A stretch of DNA of 64,000 bases from an uncultured Chloroflexia bacterium (GTDB taxonomy: Bacteria; Chloroflexota; Limnocylindria; Limnocylindrales; CSP1-4), in the NCBI GenBank assembly GCA_963746845.1, contig CAVVCZ010000005.1:192001-256000 (forward strand), written 5' to 3'. The notes beneath the pieces were generated by a model. That model worked only from the letters and a program-made list of their open reading frames with translations. It was not told where the DNA came from and did no database searches. Made by a program: the position numbers and the translations under genes. Of the stretch, positions 1 to 64,000 are shown in pieces. Every line of letters starts with the position of its first letter. Within the stretch, counting starts at the first letter, position 1.

Positions 1-604
1 CGGGCAGACGGAAGCCACCGCGCGACTGTCCTATCTCCCGCCGGAGCGGGCCCACGACAAGACGGGCTCGATCGGTGTGGCAATCCCCGGCGTCGAGCTC
101 CGCGTCGTGGACGACCAGGCCCGGGAGCTCCCGGCGGATGAGGTCGGCGAGCTCATCGCGCGCGGCGACAACGTGACATCGGGATATCTGGACGAGCCCG
201 AGGAGACGGCCCGGATCCTCCGGGATGGATGGCTCTGGACGGGTGATCTCGCGTCTCGCGACTCGGATGGATTCCTCTACGTGAAGGGCCGCTCCCGGGA
301 GATCCTGAAGATCGGCGGACGCCGGATCAGCCCCACCGAGATCGAGGAGGCGATCGTGCGCGCCCACGACGTGGTGGAGGCCGCGGTTGTCGGGATCCCC
401 GATGCGATCACCGGCGAGGCCCCGGTCGCGTTCGTCGTCCTTCAGCCGGGCGCCTCGCTCGACGAGGCGGATCTCGTCCGGACGTGCCGCGAGCGGCTAC
501 CAGCTCAGCTGGTGCCGCGAACCTTCATCGTCGTCGACGCCCTGCCGCGCAACCCGGCCGGCAAGCTGCTCCGAACCGACCTCGCTCGAACGCTCAGAGG
601 TTGA
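1..604 (+). CDS. Acyl-CoA synthetase / class I adenylate-forming enzyme (5'-partial)
   Basis: Frame is open from base 2: GQTEATARLSYLPP, then GWLWTGDLA, KGRSREILKIGG and LPRNPAGK, all AMP-binding motifs. Confidence 0.9.
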   Translation, partial: GQTEATARLSYLPPERAHDKTGSIGVAIPGVELRVVDDQARELPADEVGELIARGDNVTSGYLDEPEETARILRDGWLWTGDLASRDSDGFLYVKGRSREILKIGGRRISPTEIEEAIVRAHDVVEAAVVGIPDAITGEAPVAFVVLQPGASLDEADLVRTCRERLPAQLVPRTFIVVDALPRNPAGKLLRTDLARTLRG

Positions 605-1721
605 TGGGTCCGTCACCGTCGCCGCGGTTCATGTGGAACCTCCGCAAGTTGCCGGGCACCGGACCGATCAGCGCCTCGAGCGCCGGAGACGCGGCGAACA
701 GGAAGTTCGACGGACCGTCGAGGAACCCATGGCGTCGCAGGCCGGCGACGATCGTCCCGTCCGACTGGTTCGTGACGATCAGATCGACGCGCTCGAGCCG
801 CAGTCGGTCGACGGCCGCGCCGATGACGTCCGTCTCGTAGCCCGGGACTGCGAGCAGGTCCACGATCGAGCCGGTCTTGAGGTTGCCGAAGAGCCGGTCG
901 CCGACCCGCTGCGTCGCCAGGCAGACGGCCCAGCCACGGGGCTTGCCGGCCTCTTCGACGGCGACGCGGAGGAAGGGCAGGCCCCCGTGGTCGTAGAGCC
1001 GTGACACGGCACCGGCGTCGCGGACAGCGGCGAAGCCGAATGCATCCCGGTTGGATCGCCACACCGCGTCGGCACCCTCGCCGATCGACGGCACGTCCCG
1101 GGTCACGACGATGCGAGTGCGCGGGGGGACGGGGGCGCGACGATGCTGGAGGAGCCAGAAGCCGACCGTGCCCGCTCCTGTCGCCGCGGCGGCGTCCGCG
1201 ATGACGCGGCGGCTCCGGGAGGTCCGGACCAGGTTGACCTCGCGAAGGAACTGCGCGGCGTGCTCGACGCGATAGAGGAAGGGGACGGGAGCCATCCCGA
1301 ACCGCGCGCCCTTCAGCAGCTTCGCCGCGGCCTCGTCCATGCCACCGATGCCGAGGGCGTAGAGCAGCGGCTGTCTCCGCAGGGCGTCGCGAAGCAGGCG
1401 CGGACCGACGAGCACGAACCGCCGGTCGATCGTTCCCTCGGAGATCGGCTGCTGGAAGAACGCGATCGAGCAGTCCGCGCCGTACGTGACGGCGTCGAAG
1501 TGCTTCAGCGAGTAGCCGCCCCGGACGTCCTCGCCGTCGACCGCCAGAAACAGCTCCTCGTAGAGACCGCTTCCCTCCAGGCGCTCCAGCGCCATCGGCG
1601 ACTCCCGCAGGAAGCTCCGGATCCCGTAGGCCTCGCTCACGCCACCTGCCCGCATGCGGTCGTTGAAGGCGCGCACAGCCGGAGTGTGATCCGAGTTGTA
1701 GGGAACGATCTGGATCGTCAT
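594..1721 (-). CDS. Hypothetical protein, possibly GNAT-fold acyltransferase of the polysaccharide locus
   Basis: 375-aa ORF with normal composition, 9 nt downstream of the co-oriented deacetylase-like gene; fold call is weak. Confidence 0.6.
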   Translation of the reverse strand: MTIQIVPYNSDHTPAVRAFNDRMRAGGVSEAYGIRSFLRESPMALERLEGSGLYEELFLAVDGEDVRGGYSLKHFDAVTYGADCSIAFFQQPISEGTIDRRFVLVGPRLLRDALRRQPLLYALGIGGMDEAAAKLLKGARFGMAPVPFLYRVEHAAQFLREVNLVRTSRSRRVIADAAAATGAGTVGFWLLQHRRAPVPPRTRIVVTRDVPSIGEGADAVWRSNRDAFGFAAVRDAGAVSRLYDHGGLPFLRVAVEEAGKPRGWAVCLATQRVGDRLFGNLKTGSIVDLLAVPGYETDVIGAAVDRLRLERVDLIVTNQSDGTIVAGLRRHGFLDGPSNFLFAASPALEALIGPVPGNLRRFHMNRGDGDGPINL

Positions 1722-1730
1722 CGACGCTGC

Positions 1731-2669
1731 TCAGGTCGACCCGGTGGTCAGCTTGCTCCTCAGCCACCGCCGTTCCAGACTCCGCCGCTGGCCAGGGCTG
1801 AGGACGGCCGCTCCCCGTTCCCCGCGGACATGATCGAGGAGCGTGGCGACCGGGACGAACCAGCCGTTCCGGCCGGCGAGCCGCTCCATCAGCATCCGGA
1901 ACCGCGCGTCCAGGACGCCGTCGACCACAAAGCCCGCCGCCAGGTGGGTGTACATGATGCAGGCGCCGCCGCTCGCCTCCAGGCGGTCGATGTTCGCCTC
2001 GGTGATGCGCTCGTTGAAGGCGGCCAGGTTCCGGCCCTCGGTCGCGGCGAACCAGGAGTTGACGTAGGGACGCGCCGGATCGTGGTACGGCATCAACGGA
2101 CAGGCAGCGAGGGTATCGATGTCCGTGAACGTGAAATTCCTGACGTAGGTCACGCGCTCCCGGCAGATATCGCCCCAGAAGAGCGGGTCTCCCTCGCGTT
2201 CGCCCCGGAAGGTGTCCCGGTTCCTGAAGAAGGTCAGGAAGTTGTAGGCAAGGCGGTTGACACCGGTGACGCGATTCGCGCCCCAGTAGATGGATTCCTC
2301 GCAGCCGGTGTGGTTCGCGAGCGTGCGTGGATCGTGTCCGTAGATCTCCCGGAACCGATCCATTGCCTCGATGACTCGCTCTCGCCCGGAGGTGCTGAAC
2401 GTCGCACCGTGAGAGCTGATCTCGAAGCCTTTCGCCTGGAGCTCGAGCGTCCACGCTCGGTACTCGGGCTCGTCACAGGTGGAACCGCTGAAGTCCGGCT
2501 CCCCGTCACCACGAACGGCCCAGACGGTCTTGGTCGTCCGGAACCCGAGATCGAACAGGAGGTCGTAGACGGGGCGGAGGCCCTCGACGGTCGCCAGATC
2601 GGTGTCGTCGAAGATCGTGAACGCGAAGCCCCGTCCCTCGGGCCACCGGATCCCACCATCCCCCGACAC
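1731..2669 (-). CDS. Polysaccharide deacetylase-like (NodB/CE4-like) protein
   Basis: FTIFDDTD, EISSHG and IMYTH motifs; GAGGAGG SD just upstream of GTG 2669. Confidence 0.75.
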   Translation of the reverse strand: MSGDGGIRWPEGRGFAFTIFDDTDLATVEGLRPVYDLLFDLGFRTTKTVWAVRGDGEPDFSGSTCDEPEYRAWTLELQAKGFEISSHGATFSTSGRERVIEAMDRFREIYGHDPRTLANHTGCEESIYWGANRVTGVNRLAYNFLTFFRNRDTFRGEREGDPLFWGDICRERVTYVRNFTFTDIDTLAACPLMPYHDPARPYVNSWFAATEGRNLAAFNERITEANIDRLEASGGACIMYTHLAAGFVVDGVLDARFRMLMERLAGRNGWFVPVATLLDHVRGERGAAVLSPGQRRSLERRWLRSKLTTGST

Positions 2670-2859
2670 ATCATCCTCCTCGCCGAGACGGCGATCATCC
2701 TTTCCTGTCATTGGTGTGAGCGATGCGCATGGGACAAGTCGAGATCCCGGGCCATCCGATGCCCCCACGCTACACGACCACGCGCGCCCGATGCTGCTCA
2801 CCTCTTCATCGCGCGCGTCACTCGCGGTGTCGGCGGGCACCAAGGCGGCGACTCGTCGT

Positions 2860-4188
2860 TCACGCCGGATCGTCCTCGGCGGCCGACTGGGTCCCCAAAC
2901 GGGCCCCGTGGCTCGTGATCGCGCGCCACGATGCGAGGCCGTACACGATGTAGGTCAGGCAGCCGGCGACGCTGAATGCGGCCACCGATCCCAGCGGCGC
3001 CAATCCCGCGCGGACGGTGATCAGCGCGGCCGCGCCCACGAACACCAGGCGAAGCACCTCCCGGATCAGGTGGAGGTCCTGCCGCTCGAGGACGTCGAGC
3101 GTGCCACCGGTGGGGCTGGTCACCAGCTGGAGGTAGAACATCGGCGAAAGCAGCGCGACGTACAGGCCGGCGTCGTGCCAGGCAGCGCCGAAGATCAGAC
3201 TCGCGAACAGCGGGGCGAGGATCGCGAGGAGCAGGAACGGCCCGGCGGCGAGAACCGCCAACGCTCGCGTCGTCCGCCCGAACATCGTCCGCAGCGACGC
3301 CGGCTCTTCGCGTGCCATGCGGGCGGTCTCCGCCACGAACACCTGTGACACCGCCACGGCGATCAGGGACACGGGGAGCGCTGCGACGCGCACGGCGAGC
3401 GCGTACTGGCCGCCGACGGCAGCACCGAAGATCGCGACGAGCAACAACAGCGGCGCCTGTTCGCCGAGCGTATTGAGGAGCGCCGAGCCGCTCGAGAAGA
3501 TCGGGAAGCGGCGATACCGGCTCGCGGCGTAGCGCACGCCTCGCCAGGTCACCCGGCGGAACGCGTCGGCGTGGGTCCGCCAGGCGGAGGAAGCAAGGCG
3601 TGTCGACCCGACGGAGTTGCCGATCACCGACCCGAGGAGCATGCCGAGGGCGCCCATCCGCGCGACGCCGAGCACGATCTGGACGCCGACGAGCGCGCCG
3701 CTCTGGATCAGGCGGTTCGCCCCGATTTCGCCGAACTTCTTCGTCCGGATCGCCCACCCCGTGAACGCCAGCACGACGCCCGCGCCGAGCTGGCCGAAGG
3801 CGATCAGGAACGCCCACGGCCCGAGGATGGCCGCTCCGAGGGGACCGAGGATCGCCGTCCCGAGGAACCAGAGGGTGACCAGCGACACGGCGCTCATCGC
3901 GATCGCGACGACGAGGCACAGGACAAGCACGTGCGCCGCGGCGACGTCGTCCTCCGGGAGCGGGATCGCCCACTCGTACCGCAGGCACGTCACGACGATC
4001 AGGAGGGACAGGATCGCGCTCGCGACCGAGTAGGCACCAACTTCGCTCGGCGAGTAGAGCCGCGTGATGATCGGGGCGCTCGCCGCGACGATGATCTGGG
4101 CGATCGTGGCGGCACCCACGAGCGTCACGACGCCCTTCCTCAGCTCGCCGCCGGACAGCCTGCGACGAAGCTCCGCGATCATCGCCAT
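2860..4188 (-). CDS. Wzx-type oligosaccharide flippase
   Basis: Many TM segments; PIITRLYSPSEVG, LRYEWAIPLP and YRRFP are typical MOP/Wzx motifs. Confidence 0.9.
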   Translation of the reverse strand: MAMIAELRRRLSGGELRKGVVTLVGAATIAQIIVAASAPIITRLYSPSEVGAYSVASAILSLLIVVTCLRYEWAIPLPEDDVAAAHVLVLCLVVAIAMSAVSLVTLWFLGTAILGPLGAAILGPWAFLIAFGQLGAGVVLAFTGWAIRTKKFGEIGANRLIQSGALVGVQIVLGVARMGALGMLLGSVIGNSVGSTRLASSAWRTHADAFRRVTWRGVRYAASRYRRFPIFSSGSALLNTLGEQAPLLLLVAIFGAAVGGQYALAVRVAALPVSLIAVAVSQVFVAETARMAREEPASLRTMFGRTTRALAVLAAGPFLLLAILAPLFASLIFGAAWHDAGLYVALLSPMFYLQLVTSPTGGTLDVLERQDLHLIREVLRLVFVGAAALITVRAGLAPLGSVAAFSVAGCLTYIVYGLASWRAITSHGARLGTQSAAEDDPA

Positions 4189-4225
4189 GAATCCATTGTG
4201 GCTGACCGCGTGGGGGCGAGCCCCT

Positions 4226-5175
4226 TCAGTACCAGGAGTTCCCCCCGGCGTCGATCAACGGGGGCCGAATGTCCGGCGGGTTGGTGCTTCCGGTGGAGCG
4301 GTTGCCGCGAAGGAAGCCCGCCGCGTTGCCATCGCTGGTGACCGGATAGTCGCAATCGGAGATCGTCCAATCCTCGACTCGGAGCCCCGTCACTCCACCG
4401 TAGAGCGTCATTGCCGACTTCGCTCCGCTGATTGTCCAGCGCAGGGCAGTCACGCTCCTGGCCTGGGGATCATGGTATGTCTGGAGTCCACCGACGGTTC
4501 GGCCGCTTGATGCGCCGACGTCCCAGTCATTGAACGTGAGATTGCTCCCGGCGTGAACCCCGTCGCTCGAGACGTAGACCTGCCAGCTCAGCCAGCCGGG
4601 AGCGACCCCACTGATGTTTCGTGTCGTGAACGCATCGAACGCGACGTGGTCCGCCCAGGCGGTGCTGATCAACCCGACTTGTCCGAGTTGGTAGTTCTGG
4701 ATCGTGAAGCTCCCGCCGGTTCCCGCCGGATCGAAGGTGATGTAGTCGGTGACCGTCGTTGCCGCGACGTACCCCGGGCCCCAGCCAACATGGAAGAGCC
4801 CGTCCCCGGTGGTGCCGCCGGTGTCGTCCCAGACGACCTGCGCGCCCGGCGCGGGCCGAACGAGCAGGGGTCGGGCAGCTCGACTGTGGGCGAACCGCAG
4901 GTGCCAGCCGCGGTAGGTCCCGCCTTCCATCTCGATCACGTCGACGCTCATGTCGCCGAGCAGCGCGTCGAACTGTTCCTGGCTCTCGTCCGGAGCGAAC
5001 CGGACGATCGTTGGCGAGAGCACCGGGCCCCCGGTTGGAGCGCTCGACCCGGAAGCGGGACCGGGCGCCGGGACGGCGAGGCGGTGTCGGTTCTCGGTGC
5101 CAACCCTCCACGCAACGCAAGCGCCGAGACCACCACAACTGCGGCCGCCAGGAGGATCAGCGCGCGACGGCCCAC
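4226..5175 (-). CDS. Secreted/anchored beta-helix-like protein, paralog A (apparent 1-nt deletion at ~5071)
   Basis: Hydrophobic N-terminus VGRRALILLAAAVVVVSALAL lies in a different frame from the body; restoring one base in the G-run at 5070-5072 joins them and matches paralog B; TACTCT -10 box 7 nt before GTG 5175; ends DAGGNSWY. Confidence 0.65.
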
Positions 5176-5313
5176 GGGACCAAGAGTACCCGCGGCCGGC
5201 GGTCCCACGCTGCCGGGCCGAGCCCGGCCCGTCTCTGGCCGACATCGTGCGCTTCGTCCGCGCGTCGTCCCGGAGGCGCCCGAAAGCGCCTGGGAGGCAC
5301 TCGGGAACCTTGG

Positions 5314-5442
5314 TGAAGGTCACGCTTCCGAGGCGGCGAGGGCCTGGCCACGCGCTTCCAACGCCGATCCGACGGCTGGTTCACGGGAACCCGAGGTCGC
5401 GTCCGACGTCTGGCGGCCGGCCAAGGCGAGAAGGACAAGTCC
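5314..5442 (-). repeat. Degenerate duplicate of 6482-6610 (3' end of Wzz-like gene plus start region of paralog B)
   Basis: Minus strand reads LVLLALAGRQTSDATSGSREPAVGSALEARG, versus LVLLAMAGGQKRDATSDFREPAVGSASEARG in the intact gene. Confidence 0.85.
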
Positions 5443-5470
5443 ACTCAGCTCGAGCCGAGGCTGGTCGCGG

Positions 5471-6494
5471 TCAGCGCCAGGTGTTGCCGCCCATGTCGGT
5501 GATCCGGCCGAGGATCACGCCGCGACCGACCGAGCCGCTCGTCGCGGAGTTCGGAGACGGTGCCCGTGTTGTCGGACCCGAAGTCCATGGCCACGCCGGT
5601 GGCGTGACCGGAGTCCGACACCCGCCAGCCGCTGATCTTGACGCCGGTGGTGTGGTTGCGGATGACCATCGCCCAGTTGGCGTCGGCGACCGTCCAGTTG
5701 CGGGCGGTGACGTTGTAGACCGAGGCACCCGAGCCGCCGGTGTAGACATGCAGCCCGTTGAGCCCGTGGGCGGCGCCGGCCACGTCGGACGCCTGGACGT
5801 GGGCGATGTCGAAGTCGTCGAACACCAGGTCGTGCGAGCCGCGCGAGACGTAGACCACGTGGGACGCCTTGCTGCTGCTCTCCGAGTTGGCGGCCACGTT
5901 CCGGACAGTGACGCAGTCGGCGGTGATGAAGCTCGACCCGATGACCAGGAACAGCCCGGTCTGGGCGAGCAGGTAGTGCGAGAAGACGAACCGGCCGGGG
6001 CAGCCGTCGAAGGTGATGTGCCTGGCGCCCGACAGGTAGAACGCCGGGTGGCCGTAGTCGCCGTCCTTGGCCGCGTCGAAGGTCACCGTCGCGCCCGGTG
6101 CGGCCCGGATCACGAGCGGCGTCTTCCGGCTGATCCGGGCATCCCGCCAGCCGTGGTACACACCGCCGGCCATCTCGATCACGTCGATGCTCTTGTCGCC
6201 AAGCAGCGCCTCGAACTGTTCCTGGGTCTCATCCGGACCGAACCGGACGATCGTCGGCAACGGCAGAGGGGCCGCGGTTGGAGCGCTCGACCCGGAAGCG
6301 GGAAAGGCCACCGACGGCGCCGAGGACACGTCGACGACCGGGGACGGCGAGGCGACCGGGGACGGCGAGGCGACCGGGGACACGTCGGGGGCCGGGGACG
6401 GCGAGCCCGTGTTGGTTCTCGGTGCCACCCCGCAACCCCACGCCAGCGCCGCCACCGCGACAACTCCGGCCACCCGGATGATGGTGAACGTCAC
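5471..6494 (-). CDS. Lipoprotein beta-helix-like protein, paralog B (apparent 1-nt insertion at 5552)
   Basis: Lipobox-like ALAWGC and SPSP linker; body nearly identical to 25738-26450; removing the extra C at 5552 restores the ending ...ITDMGGNTWR at 5471. Confidence 0.75.
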
Positions 6495-6515
6495 GCTTCC
6501 GAGGCGACGGGGCGC

Positions 6516-7286
6516 CTAGCCGCGTGCTTCCGAAGCCGATCCGACCGCGGGTTCACGGAAATCCGAGGTCGCGTCCCGTTTCTGCCCGCCGGCCATTGCG
6601 AGCAGGACGAGTCCATAGGCGATGCCGACGGCGAGGCCGGCTGCAGCCCCGAACAAGACTGCGGTCGATGGCTTCGGCGAGGTGGGTCCCGTCGGTGCAA
6701 TGGCGTCGCTCACGACCGACACCGATGTTGGCGCGTAGGACAGCTGGAGCGAAAGCAGGCTCGCTCGGGCACTCAGCAGCGTGGTGAGCTGGCTCTGGAG
6801 CGCGGGAAGTGCGGACTGCGGGGCGGCGGCGATCGCGGCCTCGGTTCGCGAGATTTCGTCGTGGACGGTCGACAGGTCGGCGGCGATTTCGGCCCCGGCA
6901 TCCTGCGAGTAACCGGTGACCGCGGGCGCAAGCTTGACCAGCTCTGCCGCGATGGCGTTCGCGATCTGGGCGGCTCGGTCGGGATCGGCATTCTGGACGA
7001 TGATCGTCAGCAGGGAGCTCGTCTTGCTTGCCTGCCCGACAACCTGCCCGGCGAGGCTGTCGACGCTGTCCGGGATGTGAAGGGTGCTCGCGACTCTCTC
7101 GAGAACAGTCCGACTCTGGGCGAGATCCGCGAAGGTGTCTCCTGCGGTCGCGGCCACGAGGACGGACCTGGCTTCGTACGTCTTCGGGAGGTTGCTCGCC
7201 ACGAGGTAGGCGGCAACGGCCCCAACGATGCCGCAGACCACCGCCAGGACAACGATCGTTCGATAGTGCTGGAAGGCAGCTCGCAT
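6516..7286 (-). CDS. Wzz/CpsC-like chain-length determinant
   Basis: N-terminal TM then PKTYEA; coiled-coil middle; Pro-rich APTGPTSPKP then C-terminal TM. Start may be 7322. Confidence 0.8.
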   Translation of the reverse strand: MRAAFQHYRTIVVLAVVCGIVGAVAAYLVASNLPKTYEARSVLVAATAGDTFADLAQSRTVLERVASTLHIPDSVDSLAGQVVGQASKTSSLLTIIVQNADPDRAAQIANAIAAELVKLAPAVTGYSQDAGAEIAADLSTVHDEISRTEAAIAAAPQSALPALQSQLTTLLSARASLLSLQLSYAPTSVSVVSDAIAPTGPTSPKPSTAVLFGAAAGLAVGIAYGLVLLAMAGGQKRDATSDFREPAVGSASEARG

Positions 7287-7596
7287 CTTCTTGACTTGAA
7301 CCTCTCGAACTCGTGGACTCATCCGTTTCTCGGGCGTCCCACTATATCTCTCGAACGTCCGGCGGCCTTCCGGCGACTCCGACCATCCCATTCGGAGGGC
7401 CGGACGGCAACCTCGCCCTCGCTCGTGGTGCCGTCTTGCCAGGCTCGGCAGTATCCTCTCTCGGACGCGCCGTCGACCACCGAAGCGATGGGCGATGGTG
7501 CGTGCGCGCAAGGCTCATGCCGTCAGTGGCGGGATCTTCTGTACCCAGTGAGCATTCGAGTGCTTTGGACCAACCGCAAGAACCACCGGCCGATCG

Positions 7597-9133
7597 ATGA
7601 CGTCCGTTGACAGCGGCGACCGCCTGGCGGTCAGGCCGCTGTCCAGATGGAAGTCCGCGATTCTCATCGCGGTTGTCACGGCCCTCGCCATCGCCGCTGC
7701 GGCGATCGCCGGCGCCGTCGTCGCCGGAGCCCGGCTTGGCGACCGCCGACTGCTGGTCGTCCTGGCCGTCGGCACCGCGCTCGGTGTTCTGGCGCTTGCC
7801 CGACGTGACCGGCTCCTCGTGGCGCTCGGCGCGTTTGCCTACGTGGCGGCGCTGCACGCCGTGTACGTCCTGCAAATCGCGCCGAACTGGGGATACGCGG
7901 GTCTGGTCGATCCCGCGGCGGATCCACTCGCTGTCGTGATCGTCTCGCTCCTCGCCGTGGCGCCGGTACCGTTTCTCCCACTCACTGCCCGCCGCCCCTC
8001 AGAGGTCGTGATCTGGATCCTCTATCTCGTCGGCTTTGTCCCGACGATGATCATGCCCCTGTACGTCCTGTACGGAGACCTCGGCCGGGTGAGTCCCCTC
8101 CTCCTGCTCGTCGCAGTCGCCTTCGGGCTCCTCCTCGTGGTGCCTCGCCTGCCACTGCTCTCGATTGGGGTGGCGCGCATCTCGGTACAACGTTTCGACC
8201 GCGCGCTGGTTGCGGCGGCGTGTCTCTGCATCGCGTTCCTGATCGCGTTCTTCGGCGTACCCACGGGGATCCCGGACTTCACGAGCCGTCTACGACGCCC
8301 GCGCGGACTTCGCGGCCACCCAGATCAGCGTTCCGTTCGGCGGCTATGTCTCAGCGTGGGCGGGCAACGTGATCTTTCCGATGCTGATCGCACTCGGTGT
8401 CGCCCGGCCTCGATGGAGATACCTGGCACTCGGGATCGCCGGCGAGTTCCTGCTGTATGTCCTCCAGGGATCGAAGGCCTCGCTGTTCCTCATCCCGCTC
8501 GTCCCGCTCGTCGCCGTGGCGATCCGCCTGGGTCGTCGGCGGTTCGGTCCCCTGGTGATCTGGGGCGGCGTTGCGATGGTGCTCGTGGCGGCCGCGTTGA
8601 CGGCGCTGATGGACTCGCCGTGGCCGTTGGCCCTGAGCGTCGTCCGGTTGATCGCCCTGCCCGGCCAGTTGACCGCGGACTACTTCGACTACTTCAGCAC
8701 CCACGCCCCCTATCTGCTCTCCCACAGCATTCTCCGCGGGTTCGTTGATGCCCCGTATCCGGTGGATCCGCCGTTCCTGATCGGGGCGGCTTACCTGCAC
8801 CACGTGGTCGACGCGAATGCGAGCTTCTGGGCGGACTCGATTGCCAACTTCGGCCTGGCCGGGATCATTCCCTTCACGGCGATCCTCGGGGCCATCCTGT
8901 GGCTGCTCGATGTGGTCGCCGCGAAGAAGTCGTTGGTGATCGTCGGGCCGGCGATCGCGATCTTCGCCCTCACCCTGTCGAACGGCGCGCTGCTGACGGC
9001 GGTCCTCACGAATGGGATCGGTCTGGCGCTGCTGCTCGTCTACCTCCTCCCGCCGGGGCAATCCGAAACACCGGAGCCGGCCGGCGTGGTGGCGGCCCAC
9101 GGTGGGCCGCTGGAGGTGGGAGCCGGCGGCTGA
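7597..9133 (+). CDS. Wzy-like polysaccharide polymerase (apparent 1-nt insertion at ~8287)
   Basis: Two consecutive multi-TM ORFs; removing one C at 8286-8287 gives GIPDFTS-VYDARADF...GNVIFP; ANASFWADSIANFG in the C-terminal half. Confidence 0.7.
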
Positions 9134-9203
9134 TCACGTCACTGGACGTGGCGGCATGCCCAGCAGCGGCCGGTCAGCCTGCGGGCTCGGCTACCATGCG
9201 TCG

Positions 9204-10208
9204 ATGACCGACCTGCCGTCGAAGCCGCGCGTGACGCTCGTGATCGCGATGCTCAACGAGGCCGCCGCCATCGGCCCATGCCTCGCCTCGATCGCCGCCC
9301 AGGACTATCCGCCGGAGTTGCTCGAGGTCCTCGTCTACGACGGCGGTTCGACGGACGGTTCGGTCGAGATCGCCGGGCGGATCGCTGCGGAGCACCCGGG
9401 CTGGGCCGTCCGGCCGAACCCGCGGAGGATCCCGGGGGCCGCGTGGAACGCCGGGATCCAGGCCGCCACGGGCGACGTCGTCGGGATCGTCAGCGGACAC
9501 GCCGAGCTCGGCTCGGGCTACGTCGCGAGCGCGGTCCGCGCCCTGCGTGAGACGGGCGCGGACATGGTCGGCGGACCCGTGCGGGCGATCGGCGAGACGC
9601 CGGTCGGCCGGGCGGTGGCGATCGCGGTGAGCACCCCGTTCGGAGCCGGCGGAGCGCGCCACCGCTACCAGCTGACCGAGCGCGCCGTCGTCGACACGGT
9701 CTTCATGGGGATCTGCCGACGGTCGACCTGGCTCCGCTTCCCGTTCGACGAGTCCCTGATCCGCAACGAGGACGACGAGCTCAGCTACCGGCTCCTCGAC
9801 ACGGGCGGCGTGATCGTCTGTGATCCGGCGATCGAGAGCCGCTACCGGAGCCGCTCGACCGTGCGATCGCTGTGGCACCAGTACTTCGACTACGGGAAGT
9901 GGAAGGTCCCCGTCCTGCGCGCCCATCCACGGCAGGTCCGCCTTCGCCACCTCGCCCCGCTCGGCCTCGTGGCGACGGTGGCCGCGACGGGGACGCTCGG
10001 TCTCGTCTGGCCCGCCGCCCGTCGCCTCGCCGCGCTGGAGGTGCTCGTCTACGGCGCCGCCACCGTGGCGGCCGCCGTCCTCTACCGGGATCCCGAGCAG
10101 CCCGACAGCCTGCCGCTCCTGCTGCTCGTCTACCCGACGCTCCATGTTTCGTACGGGCTCGGCATGGCGGCAGGCCTCGCGCGACCGCCCGGTCGATCCG
10201 GCGCCTGA
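9204..10208 (+). CDS. Glycosyltransferase family 2 (ExoA-like), copy 1
   Basis: VYDGGSTDGS, SGHA and RNEDDEL motifs; TACCAT -10 box 6 nt before ATG 9204. Confidence 0.9.
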   Translation: MTDLPSKPRVTLVIAMLNEAAAIGPCLASIAAQDYPPELLEVLVYDGGSTDGSVEIAGRIAAEHPGWAVRPNPRRIPGAAWNAGIQAATGDVVGIVSGHAELGSGYVASAVRALRETGADMVGGPVRAIGETPVGRAVAIAVSTPFGAGGARHRYQLTERAVVDTVFMGICRRSTWLRFPFDESLIRNEDDELSYRLLDTGGVIVCDPAIESRYRSRSTVRSLWHQYFDYGKWKVPVLRAHPRQVRLRHLAPLGLVATVAATGTLGLVWPAARRLAALEVLVYGAATVAAAVLYRDPEQPDSLPLLLLVYPTLHVSYGLGMAAGLARPPGRSGA

Positions 10209-10315
10209 CCGGGTTGCCGGCGTCGCGGCGGTCTCGGTACGCGAGCAGCCGGGACGGCATGAAGCAATCGCCCTATAGCCGGTCCCGGACCCCTCGGGGG
10301 CCGAGGATCATTGGG
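10205..10315 (-). pseudogene. Degenerate inverted remnant of the 5' end of gene 13968-14804
   Basis: Minus strand reads MILGPRGVRDRL*GDCFMPSRLLAYRD, versus MIPGPRAVWDRLYGDFLMPSRLPAYRD; TAC has become TAG. Confidence 0.8.
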
Positions 10316-10360
10316 CGCGGTCTTCGCTCCCGGGGCTTCGCCGGCAGCTGCCGCACGGCG

Positions 10361-11650
10361 TCAAGGGGCGGCGCGGAGACCGGGTGTGTCCGCGGCGAGC
10401 TGGGCATAGAGGTCCAGCAGGCGGGCTGACTCCGTCTCCCAGTTCCAGCGCGTTTCGGCAGCTTCGTGGCACCGTTGTCGCATTGCGATCCGGTCGGCCG
10501 GCGGCAGAGACAGGATCGCTCGGATCGCCGCCGCGATGGAGGCGGGATCGGCCGGTTCACACACCCCTCCGAGCGGACCGGTCGGGTTGTCGAGAACGAT
10601 CCGACGCATGGCCGGGAAGTCGCTGACGACGACGGGAACACCCGCCGTCAGGCTCTCCCACAGCTTGTTCGGCGTGCCAAGCCAATGATTGAGAGTCGAC
10701 TTCTGAAGCGCGATCGCATCGATGTCGGCCCCCGTCACCCACTCCAGCAGGACGCTCGGCGCGACCGCCTCCAGGACGTGGATCCGGCCACCGAACCGCG
10801 GGTGGGATGACAATCGATCCACGACGTCGCGCTCGTTCCCGAAGCCGAGGAACGCGAGGTGCACGCGGTCGAGGTCTGGCTCGAGGATCGCCTCCGCAAG
10901 TTCCTCGAAGCCGCGGTGTCGCATGAAGATTCCGTGGTAGAGCACGAGCGGATCATCCGGGCCGATCCCGATCGCATCGCGCAGGCGCGTATCCGGCGGA
11001 CTTGGAATCTGCCACCTCGGCGGGCAGTTCCGGACGATGATCGTCCGCCGAGGCGCCAGTCGGCGGTTCAACACGTCCGCCTGGTCCTCGTTGACCGTCA
11101 CAAGCGCGACCGCCCGACGGCAAAGCGTCCGTTCGAGCCTCGACAGCAGGCGTCGGAACATTCCCGGCAGACGTGTCGCGGTGCCCGTTTCCATGTAGAT
11201 CTCGTGGCTGTCATACACGAGGCGCCAGGACACACGGACTGCGGGTCCGATCGCGAGCAGGCCGGTGAGATCGTGGGCGTGCCAGACATCCACGTCGCCT
11301 GCGTGCGCGACGGCCCATCGGCCCCAGGACCGGATGGTCCGGGCATATCCGATCAACCACCGCGCACGGGCCACGATGCGCCTCGGCAACGACGCGGCCG
11401 TACTGTTCAGAAAGGGGCTGCTCCCGTCCGGCAGGACGGCCGAGCGTGGGATCCCGGCGACGAAACGGAACGACGCATCCGGGGGAGCCACGCCGTCCAG
11501 GCAGTAGACGGTCACTTCATGGCCTGCCCGGGTAAGCGTCTCGGCTTCGCGGATCACGCGACTGTCGTTCGTCAGCGTCCCGTAGAGGGCCATCGCGACC
11601 CGAAGACCCCTCGGGCGCGATGGATCCGGGGCGATGGTCGATGGCTGCAT
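10361..11650 (-). CDS. Glycosyltransferase family 4
   Basis: DSRVIREA, WHAHD, VYDSHE and PNKLWESLTAGVPVVVSD motifs. Confidence 0.92.
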   Translation of the reverse strand: MQPSTIAPDPSRPRGLRVAMALYGTLTNDSRVIREAETLTRAGHEVTVYCLDGVAPPDASFRFVAGIPRSAVLPDGSSPFLNSTAASLPRRIVARARWLIGYARTIRSWGRWAVAHAGDVDVWHAHDLTGLLAIGPAVRVSWRLVYDSHEIYMETGTATRLPGMFRRLLSRLERTLCRRAVALVTVNEDQADVLNRRLAPRRTIIVRNCPPRWQIPSPPDTRLRDAIGIGPDDPLVLYHGIFMRHRGFEELAEAILEPDLDRVHLAFLGFGNERDVVDRLSSHPRFGGRIHVLEAVAPSVLLEWVTGADIDAIALQKSTLNHWLGTPNKLWESLTAGVPVVVSDFPAMRRIVLDNPTGPLGGVCEPADPASIAAAIRAILSLPPADRIAMRQRCHEAAETRWNWETESARLLDLYAQLAADTPGLRAAP

Positions 11651-11721
11651 CGGATGCAGCGTAGAGGAAGCAGGCGGCTCACGCGGGACGGACCGGCCTC
11701 GCGCTCGGATACCATGCGTCG

Positions 11722-12735
11722 ATGATCGACCTGCCGTCGAAGCCGCGCGTGACGCTCGTGATCGCGATGCTCAACGAGGCCGCCGCCATCGGCCCATGCC
11801 TCGCCTCGATCGCCGCCCAGGACTATCCGCCGGAGTTGCTCGAGGTCCTCGTCTACGACGGCGGTTCGACGGACGGTTCGGTCGAGATCGCCGGGCGGAT
11901 CGCTGCGGAGCACCCGGGCTGGGCCGTCCGGCCGAACCCGCGGAGGATCCAGGCGGCCGCGTGGAACGCCGGGATCCAGGCCGCCATGGGCGACGTCGTC
12001 GGGATCGTCAGCGGACACGCCGAGCTCGGCTCGGGCTACGTCGCGAGCGCGGTCCGCGCCCTGCGTGAGACGGGCGCGGACATGGTCGGCGGACCCGTGC
12101 GGGCGATCGGCGAGACGCCGGTCGGCCGGGCGGTGGCGATCGCGGTGAGCACCCCGTTCGGAGCCGGCGGAGCGCGCCACCGCTACCAGCTGACCGAGCG
12201 CGCCGTCGTCGACACGGTCTTCATGGGGATCTGCCGACGGTCGACCTGGCTGCGCTTCCCGTTCGACGAGTCCCTGGTCCGCAACCAGGACGACGAGCTC
12301 AGCTACCGGCTCCTCGACACGGGCGGCGTGATCGTCTGTGATCCGGCGATCGAGAGCCGCTACCGGAGCCGCTCGACCGTGCGGTCGCTGTGGCACCAGT
12401 ACTTCGACTACGGGAAGTGGAAGGTCCACGTCCTGCGCGCCCATCCACGTCAGGTCCGCCTTCGCCACCTCGCCCCGCTCGGCCTCGTGGCGACGGTGGC
12501 CGCGACGGGGACGCTCGGTCTCGTCTGGCCCGCCGCCCGTCGCCTCGCCGCGCTGGAGGTGCTCGTCTACAGCGCCGCCACCGTCGCGGCCGCCGTCCTC
12601 TACCGGGATCCCGAGCAGCCCGACAGCCTGCCGCTCCTGCTGCTCGTCTACCCGACGCTCCATGTTGCGTACGGGATCGGCATGGCGGCAGGCCTCGTGC
12701 GACCGCCCGGCGATCCGGCACCTGACCGGGTCTGA
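11722..12735 (+). CDS. Glycosyltransferase family 2 (ExoA-like), copy 2
   Basis: Near-identical to 9204-10208; carries RNQDDEL. Confidence 0.9.
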   Translation: MIDLPSKPRVTLVIAMLNEAAAIGPCLASIAAQDYPPELLEVLVYDGGSTDGSVEIAGRIAAEHPGWAVRPNPRRIQAAAWNAGIQAAMGDVVGIVSGHAELGSGYVASAVRALRETGADMVGGPVRAIGETPVGRAVAIAVSTPFGAGGARHRYQLTERAVVDTVFMGICRRSTWLRFPFDESLVRNQDDELSYRLLDTGGVIVCDPAIESRYRSRSTVRSLWHQYFDYGKWKVHVLRAHPRQVRLRHLAPLGLVATVAATGTLGLVWPAARRLAALEVLVYSAATVAAAVLYRDPEQPDSLPLLLLVYPTLHVAYGIGMAAGLVRPPGDPAPDRV

Positions 12736-12739
12736 TCTC

Positions 12740-13279
12740 GTGACGCTCGAGGACGTCGCGGGAGCGCTGCGCGCGTATCCCGGCTTCATCCCGGGTCTGA
12801 TCCTCTTGGGGGCCGGCGGGCTCGTCCTCAATCGCCCGATCAGGGCGCGACTCGGAGTGAGCTCAGCCATGGCCGCTGGCCTCGCGCTCAGCGTCGGGCT
12901 GATCCTCGCTGCGACGCTGATGCCCGGTGGCGACCCGCCGCATACCGGAGCGACGTGCGATCTGTCGCGGATGGGCCTCGCGCCTCTCGCGGCGATCCTG
13001 TCGATCGGCGCGGTCAGCCTGAACATCGCGCTGTTCGTGCCGCTTGGCGTCGTCGTCGGGCTCCAGGCGCGCTCGCGAACGAAGCTGCTCGTGCTGATCG
13101 CCGCGGTCGCCTTGCCGTTCCTGATCGAATCCGCGCAGCTCCTGGTGACTCCGCTGGAACGCAAATGCCAGAGCGCGGACGTCTTTGATAATCTCACCGG
13201 GCTTGCGCTCGGCGTCGCCGGAGGCGCGCTCGCCGGATGGCTCGCTCGCCGCACCAAGGAGCCGCCGGTTTTCCGATGA
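12740..13279 (+). CDS. VanZ-like membrane protein
   Basis: LNIALFVPLG, IESAQL and DVFDNLTG are the VanZ pattern; GTG 12740 follows the GT2 stop. Confidence 0.85.
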   Translation: MTLEDVAGALRAYPGFIPGLILLGAGGLVLNRPIRARLGVSSAMAAGLALSVGLILAATLMPGGDPPHTGATCDLSRMGLAPLAAILSIGAVSLNIALFVPLGVVVGLQARSRTKLLVLIAAVALPFLIESAQLLVTPLERKCQSADVFDNLTGLALGVAGGALAGWLARRTKEPPVFR

Positions 13280-13971
13280 CCTCTGATCCGAACGCCGTCC
13301 CCGGCGGACCGACCGATGACACCGACTACGGCTACACGCCGGACGTCCTGCCGCGGATGGTCGCCACGGCCGCCCGCCAGCACGAGAAGGACGCGCTGTT
13401 CGTCGAGGAGCTTGCGCCCTGGTTCGTGAGCGGGCCGATCCTCGAGATCGGGGCCGGCTGCGGGCAGCTCTCCGAGCTGCTGGCAGCCAGCGGCCTGGAT
13501 GTCACTGCCTCGGACATCCAGCCGTTCCTCGTCGAGCACATCGCCGCGAAGGGGGTGCAAGCACGCGTCGTCGACGCCCTTCACCTTGCCGACTCGATCG
13601 ATCGACCCTACTCCAATGTCCTGAGCGGGGGGATATCCACGCTGATCACGCCGGACCTCGACGTCGTGCGGCAGACCTACGAGTCCGTCTACGCGGCGCT
13701 GCCACCGAATGGTCAATTCATCTTCGTCCTGCCCAGCCTGTGGGGAGAACGGTGGAGCAAGCCTGCCGACCACGTCCGGATCGCGCGCGAGAGCGGGTTC
13801 CGGCTCCGGGCGCGCTTCCGCCACCAGGTCCTTCCCTCCTCGGCCTACCGGCGCCTGCCGAAGTCACTCCTGCGCCTCGTCGAGCGGACGGTCGGCCGCG
13901 TCGCGGGGATTCGGACGGTCTTCGTCTTCGCCGTCCCACCCGACGCGGTTGATCCACGAGGGCCCCAATGA
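13276..13971 (+). CDS. Class I SAM-dependent methyltransferase
   Basis: ILEIGAGCG motif; ATGA overlap with the upstream gene. Confidence 0.88.
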   Translation: MTSDPNAVPGGPTDDTDYGYTPDVLPRMVATAARQHEKDALFVEELAPWFVSGPILEIGAGCGQLSELLAASGLDVTASDIQPFLVEHIAAKGVQARVVDALHLADSIDRPYSNVLSGGISTLITPDLDVVRQTYESVYAALPPNGQFIFVLPSLWGERWSKPADHVRIARESGFRLRARFRHQVLPSSAYRRLPKSLLRLVERTVGRVAGIRTVFVFAVPPDAVDPRGPQ

Positions 13972-14804
13972 TCCCCGGCCCCCGAGCCGTCTGGGACCGG
14001 CTGTACGGCGACTTCCTCATGCCGTCCCGGCTGCCCGCCTACCGGGATCTCCTCGTCCTCGCCCTCGACGCCGGCTACACGGTCGTCTCCGTCGAGCGCT
14101 TCTGGGCGCTCCTCGGGAGCGCCGCGGTCGATCCTGCCGCCCGTTACCTCGTCCTCCGCAACGACGTCGACACCGGGCCCGCCACGGCCGCCGCGATGTG
14201 GCGGATCGAGCGGGCGCTCGGGATCGCCGGCTCGTACTACTTCCGGCTCTCGACGCTCGATCTCGGGCTGATGGCCGAGATCGCCGCGGGAGGCGGCGAG
14301 GCGAGCTACCACTACGAGGAGCTGGCGACGGTCGCCAAGCGCCACCGGGCCCGGACGCGGGAGGCTGCCCTCGCCCTCGTGCCCGAGGCTCAGGACCGGT
14401 TCGCGGCCAACCTCGGGCGGCTCCGCGCCCGAACCGGTCTGCCGTTCGCGACGGTCGCCTCGCATGGCGACTTCGCCAACCGCCACCTCGGGCTGATGAA
14501 CTGGACGCTCCTCGTCGAGCCAGCCTTCCGGACCGCTCAAGGGATCGAGCTCGAGACCTACGACGATGCCTTCATGCGTCACGTCACGAGCCGCCACGCG
14601 GACATGACCTACCCGGCCTTCTGGACGACCGAGGCGCCCGATGCCGCCCTTCGCCGGGGTGAGCCCGTCGTCTACCTGCTCGTTCATCCACGAGCCTGGC
14701 GGGTCGAACGTGGATTCAACCTGCGGGACGACGTTCGCCGCGTCTACGAGGGGATCTCGTACCTGCGGCGACTGCCGGGCGCATGGCCGTCGACTGAGGG
14801 CTGA
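13968..14804 (+). CDS. Polysaccharide deacetylase-like hypothetical protein
   Basis: LRNDVD, SYHYEE, ASHGD and LLVHP motifs; ATGA overlap. Confidence 0.7.
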   Translation: MIPGPRAVWDRLYGDFLMPSRLPAYRDLLVLALDAGYTVVSVERFWALLGSAAVDPAARYLVLRNDVDTGPATAAAMWRIERALGIAGSYYFRLSTLDLGLMAEIAAGGGEASYHYEELATVAKRHRARTREAALALVPEAQDRFAANLGRLRARTGLPFATVASHGDFANRHLGLMNWTLLVEPAFRTAQGIELETYDDAFMRHVTSRHADMTYPAFWTTEAPDAALRRGEPVVYLLVHPRAWRVERGFNLRDDVRRVYEGISYLRRLPGAWPSTEG

Positions 14805-14882
14805 CCGGCCCGGGCGGCGACGGCGAGTCCCCTTCCCCCGTGCCGCTGCCGCGTCGTCCGATATCCCGATCGCCGGTGGGGA

Positions 14883-15704
14883 TCAGTCCCCCGCGAGACG
14901 CTCGTCGTACCGGCGATCCCGCCAGGCCAGGGCGGCCTTCAGCCCGTCCCGCCGGACGATCGAGTCGAACTCCCGGGCGGTCTCGCTCATGTTCACGAAC
15001 GACTGGACATCGAGGCCCATCTCGACCGCGGCCGCGAACCCGGCGGCGTCCATCGCCCGGTTCAACATCAACTTCGTCGGGGCCATGACGTCGGGCGGGA
15101 CACGAGCGAGCCGGTCGGCCAGCGTGTCGACCTCTGAGGCGAGTCGATCCGCCGGCACGACCCGGTTCACGAGGCCGATCCGGCGCGCCTCCGTGGCATC
15201 GACCAGGTCGCCGGTCATCAGGAGCTCGCGCGTCGCCTTCTGGCCGATCAGGAACGGCATCAGGAGCGTGACCGGCGCCGATCCGAACCGGATCTCCGGC
15301 TCGCCGAGACGGGCCTCCTCGTCGGCGACGATCAGGTCGCACGCCATCGCGAGCTCCAGGCCGCCCGCGAGCGCATAGCCGTGGACCTGGGCGATCACGG
15401 GCTTCGGGCAGGACCAGACCGCGAGCGTCGCGTCGACGTCCCGCGCCAGGACGTCCCGCCAGCCCCATGCGGTCGACGGCGTCTCCTCGGACAGGTCGTA
15501 GCCAGAGCAGAACGCACGGCCGGCCCCGCTGATCGCGATGACACGGACCCGGTCGTCGTCCGCGGCGTCTGCGATGGCCGCGACGAGCGCATCGCGGAGC
15601 TCGGTCGAGATCGCGTTGAGCTTGTCCGGCCGGTTGAGGACGAGGCGAACGCCCCACGAGGTGGCTGTGCGGATGAGAACCGGTTCGGGCCCAGGCCCGG
15701 TCAC
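14883..15704 (-). CDS. Enoyl-CoA hydratase/isomerase
   Basis: LNRPDKLNA, FCSGYDL, AGGLELAMACD and GEPE motifs. Confidence 0.93.
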   Translation of the reverse strand: MTGPGPEPVLIRTATSWGVRLVLNRPDKLNAISTELRDALVAAIADAADDDRVRVIAISGAGRAFCSGYDLSEETPSTAWGWRDVLARDVDATLAVWSCPKPVIAQVHGYALAGGLELAMACDLIVADEEARLGEPEIRFGSAPVTLLMPFLIGQKATRELLMTGDLVDATEARRIGLVNRVVPADRLASEVDTLADRLARVPPDVMAPTKLMLNRAMDAAGFAAAVEMGLDVQSFVNMSETAREFDSIVRRDGLKAALAWRDRRYDERLAGD

Positions 15705-17935
15705 GTGGCCGCCTCGACGACGAGGGCGTCGACGGCCGCCGTGGCGGCTGGGCCGGAGATCAGCGGGTTCAGGTCCACCTCGAGGATCGACGGGTCGTCC
15801 ACCAGGGCGCGCCCGAGCGCCACGATCGCGGCGACCACCGCCGACCGATCGATCCCCGGCCGACCGCGAACGCCGGCGAGGATCCGCCCACCGCGCAGCT
15901 CGTCGAGCATCAGCGTCGCCTCGAAGGCGTCGACGGGGGCGAGCCGGACGGCGACGTCGTCGAGCGCCTCGGCGAGGATGCCGCCCAGACCGACGAGGAC
16001 GATCGGCCCGTGCATCGGGTCGCGACGCCCGCCGAGGATCAGCTCCACCCCGGCGAGCTGGCGCATGACGAGCAGGCCCCGACGCCGAGCCCCCGACGGG
16101 AGCGGCAGCGCGAGGAGGTCGGCGGCCGCCGATCGGACCGCGTCCGCGTCCGCCAGACCCGTCCGGACGCCGCCCGCATCGGACTTGTGCGCGAGACCCT
16201 CGGCATCGATCTTCAGGACGACGGGCGGCCCGAGCCGGGTCGCGGCCTCGACCGCCTCGTCCGCGCCGACGACGGCAACCGGCATCTCCACGGGCAGGCC
16301 GGCCACCGCAAGCCGGTGGAGACTCTCCGGCTCGGGCAGGGCGCGCGCCGAGACCGGCCCGGTCGTCGCACGCGCATCCGGATCGTGACCCAGGAGCGGC
16401 GTCGCCGCCGCGAGCGCGGGCCAACCGGGACGGACGGGGCCCTCGGCCACGCGGTGGCCGCGCTTCGCCTCCCAGCGAGCGACGGCAGCGATCGCCCCGA
16501 ACGCCTCGACCGTGCCGCGCAGGACCGGCACGCCCCCGGCGTCGTGCAGCCGGGCGACGATCTCCGGCGTCGGCTCGCCCGACGTGAGCGAGACGAAGAC
16601 CGGCAGGAGATCCGGCCGGTCGGCCGTCACGCGGAGCAGCGGCTCGACGACCTCCAGCGCCGTCTCGACCTCGGACGGGAGCGATCGATACGGGAAGTCG
16701 TGGACAAGGGCCAGGACGTCGTAGGCGCCGGATCCGGCGAACGCGCGAAACGCGGCGTCGTAGGCAAACGGCGGGTCGACGGCACCCCACGGATCCAGGG
16801 GGTTGCCGACGTAGCCGAGCGTCGGAAGGTCTCCCAGGAGCTGGTCCCGGGCGGTCTGCGGGACGTCGGGCAGGTCGATCCCGGTCCGCGGTGCCAGGTC
16901 GGCGATCAGGGACGCCTCGCCCGTCGAGACCGTCACGACGCCGGTCCGGCCGCGCCCGACGTGGCGACCGAGACGCCGGCAGCCGGCCACCAGCTCGGCG
17001 GTCTCGAGCAGTGCGTCGAGGTCGTCGCACAGGATCACCCCCGCCGCGCGGAGGGCCGCCTCGGTCGCGCGGGCCTCGCCCGCGAGGGAGCCGGAGTGGG
17101 CGACCGCGGCCAGCTGCGCCTGGCGGCTTCGTCCCACCTTGACCGCCATGACCGGCTTGCCCGCCGCGAGCGCCCGATCCGCGAGCGCGAGGAACCGCTC
17201 CGGCCGCTTGAACCCTTCGACGAAGAGGATCACCGCGTGGGTCTCGTCGTCCTCGATCGCGTGGGCGAGGAAGTCGCAGACGTCGAGGACGACCTCGCTC
17301 CCGCAGCCGATGATCCGCGAGAACCCGATCCGGGCGCCGGAGTGGATGAAGGCGTCGGTCACGGATCCCGACTGGGCGATCCCGGTGACGCCACCCCGCG
17401 GCTGCCACGGATTGACGTCGCCGATGTACGTCGCGCTGTTGGCGGTGAAGTCGACGAGACCCATGCAGTTGGGCCCGAGCAGCGCGATCCCGTGGCGGAG
17501 GGCGATGTCGCGGACGTCCTCTTGCATCCGGGCGGCCGCCTCGCCGCCCTCCACGACGCCGCCGCCGGGGATGATGACCGCCGGCACGCCCGCCGCGGCC
17601 GCGTCGGCGACGACGGCAGCCGCCCGGAGGGGGTTCACGGCCACGAGGACGATGTCCGGGATCTCCGGTAGCTCCGCGATGGACGGGTAGCAGGGCTGTC
17701 CGTGGAGCTCCGGGTAGCGGGGATTGACGAAATGACAGCGCGTGTCGCTGCCAAGGACGCGGAGGTTCGCGCGGACAGTCTCGGCGATCCCGCCCCGGGC
17801 CGAGGCGCCGACGACCGCGATCGAGCGCGGCGCGAAGAGTGGCCGCAGGTCGATTGGCGGCAGCGCGGATGGAATTGGCGCTGCGGCGCCCTCCGGGTGG
17901 CGTTGCCTAACGAACGTTCGGTTGGTTGTGGCCAT
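15701..17935 (-). CDS. ADP-forming acetate/acyl-CoA ligase family protein
   Basis: PRSIAVVGAS, GPNCMG, AHSGSLAG (phospho-His), NPLD, HKSDAGGV and EVDLNPL motifs. Confidence 0.93.
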   Translation of the reverse strand: MATTNRTFVRQRHPEGAAAPIPSALPPIDLRPLFAPRSIAVVGASARGGIAETVRANLRVLGSDTRCHFVNPRYPELHGQPCYPSIAELPEIPDIVLVAVNPLRAAAVVADAAAAGVPAVIIPGGGVVEGGEAAARMQEDVRDIALRHGIALLGPNCMGLVDFTANSATYIGDVNPWQPRGGVTGIAQSGSVTDAFIHSGARIGFSRIIGCGSEVVLDVCDFLAHAIEDDETHAVILFVEGFKRPERFLALADRALAAGKPVMAVKVGRSRQAQLAAVAHSGSLAGEARATEAALRAAGVILCDDLDALLETAELVAGCRRLGRHVGRGRTGVVTVSTGEASLIADLAPRTGIDLPDVPQTARDQLLGDLPTLGYVGNPLDPWGAVDPPFAYDAAFRAFAGSGAYDVLALVHDFPYRSLPSEVETALEVVEPLLRVTADRPDLLPVFVSLTSGEPTPEIVARLHDAGGVPVLRGTVEAFGAIAAVARWEAKRGHRVAEGPVRPGWPALAAATPLLGHDPDARATTGPVSARALPEPESLHRLAVAGLPVEMPVAVVGADEAVEAATRLGPPVVLKIDAEGLAHKSDAGGVRTGLADADAVRSAAADLLALPLPSGARRRGLLVMRQLAGVELILGGRRDPMHGPIVLVGLGGILAEALDDVAVRLAPVDAFEATLMLDELRGGRILAGVRGRPGIDRSAVVAAIVALGRALVDDPSILEVDLNPLISGPAATAAVDALVVEAAT

Positions 17936-19116
17936 CAGCCGACGACCTTCGGGACGCCCCGCTTCTCGAGGGCCCGGGCGATGATCAACCGCTGGATCTC
18001 GGACGTGCCCTCCCAGATCCGGTCGACCCGGAGCTCGCGCAGGTAGCGCTCGGCGGGGTACTCGCGCATGTAGCCGCGCCCGCCGAACACCTGGACCACG
18101 CGGTCGGCGCAGCGCCAGGCGGCCTCCGACGCGAAGAGCTTGGCGAGCGACGCCTTGGCGTGGAGGACCTTCGCGTCCGCGCCCGCGTCGGCGAGGATCG
18201 CGGCCTCGCGCGTGAGGAGCCGCGCCGCCGACGCGTCGGCCGCGGAGTCGGCCAGGGGGAAGGACACCCCCTGGAAGTCGTAGATCCGCTCGCCGAACTG
18301 GACTCGCTGCGTCGCCCAGTCCACCGCCAGCCCGAGAAGTCGCTCCATCGCGCCGGCGCAGCGGGCGCCGATGTGGATCCGCTCCTCGACGAACCACTCG
18401 TTCGTGAGCTCGTCCGCCCGCCCGATCCCGCCGAGGATCGCGGATGCCGGGACGCGGACGTCGGTCAGGACGAACTGCGGATGCCGGTCGGCGAACGTGT
18501 GGGTGTAGTCGGGATCGTGCTTCATGGCGACGCCGGGGGTGTCGTAGTCGAGCAGGAAGAGGGTCGGAAGCAAATCCCCGGACGGCTCCACCACGATTCC
18601 GTGGAAGATCATGAAGTCGGTCTCGTCCGGCGGCCCCGTGACGAACCACTTCTCGCCGTTGAGGACGTAGTCGCCGGTCGACGCGTCGCGGACGGCGGTT
18701 GCCGCCAATGTCCGCGCATCGGAGCCCGCGTTCGGCTCGGTGATCGCGTAGCTCCCGAACCGCTCGCCGCGCAGGCTCGGCTCCAGGTACCGGCGGCGCT
18801 GCTCGGCGTCGGCGTGGATCAGCGCGTTGTAGGCGCCCGGGATGAACGACCACAGCCCGCCCGTCGCCTGGCCGAGCTGCTCGTGGACGATCACCTGGTC
18901 GACCACCGACCAGCCCCGGCCGCCGACGTCGACGGGAAGCGAGCCGCCGTCGAGGCGGGCCTCGATCGCGGCCGCCTTCAGCGTGTCCCGGGTCGCCGAC
19001 GGCAGCCGGCCCCCCGCGGCCTCGAACTCGGCCTCGAGCGGCTGGAGCCAGTCGACCACGTACGCGCGCGCCCGTGCCTGGAGCTCGCGCTGGGCCGGTG
19101 TCAGGGTGAGGTCCAC
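17935..19116 (-). CDS. Acyl-CoA dehydrogenase
   Basis: AITEPNAGSD, NGEKWFVT, RVQFG, FGGRGY and IWEGTSEIQR motifs. Confidence 0.95.
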   Translation of the reverse strand: MDLTLTPAQRELQARARAYVVDWLQPLEAEFEAAGGRLPSATRDTLKAAAIEARLDGGSLPVDVGGRGWSVVDQVIVHEQLGQATGGLWSFIPGAYNALIHADAEQRRRYLEPSLRGERFGSYAITEPNAGSDARTLAATAVRDASTGDYVLNGEKWFVTGPPDETDFMIFHGIVVEPSGDLLPTLFLLDYDTPGVAMKHDPDYTHTFADRHPQFVLTDVRVPASAILGGIGRADELTNEWFVEERIHIGARCAGAMERLLGLAVDWATQRVQFGERIYDFQGVSFPLADSAADASAARLLTREAAILADAGADAKVLHAKASLAKLFASEAAWRCADRVVQVFGGRGYMREYPAERYLRELRVDRIWEGTSEIQRLIIARALEKRGVPKVVG

Positions 19117-19183
19117 GAGCCGAGGATGACCGGCCGATCTTCCGGTCGCGTCGCGCGTCCCGGGTCGCGCGACGCGCGGGCGC

Positions 19184-19447
19184 TCAGACGCCGAGGGTGC
19201 GCCGCCGCTCCTCGTATTCGGCCGCGTCGATCTCGCCGCGCGCATACCGCTCGCGCAGCACCGTCAGGGCGGAATCCTCGCCGCTGGATCCCGGGCGGTA
19301 TCGATCGTTCCGGCTGTTCCGGAGGAGCCAGCGGATGCCGAGGACGATCAGCAGCAGCAGCCCGCCCCAGATCACGACGTTGACGAGGACGACGATCAGC
19401 CAGACGACCCAGAACTCGCCGCCGAAGCTCCCGACCCCGATCGTCAC
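19184..19447 (-). CDS. SHOCT-domain membrane protein
   Basis: TM helix then LRERYARGEIDAAEYEERR. Confidence 0.9.
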   Translation of the reverse strand: MTIGVGSFGGEFWVVWLIVVLVNVVIWGGLLLLIVLGIRWLLRNSRNDRYRPGSSGEDSALTVLRERYARGEIDAAEYEERRRTLGV

Positions 19448-19462
19448 GACCCCTCCCGTCGC

Positions 19463-20908
19463 TCAGCTGGGCCAGGCGAGAACCATGATCCGGATTTCCG
19501 TCATGTCCTCGATCGCCCACCGCAGCCCCTCGCGGCCGAGCCCCGAGTCCTTCACGCCGCCATACGGCATGTGGTCGGTCCGGTAGGTCGGCACGTCGTT
19601 GACGATGACCCCACCGACCTCGAGCTCGTTGAACGCCTTCCAGGCGTTGCCGAGGTCGTTGGTGAAGATCCCGGTCTGGAGGCCGAAGAACGAATCGTTG
19701 ACCTGGCGGATCGCGTCCGCGATGTCCCGGAACCTGAACGCGACCACAAGCGGAGCGAATGCCTCGTTCGAGCAGACGGCGGCCGTCGTCGGGACGTCCG
19801 TGAGGATCGTCGGCGGGAAGAACGTGCCGTCGGCCCGGCCGCCCGCGAGCGCCTTGCCGCCGGCGGCGAGCGCCTCGTCGACCCACCGCTGCGTCCGCGA
19901 TGCGGCGTGCTCGTCGACCATCGGGCCGAGGTCCGTCTGGGGATCGAGCGGATCGCCCACCTTGAGGGCCTTCGCGCCCTCGACGAACTTCGCCATGAAC
20001 GCGTCCCAGATGTCCTCGTGGACGAACATCCGCTGAACGCTGATGCAGACCTGGCCGGCATAGGTGAACGCCCCGACGAGCGTCCGCCGGACGGCCCAGT
20101 CGAGATCCGCGGTCCTGTCGACGATGACGCCGGCGTTCCCGCCGAGCTCCAGGACCACCTTCTTCTTGCCGGCCCGCTCCTTCATCCGCCAGCCGACCGA
20201 CGGGCTGCCGGTGAACGTCAGGAGCTTGAACCGGTCGTCCGACACCATCCGGTCGCCGAGCTCGCGGCTCATCGGCAGGACGCTGACGGAGCCCGCCGGC
20301 GGACCCGCCTCCTCGATGATCTCGGCCACGGTCAGCATCACGAGCGGGTCCTTGGACGGCGGCTTCAGGACGATCGGGTTGCCGCTCGCGATCGCCGGCG
20401 AGAGCTTGTGGGCGGCGAGGTTCAGCGGGAAGTTGAACGGGCTGATCCCGGCGATCGGCCCGATCGGGAACCGGCGGGTGATCCCGACCCGCCCCTTCGA
20501 TGCCGGCATCAGGTCGAGGGGGATCGTCTCGCCGACCATCCGCTCGGCCTCCTCGGCGCCGAGCCGGAAGGTGATTGCCGCGCGATCCACCTCGACGAGC
20601 GCGTCCCGGATCGGTTTGCCGGCCTCCAGGGCGATCAGCCGCCCGAGCTCTTCCCGGCGCGCCTTGATCCCGGCACTGATGTTCCGCAGGATCGCGCCGC
20701 GCTCGTAGGCCGGCAGCGTCCGGGTGACCTCGAACGCCGCGACGGCGGCCTCGACCGCCTCCTCGTACTGCGCCTCGGTCGCGTGGAACGTCGATCCCGC
20801 GGGGTTGGCCGCGTCGGCGGGGTTGGCGACGATCAGCGGGTCGTCGGATTCGACCCACTTGCCGGCGAGAAAGATGGGATGCGGCTTGGCGCCGGTCACG
20901 GCGGTCAT
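19463..20908 (-). CDS. Aldehyde dehydrogenase
   Basis: PFNFP, FTGS, LELGGN, AGQVC and EAFAP motifs; TAGAAT -10 box and AGGAG SD upstream. Confidence 0.95.
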   Translation of the reverse strand: MTAVTGAKPHPIFLAGKWVESDDPLIVANPADAANPAGSTFHATEAQYEEAVEAAVAAFEVTRTLPAYERGAILRNISAGIKARREELGRLIALEAGKPIRDALVEVDRAAITFRLGAEEAERMVGETIPLDLMPASKGRVGITRRFPIGPIAGISPFNFPLNLAAHKLSPAIASGNPIVLKPPSKDPLVMLTVAEIIEEAGPPAGSVSVLPMSRELGDRMVSDDRFKLLTFTGSPSVGWRMKERAGKKKVVLELGGNAGVIVDRTADLDWAVRRTLVGAFTYAGQVCISVQRMFVHEDIWDAFMAKFVEGAKALKVGDPLDPQTDLGPMVDEHAASRTQRWVDEALAAGGKALAGGRADGTFFPPTILTDVPTTAAVCSNEAFAPLVVAFRFRDIADAIRQVNDSFFGLQTGIFTNDLGNAWKAFNELEVGGVIVNDVPTYRTDHMPYGGVKDSGLGREGLRWAIEDMTEIRIMVLAWPS

Positions 20909-20981
20909 GCGGAGCTCCTGCGTTCGGATCGTCGTGCCATTCTAGACGCGCCCCCTCAGCGCCCTGTCCGAGGACCAGCCG

Positions 20982-21806
20982 ATGAGCCCGCGCTCCTCCC
21001 ACTCCCTCCGTGAGTCCCTCCTGGTGAAGCCCGGCTCGAAGGTCCGGCTGGCCGGCGTCGACGCCGGCGAGACACACGGCCGGAAGGAGGGCCAGGCAAA
21101 GGAGGATCTCCAGGCCGGCCTCGACCGCCTGACCGACCTCCAGGACCGGCTCTGGGCGGAGGCGAAGCACCCCGTCTTGATCGTCCTCCAGGGGATCGAC
21201 GCCGCCGGCAAGGACGGCACGGTCCGCCACGTGATGACCGCGTTCAACCCGATGGGCTGCCTCGTCACTTCGTGGAAGGCGCCGACCCCGGTCGAGCTCG
21301 CCCACGACTACCTCTGGCGGATCCACCAGCGGACGCCGGGCAAGGGCGAGATCTCGATCTTCAACCGCTCCCACTACGAGGACGTCCTCGTCGTCCGCGT
21401 CCACGACCTCGTGCCGAAGGACGTCTGGTCGCGCCGCTACGACGAGATCAACGCGTTCGAGCGGCTGCTCATCGACTCCGGGACGACGATCCTGAAGTTC
21501 TTCCTGTACATCGACCGCGACGAGCAGAAGGAACGGTTCCAGGCGCGCCTCGACGATCCCGACAAGCAGTGGAAGTTCCGCCTGCGCGACCTCGAGGAGC
21601 GCAAGCTCTGGGACGACTACCTGGCGGCGTTCGAGGAGATGCTCCAGCGCTGCTCGACCGGCGCGGCGCCGTGGTACCTGGTGCCGTCGAACAAGAAGTG
21701 GTTCCGGAACCTGGCGGTCGCCGATATCGTGGCCGACGCCCTCGACGCCCTGAAGCCGGCCTACCCGCCGCCCCCGGAGGACCTGACGGGGGTCGTCGTC
21801 GAGTAA
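20982..21806 (+). CDS. ppk2: Polyphosphate kinase 2 family protein
   Basis: QGIDAAGKDG, HDYLWR and FNRSHYEDVL motifs. Confidence 0.93.
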   Translation: MSPRSSHSLRESLLVKPGSKVRLAGVDAGETHGRKEGQAKEDLQAGLDRLTDLQDRLWAEAKHPVLIVLQGIDAAGKDGTVRHVMTAFNPMGCLVTSWKAPTPVELAHDYLWRIHQRTPGKGEISIFNRSHYEDVLVVRVHDLVPKDVWSRRYDEINAFERLLIDSGTTILKFFLYIDRDEQKERFQARLDDPDKQWKFRLRDLEERKLWDDYLAAFEEMLQRCSTGAAPWYLVPSNKKWFRNLAVADIVADALDALKPAYPPPPEDLTGVVVE

Positions 21807-21821
21807 GGCTGTCGGGCCGGG

Positions 21822-23489
21822 TCAGCGCTTGCCGAACAGCGTGCCGAACACGCCCCGCAGCAGGTCCTGACCCGCCCGCGACGTCACCACCCGGCCGGCT
21901 TCCCGGACGCCGGTCTGGATCATCCGATCGCGCTGGCGGGCGTCGGCGCGGGCCTGGCGCTCGGCGGCCGCGCGGGCCTTCTCGGCCGCCCGCTGGGCGG
22001 CGGCCATCTCGCGCGCCTGGCGCTGGATCTCGCGCTGCTGCTGGGCCGGCGTCATCGTGTTCATCCCGCTCGCCGAGGTCGGCGACACGCCGGCCGCCAT
22101 GGCCTGTTGGGCCGCGGCGTCGGCCGCCGCCTGCTTCGCCGAGTCGATCCGCGCGGTGATGATCTCGTAGGCGCTCTGGCGGTCGACCGCCTGGCCGTAC
22201 TTCGCGCGCAGCGTCGCCGACGCGATCCGCGCCTGGAGGTCCGGGTCCGGAAGCACCGCCATCAGCGAGTCAGGCGGGAGGAGTCGCGTGGCGGCGAGCG
22301 GCGTCGGCGTCCCGCGCGGCGAGAGCACCGTGACCAGGGCCTCGCCGATCCCGAGCGAGGTGATCGTCTCCTCGACCTTGTAGTGCGTCGTCATCGGGAA
22401 GGTCCGGGCGGTCTTGCGCAGGGCGTCCGCGTCGTCCGGCGTGAACGCCCGCAACGCATGCTGGACGCGGTTCCCGAGCTGGGCGAGGACCGACGCCGGG
22501 ACGTCGGTCGGCGCCTGGGTGACGAAGTACACCCCGACCCCCTTGGACCGGATGAGGCGCGCCGTGCGCTCGATCTGCTCGAGGAGGGCCTGCGACGCGC
22601 CGGCGAACAGGAGGTGTGCCTCGTCAAAGAAGAAGCACAGCTTGGGTTTCGGGATGTCACCGACCTCTGGCAGCGTCTCGTACAGCTGGGCCAGCATCCA
22701 GAGCATGAACGTGCTGAACAGCCGTGGCTGATCCATGACGTCGCGCAGCTCGAGGATCGAGACGACGCCGGTCCCCTCGGGAGTCGTCCGGATCAGGTCA
22801 GCGACGTCGAACTCCGGCTCGCCGAAGAAGATGTCGGCGCCCTCCTGCTCGAGGACGACGAGCGAGCGGAGGAGCACGCCGACCGACGCCGGCGACATCC
22901 CGCCGTAATCGGCGAGGATCGGCTTGCCCTCGTCGGACGAGAGGAACTTCAGAGTCGCCCCGAGGTCCTTGAGGTCGAGCAACGGCAGGCTGTTGTCGTC
23001 GCAGTACTTGAAGACGAGCGACAGGATCGAGGTCTGGGTCTCGTTGAGGTCGAGGACCTTGCCAAGCAGGAGCGGTCCGAAGCTGTGAGCCGTCGCCCGG
23101 ACCTGGGCGCCCAGCTTGCCGGACAGCGACAGGAACTCGACCGGATGCCCGGACGGCTCGAAGGTCCAGCCCAGCGACTGGGCCCGCTCGACGACCTTCG
23201 GGTTCGTCGCGTCGCCCGCCATGGCCATCCCGGTGACGTCGCCCTTGATGTCCGCCACGAAGACCGGCACGCCCGCCTTCGACAGCTCGCCCGCCAGGAG
23301 CTGGAGCGTCTTCGTCTTGCCGGTCCCGGTTGCGCCGGCGATCAGGCCGTGCCGGTTCATCATCGACAGCGCGACCTGGACCCGGTGGTCGTTGTCGAGC
23401 TCGCCGGCCAGCATCGGGCTGCCGAGCGTCAGACCGGGCTCGGTCAGGGCGTAGCCCTGGGCCATCTCATCGCGGAATGCCTGGTCCAT
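21822..23489 (-). CDS. HerA-like ATPase, DUF853/YjgR family
   Basis: NRHGLIAGATGTGKT, FFDEAHLLF, IRSKGVG and QHALRAFTP motifs. Confidence 0.92.
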   Translation of the reverse strand: MDQAFRDEMAQGYALTEPGLTLGSPMLAGELDNDHRVQVALSMMNRHGLIAGATGTGKTKTLQLLAGELSKAGVPVFVADIKGDVTGMAMAGDATNPKVVERAQSLGWTFEPSGHPVEFLSLSGKLGAQVRATAHSFGPLLLGKVLDLNETQTSILSLVFKYCDDNSLPLLDLKDLGATLKFLSSDEGKPILADYGGMSPASVGVLLRSLVVLEQEGADIFFGEPEFDVADLIRTTPEGTGVVSILELRDVMDQPRLFSTFMLWMLAQLYETLPEVGDIPKPKLCFFFDEAHLLFAGASQALLEQIERTARLIRSKGVGVYFVTQAPTDVPASVLAQLGNRVQHALRAFTPDDADALRKTARTFPMTTHYKVEETITSLGIGEALVTVLSPRGTPTPLAATRLLPPDSLMAVLPDPDLQARIASATLRAKYGQAVDRQSAYEIITARIDSAKQAAADAAAQQAMAAGVSPTSASGMNTMTPAQQQREIQRQAREMAAAQRAAEKARAAAERQARADARQRDRMIQTGVREAGRVVTSRAGQDLLRGVFGTLFGKR

Positions 23490-23674
23490 CAACGTCGCTC
23501 CGGGCGCAGAAGTGCCGGTCCGGAAGCGTACCATCGGCGGTCCGAGCCATCCGTAGGCAGCGGCGTCACCGTTGGAGCTCGCGACGTGCGAACCTGCTCG
23601 AGGCCGCGATCGTCGATCGCTGTACCGAGCTCGCGCAGCGGTGCGCGACAACGTTCGTCCCCGGCACGAACGAC

Positions 23675-23705
23675 GGCCGGGACTGTCGTTCCGACAGTCC
23701 CGGCC
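23675..23705. terminator. 14-bp perfect hairpin downstream of paralog C
   Basis: ggccgggactgtcg-ttc-cgacagtcccggcc. Confidence 0.65.
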
Positions 23706-23761
23706 TGTTGTTGCGGTGCGGTGATCCGGTCGGCTTCAGCTTGAGCCGAGGCCGGTCGCGG

Positions 23762-25372
23762 TCAGCGCCAGCTGTTGCCGCCCATGTCTTTGATCTGGCC
23801 CCAGATGACGGGCGTGCCGACCGTGTTCGTCGTCGCGCTGCCCCTGACTGTCCCGGTGCCTCCGGCCAGGTCGAAGGCCGCCGGGACGCCATGGCCGGAG
23901 TTGCTCGCGGACAGGCCGGACACGGTCACGCCGGTCGTGCCGTTGCGGAGCACGAGCGCCCACCCGGCGTCGGCGACCGATACGTTCGTGACCGTCAAGT
24001 TGCGAACGGCCGGGCCCGTGCCGCCGGTGTAGACGTGGATGGCGTTGACGCCAGCGATGGCGCCGGACACGTCGCTCTGCTGGAGATGCGACGCAGTGAT
24101 GTTCAAGAGGGCGATGTCGTGCGACCCGCGGCTGATGTAGAACAGGTGGCTCGACTGCTGACCGCCGGTCCCGGCCGCCGCGATATTGCTGAAGGTCAGG
24201 CCATCGAACGTGACATCGCCCGCGCCGATCAGGAGGAACACGCCGACCTGGCCCATGAGGTAGTTCTGGAACCGGGCCGGGCCGACGAAGGTGACGCCCG
24301 TCACGGGCGCGGTGCCGAGGGTGCCGTTCGGGTCATGGACCGTGTCCCAGACCGAGAACACAGGACTGGCATAACTGGTGTTGCCCGAGCCATCGAAGAC
24401 GACGCCCGGGTCGAACCGGACCGTCAGCGGTCGTGATGCCCGGTTGATCTTGACCTGCGCGTCGCGCCATCCGCGATACGTCCCGGCCGTGAACCGGATC
24501 GTGTCGACCGTCAGGTCCGAGGCGGCGCTGGTGAAGGAGCTGGCGCTCGTGCTCGGACTGATCGTCCGGACGACGCCAGTCGCCGTCGGTGCGGTCGTGG
24601 GGGCCGTGGTCGGAGTCGCGGTCGGTGCGGTCGTGGGGGCCGTGGTCGGAGTCGCGGTCGGTGCGGTCGTGGGGGCCGTGGTCGGAGTCGCGGTCGGTGC
24701 GGTCGCGGGGGCCGTGGTCGGAGTCGCGGTCGGTGCGGTCGCGGGCGCCGTGGTCGGAGTCGCCGTCGGTGCGGTCGCGGGGGCCGTGGTTGGCGCCGAT
24801 GGCGGTGTGACCTTGTCTGCCGCCAGTTCCACTCGCAGCCAGTCGATCGCGACCGTGGGGTGGCCGGATGTCCCCACGACGACGATCTTCAGCGTGTGCG
24901 ACTGCGACGAGGGCCAGCGCGCGGAGTAGAGCGCATACCGAGCCGTGAACTGGCTGCGATATTGGCTCACGGTCTTGATGTAGACACCGTCCACGTAGAC
25001 CTTGGCGGAGCCACGCGTCGGACCGAGCGGGCCGACCCATCGGACGCCGACGCCGGTGAAGCGAAGGGTCGCCGAGGCGTTCTCCTCATTCGAGAAGCGG
25101 ACCTTCCCGCCGGAGTAGCCGCTTGCGTACGCGTAGTCCCACGTCCCGCTGTAGGTGATGCGGGAGGAGCTCTCCGAGTAGCTGGTGGTCTCCTTCGCGG
25201 TGTTCCTGGTCGTGGCTGTCGCGGCGGCAAACGCCCCGACGGGGACGATCACGAGGGCCAGTAGTGCGACGGCCGCCCGAGCGATGAAGGAACTGGGGAA
25301 ATGAGAGCGGTGCGCGGGTCGTGGTCGGGGCGGGACGGGCTCGGAGGCCCACTGGTCGCCATCCCAGAACAT
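23762..25372 (-). CDS. Secreted/anchored beta-helix-like protein, paralog C (N-terminal carbohydrate-binding-like domain, Thr/Pro/Ala linker)
   Basis: AAAGGAG SD; MFWDGDQW, then hydrophobic segment, GSAKVYVDG domain, repeat linker and beta-rich domain ending IKDMGGNSWR. Confidence 0.85.
   Translation of the reverse strand: MFWDGDQWASEPVPPRPRPAHRSHFPSSFIARAAVALLALVIVPVGAFAAATATTRNTAKETTSYSESSSRITYSGTWDYAYASGYSGGKVRFSNEENASATLRFTGVGVRWVGPLGPTRGSAKVYVDGVYIKTVSQYRSQFTARYALYSARWPSSQSHTLKIVVVGTSGHPTVAIDWLRVELAADKVTPPSAPTTAPATAPTATPTTAPATAPTATPTTAPATAPTATPTTAPTTAPTATPTTAPTTAPTATPTTAPTTAPTATGVVRTISPSTSASSFTSAASDLTVDTIRFTAGTYRGWRDAQVKINRASRPLTVRFDPGVVFDGSGNTSYASPVFSVWDTVHDPNGTLGTAPVTGVTFVGPARFQNYLMGQVGVFLLIGAGDVTFDGLTFSNIAAAGTGGQQSSHLFYISRGSHDIALLNITASHLQQSDVSGAIAGVNAIHVYTGGTGPAVRNLTVTNVSVADAGWALVLRNGTTGVTVSGLSASNSGHGVPAAFDLAGGTGTVRGSATTNTVGTPVIWGQIKDMGGNSWR
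24579..24794 (-). repeat. Six tandem 36-bp units encoding PTTAP(A/T)TAPTAT
   Basis: Directly visible tandem repeat, in frame within the CDS. Confidence 0.92.
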
Positions 25373-25385
25373 CGATCGCAGCTCC

Positions 25386-25462
25386 TTTCGGCAACCCGGC
25401 TGACTCGGAGAGTCCCGTGGCTTTGCGGCCCCGCCTCGCGACGGGTGTGCTATTTCGTGGAA
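25386..25462 (-). promoter_or_regulatory. GEMM-I cyclic-dinucleotide riboswitch, A20 variant
   Basis: Minus strand: GAAAUA-GC-ACA-CCCGUC-GCGA-GGCGGG-GCC-GC-AAAG-CCACGGGACUCUCCGAGUCAGCCGGGUUGCCG. Shows the GNRA-capped P2, GCAAAGC junction and P3, and runs into the SD of gene 25372. Confidence 0.88.
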
Positions 25463-25656
25463 CCCCTTGCGACCAGGCGATCGGCGGTCGCAACAACAGA
25501 AGCATCCACCAGGGATCGGCCGGAGGCCATAGCGAATGTGGGCCTGCGGGCGGACCCGGTGGTCGTGTCACGCAGGCCGACGTCTGGTGGAGACCGAGGC
25601 GGTCGGGAGGGGAAGCCGGGACCCATCTCGGAGGACTTTCGTCCTCGCACGAACGA

Positions 25657-25687
25657 GGACCGGGACTGTCGTTGACAGTCCCGGTCC
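25657..25687. terminator. 14-bp perfect hairpin downstream of paralog D
   Basis: ggaccgggactgtc-gtt-gacagtcccggtcc, homologous to 23675-23705. Confidence 0.65.
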
Positions 25688-25737
25688 GTGGAGGCGGCGA
25701 TGGATGTCGGCTCAGCTCGAGCCGAGGCTGGGCGCGG

Positions 25738-27237
25738 TCAGCGCCAGCTGTTGCCGCCCGTGTCGGTGATCTGGCCGAGGATCACGCCGCGACCCACTGA
25801 GCTGGTGGTCACGGAGTTGGAGACCGTGCCCGTGTTGTCCGAGCCGAAGTCCATGGCCACGCCGGTGGCGTGACCGGAGTCCGACACCCGCCAGCCGCTG
25901 ATCTTGACGCCGGTGGTGTGGTTGCGGATGACCAGCGCCCAGTTGGCGTCGGCGATCGTCCAGTTGCGGGCCGTGACGTTGTAGACCGAGGCGCCCGAGC
26001 CGCCGGTGTAGACGTGCAGCCCGCTGAGCCCGTAGGAGGCGCCGGCCACGTCGGACGCCTGGACGTGGGCGACGTTGAAGTCGTCGAACACCAGGTCGTG
26101 CGAGCCGCGCGAGACGTAGATCACGTGGGAGTTCTGGCTGCCGCTCAAGGAGTTCGCGGCCGCGTACCGGACGGTGATGCAGTCGGCGGTGATGAAGCTC
26201 GACCCGATGACCAGGAACAGCCCGGTCTGGGCGAGCAGGTAGTGCGAGAAGGCGAACCGGCCGGGGCAGCCGTCCAGGGTGATGTGCGCGGCGCCGGAGA
26301 AGTAGAACGCCGGGTCGCCGTAGCTGCCATCGTTGGCCGCGTCGAAGGTCACCGTCGCGCCCGGTGCGGCCCGGATCACGAGCGGCGTCGTCCGGCTGAT
26401 CTGGGCCCGCCAGCCGTGGTACACACCGCCGGCCATCTCGATGACGCCGACCGACGTGTTCGCGGCGAGCGCCTCGAATGCCGACACGCTGATGCTCGAG
26501 GTGACCCGCCGAACCGAGCCTGGAGCGCTTGCCGCCGGGGCCGCCCGACTCGTCGTGGCAACCGGTCTCGGCGAAGCTGTCGATGCCGTCCGCGCGCTGC
26601 TGACAGCACCCACGCGCAACGTGTCGATCGCGACCATCGGGTGACCGGAGGTCCCCACGACGACGATCTTCAGCGTGTGCGATCGCGACGAGGACCAGCT
26701 GGCGGAGTACAGCGTCTTCCGAGGGATGAAGACGCTGCGATACAGGCTCACGGTCTTCTTGTAGACGCCGTCCACGTAGACCTTGGCGGAGCCGCGGGTC
26801 GGCCCGACCGGACCGACCCAGCTGACGCCGACGCCGGTGAAGCGGAAGGTCGCCGAGGCGTTCTTCTGGCGCGAATAGCGGACCGCACCACCGGAGTAGC
26901 CGGATGCCTTCGCCGATGCCCACGTCCCGCTGTAGGTGACGCGGGAGGAGCTCTCCTGGTAGCTGGTCGTCTTCGTGGAGATCCGGGAGGCCGCGGTCGC
27001 GCCGCTCAGGACGAACGGTGTCTCGGACTCGGTGGAATTGGTGGCCGCGGCGCTCGTGGAGCCGGCAGAGAGGGCCGGTTGCGTCGGGTGAGACGCGGGA
27101 GCGGGGCCTGAGTGAAGAGCGACGGCAGTGCCGTCGACTGACAGGAAGATCGCGACGACAAGCGCGATCCGGGCGATGGACGACGGAACCGTTTGACGGA
27201 CCGACACCCTCTGGGTGCCCTTCATGGAAACCGGCAA
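25738..27237 (-). CDS. Secreted beta-helix-like protein, paralog D
   Basis: GAGGAGG SD before TTG 27237 (ATG 27225 is an alternative); signal-like segment; N-domain like paralog C and C-domain like paralog B; ends ITDTGGNSWR. Confidence 0.85.
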   Translation of the reverse strand: MPVSMKGTQRVSVRQTVPSSIARIALVVAIFLSVDGTAVALHSGPAPASHPTQPALSAGSTSAAATNSTESETPFVLSGATAASRISTKTTSYQESSSRVTYSGTWASAKASGYSGGAVRYSRQKNASATFRFTGVGVSWVGPVGPTRGSAKVYVDGVYKKTVSLYRSVFIPRKTLYSASWSSSRSHTLKIVVVGTSGHPMVAIDTLRVGAVSSARTASTASPRPVATTSRAAPAASAPGSVRRVTSSISVSAFEALAANTSVGVIEMAGGVYHGWRAQISRTTPLVIRAAPGATVTFDAANDGSYGDPAFYFSGAAHITLDGCPGRFAFSHYLLAQTGLFLVIGSSFITADCITVRYAAANSLSGSQNSHVIYVSRGSHDLVFDDFNVAHVQASDVAGASYGLSGLHVYTGGSGASVYNVTARNWTIADANWALVIRNHTTGVKISGWRVSDSGHATGVAMDFGSDNTGTVSNSVTTSSVGRGVILGQITDTGGNSWR

Positions 27238-27561
27238 AACTCTTGCCTCCTCTCTACCAGACGCTGCGGGGGACAGCGACGGTGGACATGGCTCCGCCCG
27301 GATCGGCGCGCGCCAAACAGCGCGATAGCGGGGATCGAGGCTGGGGGCCTTGAGCGGTCGGGGGACGCTGCTGGGGGGGAACGCCCATCGCCGACGGCCC
27401 AAGTATGCCGTCTCCTGCGAATTGGTGCTCCCGGCGCCGCACCGGGGCCGTCGGTGGACGCGCAGGGCGGCCCTGGCGATCATGGGCGCGCGGGTCGATC
27501 GACTTGACCCAGGGACTACCCGACGCCTCGAGATGCAGGGCCTGCACGAGCGCGATCTGAG

Positions 27562-28407
27562 CTAGGCGTCCTGGCTGGGGTAGCTGCCGAGCACGCGGGT
27601 CATCGTCGTGACCGCGCGCACCTCGTCGAGGGCCGCCGCCATCGGAGGGTCGCCGGCGGCGCCGTCGAGGTCGATCCAGAAGACGTACTCCCACGGCCGC
27701 TCGCGCATCGGCCGCGACTCCAGCTTCCGCATGTTCAGCTGGTGGTCCGCGATGACCCGGAGCACGGCGAGCAGCGTCCCGGGCTCGTTCCGGACCGCGA
27801 CGACGATCGTCGTGCGCGGGACCGTCCGGAGACCGGCCACGAGCGGCCGCACGTTCCCGTCGGACGGAGCGACGACGACGAACCTGGTCCGGTTGCCCTC
27901 GAGGTCGCCGATCTCGCCGGCCAGGATCTCGAGCCCGAACAGACGCGCGGCCCGCGGTGACAGGACCGCGGCCGCGCCGCGCTCACCGCGGTCGACGATC
28001 GCCTTGCCCGCCCCCGCGGTGTTGTACGTCGACAGGAGCTGCCACGGCCGGCTCCGCAGGAAGGCCTCCGCCTGGCCGAGCGCCTGGAGGTGCGAATACA
28101 CCCGCTCGATGTCCTCGAGGCGCTGGCCGGGCAGCGCGGCAAGGCACAGCGCCACCGGCACGACGACCTCGCCGTGGATGACGAGCGGATGCTCCAGGAG
28201 CAGGTCGTAGTTCTCGCGGACGGTGCCGTGGATGACGTTCTCGATGGGGATCACACCCGCCGCCCCGTCGCCCGCCACGACCTCGTCGAAGACGGACCGG
28301 AAGCTGCCGACGGGCCGGCGATCGACGTCGCCGAAGGCGGCGAGGACGGCGTCCTCGGCGAACGCGCCCGGCTCCCCCGCGTAGATGATCGCCTCAGTCG
28401 TCGTCAT
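27562..28407 (-). CDS. pheA: Prephenate dehydratase
   Basis: PIENVIHG, YSHLQALGQ, NRTRF and ACT domain with KLESRP. Confidence 0.92.
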   Translation of the reverse strand: MTTTEAIIYAGEPGAFAEDAVLAAFGDVDRRPVGSFRSVFDEVVAGDGAAGVIPIENVIHGTVRENYDLLLEHPLVIHGEVVVPVALCLAALPGQRLEDIERVYSHLQALGQAEAFLRSRPWQLLSTYNTAGAGKAIVDRGERGAAAVLSPRAARLFGLEILAGEIGDLEGNRTRFVVVAPSDGNVRPLVAGLRTVPRTTIVVAVRNEPGTLLAVLRVIADHQLNMRKLESRPMRERPWEYVFWIDLDGAAGDPPMAAALDEVRAVTTMTRVLGSYPSQDA

Positions 28408-30562
28408 CGCGTCCGAGGATCAGCCGGTACAGCACGACGAAGCTGACGAACAGCGTGATCCCGAACGCGATCATCGCTGCGTACGCGACGCCGACGTACT
28501 GGGACAGGTTCGGCTGGAGGAGGATCGCCATCACGATCGCCGTGCCGATGAGCTGGCCGACGACGATCAACCCGATCGTCGCCTGCCGCCCGACCGCACC
28601 CACCTTGCCGATCGAGCGGCCGAGGTCGGACGTATCGACCTCCACGACGAGCTTGCCCCGGTTGATGACATCGAGCCACTTCAACAGCGATTCGTCGAGC
28701 GTCGGGGCGCGCCGGGCGAGCTCCTTCCCGATCCGGATGGCCCGGCCCTGGACCTCTTTGAAGACGCGGTCGGGCTCGAGCGCCTCCAGGAGCGCCGCGC
28801 GCGCCTCCTCCACCGCGGCCTCGCCGAGATCGAGATCGAACGCCATCTGGCGGGCCGTGTCCTCCGCTTGCACGACCGCCTTGACCGCGAGGGTGAGCTG
28901 ACTGTCCAGGCGGAGACCCTGCTCGAAGGCTGCGCCGAGGAACCCCGCGAGCGCGCCGCCGATCGAGTCCGCCTGTCCGTAGACGAGATACTGGCGCCCC
29001 ATCCGATCGACCGATGAACGGAACGCCGCCTCGTCGAACGACCGCGACGGTTCGCCGAGCGCGATGAGACTGTCGGCGATCCCCGAGATGTCGACCTCCC
29101 GAACGGCGTAGACGAGACCCAGCAGGTCGACCCGTTGCGCCGTGCTCAGCTGACCGACGAGCCCGAGGTCGAGGAAGACGATCTGACCCGACGCCGTGTC
29201 GACCAGGACGTTGCCGGGGTGCGGGTCGCCGTGAAAGAAGCCGTCGACGAGGACCTGCTTGATGATCGCCCGCATGAAGGTCGACCCGAGCGCCGACGGG
29301 TCGAGGCCGGCCGCCCGGATCCCCTCGAGGTCCGAGAGCGGGACGCCGCGCACGAACTCCATCGTCAGGACGCGGCTTGACGACCGCTCCGGGTACACCG
29401 TCGGGATGTGGATGGTCTCGAACCGGGCCATGCCGTCCGCGAGCCGGTGGGCGTGGTACGCCTCGTTGCGGTAGTCGAGCTCCTCGAGGACGGCCCCGGC
29501 GAACTCCCCGACGATCGCCCGGATGCTCATCTGCCGGGCCACCGCGAAGCGCGACTCGGCGGTCTTGGCCAGCTCCTGCATGACGCCGAGGTCGGCCTTG
29601 GTCTTGGCCACGATCCGCGGCCGCTGGATCTTGACCGCGACCGCCGTGCCGTCGGCCAGCGTCGCGCGATGCACCTGGGCGGTCGAGGCGGCCGCGAACG
29701 GCTCCTCCTCGATCGTGGCGAAGAGCTCCTCCGGCGGACGTCCCAGCTCGGCCAGGATCACGCCGTGTGCCTCGATCCAGGGGAAGGGCTCGGCGTCGGA
29801 CTGGAGCCTGGCGAGCTCGGTCGTCCACTCCGGCGGCAGGATGTCCGTGCGGCCGGCCATCATCTGGCCGATCTTCACGTAGGTCGGGCCGAGCTGCTGC
29901 AGGAGGGCGCCGACACGCTTCGGGGCGCTCTCGTCCTCCGCGAGCCGGACCTCACCGAGGATGTGCCGCTCGAACCAGCGCCGGAGGCTGCCGATCGGCG
30001 TGCCCTCGAAGGCGATGTCGATGCTCGTCTGGTAGAGCGCCTCGTAGACCTGTTGCAGCCGGAGGTTCTCGATGATCGCGTTCCGGCGCGGCGTCGGCAG
30101 GGTCTCGAGGAGCGTCCAGACGGAGCCGCCGGTCGGCCCGCCGACCTGTGGCCGGTTCAGGCCGAGCAGCGCGTCGACGATGAGCGAAGCCACCGAGAAG
30201 AGCGCCGCCATCAGGAGCAACCAGAGCGGCTGCGGGTCGGCGAGGACGGCGATCTCGCCGGGGAAGAGCCGCGACGTCAGGGCGATCGTGAGGGCCGTGA
30301 TGACGATCACGAACAGCCCGAGCGTCGAGAAGATCAACCGCCCGAACAGGGCCACGAGCAGCGGGCGGACGATCCGGTTGACGACGACGAAGAGCCCGCC
30401 CCACGCGAGGTAGACCAGCGCTCCCGACGCCACCGGCTGGAGGATCGGGACGGACTCCTGGCCGAACGGGAAGGGCTGCGTGACGTGGATCAGGCTGAGG
30501 ACGAAGACGACCGCGACGGCGATCAGCCCGTCGATGACCGCGTGGATGAGGAAACGGCGCAC
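28394..30562 (-). CDS. ABC1/UbiB (AarF) atypical kinase with N-terminal membrane domain
   Basis: LGPTYVKIGQ, AAASTAQVH, VAVKIQRP, FFHGDPHPGN and LDLG motifs. Confidence 0.9.
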   Translation of the reverse strand: MRRFLIHAVIDGLIAVAVVFVLSLIHVTQPFPFGQESVPILQPVASGALVYLAWGGLFVVVNRIVRPLLVALFGRLIFSTLGLFVIVITALTIALTSRLFPGEIAVLADPQPLWLLLMAALFSVASLIVDALLGLNRPQVGGPTGGSVWTLLETLPTPRRNAIIENLRLQQVYEALYQTSIDIAFEGTPIGSLRRWFERHILGEVRLAEDESAPKRVGALLQQLGPTYVKIGQMMAGRTDILPPEWTTELARLQSDAEPFPWIEAHGVILAELGRPPEELFATIEEEPFAAASTAQVHRATLADGTAVAVKIQRPRIVAKTKADLGVMQELAKTAESRFAVARQMSIRAIVGEFAGAVLEELDYRNEAYHAHRLADGMARFETIHIPTVYPERSSSRVLTMEFVRGVPLSDLEGIRAAGLDPSALGSTFMRAIIKQVLVDGFFHGDPHPGNVLVDTASGQIVFLDLGLVGQLSTAQRVDLLGLVYAVREVDISGIADSLIALGEPSRSFDEAAFRSSVDRMGRQYLVYGQADSIGGALAGFLGAAFEQGLRLDSQLTLAVKAVVQAEDTARQMAFDLDLGEAAVEEARAALLEALEPDRVFKEVQGRAIRIGKELARRAPTLDESLLKWLDVINRGKLVVEVDTSDLGRSIGKVGAVGRQATIGLIVVGQLIGTAIVMAILLQPNLSQYVGVAYAAMIAFGITLFVSFVVLYRLILGRDDDD

Positions 30563-30624
30563 CGCAGACCCTCCGGGCGCCCGACGTGGTCGCCAGCCTC
30601 GTCAGCGTAGCGTCTCGACGACCC

Positions 30625-31188
30625 TCAGTGGTTGAACCAGTCCGTCGTGTCGATCTGGCCGGCTTCCTCGTCGAGCTCCGCACGACGCGCCTTCGCCACG
30701 GGCTCGCTGACGCGCGCCCGCTTGCGGTTGCCCGCGGACTCCGTCGCGCCGGACCAGTGCTCCTCGGCGAGCAGCCCGTTGATCGCGTCGATGTACGCCT
30801 CGATCGAGGCCGCGATGATGTTCGTCGAGACGACCTCGCCGACATAGCGGCCGGAGCCCCGAGCGCCCTCGGCGGACGCCGGCGGGCCGATCGCGACCGT
30901 GACGCGGCCCTCGGCGTCCGGGCCCTCGGCGACGGCGTGGACGTCGTACGACAGCAGACGCGGCTGGCCGGTGAGGACATCGACGAGTGCGCTGTCGACG
31001 GCCCGGAACAGCGCGTCGACGGCGCCATTGCCCTCGGCGGCGGCCTCCCACTGGTGATCGCCGGCGGCGATGACGACCGCGCCGCGGCTGTTCGCGTTCG
31101 AGCCGGAGGTGACGGTCCAGCGCGCGAGGTGGAGGGTGTCGGCGGAGTCCGCGGAGGGGCTCGGAGCGGGCGTCGGGGTCGTGGCCAT
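30625..31188 (-). CDS. Stand-alone LeuA/CimA-type allosteric (regulatory) domain protein
   Basis: EGNGAVDAL...YDVHAV...STNIIAASIEAY aligns with the LeuA C-terminus in this window; GAGG SD. Confidence 0.85.
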   Translation of the reverse strand: MATTPTPAPSPSADSADTLHLARWTVTSGSNANSRGAVVIAAGDHQWEAAAEGNGAVDALFRAVDSALVDVLTGQPRLLSYDVHAVAEGPDAEGRVTVAIGPPASAEGARGSGRYVGEVVSTNIIAASIEAYIDAINGLLAEEHWSGATESAGNRKRARVSEPVAKARRAELDEEAGQIDTTDWFNH

Positions 31189-31193
31189 GCGGG

Positions 31194-32876
31194 TTACCTC
31201 CCGGTCGGTGACGTCGCCGCGGGGGTCACCGACGCCGTCGTGAAGTGTCGCTCGTCGCGGCGCCTGAGCTCGGCGCCGGACTTCCAGATCGCGTATTCGA
31301 GGGAGTCGGCGAGGGCGATCGCCGACGCCGCGATGATGTTCGTGTCGCTGCCCATCGTCGACCACTCGCGGGTGCCGTCCGACGAGTCGATGATCACCCG
31401 CGTCCGGGCGGCCGTCGCCGAGTCGCCGTCGAGGATCCGGACCTTGTAGTCGTACAGGTGGACGTCGTCGAGCTGGGGATAGAACGCCCGGAGTGCCTTG
31501 CGGAGCGCCGCATCCAGGGCATTCACGGGCCCGTTGCCGTCGGCGGCGGTGTGGAGGACCTCCCCGTCGACCTCGACCTTGACCGTCGCCTCGGCGAGGA
31601 GCTCGCGGCCGGCCCGCTGCTCGACGAGGCAGGTGTAGTCGACGATCCGGAACGGCGCGGCGTAGTCCGCCTGGTGGCGGCGGATCAGGAGCTCGAAGCT
31701 CGCCTCGGCGCCCTCGAACGCGAGCCCCTCGCTCTCGAGCTGCTTGACGAGCTCGCTCAGGACCTTCGGATCGATCACGCCCTCCAGCTGGTGGCCGAGC
31801 TGCTCGGCCCGGATCCGCGTGTTCGCCCGCCCGCCCAGCTCCGACACGACCAGCCGGCCCTGGTTGCCGACCGCCGTCGGATCGATGTGCTGGTAGCTCC
31901 GCTCGACCTTCGCGACGGCGGCTCCGTGGACGCCGCCCTTGTGGGCGAACGCGGACCGTCCGACGTAGGGCTGCCAGTCGTTGGGATTGACGTTCGCGAT
32001 CTCGGCGACGGACCGGCTGAGCTCGGTCAGGCCCTCGAGCGCCCCGCCTCCCGGCGGCACGAGGGCGTGATCGGTCTTGAGCGCGAGGTTGGCGAGGATC
32101 GAGACCATGTTCGCGTTGCCGGCCCGCTCCCCGTAGCCGTTGATCGTCGCCTGGACATGGCGGACGCCGGCGGCGACGGCGGCAAGCGAGTTCGCGACCG
32201 CGAGCTCCGCGTCGTTGTGGGTGTGGATCCCCCACTCCACGGGCGCCCCGACCGCTTCGGGATCCGCCTCCAACGACGAGCGCACGTCGGCCACGATGGA
32301 GACCAGCTCGTTCGTGAGGGTCCCGCCGTTCGTGTCGCACAGGACGAGCGTCCGCGCCCCGGCCTGACGCGCCGCACGGAGCGTGGACAGCGCGTAGTCG
32401 CGGTCGGCCCGGTAGCCGTCGAAGAAGTGTTCCGCGTCGTAGACCAGCTCGCGGCCGCGCTCGACGATGAACCGGACCGAGTCCGAGATCATGTCGAGGT
32501 TCTCCTGTGGCGTCGCGCCGAGGACCTCCGTCACGTGGAGCAGCCAGCTCTTCCCGAAGATCGTGACGACCGGCGTCTCCGCCGCGACGAGCTCACGCAG
32601 GTTCGGGTCGCTCTCCGGTCGGTTGGAGCGGTGGCGGGTGGAGCCGAACGCCGCCAGCCGGGCCGTCCCCCAGGCCATCGTCCGGGCGGCCTTGAAGAAC
32701 TCGATGTCCTTCGGGTTGGAGCCGGGCCAGCCGCCCTCGATGTAGGGCATCCCGTACTCGTCGAGCATCCGGGCGACCCGGAGCTTGTCGGCGAGGCTGA
32801 GAGTGATGTTCTCGCCCTGCGTCCCGTCGCGGAGGGTCGTGTCGTAGAGGGTGACGGGCCGCTCGCTCGCGGTCAC
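31194..32876 (-). CDS. cimA: Citramalate synthase
   Basis: YDTTLRDGTQGE, IEGGWPGSNPKD, YDAEHFFDG and AFAHKGGVH motifs. Confidence 0.9.
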   Translation of the reverse strand: MTASERPVTLYDTTLRDGTQGENITLSLADKLRVARMLDEYGMPYIEGGWPGSNPKDIEFFKAARTMAWGTARLAAFGSTRHRSNRPESDPNLRELVAAETPVVTIFGKSWLLHVTEVLGATPQENLDMISDSVRFIVERGRELVYDAEHFFDGYRADRDYALSTLRAARQAGARTLVLCDTNGGTLTNELVSIVADVRSSLEADPEAVGAPVEWGIHTHNDAELAVANSLAAVAAGVRHVQATINGYGERAGNANMVSILANLALKTDHALVPPGGGALEGLTELSRSVAEIANVNPNDWQPYVGRSAFAHKGGVHGAAVAKVERSYQHIDPTAVGNQGRLVVSELGGRANTRIRAEQLGHQLEGVIDPKVLSELVKQLESEGLAFEGAEASFELLIRRHQADYAAPFRIVDYTCLVEQRAGRELLAEATVKVEVDGEVLHTAADGNGPVNALDAALRKALRAFYPQLDDVHLYDYKVRILDGDSATAARTRVIIDSSDGTREWSTMGSDTNIIAASAIALADSLEYAIWKSGAELRRRDERHFTTASVTPAATSPTGR

Positions 32877-34033
32877 GACGCGATCCCCGCGCTGACCGGC
32901 GCCGCGATCCGCTCGACGACCGCCCGGGTCATCCCGGCCGTCCCGACCCGCCGGATCGCGGCCTCGTCGGCACCCGACGGCAGCAGATCCGCGGTCCGGT
33001 AGCCGTCGTCGAGGGCCGCGCTCACCGCGGCTTCGATGGCGCCGGCCGCGTCGTCGCGGCCGAGGGACAGGCGGAGGAGCATGGCGGCCGACAGGACCGT
33101 CCCGATCGGGTTGGCCAGGTCCTGGCCGGCGATGTCCGGCGCGGAGCCGTGGATGGGCTCGTACAGGCCGAACGTGCCGTGGGCGGTCCGGCTGGTGCCG
33201 AGCGAGGCCGACGGCAGCATCCCGAGGCTCCCCGCGAGCACCGCCGCCTCGTCGCTGAGGATGTCCCCGAAGAGGTTCTCGGTCACGATCACGTCGAAGT
33301 CGGCCGGTCGTCGGACGAGGAGCATCGCGCACGAGTCGACCAGCTGGTGCGCGATCGCGATGTCCGGGTGTGCGGCCGCGACCTCGTCGGCGACGGTCCG
33401 CCACAGGCGCGAGGTCGCCAGAACGTTCGCCTTGTCCACGCTCGTCACCCGGCGACGACGTCCGGCGGCGAGCTCGAACGCCAGCTCGACGACACGACGG
33501 ATCTCGCCCTCGCTGTAGGGCATCGTGTCGAGCGCGCTGCGCTCGCCCGGGCCGCCGGCCCTCGTCGGTTCGTGTCGCTCGCCGAAGTAGATGCCGCCCG
33601 TCAGCTCGCGGACGATCAGGAGATCGACGCCCTCGAGAAGCTCCGGCCGGAGCGGCGACGACGCGATCAGCGCCGGATGGACGGTGACCGGGCGGAGGTT
33701 CGCGTACAGCCCGAGGCCGCCGCGCAGCGCGAACAGCGCCTGCTCCGGACGCACCGAGGCCGACGGATCGGACCACTTCGGTCCGCCGACCGCGCCGAGG
33801 AGGATCGCGTCGGCGGCACCGGCTGTCTCGACGTCCTCGGGCCGGATCGCAACGCCGTGGGCATCGATCGCGACGCCGCCGGCGAGGATCTCGGCCCACT
33901 CGACCGTGAACCCGAACCGGGCCCCGGCCGCGTCGACCACCCCCCGGGCCGCCGCGACGACATCCGGCCCGACGCCGTCGCCCGGGATCGTGACGACGCG
34001 GTAGGTCGCGCCGGCGAGGTCGCCCTCCGTCAC
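32873..34033 (-). CDS. leuB: 3-isopropylmalate dehydrogenase
   Basis: GAVGGPKW, RELTGGIYFG, NLFGDILSD and EPIHGSAPDIAG motifs. Confidence 0.96.
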   Translation of the reverse strand: MTEGDLAGATYRVVTIPGDGVGPDVVAAARGVVDAAGARFGFTVEWAEILAGGVAIDAHGVAIRPEDVETAGAADAILLGAVGGPKWSDPSASVRPEQALFALRGGLGLYANLRPVTVHPALIASSPLRPELLEGVDLLIVRELTGGIYFGERHEPTRAGGPGERSALDTMPYSEGEIRRVVELAFELAAGRRRRVTSVDKANVLATSRLWRTVADEVAAAHPDIAIAHQLVDSCAMLLVRRPADFDVIVTENLFGDILSDEAAVLAGSLGMLPSASLGTSRTAHGTFGLYEPIHGSAPDIAGQDLANPIGTVLSAAMLLRLSLGRDDAAGAIEAAVSAALDDGYRTADLLPSGADEAAIRRVGTAGMTRAVVERIAAPVSAGIAS

Positions 34034-35649
34034 GGCAGATCTTCCGCCGTGCGTCGGCCGACGAACGCGACGTCGACGCCGTTGATCTCCGCCCCGTGGA
34101 GCTTGTTCACTGCCACGAGGTAACCGTCGATCGACGCCTCGATGATGTTCGTCGATAGCCCGTGCCCGGAGACGACGAGCGCCCCCGGCCCTTCGTCCGA
34201 CGACCGTCGGCAGCGGACCAGGACCTGGCCCTGGGCGTCCTCGCCGGCCGACACGGCCTTGATCTCCCACTCGATCAGCACCGGGTGCCAGCCGAAGGCC
34301 GGCTGGAGCGCCTCGTCGACCGCCGAGTAGAGCGCGTCCACCGGGCCGTTGCCGGTCGCCTCGGCCGTCCGGTCCTCACCCCGGACCGTGAGCGTCACCG
34401 AGCCGGTCGCGTTGCCGCCATGGGACGAGGTCACGCTCCAGCCGACAAGCTCGACCGAGGCGGGCACCTCCGACGCACGCTGCTCGACGAGGGCGAGGAG
34501 ATCCGCATCGGTGACCTCCTTCTTCACGTCGGCGAGCGTGATCGCCTGGCGGTAGATCGTGTCGAGGGCGTCGCCCTCGAGGTCGTGGCCCAGCTCGTGG
34601 AGCTTGCCCTGGAGGCCCTTCCGCCCGGACAGCTTGCCGATCGTCAGCTGGCTGCCGGACAGCCCGACCGACTGCGGAGTCATGATCTCGTAGGTCAGCG
34701 GGTTCTTGATCACGCCGTCCTGGTGGATCCCGGACTCGTGGGCGAACGCGTTGCCGCCGACGATCGCCTTGTTCGGCTGGATCGCGAAGCCGGTCAGGTA
34801 GCTGACCAGCCGCGAGGCCGCGGTGATCTGCTCCGTCTGGACGCCGCTGCCGAGCTCCGGGAACTGGGTGGGTCGCGTCCGGAGGGCCATGACGACCTCT
34901 TCGAGCGACGCGTTGCCCGCCCGCTCCCCGAGGCCGTTGATCGTGACCTCGACCTGGCGCGCGCCTGCCTGGACCGCGGCGAGCGTGTTCGCGGTCGCCA
35001 GCCCGAGGTCGTTGTGGCAGTGGACGCTCACGGTCGCGTCGCGGCCGACGAGATCGACCACGCGGCCGACGAGCCCGCCGAACTCGGCCGGGATCGCGTA
35101 GCCGACGGTGTCCGGGATGTTCACGGTCGAGGCGCCGGCCTCGACCACCGCCGCGTAGACCTGGAGCAGGAAGTCCGTGTCGGTCCGCGAGGCGTCCTCG
35201 GCGCTGAACTCGATCTCGGCGTCGGCTCCGAGCGCCTTCCGGCCATAGGCCACCCAGCGGACGGCCTCGGCGAGGGCCTGCTCGCGCGACAGGCGGAGCT
35301 TGTGCTTCAGGTGGATGTCGCTCGTGGCGATGAAGACGTGGAGATGCGGCCGCTCCGCGACCGAGATCGCCTCGACGGCCCGCTGCGGGTCGCCGTCGCG
35401 GCACCGGGCGAGCGCGGCGACCGCGATCCCGCCCTTCGTGTCCTGGGCGATCCGCCGGACCGCCTCGAAGTCGCCGGGCGACGCGGCCGGGAAGCCGGCC
35501 TCGATGACGTCGACCTTGAGGCGCGCCAGCTGCCGGGCGACCTCCAGCTTCTCCGCCGCGGTCAGGCCGGCGCCGGGCGCCTGCTCGCCGTCGCGGAGGG
35601 TCGTGTCGAAGATCCGGACCGTGCCGGCGGGGACGGCGGACACGCTCAT
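34030..35649 (-). CDS. leuA: 2-isopropylmalate synthase
   Basis: [20 protein letters not shown] and [11 protein letters not shown] motifs. Confidence 0.96.
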
Positions 35650-36728
35650 CGAGCGGACCCCGCCCCGGCCGGGGCCGGGCCGGCGCCGGACGCCGCCGAC
35701 CCGACCGAGGACTGGGCCTCGCCGGCCTCGACGACGACGGGGTTGAGGAAGGCCATCTGGCTCCGCAGGGCGGCCCCGACCTCCTCGATCTGGTGGTGCT
35801 TGTCCTGCTCGCGGAGCCGCCGGAACTCCTCGCCGCCGGACTCCTGGACCGCGACCCAGCGGGTCGCGAACGAGCCGCTCTGGATGTCGGCGAGGACGTC
35901 CTTCATCGCGGCCTTGGCGCCTTCGGTCACCCGCGGCCCCGAGACGTAGTCGCCGAACTCGGCCGTGTCGCTGACGCTGAACCGCATGAAGTTCAGGCCG
36001 CCGCGATACATCAGGTCGACGATCAGCTTCAGCTCGTGCATCGTCTCGAAGTAGGCGAGCTCGGGCTGGTAGCCGGCCTCGACGAGCGTCTCGAAGGCTG
36101 CCTTGATCAGCGCGGAGACCCCGCCGCACAGCAGCGCCTGCTCGCCGAACAGGTCGGTCTCGGTCTCCTCCTTGAACGTCGTCTCGAGGACGCCGGCGCG
36201 GGTCGAGCCGATCCCGCGGGCATAGGCGAGGACCCGGGCGCGAGCCGTGCCGGACGCGTCATTCTCGACGGCGAACAGGGCCGGGACGCCGCCGCCGGAT
36301 TCGTAGACCGAGCGGAGCAGGTGCCCGGGTCCCTTCGGGGCGACCATCCCGACGTCGATGTCGTCCGCCGGCTGGATCCGGCCGAACCGGATATTGAAGC
36401 CGTGGGCGAACATCAGCAGCTGGCCGGGCCGGAGGTTCGGCGCGATGTCCGCGTCGTAGACCGACTTCTGGAGCGTGTCCGGGACGGCGATCATGATCAC
36501 GTCGGCCGCCTTGACGGCGTCCGGGACGTGGAGCACCCGGAGCCCGGCCGCCTCCGCCCGCTCGCGGCTCTTCGAATCCGGCTTCAGGCCGACGACCACG
36601 TCGATGCCCGAGTCGCGCAGGTTCTGGGCATGGGCGTGGCCCTGCGACCCGTATCCGATGATCGCGACGGTCTGCCCGTCGAGCGCGCTCGGGTCAGCGT
36701 CTGGGTCGTAATACATCCTTGCGGTCAT
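35646..36728 (-). CDS. ilvC: Ketol-acid reductoisomerase
   Basis: [16 protein letters not shown] and ETDLFGEQ motifs. Confidence 0.97.
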
Positions 36729-36837
36729 CGGTCTCCTGCCTCTCCTGAACCGGCACCCTCAGCCGTTGATCTGACGCACGCTCTCCGAGGTCCGAGGCGG
36801 AGCTCCGCGACGCCATCGGCCCGAGGATTGCGCGCAG

Positions 36838-37470
36838 TCATCGCTTCACCGCCTCCTCGATCGAACTCGACCCTCTGCTCATCACGACCGACCCGGTCCG
36901 GACGAGCTCCTTGATTCCGTAGGTGCGCACGAGCGCGACGAACGCGTCGATCTCGCTCTCGGGTCCCGTGACCTCGACGATCACCGACTCCCCCGCGAGG
37001 TCGACGACCCGGCCCTTCGACAGCTCGACGAGCTTGAGGATCTCCGCCCGGTTCCCGTCGGTCGCCCGGATCTTCACGAGCGCGAGCTCCTGGGCCACGA
37101 CCGGCTCGGCCGTGACCTCCTGGACCTTCAGGACGTCGATGAGCCGGTAGAGCTGCTTCGCCGCCTGCTCGACCGCGACGTCGTCGCCGTGGAGGGTGAT
37201 CGTCATCCGGCTGATGTCCGGCTGGTCCGTGTGGCTGACCGCGAGCGAGTCGATGTTGAAGTTGCGCGCCCGCATCAGCGACGCGACCCGGTTCAGGACG
37301 CCCGGCTTGTTCAGGACGATGACGATCAGCGTGTGGCGGCGGGTCTCGCCGCCGCCCGGGAGCGCCCGGGGCGGTGGTGCGGCGTGGGCGGGCGAGGCCG
37401 GGGACGCCGAACCGGATGCGGCGCCCGCCGAAGCGGGCGGGCGACCGTTCGAGCCGGCGTCGCCACTCAC
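36838..37470 (-). CDS. ilvN: Acetolactate synthase small subunit
   Basis: NKPGVLNRV, NIDSLAV and ELVRTG motifs; GTGA overlap with ilvB. Confidence 0.93.
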   Translation of the reverse strand: MSGDAGSNGRPPASAGAASGSASPASPAHAAPPPRALPGGGETRRHTLIVIVLNKPGVLNRVASLMRARNFNIDSLAVSHTDQPDISRMTITLHGDDVAVEQAAKQLYRLIDVLKVQEVTAEPVVAQELALVKIRATDGNRAEILKLVELSKGRVVDLAGESVIVEVTGPESEIDAFVALVRTYGIKELVRTGSVVMSRGSSSIEEAVKR

Positions 37471-39332
37471 TCGTCCGCCCCTTCCCACGTCTCGATCAGG
37501 TCGGACAGGCCCTTGCCGGCGGGCATCATCGGGAAGACGTTCTGCTCCTCGGCGATCTCGAACCAGACGAGGGCCGGTCCGTCGACCGCCTGGGCGGCGC
37601 GGATCGCCTCGTCGACGTCCTCGGGCCGCCTGGCCCGGAAAGCCGGGATCCCGAACGCGTCCGCGAGCTTGGCGAAGTCCGGGCCGGGCAGGTGGGCGGA
37701 GTGGTAGTTGCCCGCGTAGATGATCTCCTGCCACTGCCGGATCATCCCGAGCTTCTTGTTGTCGAGGAGCGCGATCTTCACCGGGATCCGGTCGGCGACG
37801 AGGGTCATCAGCTCCTGGAACGTCATCTGGAAGCCGCCGTCGCCCGTGATCGCCCAGGTCTCGCGCTCCGGGGCGCCGAGTGCCGCGCCCATCGCCGCGG
37901 GGACGCTGTAGCCCATCGTCCCGAGCCCACCCGAGCTGACGTGGGTGTTCGGCCGGCGGAACCCGGCGTACCGGGCGAGCCACATCTGGTTCTGGCCCAC
38001 GTCGGCGACGTACGTGGCGGCATGGTCCGTCAGCTCGCCGATCCGCTCGATCACGTAGTCGGCCGAGAGCAGCCCATCGCGCCAGGCGCCCGAGCCGTGC
38101 CACGAGCTGCCTTCCGACTCGCGTCGCCAATCCGCGAGCTCCGCGAAGTAGTCGGCGCGGACGGCCGGGTCGACCGGCTCGACCATCGGCAGGAGGGCCG
38201 CGAGCACACGCTTGGCGTCGCCGACGATCGGGACCTCGACCGCGACGTTCTTCCCGATCTCGGCCGGGTCGATGTCGACGTGGACGATCCGGGCGTACGG
38301 CGCGTAGGTCCGGACGTTGCCGGTGACGCGGTCGTCGAACCGCATCCCGATCGCGAGCAGCAGGTCCGCCGACTGGATCGCCCTGTTGACGTGCTTCCAG
38401 CCGTGCATCCCCATGTAGCCGTAGCTGAGCGGGTGCGTCTCGTCGATGGCGCCGATCCCGAGGAGCGTGTGCGCGACCGGGATCTGGGCCTTCTCGGCGA
38501 GCGCGACGAGCTCGTCCCAGGCCTCCGCATGGAGGACACCGTGGCCCGCGAGGATCACCGGCCGCTTCGCCTTCGCGAGCTCCGCGGCGGCGAGCTTCAG
38601 CTGGCGGCCGTTCGCGTCGAGATTCGGCCGGAAGCCGGGCAGCCCCGCGACGACCTCGTCGTGGGTCGGGTGGGGCGCCGACGTCTCCTGCTGGAGCGCG
38701 TCCTTCGTGATGTCGACGTGGACGGGCCCGGGCCGGCCGGACCGGGCGATGTGGAACGCCTCGGCCAGGACGCGCGGCAGGTCGTTCGCGTCCCGGACGA
38801 GGTAGTTGTGCTTCGTCATCGGCAGGGTGATGCCGTTGATGTCGATCTCCTGGAACGCGTCCTTGCCGATCAGGGCGGACGGGACGTTGCCGGTGATCGC
38901 GACCATCGGGACGGAGTCGAGGAGGGCCGTCCCGATCCCCGTCACGAGGTTCGTCGCGCCCGGTCCGGAGGTCCCCATGCAGACCCCGACCTGGCCGGTG
39001 ACCCGGGCGTAGCCGTCGGCGGCGTGGGCGCCGCCCTGCTCGTGCCGGACGAGGATGTGGCGGAGCTCCGGGTAGTCGCCGAGGACGTCGTACAGGGGCA
39101 GGATCACGCCGCCGGGGTAGCTGAAGAAGACGTCGACGCCCTGGAGGAGGAGGGCCTCGCAGACGACGTCGGCCCCGATCCGGGTCCGCTTCCTCGGTCG
39201 CGAATCGTCGAGCATCGCCCGGCGGGCGGCCTCGACCGCCGCCGCGTGGGCGGTCCCGTCGCCGGGGATGTGGCTGCGCCGATCCGTTGCCGGACTCGGC
39301 GGCGCGCCGGCCTTTCCTGTCGTCATCGTCAT
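37467..39332 (-). CDS. ilvB: Acetolactate synthase large subunit
   Basis: YPGG, RHEQG, SGPGATN, GMRFDDRV and GDGGFQM motifs; start placed downstream of the attenuator terminator. Confidence 0.95.
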   Translation of the reverse strand: MTMTTGKAGAPPSPATDRRSHIPGDGTAHAAAVEAARRAMLDDSRPRKRTRIGADVVCEALLLQGVDVFFSYPGGVILPLYDVLGDYPELRHILVRHEQGGAHAADGYARVTGQVGVCMGTSGPGATNLVTGIGTALLDSVPMVAITGNVPSALIGKDAFQEIDINGITLPMTKHNYLVRDANDLPRVLAEAFHIARSGRPGPVHVDITKDALQQETSAPHPTHDEVVAGLPGFRPNLDANGRQLKLAAAELAKAKRPVILAGHGVLHAEAWDELVALAEKAQIPVAHTLLGIGAIDETHPLSYGYMGMHGWKHVNRAIQSADLLLAIGMRFDDRVTGNVRTYAPYARIVHVDIDPAEIGKNVAVEVPIVGDAKRVLAALLPMVEPVDPAVRADYFAELADWRRESEGSSWHGSGAWRDGLLSADYVIERIGELTDHAATYVADVGQNQMWLARYAGFRRPNTHVSSGGLGTMGYSVPAAMGAALGAPERETWAITGDGGFQMTFQELMTLVADRIPVKIALLDNKKLGMIRQWQEIIYAGNYHSAHLPGPDFAKLADAFGIPAFRARRPEDVDEAIRAAQAVDGPALVWFEIAEEQNVFPMMPAGKGLSDLIETWEGADE

Positions 39333-39423
39333 CGGTCCCTGCCTGCCCTCATGTGTTCGCCGTCGCTCCTCGTCAGAGCGGCGCTCCCCTCTCCGCCGCG
39401 CTGTCGTCATCCGGTCGCCGGCC

Positions 39424-39455
39424 AACAAAAAGACCCTCGCCACCCGGCGAGGGTC
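39424..39455 (-). terminator. Intrinsic terminator of the ilv/leu attenuator
   Basis: GACCCUCGCC-GGGU-GGCGAGGGUC followed by UUUUUGUU on the minus strand. Confidence 0.9.
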
Positions 39456-39482
39456 CCGTTGGTCTGCGGTGGTTCGCTGCGC

Positions 39483-39626
39483 CTAGCGCCCGTCCCTCCG
39501 TGTTCCTCCGTTCTCCCGCCGGGAGCCGGTAATGAGGAGGCCGACGAGGCCGTCAAGACCGGCAAGGAGGAAGCGAAGAAGACCAAGGAGCGAACCGTCG
39601 TTGAGACCCGAATCATCGAGCGGCAT
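39483..39626 (-). CDS. Leu-rich attenuator leader peptide (47 aa)
   Basis: MPLDDSGLNDGSLLGLLRFLLAGLDGLVGLLITGSRRENGGTRRDGR; 12 Leu, several as CTT, which is rare here; directly before the terminator and ilvB. Confidence 0.75.
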   Translation of the reverse strand: MPLDDSGLNDGSLLGLLRFLLAGLDGLVGLLITGSRRENGGTRRDGR

Positions 39627-39829
39627 GTGGACGCGCCGACCATCCGTCGTCACGACGACGGCGACATGGCGACGATTCCGGCCATCGAACAGACCCAACG
39701 CGGTCTCCCGAACGCGGCCCGGTCGACCCGGGCGGTTTGCGCAGTCTACGAGGCGCCCGGTGATCATGCAACCACCCGGACCCCACGTGAGTGCTCGTGC
39801 CGTCACGAACCCCGATCGCCGGGAACTGA

Positions 39830-39857
39830 CGAGACCGCCGGTCGCCCGACGGTCTCG
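39830..39857 (-). terminator. 12-bp hairpin with GCGA loop closing the peptide transcript
   Basis: CGAGACCGUCGG-GCGA-CCGGCGGUCUCG, about 30 nt after the peptide 2 stop; no long U-tract. Confidence 0.6.
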
Positions 39858-39888
39858 CATGTTTCCGATCCCTCAGGGTGAGAGCCGG

Positions 39889-39993
39889 TCACAACTTCCA
39901 GCGCTGTCCCGCCTCGAGCACGAGAGCGGAGCTTGCGATGGCGGACACGACCATCAGAACTCGAAAGGCCTGAGCCTTCAGCATCCGAGTCAT
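39889..39993 (-). CDS. Small peptide 2 (34 aa) MTRMLKAQAFRVLMVVSAIASSALVLEAGQRWKL
   Basis: Hand-translated; starts 4 nt after the peptide 1 stop; ungapped homology to peptide 1; absent from the ORF track. Confidence 0.75.
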   Translation of the reverse strand: MTRMLKAQAFRVLMVVSAIASSALVLEAGQRWKL

Positions 39994-39997
39994 CTGG

Positions 39998-40087
39998 TCA
40001 ATACCAGCGCAGGCCGGCGCCGATCGTCAGGGCCAGCGACGCCACGAGCATCACTGCCCATGTGAGGCGCACCAGGTTGCCCTTCAC
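39998..40087 (-). CDS. Small peptide 1 (29 aa) MKGNLVRLTWAVMLVASLALTIGAGLRWY
   Basis: GGAAGGAG SD 6 nt before GTG 40087; directly downstream of the riboswitch. Confidence 0.8.
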   Translation of the reverse strand: MKGNLVRLTWAVMLVASLALTIGAGLRWY

Positions 40088-40119
40088 ATTCGACTCCTTC
40101 CGAGTCTGTCGAGGTCGTC

Positions 40120-40199
40120 GGCCCCTGGCAACCGGGCGGTCTTCCGGAGAAGATCCCTGGCTTTGCGTCCCCGCCTCGCGACGGGTTTGCCCTGGACAG
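40120..40199 (-). promoter_or_regulatory. c-di-GMP-I (GEMM-I) riboswitch, canonical G20
   Basis: Minus strand: CAGG-GC-AAA-CCCGUC-GCGA-GGCGGG-GAC-GC-AAAG-CCAGGGAUCUUCUCCGGAAGACCGCCCGGUUGCC, which matches the GEMM-I consensus. Confidence 0.92.
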
Positions 40200-40338
40200 T
40201 GAGCACGGCGGAGGGACACCCGTCCCTCGAACCCGACGATGGGCGGTTCGTCACCCCGTGGACACGGGACGAAGGTCCCGGCCCGCCTCGACGGGTGGGG
40301 GAGTTGTCGGCGGGCACCGCGCCGCCGGGACGGCCCGA

Positions 40339-40899
40339 TCAGGACGCGGCGAGGTCCCCGGCGGCGGCCGCGCCCTGCCGGCCCCGGCGCATCACGACGA
40401 CGAGCAGGACGAACACGCCGGCCGCCAGCAGGACGTCACCCACGCTGAAGACGTTCGCGAAGGGGACCCAGCGCGGAAGGGCGAACCGGTCGATCAGGAC
40501 CGGCAGGTTCGGGCTGGCGACGACGGCGCTGTTCGAGTAGATGGTCGGCGCCGTCTTGCCGAGGCTCGCGAGTGCCTCGGGCGTCGCCGGCATGAACCCG
40601 CCGTTCGTGATGATCGCGGCCATGTTGCAGGCGGCACCGAGGACGATCAGGGGCAGCCCGGGCAGATCGAGGTTGCGGAGGACGGCAACGACCACGAGCA
40701 GGGTCGTCGCGACGTACAGGATCGGACCGGCGTCGCCGACCCGGGACGCGACCGCGTCCGAGAACAGCACGACCTGACCGAGGAAGCCGACGACGATCAG
40801 CGGCGCCCACCGGAAGCGGATCTCCGCGATCGCCGAAAGCCGGCCGCCCGTGGCCAGTCCGACCACGATGCCCGCGACGAGGGCGTACAGGATGAACAT
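40339..40899 (-). CDS. DUF5317-like membrane protein, copy 2
   Basis: GGRL, NxxAIxxNGGxMP and DRFALPRWVPFANVFSVGD motifs; this is the C-terminal part of the 1034-aa track ORF. Confidence 0.85.
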   Translation of the reverse strand: MFILYALVAGIVVGLATGGRLSAIAEIRFRWAPLIVVGFLGQVVLFSDAVASRVGDAGPILYVATTLLVVVAVLRNLDLPGLPLIVLGAACNMAAIITNGGFMPATPEALASLGKTAPTIYSNSAVVASPNLPVLIDRFALPRWVPFANVFSVGDVLLAAGVFVLLVVVMRRGRQGAAAAGDLAAS

Positions 40900-40907
40900 C
40901 GTCCGTC

Positions 40908-43511
40908 CTAGCTCGCCGGCTGGATCGCGGTCCGGCGGGGCGCCGGCTCCGGGCGGACGGCGCCCGGCTTCGACCACAGGGCCGCGGCGATCGTCGGGCC
41001 GTCGGCGGGGCGGGCGAAGTAGTAGCCCTGGCCCAGCTCGCAGCCGAGGTCGCGCAGCGCGGTGAGCTGGCCCTCGTCCTCGATCCCCTCGGCCACGACC
41101 TGGAGGTTGAGCGTCCGGCCGAGGGCGATGATCGCCCGCGCGAACGCCCACTCGTCCGACGATGCCTCGGCGCTGCCGATGAACTCGCGGGCGATCTTCA
41201 GGATGTCGACCTGGAACCGGCGCAGGTAACCGAGCGACGAGTACCCGGTCCCGAAGTCGTCGATCGCGATCCGGATCCCGAGCGCCCGCAGGGCCTGCAG
41301 GCGGGCGATCGTCGTGTGCGTGTCGTGGAACATCGCCGACTCGGTCAGCTCGAGGATCAGGTCGGTCGCCGGGAAGCCCGTCTCGGTGAGGATCGACTCG
41401 ACGTCCTCGACGAACGTCGGCTGCTGGAGCTGGGCGGCGGACAGGTTGACGGACAGGGCGATCCGCTCCGTTCGCCGGTCCCGCCACGACTCGACCTCGC
41501 GGCAGCTCTCGTGGAGCATCCACCGGCCGAGGGCGAGGATCGTCCCGTTCTCCTCGGCGAGGCGGATGAACTCGTCCGGGCGGAGGATCCCGCGGGTCGG
41601 GTGGCGCCATCGGACGAGGGCCTCGACGCCGTACGTCGCCCCGGTCGCGAGCGTGACGATCGGCTGGAAGTGGGCGAGGAGCTCGCCGCGGCCGATGCTC
41701 TTCGTCAGCTCGGACGCGAGCGCATGTCGCTCGACGAGGGCGGCATGCATCGTCGACTCGAACACGGCATAGCGGTTCTTGCCGGCCGCTTTCGCGGTGT
41801 ACATCGCGACGTCGGCGTTGCGCAGCAGCTCGTCGGCCCGCTCGCTCTCCGCGCCGGCCCGGGCGGCGGCGACGCCGATGCTCGCGGCGATCGAGATCTC
41901 CTGCCCGTCGATCTGGAGCGGCGCCTGGAGCGCCTCGAGGATCCGCCGGCAGACTGCGATGCTCTCGGACAGGTCGGCCGTGTCCTCGAGGAGGATCGCG
42001 AATTCGTCGCCGCCGAGCCGCGCCGCGAGGTCGGTGGCCCGGACGCAGCCGCGGACGCGATCCCCGACGGCGATCAGGAGCCGGTCGCCGGCCACGTGTC
42101 CGAGCGTGTCGTTGACCACCTTGAAGTCGTCGAGGTCGATGAACAGGACGACGGGCCGGCGGATACCGCTGTCGGCCAGGATCCGACCATCCACCTGCTC
42201 GACGAACAGGCTCCGGTTCGCGAGCCCGGTCAGCGGGTCGTGATAGGCCTGGAACCGGAGCTGCTCCTTGAGCCGCGACAGCTCGGCCAGCGACTGCTCC
42301 AGCTGACCGTTCTCCAGGGCGACCGCGGCCTGGTTCGCGAGCGTCTCGAGCAGCCGCAGGTCGTCGTCGGTGAAGACCGTCCCCTCGGTCAGGCGGTTGC
42401 CGACGAGCATCGAGCCGATCAGGGTGGACTCGCCGCGGAGCGGGGCGACCATCGCCTGGCGCAGGGTCGCCCGCTCCGGTTCGAACGGCGACGGGCTGAA
42501 GAAGAACGCGTGCGGCTCGTTCCGGATCCGGCGGGCGATCGGATCGTCCGGCGTGAACGGCACCGGGACCATGGCCGTCGCGGGCGCGCCGTCGATGCTC
42601 GTCGTCCGGAGCGCGTCCTCGCCGGGGATCCGCGGATGGAGCAGCACCTCGGCGCGCTCGGCGCGGAACATCTCGCGGGCGTGGTCGAGCAGGGCGACGA
42701 TCGCCGAGTCGAGCTCCGGCGAGTGCTGGAGGATCCGCCCGGACTGGTACAGGAACTCGAGCCGCTCGCCCTTCTCGCGCTCCGACAGATAGGCCCGGTA
42801 GGCGAGGAAGACCGTCACGAGCGGGACGATCAGGAGCCAGAGCAGGCCCGGGTCGAGCCACAGGATCGACACGGCCAGGAGCGCCAGGCTCGTGTTGGCG
42901 ACGGCGACGAGGCCGCCGAACTGGATCATCTGTGGCAGCTTCTGGAACTGCGGCGCGCCGCCCGACAGCGAGATCGCCGTGGCGATCGTCACCGCCGACA
43001 GCACGGTCGTCGTCAGCGTCGCGGCGAACGCCGCCACCCAGTCCGCAGCGCTGGGCGTCCCCTCCAGGTTCGCGATCAGGTGGAACACGACGAGCGCGGC
43101 GGTCGCGCCCAGCCCGAAGTTGGTCACGTTGAACGCGAACTTCAGGGGAGGCTGGCGGAACCAGGCAAGCGCCACGGCGGACCCGATCAGGATCACGGCG
43201 AGGATGTAGTCGTGCGGACTGAGGAGGAACAGCCCGATGACGGCCGGGAACTCGCTCAGCGAGAAGCTGTGGGCCTCGCGCCGGAAGTGGACGTCGATGA
43301 CCTTCAGCTCGGCCAGGCAGAAGCCCGCAGCGATCAGGGGCCACGGGAAGTCGATCGGGACGAGGGAGACGTGCGGCCGCGGCTCGATGACCAGGATGTC
43401 GAGGAGGACGGCGACCAGGGCGAGCGAGGCCGTGAAGGCCCACACCCGGAGCGCGGGCGAGCCGACACCGACGCGCAGCCGCTCGAGGCTGCGCCCGCCG
43501 GCGGCGACCAT
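40908..43511 (-). CDS. Membrane-bound diguanylate cyclase/phosphodiesterase (multi-TM sensor - GAF-like - GGDEF - EAL)
   Basis: About 6-7 TM N-terminus; DPLTGLANR, DLDDFKVVND, GGDEF; EALVRW, ELTES, DDFGTGYSS, VAEGIE and QGYYF, so both active sites look intact. Start may be further upstream. Confidence 0.93.
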   Translation of the reverse strand: MVAAGGRSLERLRVGVGSPALRVWAFTASLALVAVLLDILVIEPRPHVSLVPIDFPWPLIAAGFCLAELKVIDVHFRREAHSFSLSEFPAVIGLFLLSPHDYILAVILIGSAVALAWFRQPPLKFAFNVTNFGLGATAALVVFHLIANLEGTPSAADWVAAFAATLTTTVLSAVTIATAISLSGGAPQFQKLPQMIQFGGLVAVANTSLALLAVSILWLDPGLLWLLIVPLVTVFLAYRAYLSEREKGERLEFLYQSGRILQHSPELDSAIVALLDHAREMFRAERAEVLLHPRIPGEDALRTTSIDGAPATAMVPVPFTPDDPIARRIRNEPHAFFFSPSPFEPERATLRQAMVAPLRGESTLIGSMLVGNRLTEGTVFTDDDLRLLETLANQAAVALENGQLEQSLAELSRLKEQLRFQAYHDPLTGLANRSLFVEQVDGRILADSGIRRPVVLFIDLDDFKVVNDTLGHVAGDRLLIAVGDRVRGCVRATDLAARLGGDEFAILLEDTADLSESIAVCRRILEALQAPLQIDGQEISIAASIGVAAARAGAESERADELLRNADVAMYTAKAAGKNRYAVFESTMHAALVERHALASELTKSIGRGELLAHFQPIVTLATGATYGVEALVRWRHPTRGILRPDEFIRLAEENGTILALGRWMLHESCREVESWRDRRTERIALSVNLSAAQLQQPTFVEDVESILTETGFPATDLILELTESAMFHDTHTTIARLQALRALGIRIAIDDFGTGYSSLGYLRRFQVDILKIAREFIGSAEASSDEWAFARAIIALGRTLNLQVVAEGIEDEGQLTALRDLGCELGQGYYFARPADGPTIAAALWSKPGAVRPEPAPRRTAIQPAS

Positions 43512-43677
43512 GTCCTGTTCGAGATCGTCCTTCGCTCGGACCGTCGCCGGGCGTCCTGGCGGATTCCCGCCCACGCGCGCCTCCATTCCGTCCCGTGGCA
43601 CCTGTTGTACGCGTCGAACCGACGATCGGGGCGTAGGTCCGAGGTACCGCGGCGCGCAGGACGAATCGCGCGGACGG

Positions 43678-44244
43678 TCAGGAAGTTGGCGCGTCCGCGG
43701 GTCGGTCCGGGGTCCCGTCGGCGCGCCGCTCCCGGCGCATCGCCGCGGCGATCGCGACAGCGACCCCGACCCCGATCAGCACGTCGCCGACGCTGAAGAC
43801 GTTGGCCATCGGCAGCCACGCGGGCAGCGCGAAGACGTCGGTCAGCGGCTCGAGGGCTGGTCGTTCGACCACGACGCTGTTCGTGTTCGGGCCGACGCCC
43901 ATTCCGAGGGTCGCCAGCGCGGCCGGGCTGGCGGGCATCGCTCCGCCGTTCGCGAGGATGGCCGCGAGGTTGAGGCCGGCCCCGACCGCGATCAGCGGGA
44001 CGCCGGTGATCCCGAGGTTGGCGAGGACGACGATCCCGACGAGGGCGGTCGACCCGACGTAGATGGCCCGTGCGACGTCCGGGGCGAGGCCGTCCGCCAG
44101 CGGTGAGAAGAGGACGAGCTGGATCGCCAGGGCGACGAAGACAAGTGGGCCGAGCCGGAAGTGGACCTCAGCCAGCCGCTCGAGGCGACCGCCGAGAAGC
44201 AGCCCGACGACGATCCCGGCGATGAGCCCATAGAGGATGAACAC
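43678..44244 (-). CDS. DUF5317-like membrane protein, copy 1
   Basis: Paralog of 40339-40899 (NLAAILANGGAMP; DVFALPAWLPMANVFSVGD); GATACT -10-like box 6 nt before GTG 44244. Confidence 0.85.
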   Translation of the reverse strand: MFILYGLIAGIVVGLLLGGRLERLAEVHFRLGPLVFVALAIQLVLFSPLADGLAPDVARAIYVGSTALVGIVVLANLGITGVPLIAVGAGLNLAAILANGGAMPASPAALATLGMGVGPNTNSVVVERPALEPLTDVFALPAWLPMANVFSVGDVLIGVGVAVAIAAAMRRERRADGTPDRPADAPTS

Positions 44245-44363
44245 GGTCCCAGTATCCGCGGCTGTGGGGCGTCGGCGCGGGGTCGGCGAGGCGGAGCCGG
44301 GCCCTGTGCTAGCCTCCGGCTCGTCTTGCACCCCCCGCCCAACCGCCTGCAGCCCGGACCACC

Positions 44364-45809
44364 ATGACCGACCGCCAGCCCCGAACGATCGTCGACAAGA
44401 TCTGGGACGACCACGTCGTCGCCCAGGACGACGGCGCGCCGGCGATCCTCTCGGTCGACCTCCACCTCGTCCACGAGGTCACGTCGCCGCAGGCGTTCAG
44501 CGGACTGCGCGCCCGCGGGCTGACGGTCCGCCACCCGGATCGGACGGTGGCCACCGCGGACCACTCCACGCCGACCCACGCGCGCTCCCTGCCCATCGCG
44601 GACCCGATGGCCGCGGCACAGGTCGCCCAGCTCGAGACGAACTGCCGCGAGTTCGGCATCCCGCTCCACGGTCTCGGCTCGCCGAACCAGGGGATCGTTC
44701 ACGTGATCGGGCCGCAGCTCGGGCTCACCCAGCCCGGGATGACGATCGTCTGCGGCGACTCCCACACGGCGACGCACGGCGCGTTCGGTGCGCTCGCGTT
44801 CGGGATCGGGACGAGCGAGGTCGAGATGGTCCTCGCGACCCAGACGCTCCTCCAGCGCCGCCCGAAGACGTACGAGGTCCGGGTCGACGGCCGCCTCGTC
44901 CCGGGAGTCAGCAGCAAGGATGTCATCCTCGCGCTGATCGCCCGGATCGGGATCGGCGGCGGGACCGGCCACGTCTTCGAATACACCGGCGACGCGATCC
45001 GCGCCCTGACGATGGAGCAGCGGATGACGATCTGCAACATGTCGATCGAGGGCGGGGCGCGGGCCGGCTTGATCGCGCCGGACGACACGACGTTCGACTA
45101 CGTCGCCGGGCGACCACACGCCCCCGCCGGCGCGGCCTGGGACGCCGCCGTCGCCGCGTGGCGGACCCTGCCGAGCGATGACGGCGCGACGTACGACCGC
45201 TCGATCACGATCGACGCCTCGGCCCTCGAGCCGATGGTCACCTACGGCACGAACCCCGGGATGGGGATCCCGATCACGTCGCGCGTCCCCTCGCCGGACG
45301 ACCAGGCCGACGCGTCGTCGCGCCGCGCGCTCGAGCGCGCCCTCGAGTACATGGACCTCCAGCCGGGTCAGCCGATCCTCGGCCAGAAGGTCGATGTCGT
45401 CTTCGTCGGCTCGTGCACCAACGGCCGGATCAGTGACCTGCGCCTGGCCGCCGAGGTCCTCCGCGACCGCAAGGTCGCCGCCGGTGTCCGGATGATGATC
45501 GTGCCGGGCTCCGACGAGGTGAAGCGCGAGGCCGAGCGCGAGGGCCTGAACGAGATCTTCCGGGCCGCCGGCGCCGAGTGGCGCGAGGCCGGCTGCTCGA
45601 TGTGCATCGCGATGAACGGCGACCAGCTGTCGCCCGGGCAGTACGCCATCAGCACCTCGAACCGGAACTTCGAGGGCCGCCAGGGCAAGGGCGGACGGAC
45701 GTTCCTCGCCTCGCCGCTCACCGCGGCCGCGTCGGCGATCCGCGGCGAGGTCACCGACCCGCGGACGCTCCCGGGCATCGAGACCCTCGCCGCCGTCGGC
45801 GGGCGCTGA
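44364..45809 (+). CDS. leuC: 3-isopropylmalate dehydratase large subunit
   Basis: [22 protein letters not shown] and GCSMC motifs. Confidence 0.97.
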
Positions 45810-45819
45810 GGACCACCCG

Positions 45820-46443
45820 ATGGCCGAGCGGTTCCGCACCTTCACGAGCGCCGTCATCCCGCTGCCGGCGGAGAACGTCGACACGGATCAGATCGTTCCC
45901 GCGCGCTACCTGAAGGTCACGACGAAGGACGGGCTGCGCGACGCGCTGTTCCACGACTGGCGCTACGACGAGGACGGCGGCCTGAAGGAGCCCCTCTTCG
46001 TCATGGACCGGGTCGCGATGCTCGACCGCCAGATCCTGCTGGTCGGCGACAACTTCGGGACGGGCTCGTCCCGCGAGCACGCGCCATGGGCGCTGACCGC
46101 GTGGGGGATCCGGGCGATCCTGTCGACGTCGTTCGCGGACATCTTCCGGAACAACGCCCTGAAGAACGGGCTGCTGCCGATCGTCGTCGAGGAGGACGAG
46201 CACCATCACCTGTTCGAGCTGGTCGCCGCGAACCCGGCCGCCGAGCTGACGGTCGATCTGGAGGCGCAGGTCGTGCACCTGCCCGGCGACGAGGATCTCC
46301 CGTTCGAGGTCGATCCGTTCGCCCGGATGATGCTGCTCGCCGGGACGGACGAGATGGGCTATCTCGTGGCCAGGCTGCCCGTCATCGAGGCGTGGGAGGC
46401 CGGACGTCCGGCTCGCGTCGACACCCTCGCCGGGGCGGGCTGA
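45820..46443 (+). CDS. leuD: 3-isopropylmalate dehydratase small subunit
   Basis: NVDTDQI and NFGTGSSREHAPW motifs. Confidence 0.97.
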   Translation: MAERFRTFTSAVIPLPAENVDTDQIVPARYLKVTTKDGLRDALFHDWRYDEDGGLKEPLFVMDRVAMLDRQILLVGDNFGTGSSREHAPWALTAWGIRAILSTSFADIFRNNALKNGLLPIVVEEDEHHHLFELVAANPAAELTVDLEAQVVHLPGDEDLPFEVDPFARMMLLAGTDEMGYLVARLPVIEAWEAGRPARVDTLAGAG

Positions 46444-46498
46444 CCCCGACCGACCGGCCGCGGACGAGCCCCGACGAGGGCGACGAACGATGAGGAGG

Positions 46499-46630
46499 TC
46501 AGCGCGCCGGCCCGACGCCGACGATGCACAGGACGCAGCCGAAGTGCGGAGCCGTCGTGTGCGTCCGATGGACCGCTGCCATCCGGCGGGTGATCCGGTA
46601 GGGCGAGCGGCGGGTGTTGGTTCGAGACAT
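46499..46630 (-). CDS. Putative 43-aa small protein with HxxH...CxxC
   Basis: MSRTNTRRSPYRITRRMAAVHRTHTTAPHFGCVLCIVGVGPAR; AAAGGA SD upstream; fills an otherwise empty gap. Confidence 0.45.
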   Translation of the reverse strand: MSRTNTRRSPYRITRRMAAVHRTHTTAPHFGCVLCIVGVGPAR

Positions 46631-46798
46631 CGTGGGGATCCTTTCGGAGGGGTCAGGCGCCGCTCCACGATCGCACGGCGCCGGACCGGACCGGGATCGG
46701 CGGACGGCGGGTCGGGCACTGGACGGACGACGAGGGTCGCGGCAGTGATCGGTCGACGGCCGGGGAACCGCCCGCCAGGCGGTGTCGTCTGGCCGGGC

Positions 46799-47302
46799 AT
46801 GCCGACCCTCGTCCGGACATCACGCCGATGGCTCCTCCTGGCAGGCCTCGCCATCGCCGCGATCGGCGGCTGCAGCTCGGGGGCAGGGCCGACGGCGTCC
46901 GACGGCCCGTCGACCGCCCCGAGCGCACCGTCGGTCTCGACCCCTGTCGACCCGGGCGCCGGGGCGCCGACGCTCGTCCGACCGCAGCCGGGGCGGCTGA
47001 ACCCGCATCCCGTCTCGCCGCAGTCGCTCCAGGCGTCGGTGGACGGCCGGCACGTCCTCGTCCTGGTCAGCTGGTACGGCGGCGTGGAGCCGTGCAGCGT
47101 CCTGGACTCCGTCACGGACGAGCGGACGGATCGGACGATCGCCCTGACCGTGATCGAGGGCTCCTCCGATCTCACCGCGATCTGCCCGGAGATCGCGCTG
47201 CTGAAGGCGACGATCGTCGATCTCGGCGAGCTCGAGCCGGGCGCCTGGACGATCACCGCCCCGAAGAGCGACGCGACGCCGATCCAGCTGACGATCAGCT
47301 AG
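46799..47302 (+). CDS. Putative lipoprotein
   Basis: Signal peptide ending IGGC, Pro/Ser linker, small domain with two Cys. Confidence 0.75.
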   Translation: MPTLVRTSRRWLLLAGLAIAAIGGCSSGAGPTASDGPSTAPSAPSVSTPVDPGAGAPTLVRPQPGRLNPHPVSPQSLQASVDGRHVLVLVSWYGGVEPCSVLDSVTDERTDRTIALTVIEGSSDLTAICPEIALLKATIVDLGELEPGAWTITAPKSDATPIQLTIS

Positions 47303-47363
47303 GCCGAACCGGACCGTTCGGCCGAACGTCAATCCGGCGGCGGGTCGGCGATACTTCCGCCAG

Positions 47364-48542
47364 GTGAATGTCTTCGACGTTCTCGTCATCGTCCTCGTGT
47401 TCCTCGCGGTCCTCATCGGGATCAGCTCCGGTGCCCTCCCCCAGATCGGCGGCCTGATCGGCGCCTTCGCCGGCGGTGCCGTCGCGATCCTCGCGCTGCC
47501 GTGGGTCGAGCCGCTGATCGAGAACCTCAACCCGCTGCTCCGGGCCATCGCCGTGCTCGGCGGCATGCTGTTCATCGTCGGGGTCGGCGAGGCGATCGGA
47601 TCCGCGCTCGGGCGGGTTGGCGCGTCGCATCTCCGGGACAGCCCGCTCCGGACCGTCGACCGGGCGGCCGGTGGCGTCGTCGGTGCGGCGCAGGCGCTCC
47701 TGGTCGTCTGGCTGATCGGCGGTCTGCTCGCCGCCGGTCCGATGCGGGTCCTCGCGACCCAGGCCCAGACCTCGCTCGTCGTCCGCGGCCTCAACAGCGT
47801 CCTCCCGGCCCCGACGGAGATCGCGAGCGCCCTCGGCCGGCTCCTCGATGACACCGGCCTCCCCGACCTGTTCGTCGGCCTCGAGCCACTCCCGGCGCCG
47901 CCCGTCGCCCAGCCCGGCGATCCGGCCGCCGAAGCGATCGCGCGCGGGGCCCGCCCGAGCACGGTCCGCGTCGCGGCCGCGACCTGCGAGTTCAACTCCC
48001 TCGGGAGCGGGTTCGCGATCGCCCCGCACTACGTCGTGACCAACGCCCATGTCGTGGCCGGTGCCCGCACGGTTCGGGTGGCCGTGCCGGACGGCAGCGT
48101 CGACGACGCCGTCCCGGTCTTCTTCGACCCGGAGCTCGACGTCGCCCTGCTGTGGGTGTCGGACCTGTCCGCCGCTCCGCTCCGGCTCGCGGCCGCGGAC
48201 CCGGCCCGCGGTGCGATCGGGGCGACGCTCGGCTATCCCCACGGCGGCTCGCTGGTCGTCTCGCCGGCCGCGGTCTCCGGCGCGTACGTCGCCCAGGGTC
48301 GCGACATCTACGGCGAGGACCGGGTGAGCCGGCGGATCCTCGAGCTCCGGGCCCAGGTGGACCAGGGCGACAGCGGCGGGCCGCTGATCCTCAGCGACGG
48401 CACCGTCGGCGGGGTCGTGTTCGCTGAGGCCCGGACGGACGACTCGGTCGGCTACGCGCTGACGCCGACGGCGGTGGCACGGGCGGTCGAGCCCTCGCTC
48501 GGGCGGACCGGCGCCGTCGACACGGGGGCGTGCATCCGCTGA
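47364..48542 (+). CDS. MarP-family serine protease (CvpA-like TM domain plus trypsin-like domain)
   Basis: GSGF, VTNAHVV, DVALL and GDSGGP motifs. Confidence 0.92.
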   Translation: MNVFDVLVIVLVFLAVLIGISSGALPQIGGLIGAFAGGAVAILALPWVEPLIENLNPLLRAIAVLGGMLFIVGVGEAIGSALGRVGASHLRDSPLRTVDRAAGGVVGAAQALLVVWLIGGLLAAGPMRVLATQAQTSLVVRGLNSVLPAPTEIASALGRLLDDTGLPDLFVGLEPLPAPPVAQPGDPAAEAIARGARPSTVRVAAATCEFNSLGSGFAIAPHYVVTNAHVVAGARTVRVAVPDGSVDDAVPVFFDPELDVALLWVSDLSAAPLRLAAADPARGAIGATLGYPHGGSLVVSPAAVSGAYVAQGRDIYGEDRVSRRILELRAQVDQGDSGGPLILSDGTVGGVVFAEARTDDSVGYALTPTAVARAVEPSLGRTGAVDTGACIR

Positions 48543-48573
48543 CGCCGGGCGCCCGGGTCCGTAGGCTGTGCAC

Positions 48574-50286
48574 ATGACCGACACCGCGATCGACGACGCC
48601 CGCGCCCGGCTCACCGCGCTGGCCGACGAGGCCTGGGACAGCCAGATGGCCGCCAACCCGATCGAGGCGACCGCCCTCGGCGATCGCCGGTTCGACGACC
48701 GGCTCCCGGCGAACGGACCCGGAGCGGAGGCCGCCGACGTCGAGCGCCTGGACGTCCTCCGCGGGCGGGCCCTCGCGATCGACCCGACGACCCTGGACCC
48801 CGGCGACCGCGTCACCCGGGACGCCCTCGTCGAGTACCTGGCCAACGAGCTGGACCGCGTCGCGGCGGGCCTCGAATCGTGGTCGGTCGATCCGCTCGAC
48901 GGGCCACAGGTGACGTTCCTGAACATCCCGTCGTACCAGCCGATCCGCGATGCCGCCGAGGCCGACGCGCTGGTCGGTCGGTGGCGGGAGATGGGACCGT
49001 GGATCGACCGTCTCGTGGCGTCGTCGCGCGATGCGCTCGCGCGCGGCGTCGGCGCCCCGGCGGCCCTCGTCCGGAGCGTCCTCGCCGAGCTGGACGATCT
49101 CCTGGCGCGGCCGGTCGAGGAGTGGCCGCTCGTCGACCCGGCCCGCGAGCTCCCGGTCGATCTGCCGCCCGCCGAAGCGGCGACGATCGCCCACGAGATC
49201 CGGTCCGCGGTGAGCGAGGCCATCCGCCCGGCCTTCGCCCGCTACCGCGCGTTCCTCGCCGGAGAGCTCGCCCCCGTCGCGCGACCGGACGACCGGCCGG
49301 GCCTCGCCTCGGTCCCGGGCGGCGATGCTGCCTACGCTCGCCTCGTCCGGTTCCACACGACCCTCGACCTCACGCCCGAGGCGATCCACCGGATCGGGCT
49401 GGATGAGACCACGCGGATCGACGACGAGTTCGCCGAGCTCGGTGGTCGGGTCCTCGGCACGAGCGACCGGCACGAGGTGATCAGCCGGCTCCGGTCCGAC
49501 CCGGCGCTCCACTTCTCCACGCCGGCCGAGGTGTACCACGTCGCCGAGACCTCGCTCGCCCGGGCAAACGCGGCGATCGCCGGGTGGTTCGGGCGCCTGC
49601 CCGTCACGCCGTGCGTCGTCGTCGAGATGGCCGAGCACGAGGCCCGACACTCGACGATCGCCTACTACCGCCAGCCCGCCGCGGACGGCAGCCGCCCGGG
49701 CAGCTACTACATCAACACGTCGGAGCCCGCGACCCGGCCGCGGTACGAGGCCGAGGTCCTGGCCTTCCACGAGGCCGTCCCCGGCCACCACCTCCAGATC
49801 GCGATCGCCCAGGAGCTCGAGGGCCTGCCTGCGTTCCGGCGGCTGGCGGGCGCGACCGCGTACGTGGAGGGCTGGGGGCTGTACACGGAGCGACTGTCGG
49901 AGGAGATGGGCCTCTACTCGGGCGACCTGGACCGGTTCGGGATTCTGTCGTTCGACGCGTGGCGGGCGAGCCGGCTCGTCGTCGACACCGGCCTCCACGC
50001 GATGGGCTGGAGCCGGGACGAGGCGATCGGGTTCATGGTCGATCACACCGCGCTCGCGGAGAACAACATCGCGAACGAGGTCGATCGGTACCTCGCGATC
50101 CCCGGCCAGGCCCTCGCCTACAAGCTCGGCCAGCTCGAGATCCTGCGGCTGCGCGACCGCGCGCGGGCCGCGCTCGGCGCCCGGTTCGACATCCGGGCGT
50201 TCCACGACGCGGTGCTCGGCGAGGGCGCGGTCGGCCTGCGGACGCTGGGCGACGCCATGGAGGCGTGGATCGCGAGCCAGTCTTGA
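48574..50286 (+). CDS. DUF885 family protein
   Basis: HEAVPGHHLQ, YVEGWGLYTE and PGQALAYK motifs; TAGGCT box 6 nt before ATG. Confidence 0.92.
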   Translation: MTDTAIDDARARLTALADEAWDSQMAANPIEATALGDRRFDDRLPANGPGAEAADVERLDVLRGRALAIDPTTLDPGDRVTRDALVEYLANELDRVAAGLESWSVDPLDGPQVTFLNIPSYQPIRDAAEADALVGRWREMGPWIDRLVASSRDALARGVGAPAALVRSVLAELDDLLARPVEEWPLVDPARELPVDLPPAEAATIAHEIRSAVSEAIRPAFARYRAFLAGELAPVARPDDRPGLASVPGGDAAYARLVRFHTTLDLTPEAIHRIGLDETTRIDDEFAELGGRVLGTSDRHEVISRLRSDPALHFSTPAEVYHVAETSLARANAAIAGWFGRLPVTPCVVVEMAEHEARHSTIAYYRQPAADGSRPGSYYINTSEPATRPRYEAEVLAFHEAVPGHHLQIAIAQELEGLPAFRRLAGATAYVEGWGLYTERLSEEMGLYSGDLDRFGILSFDAWRASRLVVDTGLHAMGWSRDEAIGFMVDHTALAENNIANEVDRYLAIPGQALAYKLGQLEILRLRDRARAALGARFDIRAFHDAVLGEGAVGLRTLGDAMEAWIASQS

Positions 50287-50304
50287 ACGGAGCCCAGATC
50301 CCGA

Positions 50305-50733
50305 TCAGTGCGGGACGTTGGGCTCCAGGTCGCGCAGGCGCATCGCCATCGACTCGAGGACGCTCAGCCGGATCGACGGGAACTCGTCCATCAGCGAGTG
50401 GAACTCGCGGTGGCCGAGGACGAGGAGCCGGCACGGGGTCGCCGTCGTCGCCGTCGCGGTCCTGGGTCGATCCGTCACGAGGGCGATGTCGCCGACGAAC
50501 TCTCCCGGGCCCATGATCCGGATCATCTGGCCGCCCTTGTCGATCCGCACCTGGCCCTCGACGATCACGAAGAACTCGTGCCCGACGTCGCCCTCGCGCA
50601 TCAGGACATGGTCGGCCTTGAGATCGACCTCGTCGGCGAGCCGCCCGACCTCCTCGAGGTCCTTCCGACTCAGGCCGGCCAGCAGCGGGGTCCGCTTGAG
50701 AAGCTCGAGCTTCTCGTCGGTGTGCGTCGCCAT
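50305..50733 (-). CDS. Stand-alone cyclic-nucleotide-binding domain protein
   Basis: [22 protein letters not shown] and PRTAT motifs. Confidence 0.9.
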
Positions 50734-50882
50734 CACCCTCTCCAACGTGGCGGCACGGTCGGCCGATCCGTCCGGGCAGCATAGCGGCGCATCCGGTCGG
50801 GGGGAAGGGCGATCCGCAGGGCTCGCCGAGCGCGGCCTACACTGACGGTCGTTCGCCCGCTCGCCTGCCGGAGACGTCTTCG

Positions 50883-52691
50883 ATGCCCGACCCGACGCCC
50901 CCCCACGATCGTCCGTCCGACCCCGCGAAGCGCCACTCGGCTGCCCTGACCGACGGCCCGGACCGCGCCGGGGCGCGGAGCATGCTCAAGGCGATCGGCT
51001 TCACCGACGAGGACCTCGCGAAGCCGATCGTCGGCGTCGGGACGAGCTGGATCGAGACGATGCCCTGCAACTACAACCATCGCCGCCTGGCGGAGGCGGT
51101 GAAGGCAGGCATCCGGGCGGCCGGCGGGACGCCGATGGAGTTCACCACGATCTCGGTCAGCGACGGCGTCTCGATGGGCACCGAGGGGATGAAGGCGTCC
51201 CTGGTGAGCCGCGAGCTCGTCGCCGATTCGATCGAGCTCGTCGCGCGCGGACATCTCTTCGACGGCGTGGTCTGCATCTTCGGCTGCGACAAGACCGGGC
51301 CCGGCGCGGCGATGGCCATGGGCCGGCTGGACATCCCCGGCCTCGCGCTCTACTCCGGCACGATCTATCCGGGGATCCGGACGGCGGCCGACGGCTCCGC
51401 GATCCGCGATGCCACGGTCGTCAACGTATACGAGGCGATCGGCGCGTACCGGGCCGGGAAGATCACGCTCGACGACCTGTACGACATCGAGGCGGCCGCC
51501 TGCCCGGGGCCGGGCGCCTGCGGCGGGCAGTTCACCGCGAACACGATGAGCATGGTCATGGAGGTCCTCGGGCTGTCGCCCGCCGGGCTCAACGACATCC
51601 CCGCCGAGGACGCCGCGAAGGACGACGCGGCACGGCGCTGTGGCGAGCTGGTCATGCGGCTCGTCCGCGCCGACACCCGGCCGTCGGCGTTCGTCACCCG
51701 TCGCTCGATCGACAATGCGATCGCGGCCGTGGCGGCCACCGGCGGCTCGACGAACGCGGTGCTGCACCTCCTCGCCATTGCCCACGAATACGGCATCCCC
51801 CTCGAGATCGACGCGTTCGGCGAGATCGCCGACCGGACGCCGATCGTGGCCGACCTCCAGCCCGGCGGGCGGTACACCGCCACGCACCTGTACGAGGCGG
51901 GCGGGCTCGCCCTCGTCACCCGCGAGCTGGTCGCGGGCGGACGGATCGACGGCGCGGCCCCGAACGTCGACGGCCGAACCACCGCCGAGATCGCGGCCGG
52001 CGCCCGGGCGACGGAGGGCCAGGACGTCGTCGTCCCCATCGACCGTCCGATCAAGGCGACCGGCGGGCTGGCGATCCTGCGCGGCTCCCTGGCCCCGGAC
52101 GGCTGCGTCGTCAAGCTCGCCGGGCACGAGCGCCGGCTCCACCGCGGGCCGGCCCGCGTCTTCGACTCCGAGGCGGACTGCTACGCCGCGGTCCGCGACC
52201 GGCGGATCGTGCCGGGCGACGTTGTCGTCATCCGGTACGAGGGTCCGGTGGGTGGACCCGGGATGCAGGAGATGCTGAGCGTCACCGCGGCCCTCACCGG
52301 CGAGGGCCTCGGCGATACGGTCGCGCTCATCACCGACGGCCGCTTCTCGGGCGGCACCCACGGGCTGATGATCGGGCACATCGCACCGGAGGCCGCGCTG
52401 GGCGGGCCGATCGGGCTCGTCGAGGAAGGCGATCCGATCGTCATCGACGTCGACGCCCGCCGGCTCGACCTCGACGTGCCGGCCGAGGTCCTCGAGGAGC
52501 GACGAGGCCGCTGGACGGCGCCCGCGCCGCGCTACACCGGCGGTGTTCTCGCGAAGTACGCGGCCCTCGTGTCGTCCGCGTCCGAGGGCGCCGTGACGAC
52601 CGGCCGGCGCATGGCCGCCGGGCTGGACCGGAGTGGCCCGGACCACGGGGCAACCGTCTCGTCGATGGACACGCTCGTCTCGGCGGGATGA
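50883..52691 (+). CDS. ilvD: Dihydroxy-acid dehydratase
   Basis: [23 protein letters not shown] and TDGRFSG motifs. Confidence 0.95.
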
Positions 52692-53587
52692 CGGTCCGGA
52701 TCGGGTTCAAGACCTCGCCGCAGGACGTCGACTGGGCCACCCTCGATGCGACGTGGCGTCGGGCGGGCGAATGGTCGTCCGACGGGGGCCGGGGGTTCGA
52801 CAGCGGGTGGCTGAACGACCACCTCACGAACATGAACGCCGAGGTGCCCGGCGCGAGCCTGGAGGCGCTGACCCTGCTGGCGACGCTTGCCCATCACGTG
52901 CCGGGCGTCATCGTCGGGCATGGGGTGCTGTCGAACACGTTCCGCCAGCCGGTCGTGCTCGCCAAGGCCGCCGTCGTCCTGGACCACGCCACGGCCGGCC
53001 ACTTCGTCCTGGGGCTCGGCGCCGGATGGTTCGAGGCGGAGCACGAGCCGTTCGGCCTCGACCTCCCGCCGATCGGGCAGCGGATCGACCGCCTCGTCTC
53101 CGCGGTCGAGACGCTCCTGGCGCTGTGGTCGACCGCGGCGGCCGCCCCGCCCGGCGTGACCCGGGACGACCCGTTCTACCCGCTCCGCGACGCGGTCAAC
53201 GCCCCGCCGCCGCGAACCCCCGGCGGTCCGCCGATCTACCTGGGCGGCCAGGGTCCGCGCGGAATCCGCCTCGCCGCGCGGACGGCCGCGGGCTGGCTCC
53301 AGCCGGGCAACCAGGCCGGCGACATCGCGTACCTGATCGCGAAGCGGGACGCGCTGCACGCGGCCCTGGAGGCGGAGGGCCGGGACCCGGCCGGGTTCGA
53401 CATCGTCGGCCAGGTCGTGACCGGGACGACCGGCGCGAGCCGGCGGGCGGCCGTCGAGGCGGCGACCGGGATGGTCGCCGCGGGTGCGACCCACATCATC
53501 CTCGGCATGCCGCCGAGCCTCGGACCGGCGGGGCTGGACGACGTCGTGGCGGACTGCCTCGTCCCGCTCCGCGACGCCACCGGCTGA
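52688..53587 (+). CDS. LLM-class flavin-dependent oxidoreductase
   Basis: WLNDH, LGLGAGW and PPIYLGG motifs. Confidence 0.9.
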
Positions 53588-53621
53588 TGCGCGGATCAAT
53601 CGGCGCGGCGATGATGTGGCC

Positions 53622-53969
53622 GTGAGCAGCCCGCGCACCGCCGAGCCCACGACTGTCGACGCGCCGCTCCCGGCGGGCGAGGCTCCATTCGCCCCGGACG
53701 GCTCGGACCGGGCGGTGGCGGACCCGTCGGTCCCGGCCGATCCCTCCGCCTACGACACGGAGCGGAACCTGGCCGCGCGTCGTCGCGGCCTGTCCACGCC
53801 GTACATCCCGGGCGGTCGCGACCCGGACCAGGAGCGGGCCGAGCGCGAGGACCGGCGGTACCTCCGGATCCTTCTCGTCATGGTGATCGCGATCGTGGCC
53901 GCGGGGTTCATCCTCGGGATCCTCGCCGAGGTCGCCGGGCTGACCAGCCTCGTCGGGAACCCGGGCTGA
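53622..53969 (+). CDS. Hypothetical protein with C-terminal TM helix
   Basis: Fills the operon gap; YIPGGRDPD followed by a hydrophobic segment. Confidence 0.7.
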   Translation: MSSPRTAEPTTVDAPLPAGEAPFAPDGSDRAVADPSVPADPSAYDTERNLAARRRGLSTPYIPGGRDPDQERAEREDRRYLRILLVMVIAIVAAGFILGILAEVAGLTSLVGNPG

Positions 53970-53971
53970 CG

Positions 53972-55405
53972 ATGGGGGCCGGCGGACCGCTGCCCTCGGC
54001 GGCGCTCGCGCCGGGCACGCTCGAACGGGCCGGCGACGAGCTGGTCGAGACCCTCCGGTCCCTGATCCGGATCCGGTCGATCAACCCGCCGCCGGACGAC
54101 GCCCCGAACGGGGAGCGCGAGGCCGCCGAATGGATCGCGGCCGCCCTGACGGACGCCGGCCTCCGGCCCGAGGTGCTCGAGGTCGTGCCGGGGCGCGGGT
54201 CCGTCATCGCCCGGCTGCGGGGCGACGGGACCGGCGGCGAGCCGCTGCTGCTCCTCGGCCACCTCGACGTCGTGCCCGCGCCGCCGGACGGCTGGACCCA
54301 CGACCCGTTCGGCGGTGACGTGGCCGGCGGCTACATCTGGGGTCGCGGCGCGGTCGACATGAAGGACCTCGTCGCGATGGAGCTGACGGTCGTCCGGATG
54401 CTCGCCGCCGAGGCACGCGCTGCCGGGCGCGACCCCGGCGAGGACCCGGTCCCGGGCCTCACCCGCGACGTGATCTTCGCCAGCACCGCCGACGAGGAGG
54501 CCGGCGGCCTGTCCGGGATCGGCTGGATCGTCGCCGAGCGGCCCGAGCTCCTCGAGGCGGCGGTCGCGATCAACGAGTCCGGCGCCGTGGCCACGGCGTT
54601 CGGTGGCCGCCGGTTCTATCCGATCGGCGTCGCCGAGAAGGGCTACGCGACGTACCGGCTCACCGTCCACGGCGCGTGGGGACATGGCTCGATGCCGCGC
54701 GACGACAACGCGGCCGTCCGGGCCGGGATCGCGGTCTCGCGCCTCGCGGTCCAGGGGCCGCCCCGACCCACCGCCGTCATGCAGACGTTTCTGCGCGGCG
54801 TCGCGGACCATGTCGATGCCGACGCGGCGCGGCTGCTGCGCGCCCTCGCGAGCGAGGATCCGCGGGCCGGCGAGGCCGCCCTCGACGCCCTGTGCGACCC
54901 GATGCAGGCCCGGGTCGTCCGGGCGCTCCTCCGGGACACGGTCAGCCCGACGATCATCCACGCCGGGGTGAAGTACAACGTCATTCCGGGCGAAGCCGCG
55001 GTCGAGATCGACTGCCGGGTCCTGCCGGGCACGACGGAGGAGGACATGCGCGAGACGGTGATCGGCCGCCTCGGCGACCTGGCGCCGTTCGTCGACGTCG
55101 ACCTGTTCATCCACGCTCCGCCCGTCGACGCCCCCGTCGAGAGCCCGTTCTATCGCCTGCTCGAGCAGACGGTGGTCGACCACGATCCGGACGGCATCCC
55201 GCTGCCGTTCATGGTCCCGTTCGCGACCGACGCGAAGCACACGGCGGCGCTGGGCATCCCGACCTACGGCTTCTCTCCGCTCCGGCTGGAGCCCGAGGAG
55301 CGGTTCCTCGAGCGGTTCCACGGGGTGGACGAGCGGGTCGGGGTCGAGGCGCTGCGGTGGGGCCTGCCCGTCCTCTACGACGTCGTTCGCCGCTTCTGCG
55401 GCTGA
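53972..55405 (+). CDS. M20/M25/M40 family metallo-hydrolase
   Basis: GHLDVVP, GRGAVDMK, ADEE and HGVDE motifs. Confidence 0.93.
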   Translation: MGAGGPLPSAALAPGTLERAGDELVETLRSLIRIRSINPPPDDAPNGEREAAEWIAAALTDAGLRPEVLEVVPGRGSVIARLRGDGTGGEPLLLLGHLDVVPAPPDGWTHDPFGGDVAGGYIWGRGAVDMKDLVAMELTVVRMLAAEARAAGRDPGEDPVPGLTRDVIFASTADEEAGGLSGIGWIVAERPELLEAAVAINESGAVATAFGGRRFYPIGVAEKGYATYRLTVHGAWGHGSMPRDDNAAVRAGIAVSRLAVQGPPRPTAVMQTFLRGVADHVDADAARLLRALASEDPRAGEAALDALCDPMQARVVRALLRDTVSPTIIHAGVKYNVIPGEAAVEIDCRVLPGTTEEDMRETVIGRLGDLAPFVDVDLFIHAPPVDAPVESPFYRLLEQTVVDHDPDGIPLPFMVPFATDAKHTAALGIPTYGFSPLRLEPEERFLERFHGVDERVGVEALRWGLPVLYDVVRRFCG

Positions 55406-55407
55406 GG

Positions 55408-55626
55408 TCAGGACGCCGCTTCATCTCCCGGAGCCGGCTGGCCGTCGGTCGAGACCACGACCTGCTCGTCGCAGCTCTTGCAGCGGAAGATGGTGCCGCG
55501 CAGCCACGACCGCTCCGGGTCGACCTCCGCCGAATCGTGCGGCGACAGCTCCAGTCGCGACCACGAGCCGTCGGAATGCCGATGCTCGAGATGGAGCTGT
55601 GCCGAGATGTCCGCCCACCGGTCCAT
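55408..55626 (-). CDS. Small putative zinc-binding protein (72 aa)
   Basis: GGAGG SD; HRH...CKSC; directly downstream of the MarR gene. Confidence 0.75.
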   Translation of the reverse strand: MDRWADISAQLHLEHRHSDGSWSRLELSPHDSAEVDPERSWLRGTIFRCKSCDEQVVVSTDGQPAPGDEAAS

Positions 55627-55639
55627 GGGTCCTCCGTCG

Positions 55640-56221
55640 CTATTCCGCTCGGGTCTTGATCAGCCGGCCGCGCCGGGAGATGGCATGGGTGGCGAGCGCG
55701 GCGACCCCCATCGCGATGAGGGCGCGCTCGGCGGTCGGCATCGGGCGGACCGCCGAGAGGAACTGGTCCGCGCGGGCCCGATCCACGACCCGGAGCAGGG
55801 CGGCGCCGCGCGGCGTCAGCTGGAGGGTCCGCTGGCGCCGGTCCTCCTCCTCGACTCGCCGCTCGACGAGCCGCCGCCGGACGAGGCCGTCGACGAGCCG
55901 GCTCGTGGCGGATGGGGATCGGTTGATCACCTCGGCCAGGTCGCCGACCGTCATCGTGCCGGAGTCGGCGAGGACATAGAGGGCCGCGAGCTGGGTGAAC
56001 CCGAGCCGCATCTCCCCGAGCTGCGATGCGAAGCCGATGACGAGCTCCCGCCACAACGCCCGGCCCATGGCGACCCGCTCGGAGATCTGGCGGACGTTCG
56101 AGATCCGGGTCCCGGCCGCGAGAACCGTCGCCGACAGGTCCGCCTCGTAGCGGCGGGCGATCGTCCGCGCAGGAGGCGGCGGACCGACGCGACGGGCGCC
56201 GCTCTTCGTCTCGACGGTCAT
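55640..56221 (-). CDS. MarR family transcriptional regulator
   Basis: SPSATSRLVDGLV, DRRQ and LTPRG motifs. Confidence 0.9.
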   Translation of the reverse strand: MTVETKSGARRVGPPPPARTIARRYEADLSATVLAAGTRISNVRQISERVAMGRALWRELVIGFASQLGEMRLGFTQLAALYVLADSGTMTVGDLAEVINRSPSATSRLVDGLVRRRLVERRVEEEDRRQRTLQLTPRGAALLRVVDRARADQFLSAVRPMPTAERALIAMGVAALATHAISRRGRLIKTRAE

Positions 56222-56340
56222 CGCTCGGGCATCGCATGGATCGACATGGGACCCCGAGCATAGCCCGACGGCGCGTCTTGCGTGCAACTTCGCACAGGCC
56301 GGCCCGCGTGAACGGGGAATCGGCCGCTAGGCTGCGGATG

Positions 56341-57309
56341 ATGACCACCACTGCCTTCGTCTTCCCCGGCCAGGGCTCGCAGGCGGTCGGCATGGGGGAG
56401 GCCCTCGTCGCGGCGTCCCCGGCCGCGGCCGACGTCTTCGCCCGGGCGGATGCCGCGCTCGGCGAGCCGATCAGCCGCGTCGCCTTCGCGGGACCCGCCG
56501 AGCTCCTCGACCGGACCGAGAACGCCCAGCCGGCCCTGCTCGCGACCTCGATCGCGTACCTCGCCGCCCTCCGGGAACGCTCGTCCGGATCCGGTGCGGA
56601 GACCCTTGCCCCGGCGTTCGCGGCCGGCCACTCGATGGGCCAGTACTCCGCCCTCGTCGCCGCCGAGGTGATCTCCATCGATGACGGGGTGCGGCTCGTC
56701 CGCGAGCGCGGCCGGCTGATGCAGGCGTCGGGCGCCGGCCGGGACGGTGCGATGGCCGCGATCATCGGCCTCGACGACGATCGACTGCCCGAGCTCGTCC
56801 GGCGGGCCGCCGTCCACGGGATCTTCGGTGTCGCCAACCGGAACTCACCCGGGCAGGTCGTGGTCAGCGGCGAGCGAAGCGCGATCGACGCGTCGGTCGA
56901 GATCGCGAAGGAGCTGGGTGCCCGGAAGGTCGTCGTGCTCCCGGTCTCGGTCGCGGCCCACTCCCCGCTGATGGCGGAGGCCGCCGAGGGCATGCGCCGG
57001 GCGATCGTCGACGTCGACTTCCACGATCCCGCGGTTCCCCTGCTCGCGAACGCCGACGCCCGGCCGATCACGACGGCCGCCGGCGCCCGCGCCGAGCTCG
57101 TCGACCATCTGACCGCCGGGGTCGACTGGGTCGCCGCCGTGGAGCGGATGACCGCCGCCGGCGTCACGACGTTCCTCGAGGTCGGGCCGGGCCGGGTCCT
57201 GACCGGCCTGATCAAGCGGATCGCCCCGGACGCCGAGGCCCTGCCGCTCGACGATCCCACCGCCCCGGACCGCCTCGCCGTGCCGTTCGCGGCAACGGCT
57301 CCTGCCTGA
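56341..57309 (+). CDS. fabD: ACP S-malonyltransferase
   Basis: FPGQGSQ, AGHSMG, AAHS and EVGPG motifs. Confidence 0.95.
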   Translation: MTTTAFVFPGQGSQAVGMGEALVAASPAAADVFARADAALGEPISRVAFAGPAELLDRTENAQPALLATSIAYLAALRERSSGSGAETLAPAFAAGHSMGQYSALVAAEVISIDDGVRLVRERGRLMQASGAGRDGAMAAIIGLDDDRLPELVRRAAVHGIFGVANRNSPGQVVVSGERSAIDASVEIAKELGARKVVVLPVSVAAHSPLMAEAAEGMRRAIVDVDFHDPAVPLLANADARPITTAAGARAELVDHLTAGVDWVAAVERMTAAGVTTFLEVGPGRVLTGLIKRIAPDAEALPLDDPTAPDRLAVPFAATAPA

Positions 57310-57346
57310 CCCCGTCCCGACTCGCGAGAAAGGAAGTTCCCCGAGC

Positions 57347-58621
57347 GTGCGCAAACCCGATTACGACCGACGCGTCGTCGTCACCGGTCTGGGTGTGATC
57401 AGCCCGGTGGGCAACGACGTCCAGACCGCCTGGGGAAACCTGGTCCGCGGTCATTCCGGCCTCCGAGAGATCACGAAGTTCGACGTCTCCGGCTACGAAG
57501 CGAAGGCGGCAGGCGAGGTCGAGGGCTTCGATCCCACCCAGTGGATGGACCCCAAGGCAGTCCGCCGGAGCGAGAGCGCGATGTGGTTCGGGGTCGCCGC
57601 CGGCAAACAGGCCCTGGCCAATTCCGGCTTCGAGATCACGGACGCGAACCGCGAGGACGTCGGCGTAGTCTTCGGCTCTGGAGCCGGCGGCCAGCAGCTG
57701 ATGATCGACGCGTGGGTGAGCCTGCACGAGAAGGGCCCCCGGAGCGTGCAGCCGACCTTCATCGCGAACGCACTGGTCGACTCGACGTCGGGGATGATCG
57801 CGATCGAGACAGGGGCGATCGGCCACAACGTGTGCATCGTGTCCGCGTGTGCCACGGGCACCCACAGCGTCTCCGAGGGCGCCGAGGCGATCCGTCGCGG
57901 CGACTGCATCGCGGTGATCTCGGGATCGACCGAGGCGCCGCTTCTCGAGACCGCCCACGCCGGCTTCACCAACATGCGGGGCATGGGGATGCCGCGCCCG
58001 GGCGAGCCGCTCGCCACCGTCTCCCGGCCGTTCGACAAGACCCGCGATGGGTTCGTGCTGGGCGAGGGCGCCGGCGGCCTCTTCCTCGAGGACCTCGAGC
58101 TGGCCAAGGCCCGTGGCGCCAAGATCTACGCGGAGGTCGTGGGCTACGGCTCCGCGGCCGACGGCTGGGACATGATCCAGCCGATCGCCAACGGGACGGG
58201 CTCCGCACGCGCGATGAAGATGGCGCTCGATCGGCGCGGGGTGCCGGCCGACGAGGTCGACCTGATCAACCCGCACGGGACGTCCACGCCCCTCGGCGAC
58301 CGGCGCGAAGCCGAGGCGATCTGGACGGTGTTCGGCGAGCGGGTTGCCCGTGACCGTCACTCGCTGGCGATCAGCGGCACGAAGTCGATGACCGGCCACA
58401 TGATGGGCGCCGCCGGGGCGTTCGAGGCCTTCGCGACCGTGATGTCCGTCGCCGAGCAGTGCGTCCCGCCGACGATCAACTACCGCGACTTCGACCCCGA
58501 ATGCGACCTGTGGGTCGTCACCGAGCCCACGCCGATGCCCGTTCGATACGCCTTGTCCAACAACATCGGCCTTGGCGGCCACAACGGCGCGGTCATCTTC
58601 AAGCGTTATGACGGCGATTGA
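57347..58621 (+). CDS. fabF: Beta-ketoacyl-ACP synthase II-like, copy 1
   Basis: SACATG, NPHGTST and KSMTGH motifs; atypical NNIGLGGHN C-terminus. Confidence 0.85.
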   Translation: MRKPDYDRRVVVTGLGVISPVGNDVQTAWGNLVRGHSGLREITKFDVSGYEAKAAGEVEGFDPTQWMDPKAVRRSESAMWFGVAAGKQALANSGFEITDANREDVGVVFGSGAGGQQLMIDAWVSLHEKGPRSVQPTFIANALVDSTSGMIAIETGAIGHNVCIVSACATGTHSVSEGAEAIRRGDCIAVISGSTEAPLLETAHAGFTNMRGMGMPRPGEPLATVSRPFDKTRDGFVLGEGAGGLFLEDLELAKARGAKIYAEVVGYGSAADGWDMIQPIANGTGSARAMKMALDRRGVPADEVDLINPHGTSTPLGDRREAEAIWTVFGERVARDRHSLAISGTKSMTGHMMGAAGAFEAFATVMSVAEQCVPPTINYRDFDPECDLWVVTEPTPMPVRYALSNNIGLGGHNGAVIFKRYDGD

Positions 58622-58796
58622 ACGGCTGTCGCGCCTGCGCACGCCATCGCCGCGTTGGCCGCTGCGCTCCTCGCTCACGGGCGTTTGAGCCCGCTCGCTC
58701 CGGTGCTCCCGGCCGCCTTGCGCTGACGCACCCATCCGCGACGAACGCAGTCGCGTCCTTACAATCCGTCCGAGCCTGATGCCCTGAGGTTGCCCG

Positions 58797-60062
58797 TTGC
58801 CTGAGACAGACCCCGCTCATCGTGCCGTCGTGACCGGTCTCGGTTGCGTCATGCCGATCGGGAACGACTTCCCGACGTACTGGTCGAACCTCGTGGCCGG
58901 CGTCACCGGGACCCGCCGGATCCAGAGCTTCGACCCGTCGGCGTTCGAGGTCCAGATCGCGGCCGAGGTGCTCGACTTCGACCCGACGTCGGCGATGGAC
59001 CCGAAGATGGCCCGCCGGATGACGCGGTTCATCCACTTCGCGATGGCCGCCGGCAAGGAGGCGGTCGCCGACAGCGGCATCGACTTCGCCGCGATGAGCC
59101 AGGAGCAGCGGGATCGGGTCGGCGTCGTCGTCAACACCGGCGGCGGCGGGATCGAGGCGATCATCGACGGGACCCATGTCCACGACACGAAGGGGCCGCG
59201 ATTCGTCTCGGCCTTCGCGATCCCGGCGCTGTCGGGCTCGATGGGCGCGGCGCTCCTGTCGATGGAGTACGGCCTCACGGGCCCCGTGATGACCCAGGTC
59301 GCCGCCTGCGCGACGTCCGTCATCGCGTTTCACGACGCGCTCCGGCTGATCCGGACCGGCGAGTGCGACGTCGTCCTGGCCGGCGGCTCCGAGGCCCCGG
59401 TCGTCCCGATGGGCGTCGCCGCCCTCGCGAACATGGGCGCCCTGTCGCGCCGGAACGACGACCCGGCGACGGCCTCGCGCCCGTTCGACCGCAGCCGCGA
59501 CGGCTTCGTCCTGGGTGAAGGTGGCGGCGTTGTGATCGTCGAGTCGCTGGCCCACGCCGAGGCGCGTGGCGCGAACCCGATCGCGGAGATCCTCGGCGGC
59601 GCGCTGACGGCCGATGCGTTCCACATCAGCGCCCCGGAGCCGACAGGTCGCGGCCAGGCGCGGGCGATGGCGAACGCGCTCCGGAACGCCGAGGTCACGA
59701 CGGACGAGATCGACTACATCGTTGCCCATGGGACGGCGACGCCGCTCAACGACGTGACCGAGACGCGGGCGATCAAGACGGCCTACGGCGCACACGCGTA
59801 CAAGGTCGCGATCAGCTCGCCGAAGTCGATGATCGGGCACCTCGTCGGCGCCGCGGGTATCGCGTCCGCCCTCGCGGGGCTGGGCGCGATCCGCGACCAG
59901 GTGATCCCGCCGACGGCGAACCTCCGGACCCCCGATCCCGAGTGCGACCTCGACTACGTCCCGCTCGTCGCCCGCAAGGCGAAGATCGACACGGTCGCCA
60001 TCAACGGCTTCGGGTTCGGCGGTCAGAACGCCGTCGCGATCTTCCGGCGCCTCGGCGCCTGA
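58797..60062 (+). CDS. fabF: Beta-ketoacyl-ACP synthase II, copy 2
   Basis: AACATS, AHGTAT, KSMIGH and NGFGFGGQN motifs. Confidence 0.9.
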   Translation: MPETDPAHRAVVTGLGCVMPIGNDFPTYWSNLVAGVTGTRRIQSFDPSAFEVQIAAEVLDFDPTSAMDPKMARRMTRFIHFAMAAGKEAVADSGIDFAAMSQEQRDRVGVVVNTGGGGIEAIIDGTHVHDTKGPRFVSAFAIPALSGSMGAALLSMEYGLTGPVMTQVAACATSVIAFHDALRLIRTGECDVVLAGGSEAPVVPMGVAALANMGALSRRNDDPATASRPFDRSRDGFVLGEGGGVVIVESLAHAEARGANPIAEILGGALTADAFHISAPEPTGRGQARAMANALRNAEVTTDEIDYIVAHGTATPLNDVTETRAIKTAYGAHAYKVAISSPKSMIGHLVGAAGIASALAGLGAIRDQVIPPTANLRTPDPECDLDYVPLVARKAKIDTVAINGFGFGGQNAVAIFRRLGA

Positions 60063-60095
60063 GCCGGCCCCGACCAGCGTTTCGACCGTCGGCCG

Positions 60096-61034
60096 CTACG
60101 CGCCGCCGGTCCGATCGCGGAGGTACGAGACCACCCGCGGGTCGATCCAGCCAGGGCCGGCCGTGCGCTCCTCGAGGTTCTCGACGGACATCCAGTCGAC
60201 GAGGGCCCGCTGCCAGGCGTCGTCCCAGCCGTCGGGCAGGGGCCGCGGGTCTCCGATCGCGGGCCGCTCGTCGACCGGCGCCTCGCCGGACATCCGCACG
60301 TACACCGTGCTCAGCGCCCCGCCCGGCCCGACGCCCATCGAGCCGAGACGGCGCCGGAGCTCGGCCGCTAAGGTCGCGTCCAGCGGCACGAGGTCGTCCG
60401 CGGCGGGTCGCTCGAAGTACAGGCGATGGAGCGCCAGGACCCGCCCGAGCTCCCCGATCGGGTCGGCGTGGTCCTCGACGTGGAGGTCGATCCAGCGGTC
60501 GTTGCCGCCGCCGTAGCCGCCGCCGGCCCGGACGACGAGGAGTGCCGCGGACTGCCGCCCTCGTCGGTCGCCACCGGCCGCATCGGCGGCCGCGAGACAC
60601 GCGACGAGCAGCTCCGGGAACGGCCGGCCACCCGCCTCGTACGTGTCCGCAAGCCCGTCGACGACGCCGGGGCCGGCGAGGATGTTGCCCTGGGCGGTGA
60701 ACCCCTCCCCCGCCCGCCCGCCGGCCCACGCGAAGCAGCCCGGCCCGGTATGGCTCGCCGGCCGCCCGGCGGCATCGACCACGCCGACCTGGCGCTCGTC
60801 GGCAAACGGGTCGGCCGCCATCAGCCGCGCGAGCGCGTCCGGTGCGGACGCGCCTTCCGCCAGCGCTGCCAGCAGGTCGGGTCCGTGGGCGGTGTTCGCG
60901 AACGCCTGGGTCGCGACCGCGCCGACGTCCGCCCGCGCCCAGGGCACGACGGCGCCGACCGCGAGGAACTTCGACTGGACGGCGACAGCCAGGTCGCCGG
61001 TCGCGGGGTCGCGGGCGACGATCGAGAACGTCAT
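60096..61034 (-). CDS. DUF1028 domain protein
   Basis: MTFSIVARD, AVQSKF, QGNIL and GGDRRGRQSA motifs. Confidence 0.92.
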   Translation of the reverse strand: MTFSIVARDPATGDLAVAVQSKFLAVGAVVPWARADVGAVATQAFANTAHGPDLLAALAEGASAPDALARLMAADPFADERQVGVVDAAGRPASHTGPGCFAWAGGRAGEGFTAQGNILAGPGVVDGLADTYEAGGRPFPELLVACLAAADAAGGDRRGRQSAALLVVRAGGGYGGGNDRWIDLHVEDHADPIGELGRVLALHRLYFERPAADDLVPLDATLAAELRRRLGSMGVGPGGALSTVYVRMSGEAPVDERPAIGDPRPLPDGWDDAWQRALVDWMSVENLEERTAGPGWIDPRVVSYLRDRTGGA

Positions 61035-61047
61035 CGGGCGCCCCTGG

Positions 61048-61992
61048 TCACGTGTACCGGATCCGCGGGTCGACGACACCCGCCAGGATGTCGACGAGCA
61101 GGTTGGCCAGCACGATGCACAGCGTCGCGAACAGGACCGTGCCCATGATCAGCGGCACGTCGGCCGTCCGGATCGCGTCCACCGCGAGCTTGCCGACACC
61201 GGGCCAGCCGAAGATCTGCTCGACGACGACGATGCCACCCAGGAAGAACCCGAGATCGAGCCCGATCTGCGTGAGAATCGGGCCGGCCGAGTTGCGGAAG
61301 GCGTGGCCCCAGTGCACGCGGCGCTCCGCGAGACCCTTGGCGCGGGCCGTCCGGACGTAGTCGCGGTGCAGCTCTTCGATCATCGTGACCCGGGTCAGGC
61401 GGGTGTAGTAGGCGGCGCCCGCGAACCCGAGGGTCAGGGCAGGCAGGATCAGGTAGCGCAGGTCGAGCGGCTTGTAGCCGCCGATCGGGAAGATGTCGAC
61501 GCCGAGGGCCTGGTGGGGCACGTACCCGAAGTAGTGGATGAGCAGCAGGCCCACCCAGAACGACGGCGCCGAGATCAGGATGATCGAGATGATCGTGGCG
61601 CCCCGGTCGTACATGCTGCCGCGGTGGGTCGCCGCGAGGAGGCCGAGGGGCAGGCCGATCACCAGCTCGACGAAGAGCCCGGCGATCGCGAGCTGGAGCG
61701 TCGCGGGGAACCGCGACAGGATCAGGGGGAGGACGTCCTGGTTCTGGCTGAACGAGTGCCCGAAGTCGCCGTGGAGCGCCCGGCCGACGTACGCGGCGAG
61801 CTGGACGGGGAGCGGCTGGTCCAGGCCGAGCTGATGGGCGATCCGGGCCACGGCATCGGGTGATGCGCGTGGCCCGGCGATGACCCGGGCGGGATCCGCG
61901 GGCAGGATGTACACGAGGATGAACGTGACCATCCCGATCGCGAGCAGGACGGTCAGGCCCCAGATCAGCCGCCGGACGATGTAGCCGAGCAC
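61048..61992 (-). CDS. Peptide/nickel ABC transporter permease (DppB-like)
   Basis: DYVRTARAKGL EAA loop; EQIFGWPGVG. Confidence 0.93.
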   Translation of the reverse strand: MLGYIVRRLIWGLTVLLAIGMVTFILVYILPADPARVIAGPRASPDAVARIAHQLGLDQPLPVQLAAYVGRALHGDFGHSFSQNQDVLPLILSRFPATLQLAIAGLFVELVIGLPLGLLAATHRGSMYDRGATIISIILISAPSFWVGLLLIHYFGYVPHQALGVDIFPIGGYKPLDLRYLILPALTLGFAGAAYYTRLTRVTMIEELHRDYVRTARAKGLAERRVHWGHAFRNSAGPILTQIGLDLGFFLGGIVVVEQIFGWPGVGKLAVDAIRTADVPLIMGTVLFATLCIVLANLLVDILAGVVDPRIRYT

Positions 61993-62083
61993 GTCAGCGC
62001 GTCATGCCGACCGGCGCCCGGGATGAGGAGCGGATGTCGTGGACGGGGCCCCGCGACGAGACCCCGTCCACGTGCCGGATCGA

Positions 62084-63811
62084 TCACGAACCCGGCTTCA
62101 CCGACACGTTGCGAAGGTCGTACAGCCAGACCGGGTGGATGTTGAAGCTGGCCACGCGCGAGCTGACGAGCGTGAACCAGACCTGGTGGCGAAGCGGCAC
62201 CCACGGGGCCTCCGCCATGATCTTGCTCTGGATGTCCCCGTACTGGGTGAGACGCCCCGTCAGGTCGGTGCTTGCGCGGGCCGCCGCGGCCTCGGTGTCG
62301 ACTGCCTTGTTGCAGTACAGCGACGCGTTCGCCCCGCCCTGGACCGCCGACTGGCAGGACAGGAGCGGATCGATGAAGTCGGACGGGTCCGGGTAGTCCT
62401 GGAACCAGCCGACGTAGCCCATCGGGGCCTTGTGCGGCGTCTCGATCCGATCGAGGAACGTCGCGAACTCCTCCGTGACGATGTTGACCTTCACGCCGAC
62501 CGCGGCGAGGTCCTGCTGGAGCGCCTGGGCGATCTGTGGATCCGGGTCGGTCGTGTCCGTGTACAGGGTCGACTCGAAGCCGGTCGGATAGCCCGCGTCG
62601 CTCAGCATCTGCTTGGCCTTGGCCTGGTCGAAGCTGTACGGCTTGCAGTTCGGGTCGTAGCCGGGCATGTCCGGCGGCAGGATGCACTCGGCCCGGACGC
62701 CCGCACCGTGGACGAGCTTCAGGATGTTGTCCTTGTCGATCGCGTAGTTGAGGGCCTGACGCACGGCCACCTTGGACAGCGGGCCGTTGTTCGGCTGCTG
62801 GGTGTCCATGAACAGGTAGTCGGTGTCGACGAGCGTGTGCTGGTAGAGCCGGTCCTTCAGCGACGGATCCGTCGTGACCTGGGTGAACGAGCCGGACGGG
62901 AGGGCATCGCCCATCATGTCGAGCTGGTCGGCCTGGATCTGCTGGATCATCGCGTTGTCGTCGAGGCCGACCTTGAAGTCGATCTCGTCGAGGAACGGTT
63001 GGCCGGCCTGCCAGTACGACTTGTTCGCGACGAACGTCGCCTGGGTGCCCTTCGTGTAGTCCTTCAGGACATACGGCCCGGTTCCGATCGGCTTCGCCGC
63101 GACGAGAGACGCGTCATGCGGCGTGTCCTTCGGCAGGACCGACGCGAACGGCGTCGCGAGGATGTTCTCGAATGTCGCATCGGCGTTGACGAGATCGAAC
63201 TCGACGGTCGACGCGTCGATCTTCTTGATCCCCGACGCGGTCTGGGCCTTGCCGCCGATCACGTCCTGCGCCCCGACGATGTTGCCGAAGAACGCGCCGG
63301 ACACCGGCGACGCCGAGGGCTTGAGGTTCGGGTCGAGGACGCGGTTGATCGAGGCGACGACGTCGTCCGCGGTCATGTCGCCCGCGGCCGAGCCGTCCGG
63401 GTTGACGAACTTCACGCCGGTCCGGAGCTTCACGGTGTAGACCTTGCCGTCCGCGGACACGCTCGGCATCCCGTCCGCGAGGAGCGGGACGAGCTTCGTC
63501 GTCGTGCTCTCGTAGCCGAGCAGCGGCTCGAAGATCAGGCGCTCCGCCGGCCACGAGACGACGTCGTACGCCTTCGCCGGGTCGAAGTACTGGATGTCGC
63601 TGTTCCAGCCGATCGAGAGGATGCCGCCCTGGGTCGGGGCCGAGCTTGGCGGCGCCTCGCTGGGGGGAGCCGCGCTCGGCCCGTTCCCGGTTGCCGGGGC
63701 CGATGCCGCGGTAGACGGGCTCGGGCTCGCAGCCGGCGAACAGGCCCCGATCACGAGACCGACGGTGACGGAAACCGCCAACCATCGTCCCGAACGTGTG
63801 GGTGACGCCAT
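62084..63811 (-). CDS. Peptide ABC transporter substrate-binding lipoprotein (family 5)
   Basis: Lipobox IGAC, PIGTGPY and VRQALNYAID motifs. Confidence 0.93.
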   Translation of the reverse strand: MASPTRSGRWLAVSVTVGLVIGACSPAASPSPSTAASAPATGNGPSAAPPSEAPPSSAPTQGGILSIGWNSDIQYFDPAKAYDVVSWPAERLIFEPLLGYESTTTKLVPLLADGMPSVSADGKVYTVKLRTGVKFVNPDGSAAGDMTADDVVASINRVLDPNLKPSASPVSGAFFGNIVGAQDVIGGKAQTASGIKKIDASTVEFDLVNADATFENILATPFASVLPKDTPHDASLVAAKPIGTGPYVLKDYTKGTQATFVANKSYWQAGQPFLDEIDFKVGLDDNAMIQQIQADQLDMMGDALPSGSFTQVTTDPSLKDRLYQHTLVDTDYLFMDTQQPNNGPLSKVAVRQALNYAIDKDNILKLVHGAGVRAECILPPDMPGYDPNCKPYSFDQAKAKQMLSDAGYPTGFESTLYTDTTDPDPQIAQALQQDLAAVGVKVNIVTEEFATFLDRIETPHKAPMGYVGWFQDYPDPSDFIDPLLSCQSAVQGGANASLYCNKAVDTEAAAARASTDLTGRLTQYGDIQSKIMAEAPWVPLRHQVWFTLVSSRVASFNIHPVWLYDLRNVSVKPGS

Positions 63812-63855
63812 GACGAAACTCCTCCACCTACGACCCGCCGGACATCGGCGGGTTG

Positions 63856-64000
63856 TCAGCGCCAGTGATGGGGATCGAGGGCGTCCGCGAGGGCGTCCCC
63901 GAGCAGGTTGAACGCCAGGATCGTGATCATGATCGCGAGCCCCGGCAGGATGACGAGACGCGGGTCGCTGTCGTAGTAGCCCAGGTGCTGGGCGATCATC
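63856..64000 (-). CDS. Peptide ABC transporter permease (DppC-like), 3' end only
   Basis: Hand-translated ...[30 protein letters not shown]. Confidence 0.88.

Follow-up and report, generated by a model that had tools for sequence, protein, structure and literature searches.

Two paralogous micro-genes behind a c-di-GMP-I-type (GGC variant) riboswitch, beside DUF5317 and GGDEF-EAL genes, in uncultivated Chloroflexota

The window, i.e. the whole 64,000-nucleotide stretch of DNA from an uncultured Chloroflexia bacterium that was analysed, carries on its minus strand a compact cassette, comprising a riboswitch aptamer (40123..40200), a linker of 35 nt with a Shine-Dalgarno (SD) sequence (40088..40122; SD GGAAGGAG at 40101..40094) and two micro-ORFs. 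The first, P1, is of a type that we call A (39998..40087; GTG start at 40087, 29 codons plus TGA; 29 aa, MKGNLVRLTWAVMLVASLALTIGAGLRWY), and the second, P2, is of type B (39889..39993; ATG start, 34 codons plus TGA; 34 aa, MTRMLKAQAFRVLMVVSAIASSALVLEAGQRWKL). Upstream, on the same strand, lie the partner of the cassette, a type 1 DUF5317 membrane protein gene (40339..40899; 186 aa; Pfam PF17248, E 2e-26), then a gene for a membrane-anchored GAF-GGDEF-EAL protein (40908..43601; 897 aa; Pfam EAL 7.9e-77, GGDEF 1.6e-43, GAF 4e-11) and, upstream of the latter, a second DUF5317 paralog, type 2 (43777..44247), which was located by tblastn in the genome itself and is 54% identical to type 1. A GC-rich minus-strand hairpin of 11 bp with a GCGA loop and no U-tract (39831..39856) lies 33 nt past the stop codon of P2; it is possible that it marks the end of the micro-operon transcript or stabilises it. 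A promoter scan of 39300-40450 gave no sigma-70-like sites, with a model that may not suit the promoters of this phylum.

A first-pass annotation, made from the letters alone, had placed two tandem paralogous micro-peptides within 39889-40087, and both were found there, on the minus strand. Aligned without gaps, P1 and P2 have the 11 identities in 29 positions, and the shared motif, that had been claimed for them (K2, R7, V12, A16, S17, A19, L20, A24, G25, R27 and W28). When P2 was shuffled 20,000 times with its composition kept, 11 ungapped identities were reached only twice (mean 5.7), so the likeness is above chance, and profile-profile comparison of the A and B ortholog sets aligns 28 columns without gaps (95.5% probability, E 1.4e-8); the two tests together bear out the paralogy. 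The divergence of the underlying DNA is likewise as described, the 28 aligned codons having 40 of 84 bases in common, and 10 of 28 third positions. Each peptide has a basic N terminus, one hydrophobic helix of ~18 residues and a C-terminal [ILV]-x-A-G-x-R-W followed by 0-2 further residues, in agreement with the earlier description of a basic N terminus, a hydrophobic core and a short tail with Trp; the best 17-residue hydropathy windows are 2.00 (P1) and 2.11 (P2).

The same annotation had remarked that the list of open reading frames gives P1 a false start and misses P2. The former is correct, the longest ORF over P1 starting from the GTG at 40219 and passing through the aptamer, but P2 does appear once the length floor is set to 20 aa. 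The conserved start of P1 is the GTG at 40087, 6 nt past AAGGAG, whereas the ATG of P2, 4 nt past the P1 stop, lacks a separate SD, an arrangement that points to translational coupling. Searches of Pfam and NCBIfam with P1, P2, ORFs of 71 aa and 125 aa, and a 31-aa peptide assigned none of them to a family, and a search of the ESM Atlas returned unnamed 33-aa clusters and nothing else. By the comparisons made here, both P1 and P2 are genuine micro-genes, and they are paralogs of each other.

Selection at the protein level, which the divergence of the DNA had been taken to indicate, is apparent in the relatives. In-frame pN/pS is 0.40 for 50 distinct DNA versions of A, as against 1.04 and 2.31 when the frame is shifted, and 0.31 for 62 distinct versions of B, compared with 1.41 and 2.89; in both sets variability by codon position follows the order 3 > 1 > 2, and GC3 is 0.89 for A and 0.82 for B. 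The A-type start is GTG in 48 of 51 distinct ORFs and is preceded by an SD-like sequence in 50 of the 51, while in 40 A+B cassettes the A-to-B spacer ranges from -4 to 11 nt, the commonest values being 4 nt (15 cassettes) and 2 nt (12). As to stops or frameshifts in homologous loci, one A+B cassette in 41 has the N terminus of B out of frame (L032, which is identical with L094, from a long-read MAG that is 59% complete). Among database clusters, one A-B fusion and three with stop read-through were observed.

At the RNA level, contigs bridging aptamer and P1, and P1 and P2, occur in four metatranscriptome libraries from four studies, all of them unstranded and with DNA carry-over possible; one example is a contig of 151 nt across 40011-40161 with a single difference. 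These RNA contigs leave parts of the window uncovered, e.g. 40216-40317, to which no interpretation is attached. Among the sequencing runs that match the locus all shares are 0.31 or less, and no claim on habitat is drawn from them.

The riboswitch that the first-pass annotation had seen ahead of the peptides is a c-di-GMP-I-GGC aptamer (Rfam RF03167, clan CL00126), matched over the full model (1-80) with 63.2 bits and E 6.9e-14, the gathering score being 59 bits; a search of the whole genome gave the same match as that of the window. In 42 related leaders the aptamer core is nearly invariant, six of 21 consensus pairs have compensatory changes, including pairs in the 4-bp P1 helix of the aptamer and in the tip of P3, and RNAalifold recovers the aptamer alone. 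That the ligand of this GGC variant would be c-di-GMP is taken from the Rfam name, with the adjoining GGDEF-EAL gene as context. In the linker, a minus-strand hairpin (40092..40106), in which GACTC (40106..40102) pairs with GAGTC (40096..40092), half buries the SD, and local minimum-energy folding of the 42 related leaders leaves the SD tetramer mostly paired in 39. When these 42 leaders were folded free, with the aptamer's P1 helix forced, or with it blocked, the SD had a mean accessibility of 0.42, 0.42 and 0.43, respectively, i.e. no difference signal was obtained.

The coupling of aptamer and peptides is recurrent. P1 starts 35 nt past the aptamer, and among 33 RF03167 loci (four from the same genome, 29 from relatives) an A-type or chimeric peptide lies 30-41 nt past the aptamer in 19, with ORFs of at most 37 codons behind the aptamer in 24. 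Viewed from the peptides, an aptamer of the c-di-GMP-I clan is found in all 50 assessable A or A+B cassettes (44 by pattern and six by Rfam) and in all 12 loci retrieved from a second family. As read from this arrangement, the cargo of the c-di-GMP-I-type (GGC variant) riboswitch at this locus consists wholly of P1 and P2.

The cassette forms part of a larger module, in the order GAF-GGDEF-EAL enzyme, DUF5317, riboswitch, peptide A and, usually, peptide B, which was found only in two families of the class Limnocylindria (Chloroflexota). Of 46 assessable A or A+B cassettes, 42 have a same-strand DUF5317 gene upstream; in 39 of these it is 223-489 nt before the start of A, the other three being second cassettes in tandem, and the GGDEF-EAL gene precedes DUF5317 in most. 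In the second family DUF5317 and cassette are adjacent in all 15 genomes with both positions listed. As all relatives come from one class, the gene order is in part a matter of shared descent. Seven of 56 loci bear labels from outside the Chloroflexota (Verrucomicrobiia four; Deltaproteobacteria, Gemmatimonadales and Sulfomarinibacteraceae one each); we suspect binning or labelling errors, the loci inspected having an identical gene order.

DUF5317 is present in 71 of 72 genomes with an A-type match and, in the class as a whole, in 307 of 401 genomes, compared with 72 of 401 for the A peptide; DUF5317 is thus far commoner than the peptide and does not need it. Several peptide paralogs occur per genome. 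In three loci (L029, L033 and L047) an aptamer and then a chimeric A/B peptide come after a type 2 DUF5317, and in L047 the unit of DUF5317, aptamer and peptide is duplicated. There are also 18 stand-alone B genes, including one in the genome studied (contig C5:287364-287453), with no aptamer at the Rfam gathering score and no DUF5317 nearby. Downstream of the cassette the gene content varies; ilvB is present in 31 of 51 cassettes of the first family (f1) and in none of 10 loci of the second (f4), where infC-rplT-pheS, Lhr (helicase) or Amt (ammonium transporter) are found instead.

Conservation within the peptides is concentrated at, though not confined to, the C terminus. Among 44 distinct A proteins G23, A24, G25, R27 and W28 vary hardly or not at all, and residues of the helix (A19 93%, L20 95%, T21 84%, G23 98%), together with K2, L5 and R7 at the N terminus, are also kept. 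The A type has G-A-G ahead of x-R-W, with M, I, L, V or Y after A-G, whereas the B type has E-A-G (53 of 54 proteins carry the Glu at -3), followed by Q, H, R, K or L; most copies have 2-5 residues after A-G. Peptide B of the second family is distinct, since its hydrophobic helix is gone in 10 of 12 loci (hydropathy 0.07-1.0) and its N terminus is hypervariable, and yet the helix-less forms retain [DE]LV[IVL]RAGHRW[YN] directly before the stop, with 145 synonymous and 98 non-synonymous codon differences over the last 12 codons. Since this polar variant keeps the motif, a membrane helix is not required for the role of the motif. Across the alignments the C-terminal [ILV]-x-A-G-x-R-W is the invariant element of the peptides, and A-G-x-R-W is thus a short, testable motif common to membrane and non-membrane versions.

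The upstream partner itself may be distantly related to signal peptidase II (LspA), a likeness that lies below every formal threshold. Weak, co-linear Pfam matches to Peptidase_A8 (PF01252) were obtained with seven of 21 DUF5317 members, in each case placing DUF5317 residues ~75-170 on profile positions 79-141, in the catalytic half of signal peptidase II, and the best of the 21 gave 18.3 bits (E 0.0028), compared with a cut-off of 25 bits. Alignment of DUF5317 with signal peptidase II by hhalign gave a probability of 1.4% for whole proteins and of 14% for C-terminal halves. The AF2 model of DUF5317 (pLDDT 88.4) gave nothing at E <= 0.001 in a Foldseek search of the PDB, and a profile search of PDB sequences with DUF5317 gave nothing at E <= 10. 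In VIA-align the LspA structures 6ryp_A (Z 5.7, rmsd 3.6, 98 aligned, 14% identity) and 5dir_A (Z 5.3, rmsd 2.8, 92 aligned, 15% identity) have the highest sequence identity in the list, with Z values of 5-6 being within helical-bundle noise and the top row overall reaching only Z 6.4. Signal peptidase II has two invariant membrane-embedded Asp, in V-x-D and F-N-x-A-D contexts; the invariant D137, F151 and D155 of DUF5317 (F-S-x-G-D) have the 14 + 4 spacing of D105, F119 and D123 in 14 LspA sequences, though hhalign favours another register. A regular LspA is encoded elsewhere in the genome. The seven matches to longer DUF5317 forms include one EAL+DUF5317 and two MFS+DUF5317 proteins, and no recurrent GGDEF-DUF5317 fusion was seen among them.

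Our preferred reading, to which we give somewhat less than an even chance, is that the peptides are c-di-GMP-gated membrane micro-proteins that act on a membrane partner from the same module, likeliest DUF5317. The module's own enzyme could both make and degrade c-di-GMP, the level of which would set peptide output via the riboswitch, and ribosomes that have just finished P1 would probably translate P2. The peptides would insert in the membrane with the N terminus inside, and their conserved C-terminal motif would act on the partner, most likely the adjacent DUF5317, with the peptides serving as regulator, pseudo-substrate or substrate; the membrane domain of the GGDEF-EAL enzyme is a less likely partner. 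In this way the peptides might serve local c-di-GMP signalling as a feedback or output arm, and the position of the riboswitch, together with the conserved context of DUF5317 and a c-di-GMP enzyme, makes them look like a new small-protein output of c-di-GMP. Of the two functions guessed at in the first-pass annotation, that of single-pass membrane regulators of the adjacent enzyme thus fits the comparative data better, but the enzyme next to the cassette on its downstream side, acetolactate synthase, is not a conserved neighbour; the conserved neighbours are the upstream DUF5317 and the GAF-GGDEF-EAL enzyme. A complex prediction from the DUF5317, P1 and P2 alignments, with P2 as the partner, scored 0.20, the mark for a verdict being 0.32.

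The other earlier guess, pheromone precursors, would have the peptides exported and cleaved after A-G, by signal peptidase or by an LspA-like DUF5317, to free a signal x-R-W(-x) of 3-5 residues. Their form is indeed like that of a signal peptide, with a positive n-region, an h-region of ~16 residues, small-x-small (G-A-G in A) and then 2-5 residues; strains differ in the residue that follows A-G and in the tail beyond W, as pherotypes do, and A-x-A plus 2-4 residues forms the end of further micro-ORFs found behind this riboswitch class (L001, L005, L006, L010 and L013). The neighbouring DUF5317, moreover, is weakly signal-peptidase-II-like. We nevertheless regard this as unlikely, because the hydrophobic segment is conserved at the level of individual residues, unlike that of ordinary signal peptides, because the Glu at -3 in 53 of 54 B proteins is unfavourable for signal peptidase I, and because the polar B variant retains the motif in the absence of an export signal. 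A-G at -2/-1 is the commonest lipobox arrangement, but with no Cys at +1 there is no lipobox, nor is there a mature domain past the cleavage site. A chain of 29 residues is also too short for co-translational Sec targeting, and no gene for a receptor, transporter or C39 peptidase accompanies the cassette in the flanks examined. [ILV]-x-A-G also resembles a double-glycine cleavage motif; the idea of double-glycine leaders was dropped since the flanks examined have no C39-peptidase transporter. A variant in which DUF5317 is a signal-peptidase-II-like aspartyl intramembrane peptidase, with the A-G-x-R-W micropeptides as its dedicated, cargo-less substrates or pseudo-substrates, we hold to be improbable to the same degree. 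If true, it would make the module a self-contained, c-di-GMP-gated peptide-processing device, which would either free a 3-5-residue x-R-W signal outside or have the peptides switch the peptidase on and off.

In size, single hydrophobic helix and charged ends the peptides resemble type I toxins. A toxin- or holin-like role, in which c-di-GMP-gated depolarisation drives dormancy, lysis or matrix release, would suit the tight gating by a riboswitch and a partly buried SD, and the several paralogs per genome; a strict C-terminal motif, kept in a non-hydrophobic variant, and a fixed adjacency to DUF5317 are, however, unexpected for a generic membrane poison, and we consider such a role very unlikely. 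R-A-G-P is the arrest motif of SecM. The I-R-A-G of second-family B recalls the R-A-G-P and R-A-P-P motifs (PMC7897499 for R-A-P-P), and its hypervariable N terminus with an invariant C terminus at the stop is as in arrest peptides, so it may be asked whether the last ~10 residues stall the ribosome near the stop, tuning the next ORF, mRNA stability or read-through, with the free peptides then functionless; B would also rely on ribosomes terminating at A. Such arrests require proline(s), which are essential in ApdA and ApdP (PMC7897499), whereas the conserved end here has no Pro, and the Arg of R-A-G is replaced by Glu in first-family B and by Gly in A. Downstream of B there is no conserved element that could be the regulated target, conservation in A extends to K2, L5 and R7 near the N terminus and to the helix, and a 29-residue chain stays in the exit tunnel, precluding force sensing; a role as regulatory nascent peptides thus seems hardly probable. 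Finally, ilvB on the same strand downstream in 31 of 51 first-family cassettes, and a richness of the peptides in Leu, Val and Ile, would fit leader peptides that attenuate an ilvB-ilvN operon. We have rejected that reading, its chance being close to negligible, because the downstream genes vary and ilvB has an upstream conserved ORF (39698..39483) and an intrinsic terminator (39457..39430) of its own, which travel with ilvB and not with the cassette. None of the 10 second-family loci has ilvB, which is also absent in three loci with 5 kb downstream and ~2 kb off in L086 and L097, and the invariant residues are non-branched ones (K, R, A, S, G and W), with no runs of regulatory codons.

The locus has some general implications. 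Many targets of c-di-GMP riboswitches are unannotated, though the riboswitches are common, and peptides of 29-34 aa are the main cargo of the GGC variant in a class of uncultivated soil and freshwater Chloroflexota. Routine gene callers misplace the start of such ORFs or, at the usual length floor, leave them out. The locus also offers a first way into the function of DUF5317, the membrane family that 307 of the 401 genomes of the class encode; DUF5317 was unmentioned in the literature searched, where neither a function for it nor a riboswitch-controlled protease-substrate pair was found.

Several known systems can be compared. MgrB, MgtR, AcrZ and KdpF are small single-pass membrane regulators of larger membrane proteins. 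Such regulators have about 30-50 aa and a single helix, with conserved small and polar residues in it, and their genes adjoin that of the partner or share its operon. The peptides resemble them in these respects; they differ in that the partner is putative, in riboswitch control, in the presence of two coupled paralogs and in a motif kept in a non-membrane variant. Signal peptides share n-, h- and c-regions and A-G at -2/-1, but the peptides have neither Cys at +1 nor a mature domain, and B has Glu at -3. Precursors of the Phr and arbitrium type, of ~40-60 aa and with products of 5-6 residues, have the gene for a cognate cytoplasmic receptor next door; what they share with the peptides is their shortness, a front part like a signal peptide and a C-terminal part that is very short and varies between strains, whereas the receptor gene is absent beside this cassette and the peptides have 29-34 aa. 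Type I toxins, for which an antisense RNA encoded in cis or in trans is the antitoxin, are similar in being small and hydrophobic (windows of 2.00 and 2.11 here). By contrast with SecM and the R-A-P-P peptides, there is no Pro at the conserved end and no conserved ORF after B.

[quoted passage not shown] The C. difficile proteins have four predicted helices, with a C-terminal hydrophobic helix, and act on sporulation, and homologs of CD1980.2 are reported to be absent outside C. difficile (PMC13724677). The likeness is considerable, in that small ORFs that were missed or mis-annotated, with a hydrophobic segment, lie directly behind c-di-GMP-I riboswitches, with several paralogs per genome, some of them without a riboswitch, and c-di-GMP output (PMC13724677). 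The peptides studied here differ in having 29-34 aa, one helix and an A-G-x-R-W end, rather than 58 aa and four helices, in forming a coupled A+B pair, and in being found in Chloroflexota, fixed beside DUF5317 and a GGDEF-EAL gene. With 29 and 34 aa and one hydrophobic stretch, P1 and P2 are not members of the CD1980.2 family, and appear to belong to an unrelated family of much smaller peptides that may nonetheless work alike.

The paralogous micro-peptides P1 and P2 are encoded on the minus strand of the window, which has a G+C content of 71%. P1 (40087..39998) has a GTG start and 29 codons, with AAGGAG 6 nt upstream; P2 (39993..39889), of 34 codons, has an ATG start 4 nt past the P1 stop and is without a Shine-Dalgarno (SD) sequence of its own. 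The first-pass annotation had aligned the two without gaps, with 11 of 29 residues identical, and had described their DNA as diverged; both statements are borne out, aligned bases being identical at 40/84 positions and third positions at 10/28. Among shuffles of P2, 2/20000 reach 11/29, and profiles of the respective orthologs (A-type for P1, B-type for P2) match with 95.5% probability in a profile-profile comparison. The longest ORF for P1 does, as had been noted, have a false start running through the riboswitch: it begins at 40219 and spans the structured RNA. No model in Pfam or NCBIfam covers P1 or P2.

Four routes led to related loci: the riboswitch; a profile search, in six frames, of genomes from the class and the phylum; a pattern scan across prokaryotes with one genome for each species; and direct fetching of regions. 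A set of 101 loci contained 78 distinct cassettes: A is followed by B in 41, A stands alone in 10 and B alone in 27. Selection at the protein level, as originally proposed, is supported by pN/pS values in the proposed frame of 0.40 for A (50 distinct DNA sequences) and 0.31 for B (62 distinct), well under those in the other two frames (1.04 and 2.31 for A; 1.41 and 2.89 for B). Third-position G+C is 0.89 in A and 0.82 in B, and in both, variability by codon position follows the order 3 > 1 > 2. GTG is the start codon of 48/51 A-type ORFs, and an SD-like sequence precedes 50/51. In 40 A+B cassettes, the distance between the A stop codon's last base and the B start is -4 to 11 nt, most commonly 4 or 2 nt, a spacing compatible with translational coupling. 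Copies disrupted by frameshifts or stops, which the first-pass annotation had regarded as potentially refuting, exist but are few: the B N terminus is out of frame in one cassette (L032, the same as L094, from a long-read MAG 59% complete), and 134 B-related database clusters include one A-B fusion and three stop read-through copies. The invariance of the B helix is partly built in, since the pattern scan required AS[SL]A[LIV]V[LI]EAG. P1 and P2 are two coupled, conserved micro-genes. In one database protein of 70 aa (P0039), an A-type peptide minus R-W-stop continues into a B-type peptide, either as a natural fusion or through a sequencing error.

The N termini of P1 and P2 each carry 2-3 basic residues, and the best 17-residue hydropathy windows (2.00 and 2.11, respectively) predict in each a single stretch with sufficient hydrophobicity for a membrane helix. 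Across 44 distinct A proteins, K2, L5, R7, A24, G25 and W28 are invariant and T9, A19, L20, G23 and R27 reach 93% conservation or more; variation is seen between G25 and R27 and in the tail beyond W28. In f4, the second of the two families carrying the module, the N-terminal part of the second ORF is hypervariable, polar and proline-rich in 10/12 loci (L129-L134, L136, L137, L139 and L140; e.g. MYAFVCNSDDRLQAAPTVPAPLDLVIRAGHRWY); its hydropathy, computed for three copies, is 0.07-1.0, and it is therefore predicted to form no membrane helix. These ORFs nevertheless have an invariant [DE]LV[IVL]RAGHRW[YN] directly before the stop. The last 12 codons of the f4 second ORF show 145 synonymous versus 98 non-synonymous codon differences; for the shifted frames the counts are 26/207 and 3/227. 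The C-terminal motif of the peptides is invariant and, as it is kept in the non-hydrophobic variant, [ILV]-x-A-G-x-R-W is taken to be what selection acts on; the helix appears to be a means of carrying it to the membrane.

The order Candidatus Limnocylindrales belongs to the class Candidatus Limnocylindria of the phylum Chloroflexota. The A-type profile gave 72 matches in 401 genomes of the class (by family: f1 44/137, f4 26/153, f3 1/92, weak, f2 0/16 and f5 0/2), and 7 in 401 genomes of the phylum, in f1 and f4 only. The c-di-GMP-I-GGC aptamer (RF03167), sought in 100 relatives (101 genomes with the present one), occurs in 53/60 f1 genomes and in 0/40 of the small f2 genomes. DUF5317 gave 307 matches in the 401 genomes of the class and is present in every A-positive genome except the one weak f3 match. 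Searched with a profile, 1.84 billion representative proteins yielded 134 B-like clusters, 33 at E <= 1e-10, most of them annotated with false N-terminal extensions.

A c-di-GMP-type aptamer lies in the leader of P1/P2 (40200..40123, minus strand; RF03167, 63.2 bits, gathering score 59). An aptamer of the c-di-GMP-I clan precedes all 50 A or A+B cassettes whose upstream sequence is long enough (44 by sequence pattern, 6 by Rfam; one further cassette has a 3-nt flank only). The 27 B-only cassettes comprise 7 with an aptamer, 18 without one at the Rfam gathering score and 2 not assessable; B therefore also occurs as a riboswitch-independent paralog. The present genome has a stand-alone B-type gene of this kind (C5:287364-287453 (+), MQKVKSLGFRIVLVLSALASSALVLEAGQRWR) and two weaker peptide-like matches, at C5:300852-300926 (-) and C1:67609-67680 (+), the latter with a third gene, distantly DUF5317-like (C1:69576-69965), ~2 kb away.

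Metatranscriptome contigs from four libraries in four studies span the aptamer-P1 and P1-P2 junctions (e.g. 151 nt over 40011-40161, with one difference, and 184 nt over 39997-40180); being strandless, and from RNA libraries that may contain DNA, they hint at co-transcription of aptamer, P1 and P2. A short hairpin covers part of the SD in 39/42 leaders, and constrained folding of the leaders gave no ligand-dependent change. Another hairpin (~40218..40240, minus strand), 10-20 nt upstream of the aptamer, has a counterpart in 36/42 related leaders. Its stem varies yet stays paired (GAGGGAC/GTCCCTC here; GAGACGA/TCGTCTC and GCGACA/TGTCGC elsewhere) and its 3' arm is often anti-SD-like (CCUCC); it may belong to the expression platform or else form the 3' end of the DUF5317 transcript.

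Examination of 33 RF03167 loci, four being the matches in the present genome and 29 from relatives, placed an A-type or chimeric peptide 30-41 nt after the aptamer in 19, and ORFs of at most 37 codons, i.e. A/B cassettes and other micro-ORFs, behind 24. Other hydrophobic micro-ORFs of 31-36 codons, with no sequence kinship to A or B, directly follow five (L001, at C4:727366-727463 (+) in the present genome, MSTARPRLVALLRVLVVAVVALAASASARPI; L005, L006, L010 and L013), several with A-x-A and 2-4 further residues at the C terminus. Another five (L008, L009, L011, L012 and L031) are followed by proteins of about 133 aa or more, four complete at 133-153 aa and the L012 copy ending at the locus edge; in all except L031 the N terminus (e.g. 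...KHSGQAVLEGALVSLLVVGL...) has Gly, Glu five residues later and a hydrophobic stretch, a putative likeness to the class III signals of type IV pilin-like proteins. Larger secreted-looking proteins follow three loci, and one has no SD-bearing ORF. Two more RF03167-type aptamers, at 25386..25459 (-) in the window and C4:602085-602157 (-) in the present genome, score slightly below the gathering score (58.7 and 58.3 bits). Paralogous proteins begin 13 nt after each (MFWDGDQWASEP... and MFRHGDRWASEP...); both have a hydrophobic segment at the N terminus and, as far as read, >295 aa. They are candidate c-di-GMP targets, either secreted or anchored in the membrane.

The cassette stands in fixed adjacency to genes for a DUF5317 membrane protein (40899..40339), upstream of the aptamer, and a GAF-GGDEF-EAL protein (43601..40908) of 897 aa, multi-pass in its N-terminal region; upstream of the latter lies another DUF5317 paralog (type 2; 44247..43777), all on the minus strand. 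An upstream flank of 600 nt or more is available for 46 of the 51 A or A+B cassettes. In 42 of the 46, a DUF5317 homolog precedes the cassette on its own strand; in 39 the homolog ends 223-489 nt before the A start, and the remaining three are second cassettes of a tandem pair. Among the four without DUF5317, GGDEF-EAL is directly upstream in one and directly downstream in one. In f4, aptamer and A-type peptide occur in 12/12 loci fetched, and the adjacency to DUF5317 holds in 15/15 genomes with both positions listed. Tandem pairs of complete aptamer-plus-peptide cassettes stand behind one DUF5317 in L023, L026 and L040 (also L059 and L060).

A confident AF2 model of DUF5317 (pLDDT 88.4, pTM 0.81) is mostly helical. 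Foldseek returned no match with it, and an exhaustive structural scan gave middling scores (best Z 6.4), the top rows including two lipoprotein signal peptidase II (LspA) structures, 6ryp_A (Z 5.7) and 5dir_A (Z 5.3); by sequence identity these two rank first in the list. Independently of the scan, weak Peptidase_A8 Pfam matches in 7/21 DUF5317 proteins (best E 0.0028, 18.3 bits, under the 25-bit cut-off) always place residues ~75-170 on the catalytic half of the profile. The spacing of the invariant D137, F151 and D155 equals that of D105, F119 and D123 in 14 LspA of this class, and G88-A89-x-x-N92 parallels G89-A90-x-x-N93. Against such a kinship, the hhalign probability of DUF5317 versus LspA is only 1.4% for whole proteins and 14% for C-terminal halves, with a different register chosen, and a regular LspA is encoded elsewhere in the genome. 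That DUF5317 is a signal-peptidase-II-like enzyme is possible, if doubtful: a lead, not a result. The database proteins P0140, P0141, P0135 and P0215 include two MFS-transporter plus DUF5317 fusions (~595 aa) and one EAL plus DUF5317 call; one source labels a DUF5317 protein among them 'lipoprotein signal peptidase'.

On the downstream side, ilvB follows 31/51 cassettes in f1, and the peptides might serve as its leader. This is very improbable, as ilvB is missing from three f1 loci with 5 kb of downstream flank and occurs in 0/10 f4 loci, where the downstream genes (in L143, L145, L146, L147 and L150) are infC-rplT-pheS, Lhr helicase or an ammonium transporter. Moreover, a conserved ORF between cassette and ilvB (39698..39483, minus strand) and the region's only intrinsic terminator (39457..39430, minus strand), which has a U-tract and lies after that ORF and just upstream of ilvB, accompany ilvB and not the cassette in L086 and L097. 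The ORF, probably of 71 aa with a TTG start and a Leu-rich C-terminal part, is 47-81% identical to relatives (antisense frame 33-62%); with the terminator it is a candidate leader/attenuator or small tail-anchored protein, and ilvB itself probably begins downstream of its annotated start, the GTG at 39443. The upstream side being conserved and the downstream side variable, the cassette goes with the upstream genes. This tie is strengthened by duplication of the DUF5317-aptamer-peptide unit in L047, and by the pairing of type-2 DUF5317 with a chimeric peptide (A-like N terminus, B-like body) in L029, L033 and L047. Regulation by the nascent peptide is also improbable, as no conserved ORF accompanies the cassette downstream and the motif is without the prolines needed by known R-A-P-P-type arrests, as described in PMC7897499.

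We tentatively prefer a reading of P1 and P2 as c-di-GMP-gated membrane peptides acting via their motif on DUF5317 or the enzyme's membrane domain. The c-di-GMP level would set their expression through the riboswitch; they would then reside in the membrane, where the motif may act on DUF5317, with the peptides as regulator, pseudo-substrate or substrate, or alternatively on the membrane domain of the GGDEF-EAL enzyme, giving the module a feedback or output arm. Export of an x-R-W oligopeptide as a signal appears unlikely, and a toxin-like peptide perturbing the membrane more unlikely still, about on a par with nascent-peptide regulation.

Literature searches gave no match for DUF5317 or for Limnocylindria with c-di-GMP; for c-di-GMP riboswitches and small transmembrane proteins they gave work on C. 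difficile (PMC13724677) and one unrelated Vibrio paper. In C. difficile, according to that 2026 paper, class I c-di-GMP riboswitches govern a family of membrane-associated small proteins of 58 aa that promote sporulation, some paralogs of which are without a riboswitch. By analogy, these proteins and the P1/P2 cassette would be the same kind of system. By contrast with the 58-aa proteins, P1 and P2 are half the size, apparently unrelated in architecture, form a coupled pair, are linked with DUF5317 and a GGDEF-EAL gene, and belong to another phylum. Small proteins as a riboswitch output are thus already known from C. difficile; what is new here is an unannotated peptide family under a c-di-GMP-type riboswitch.
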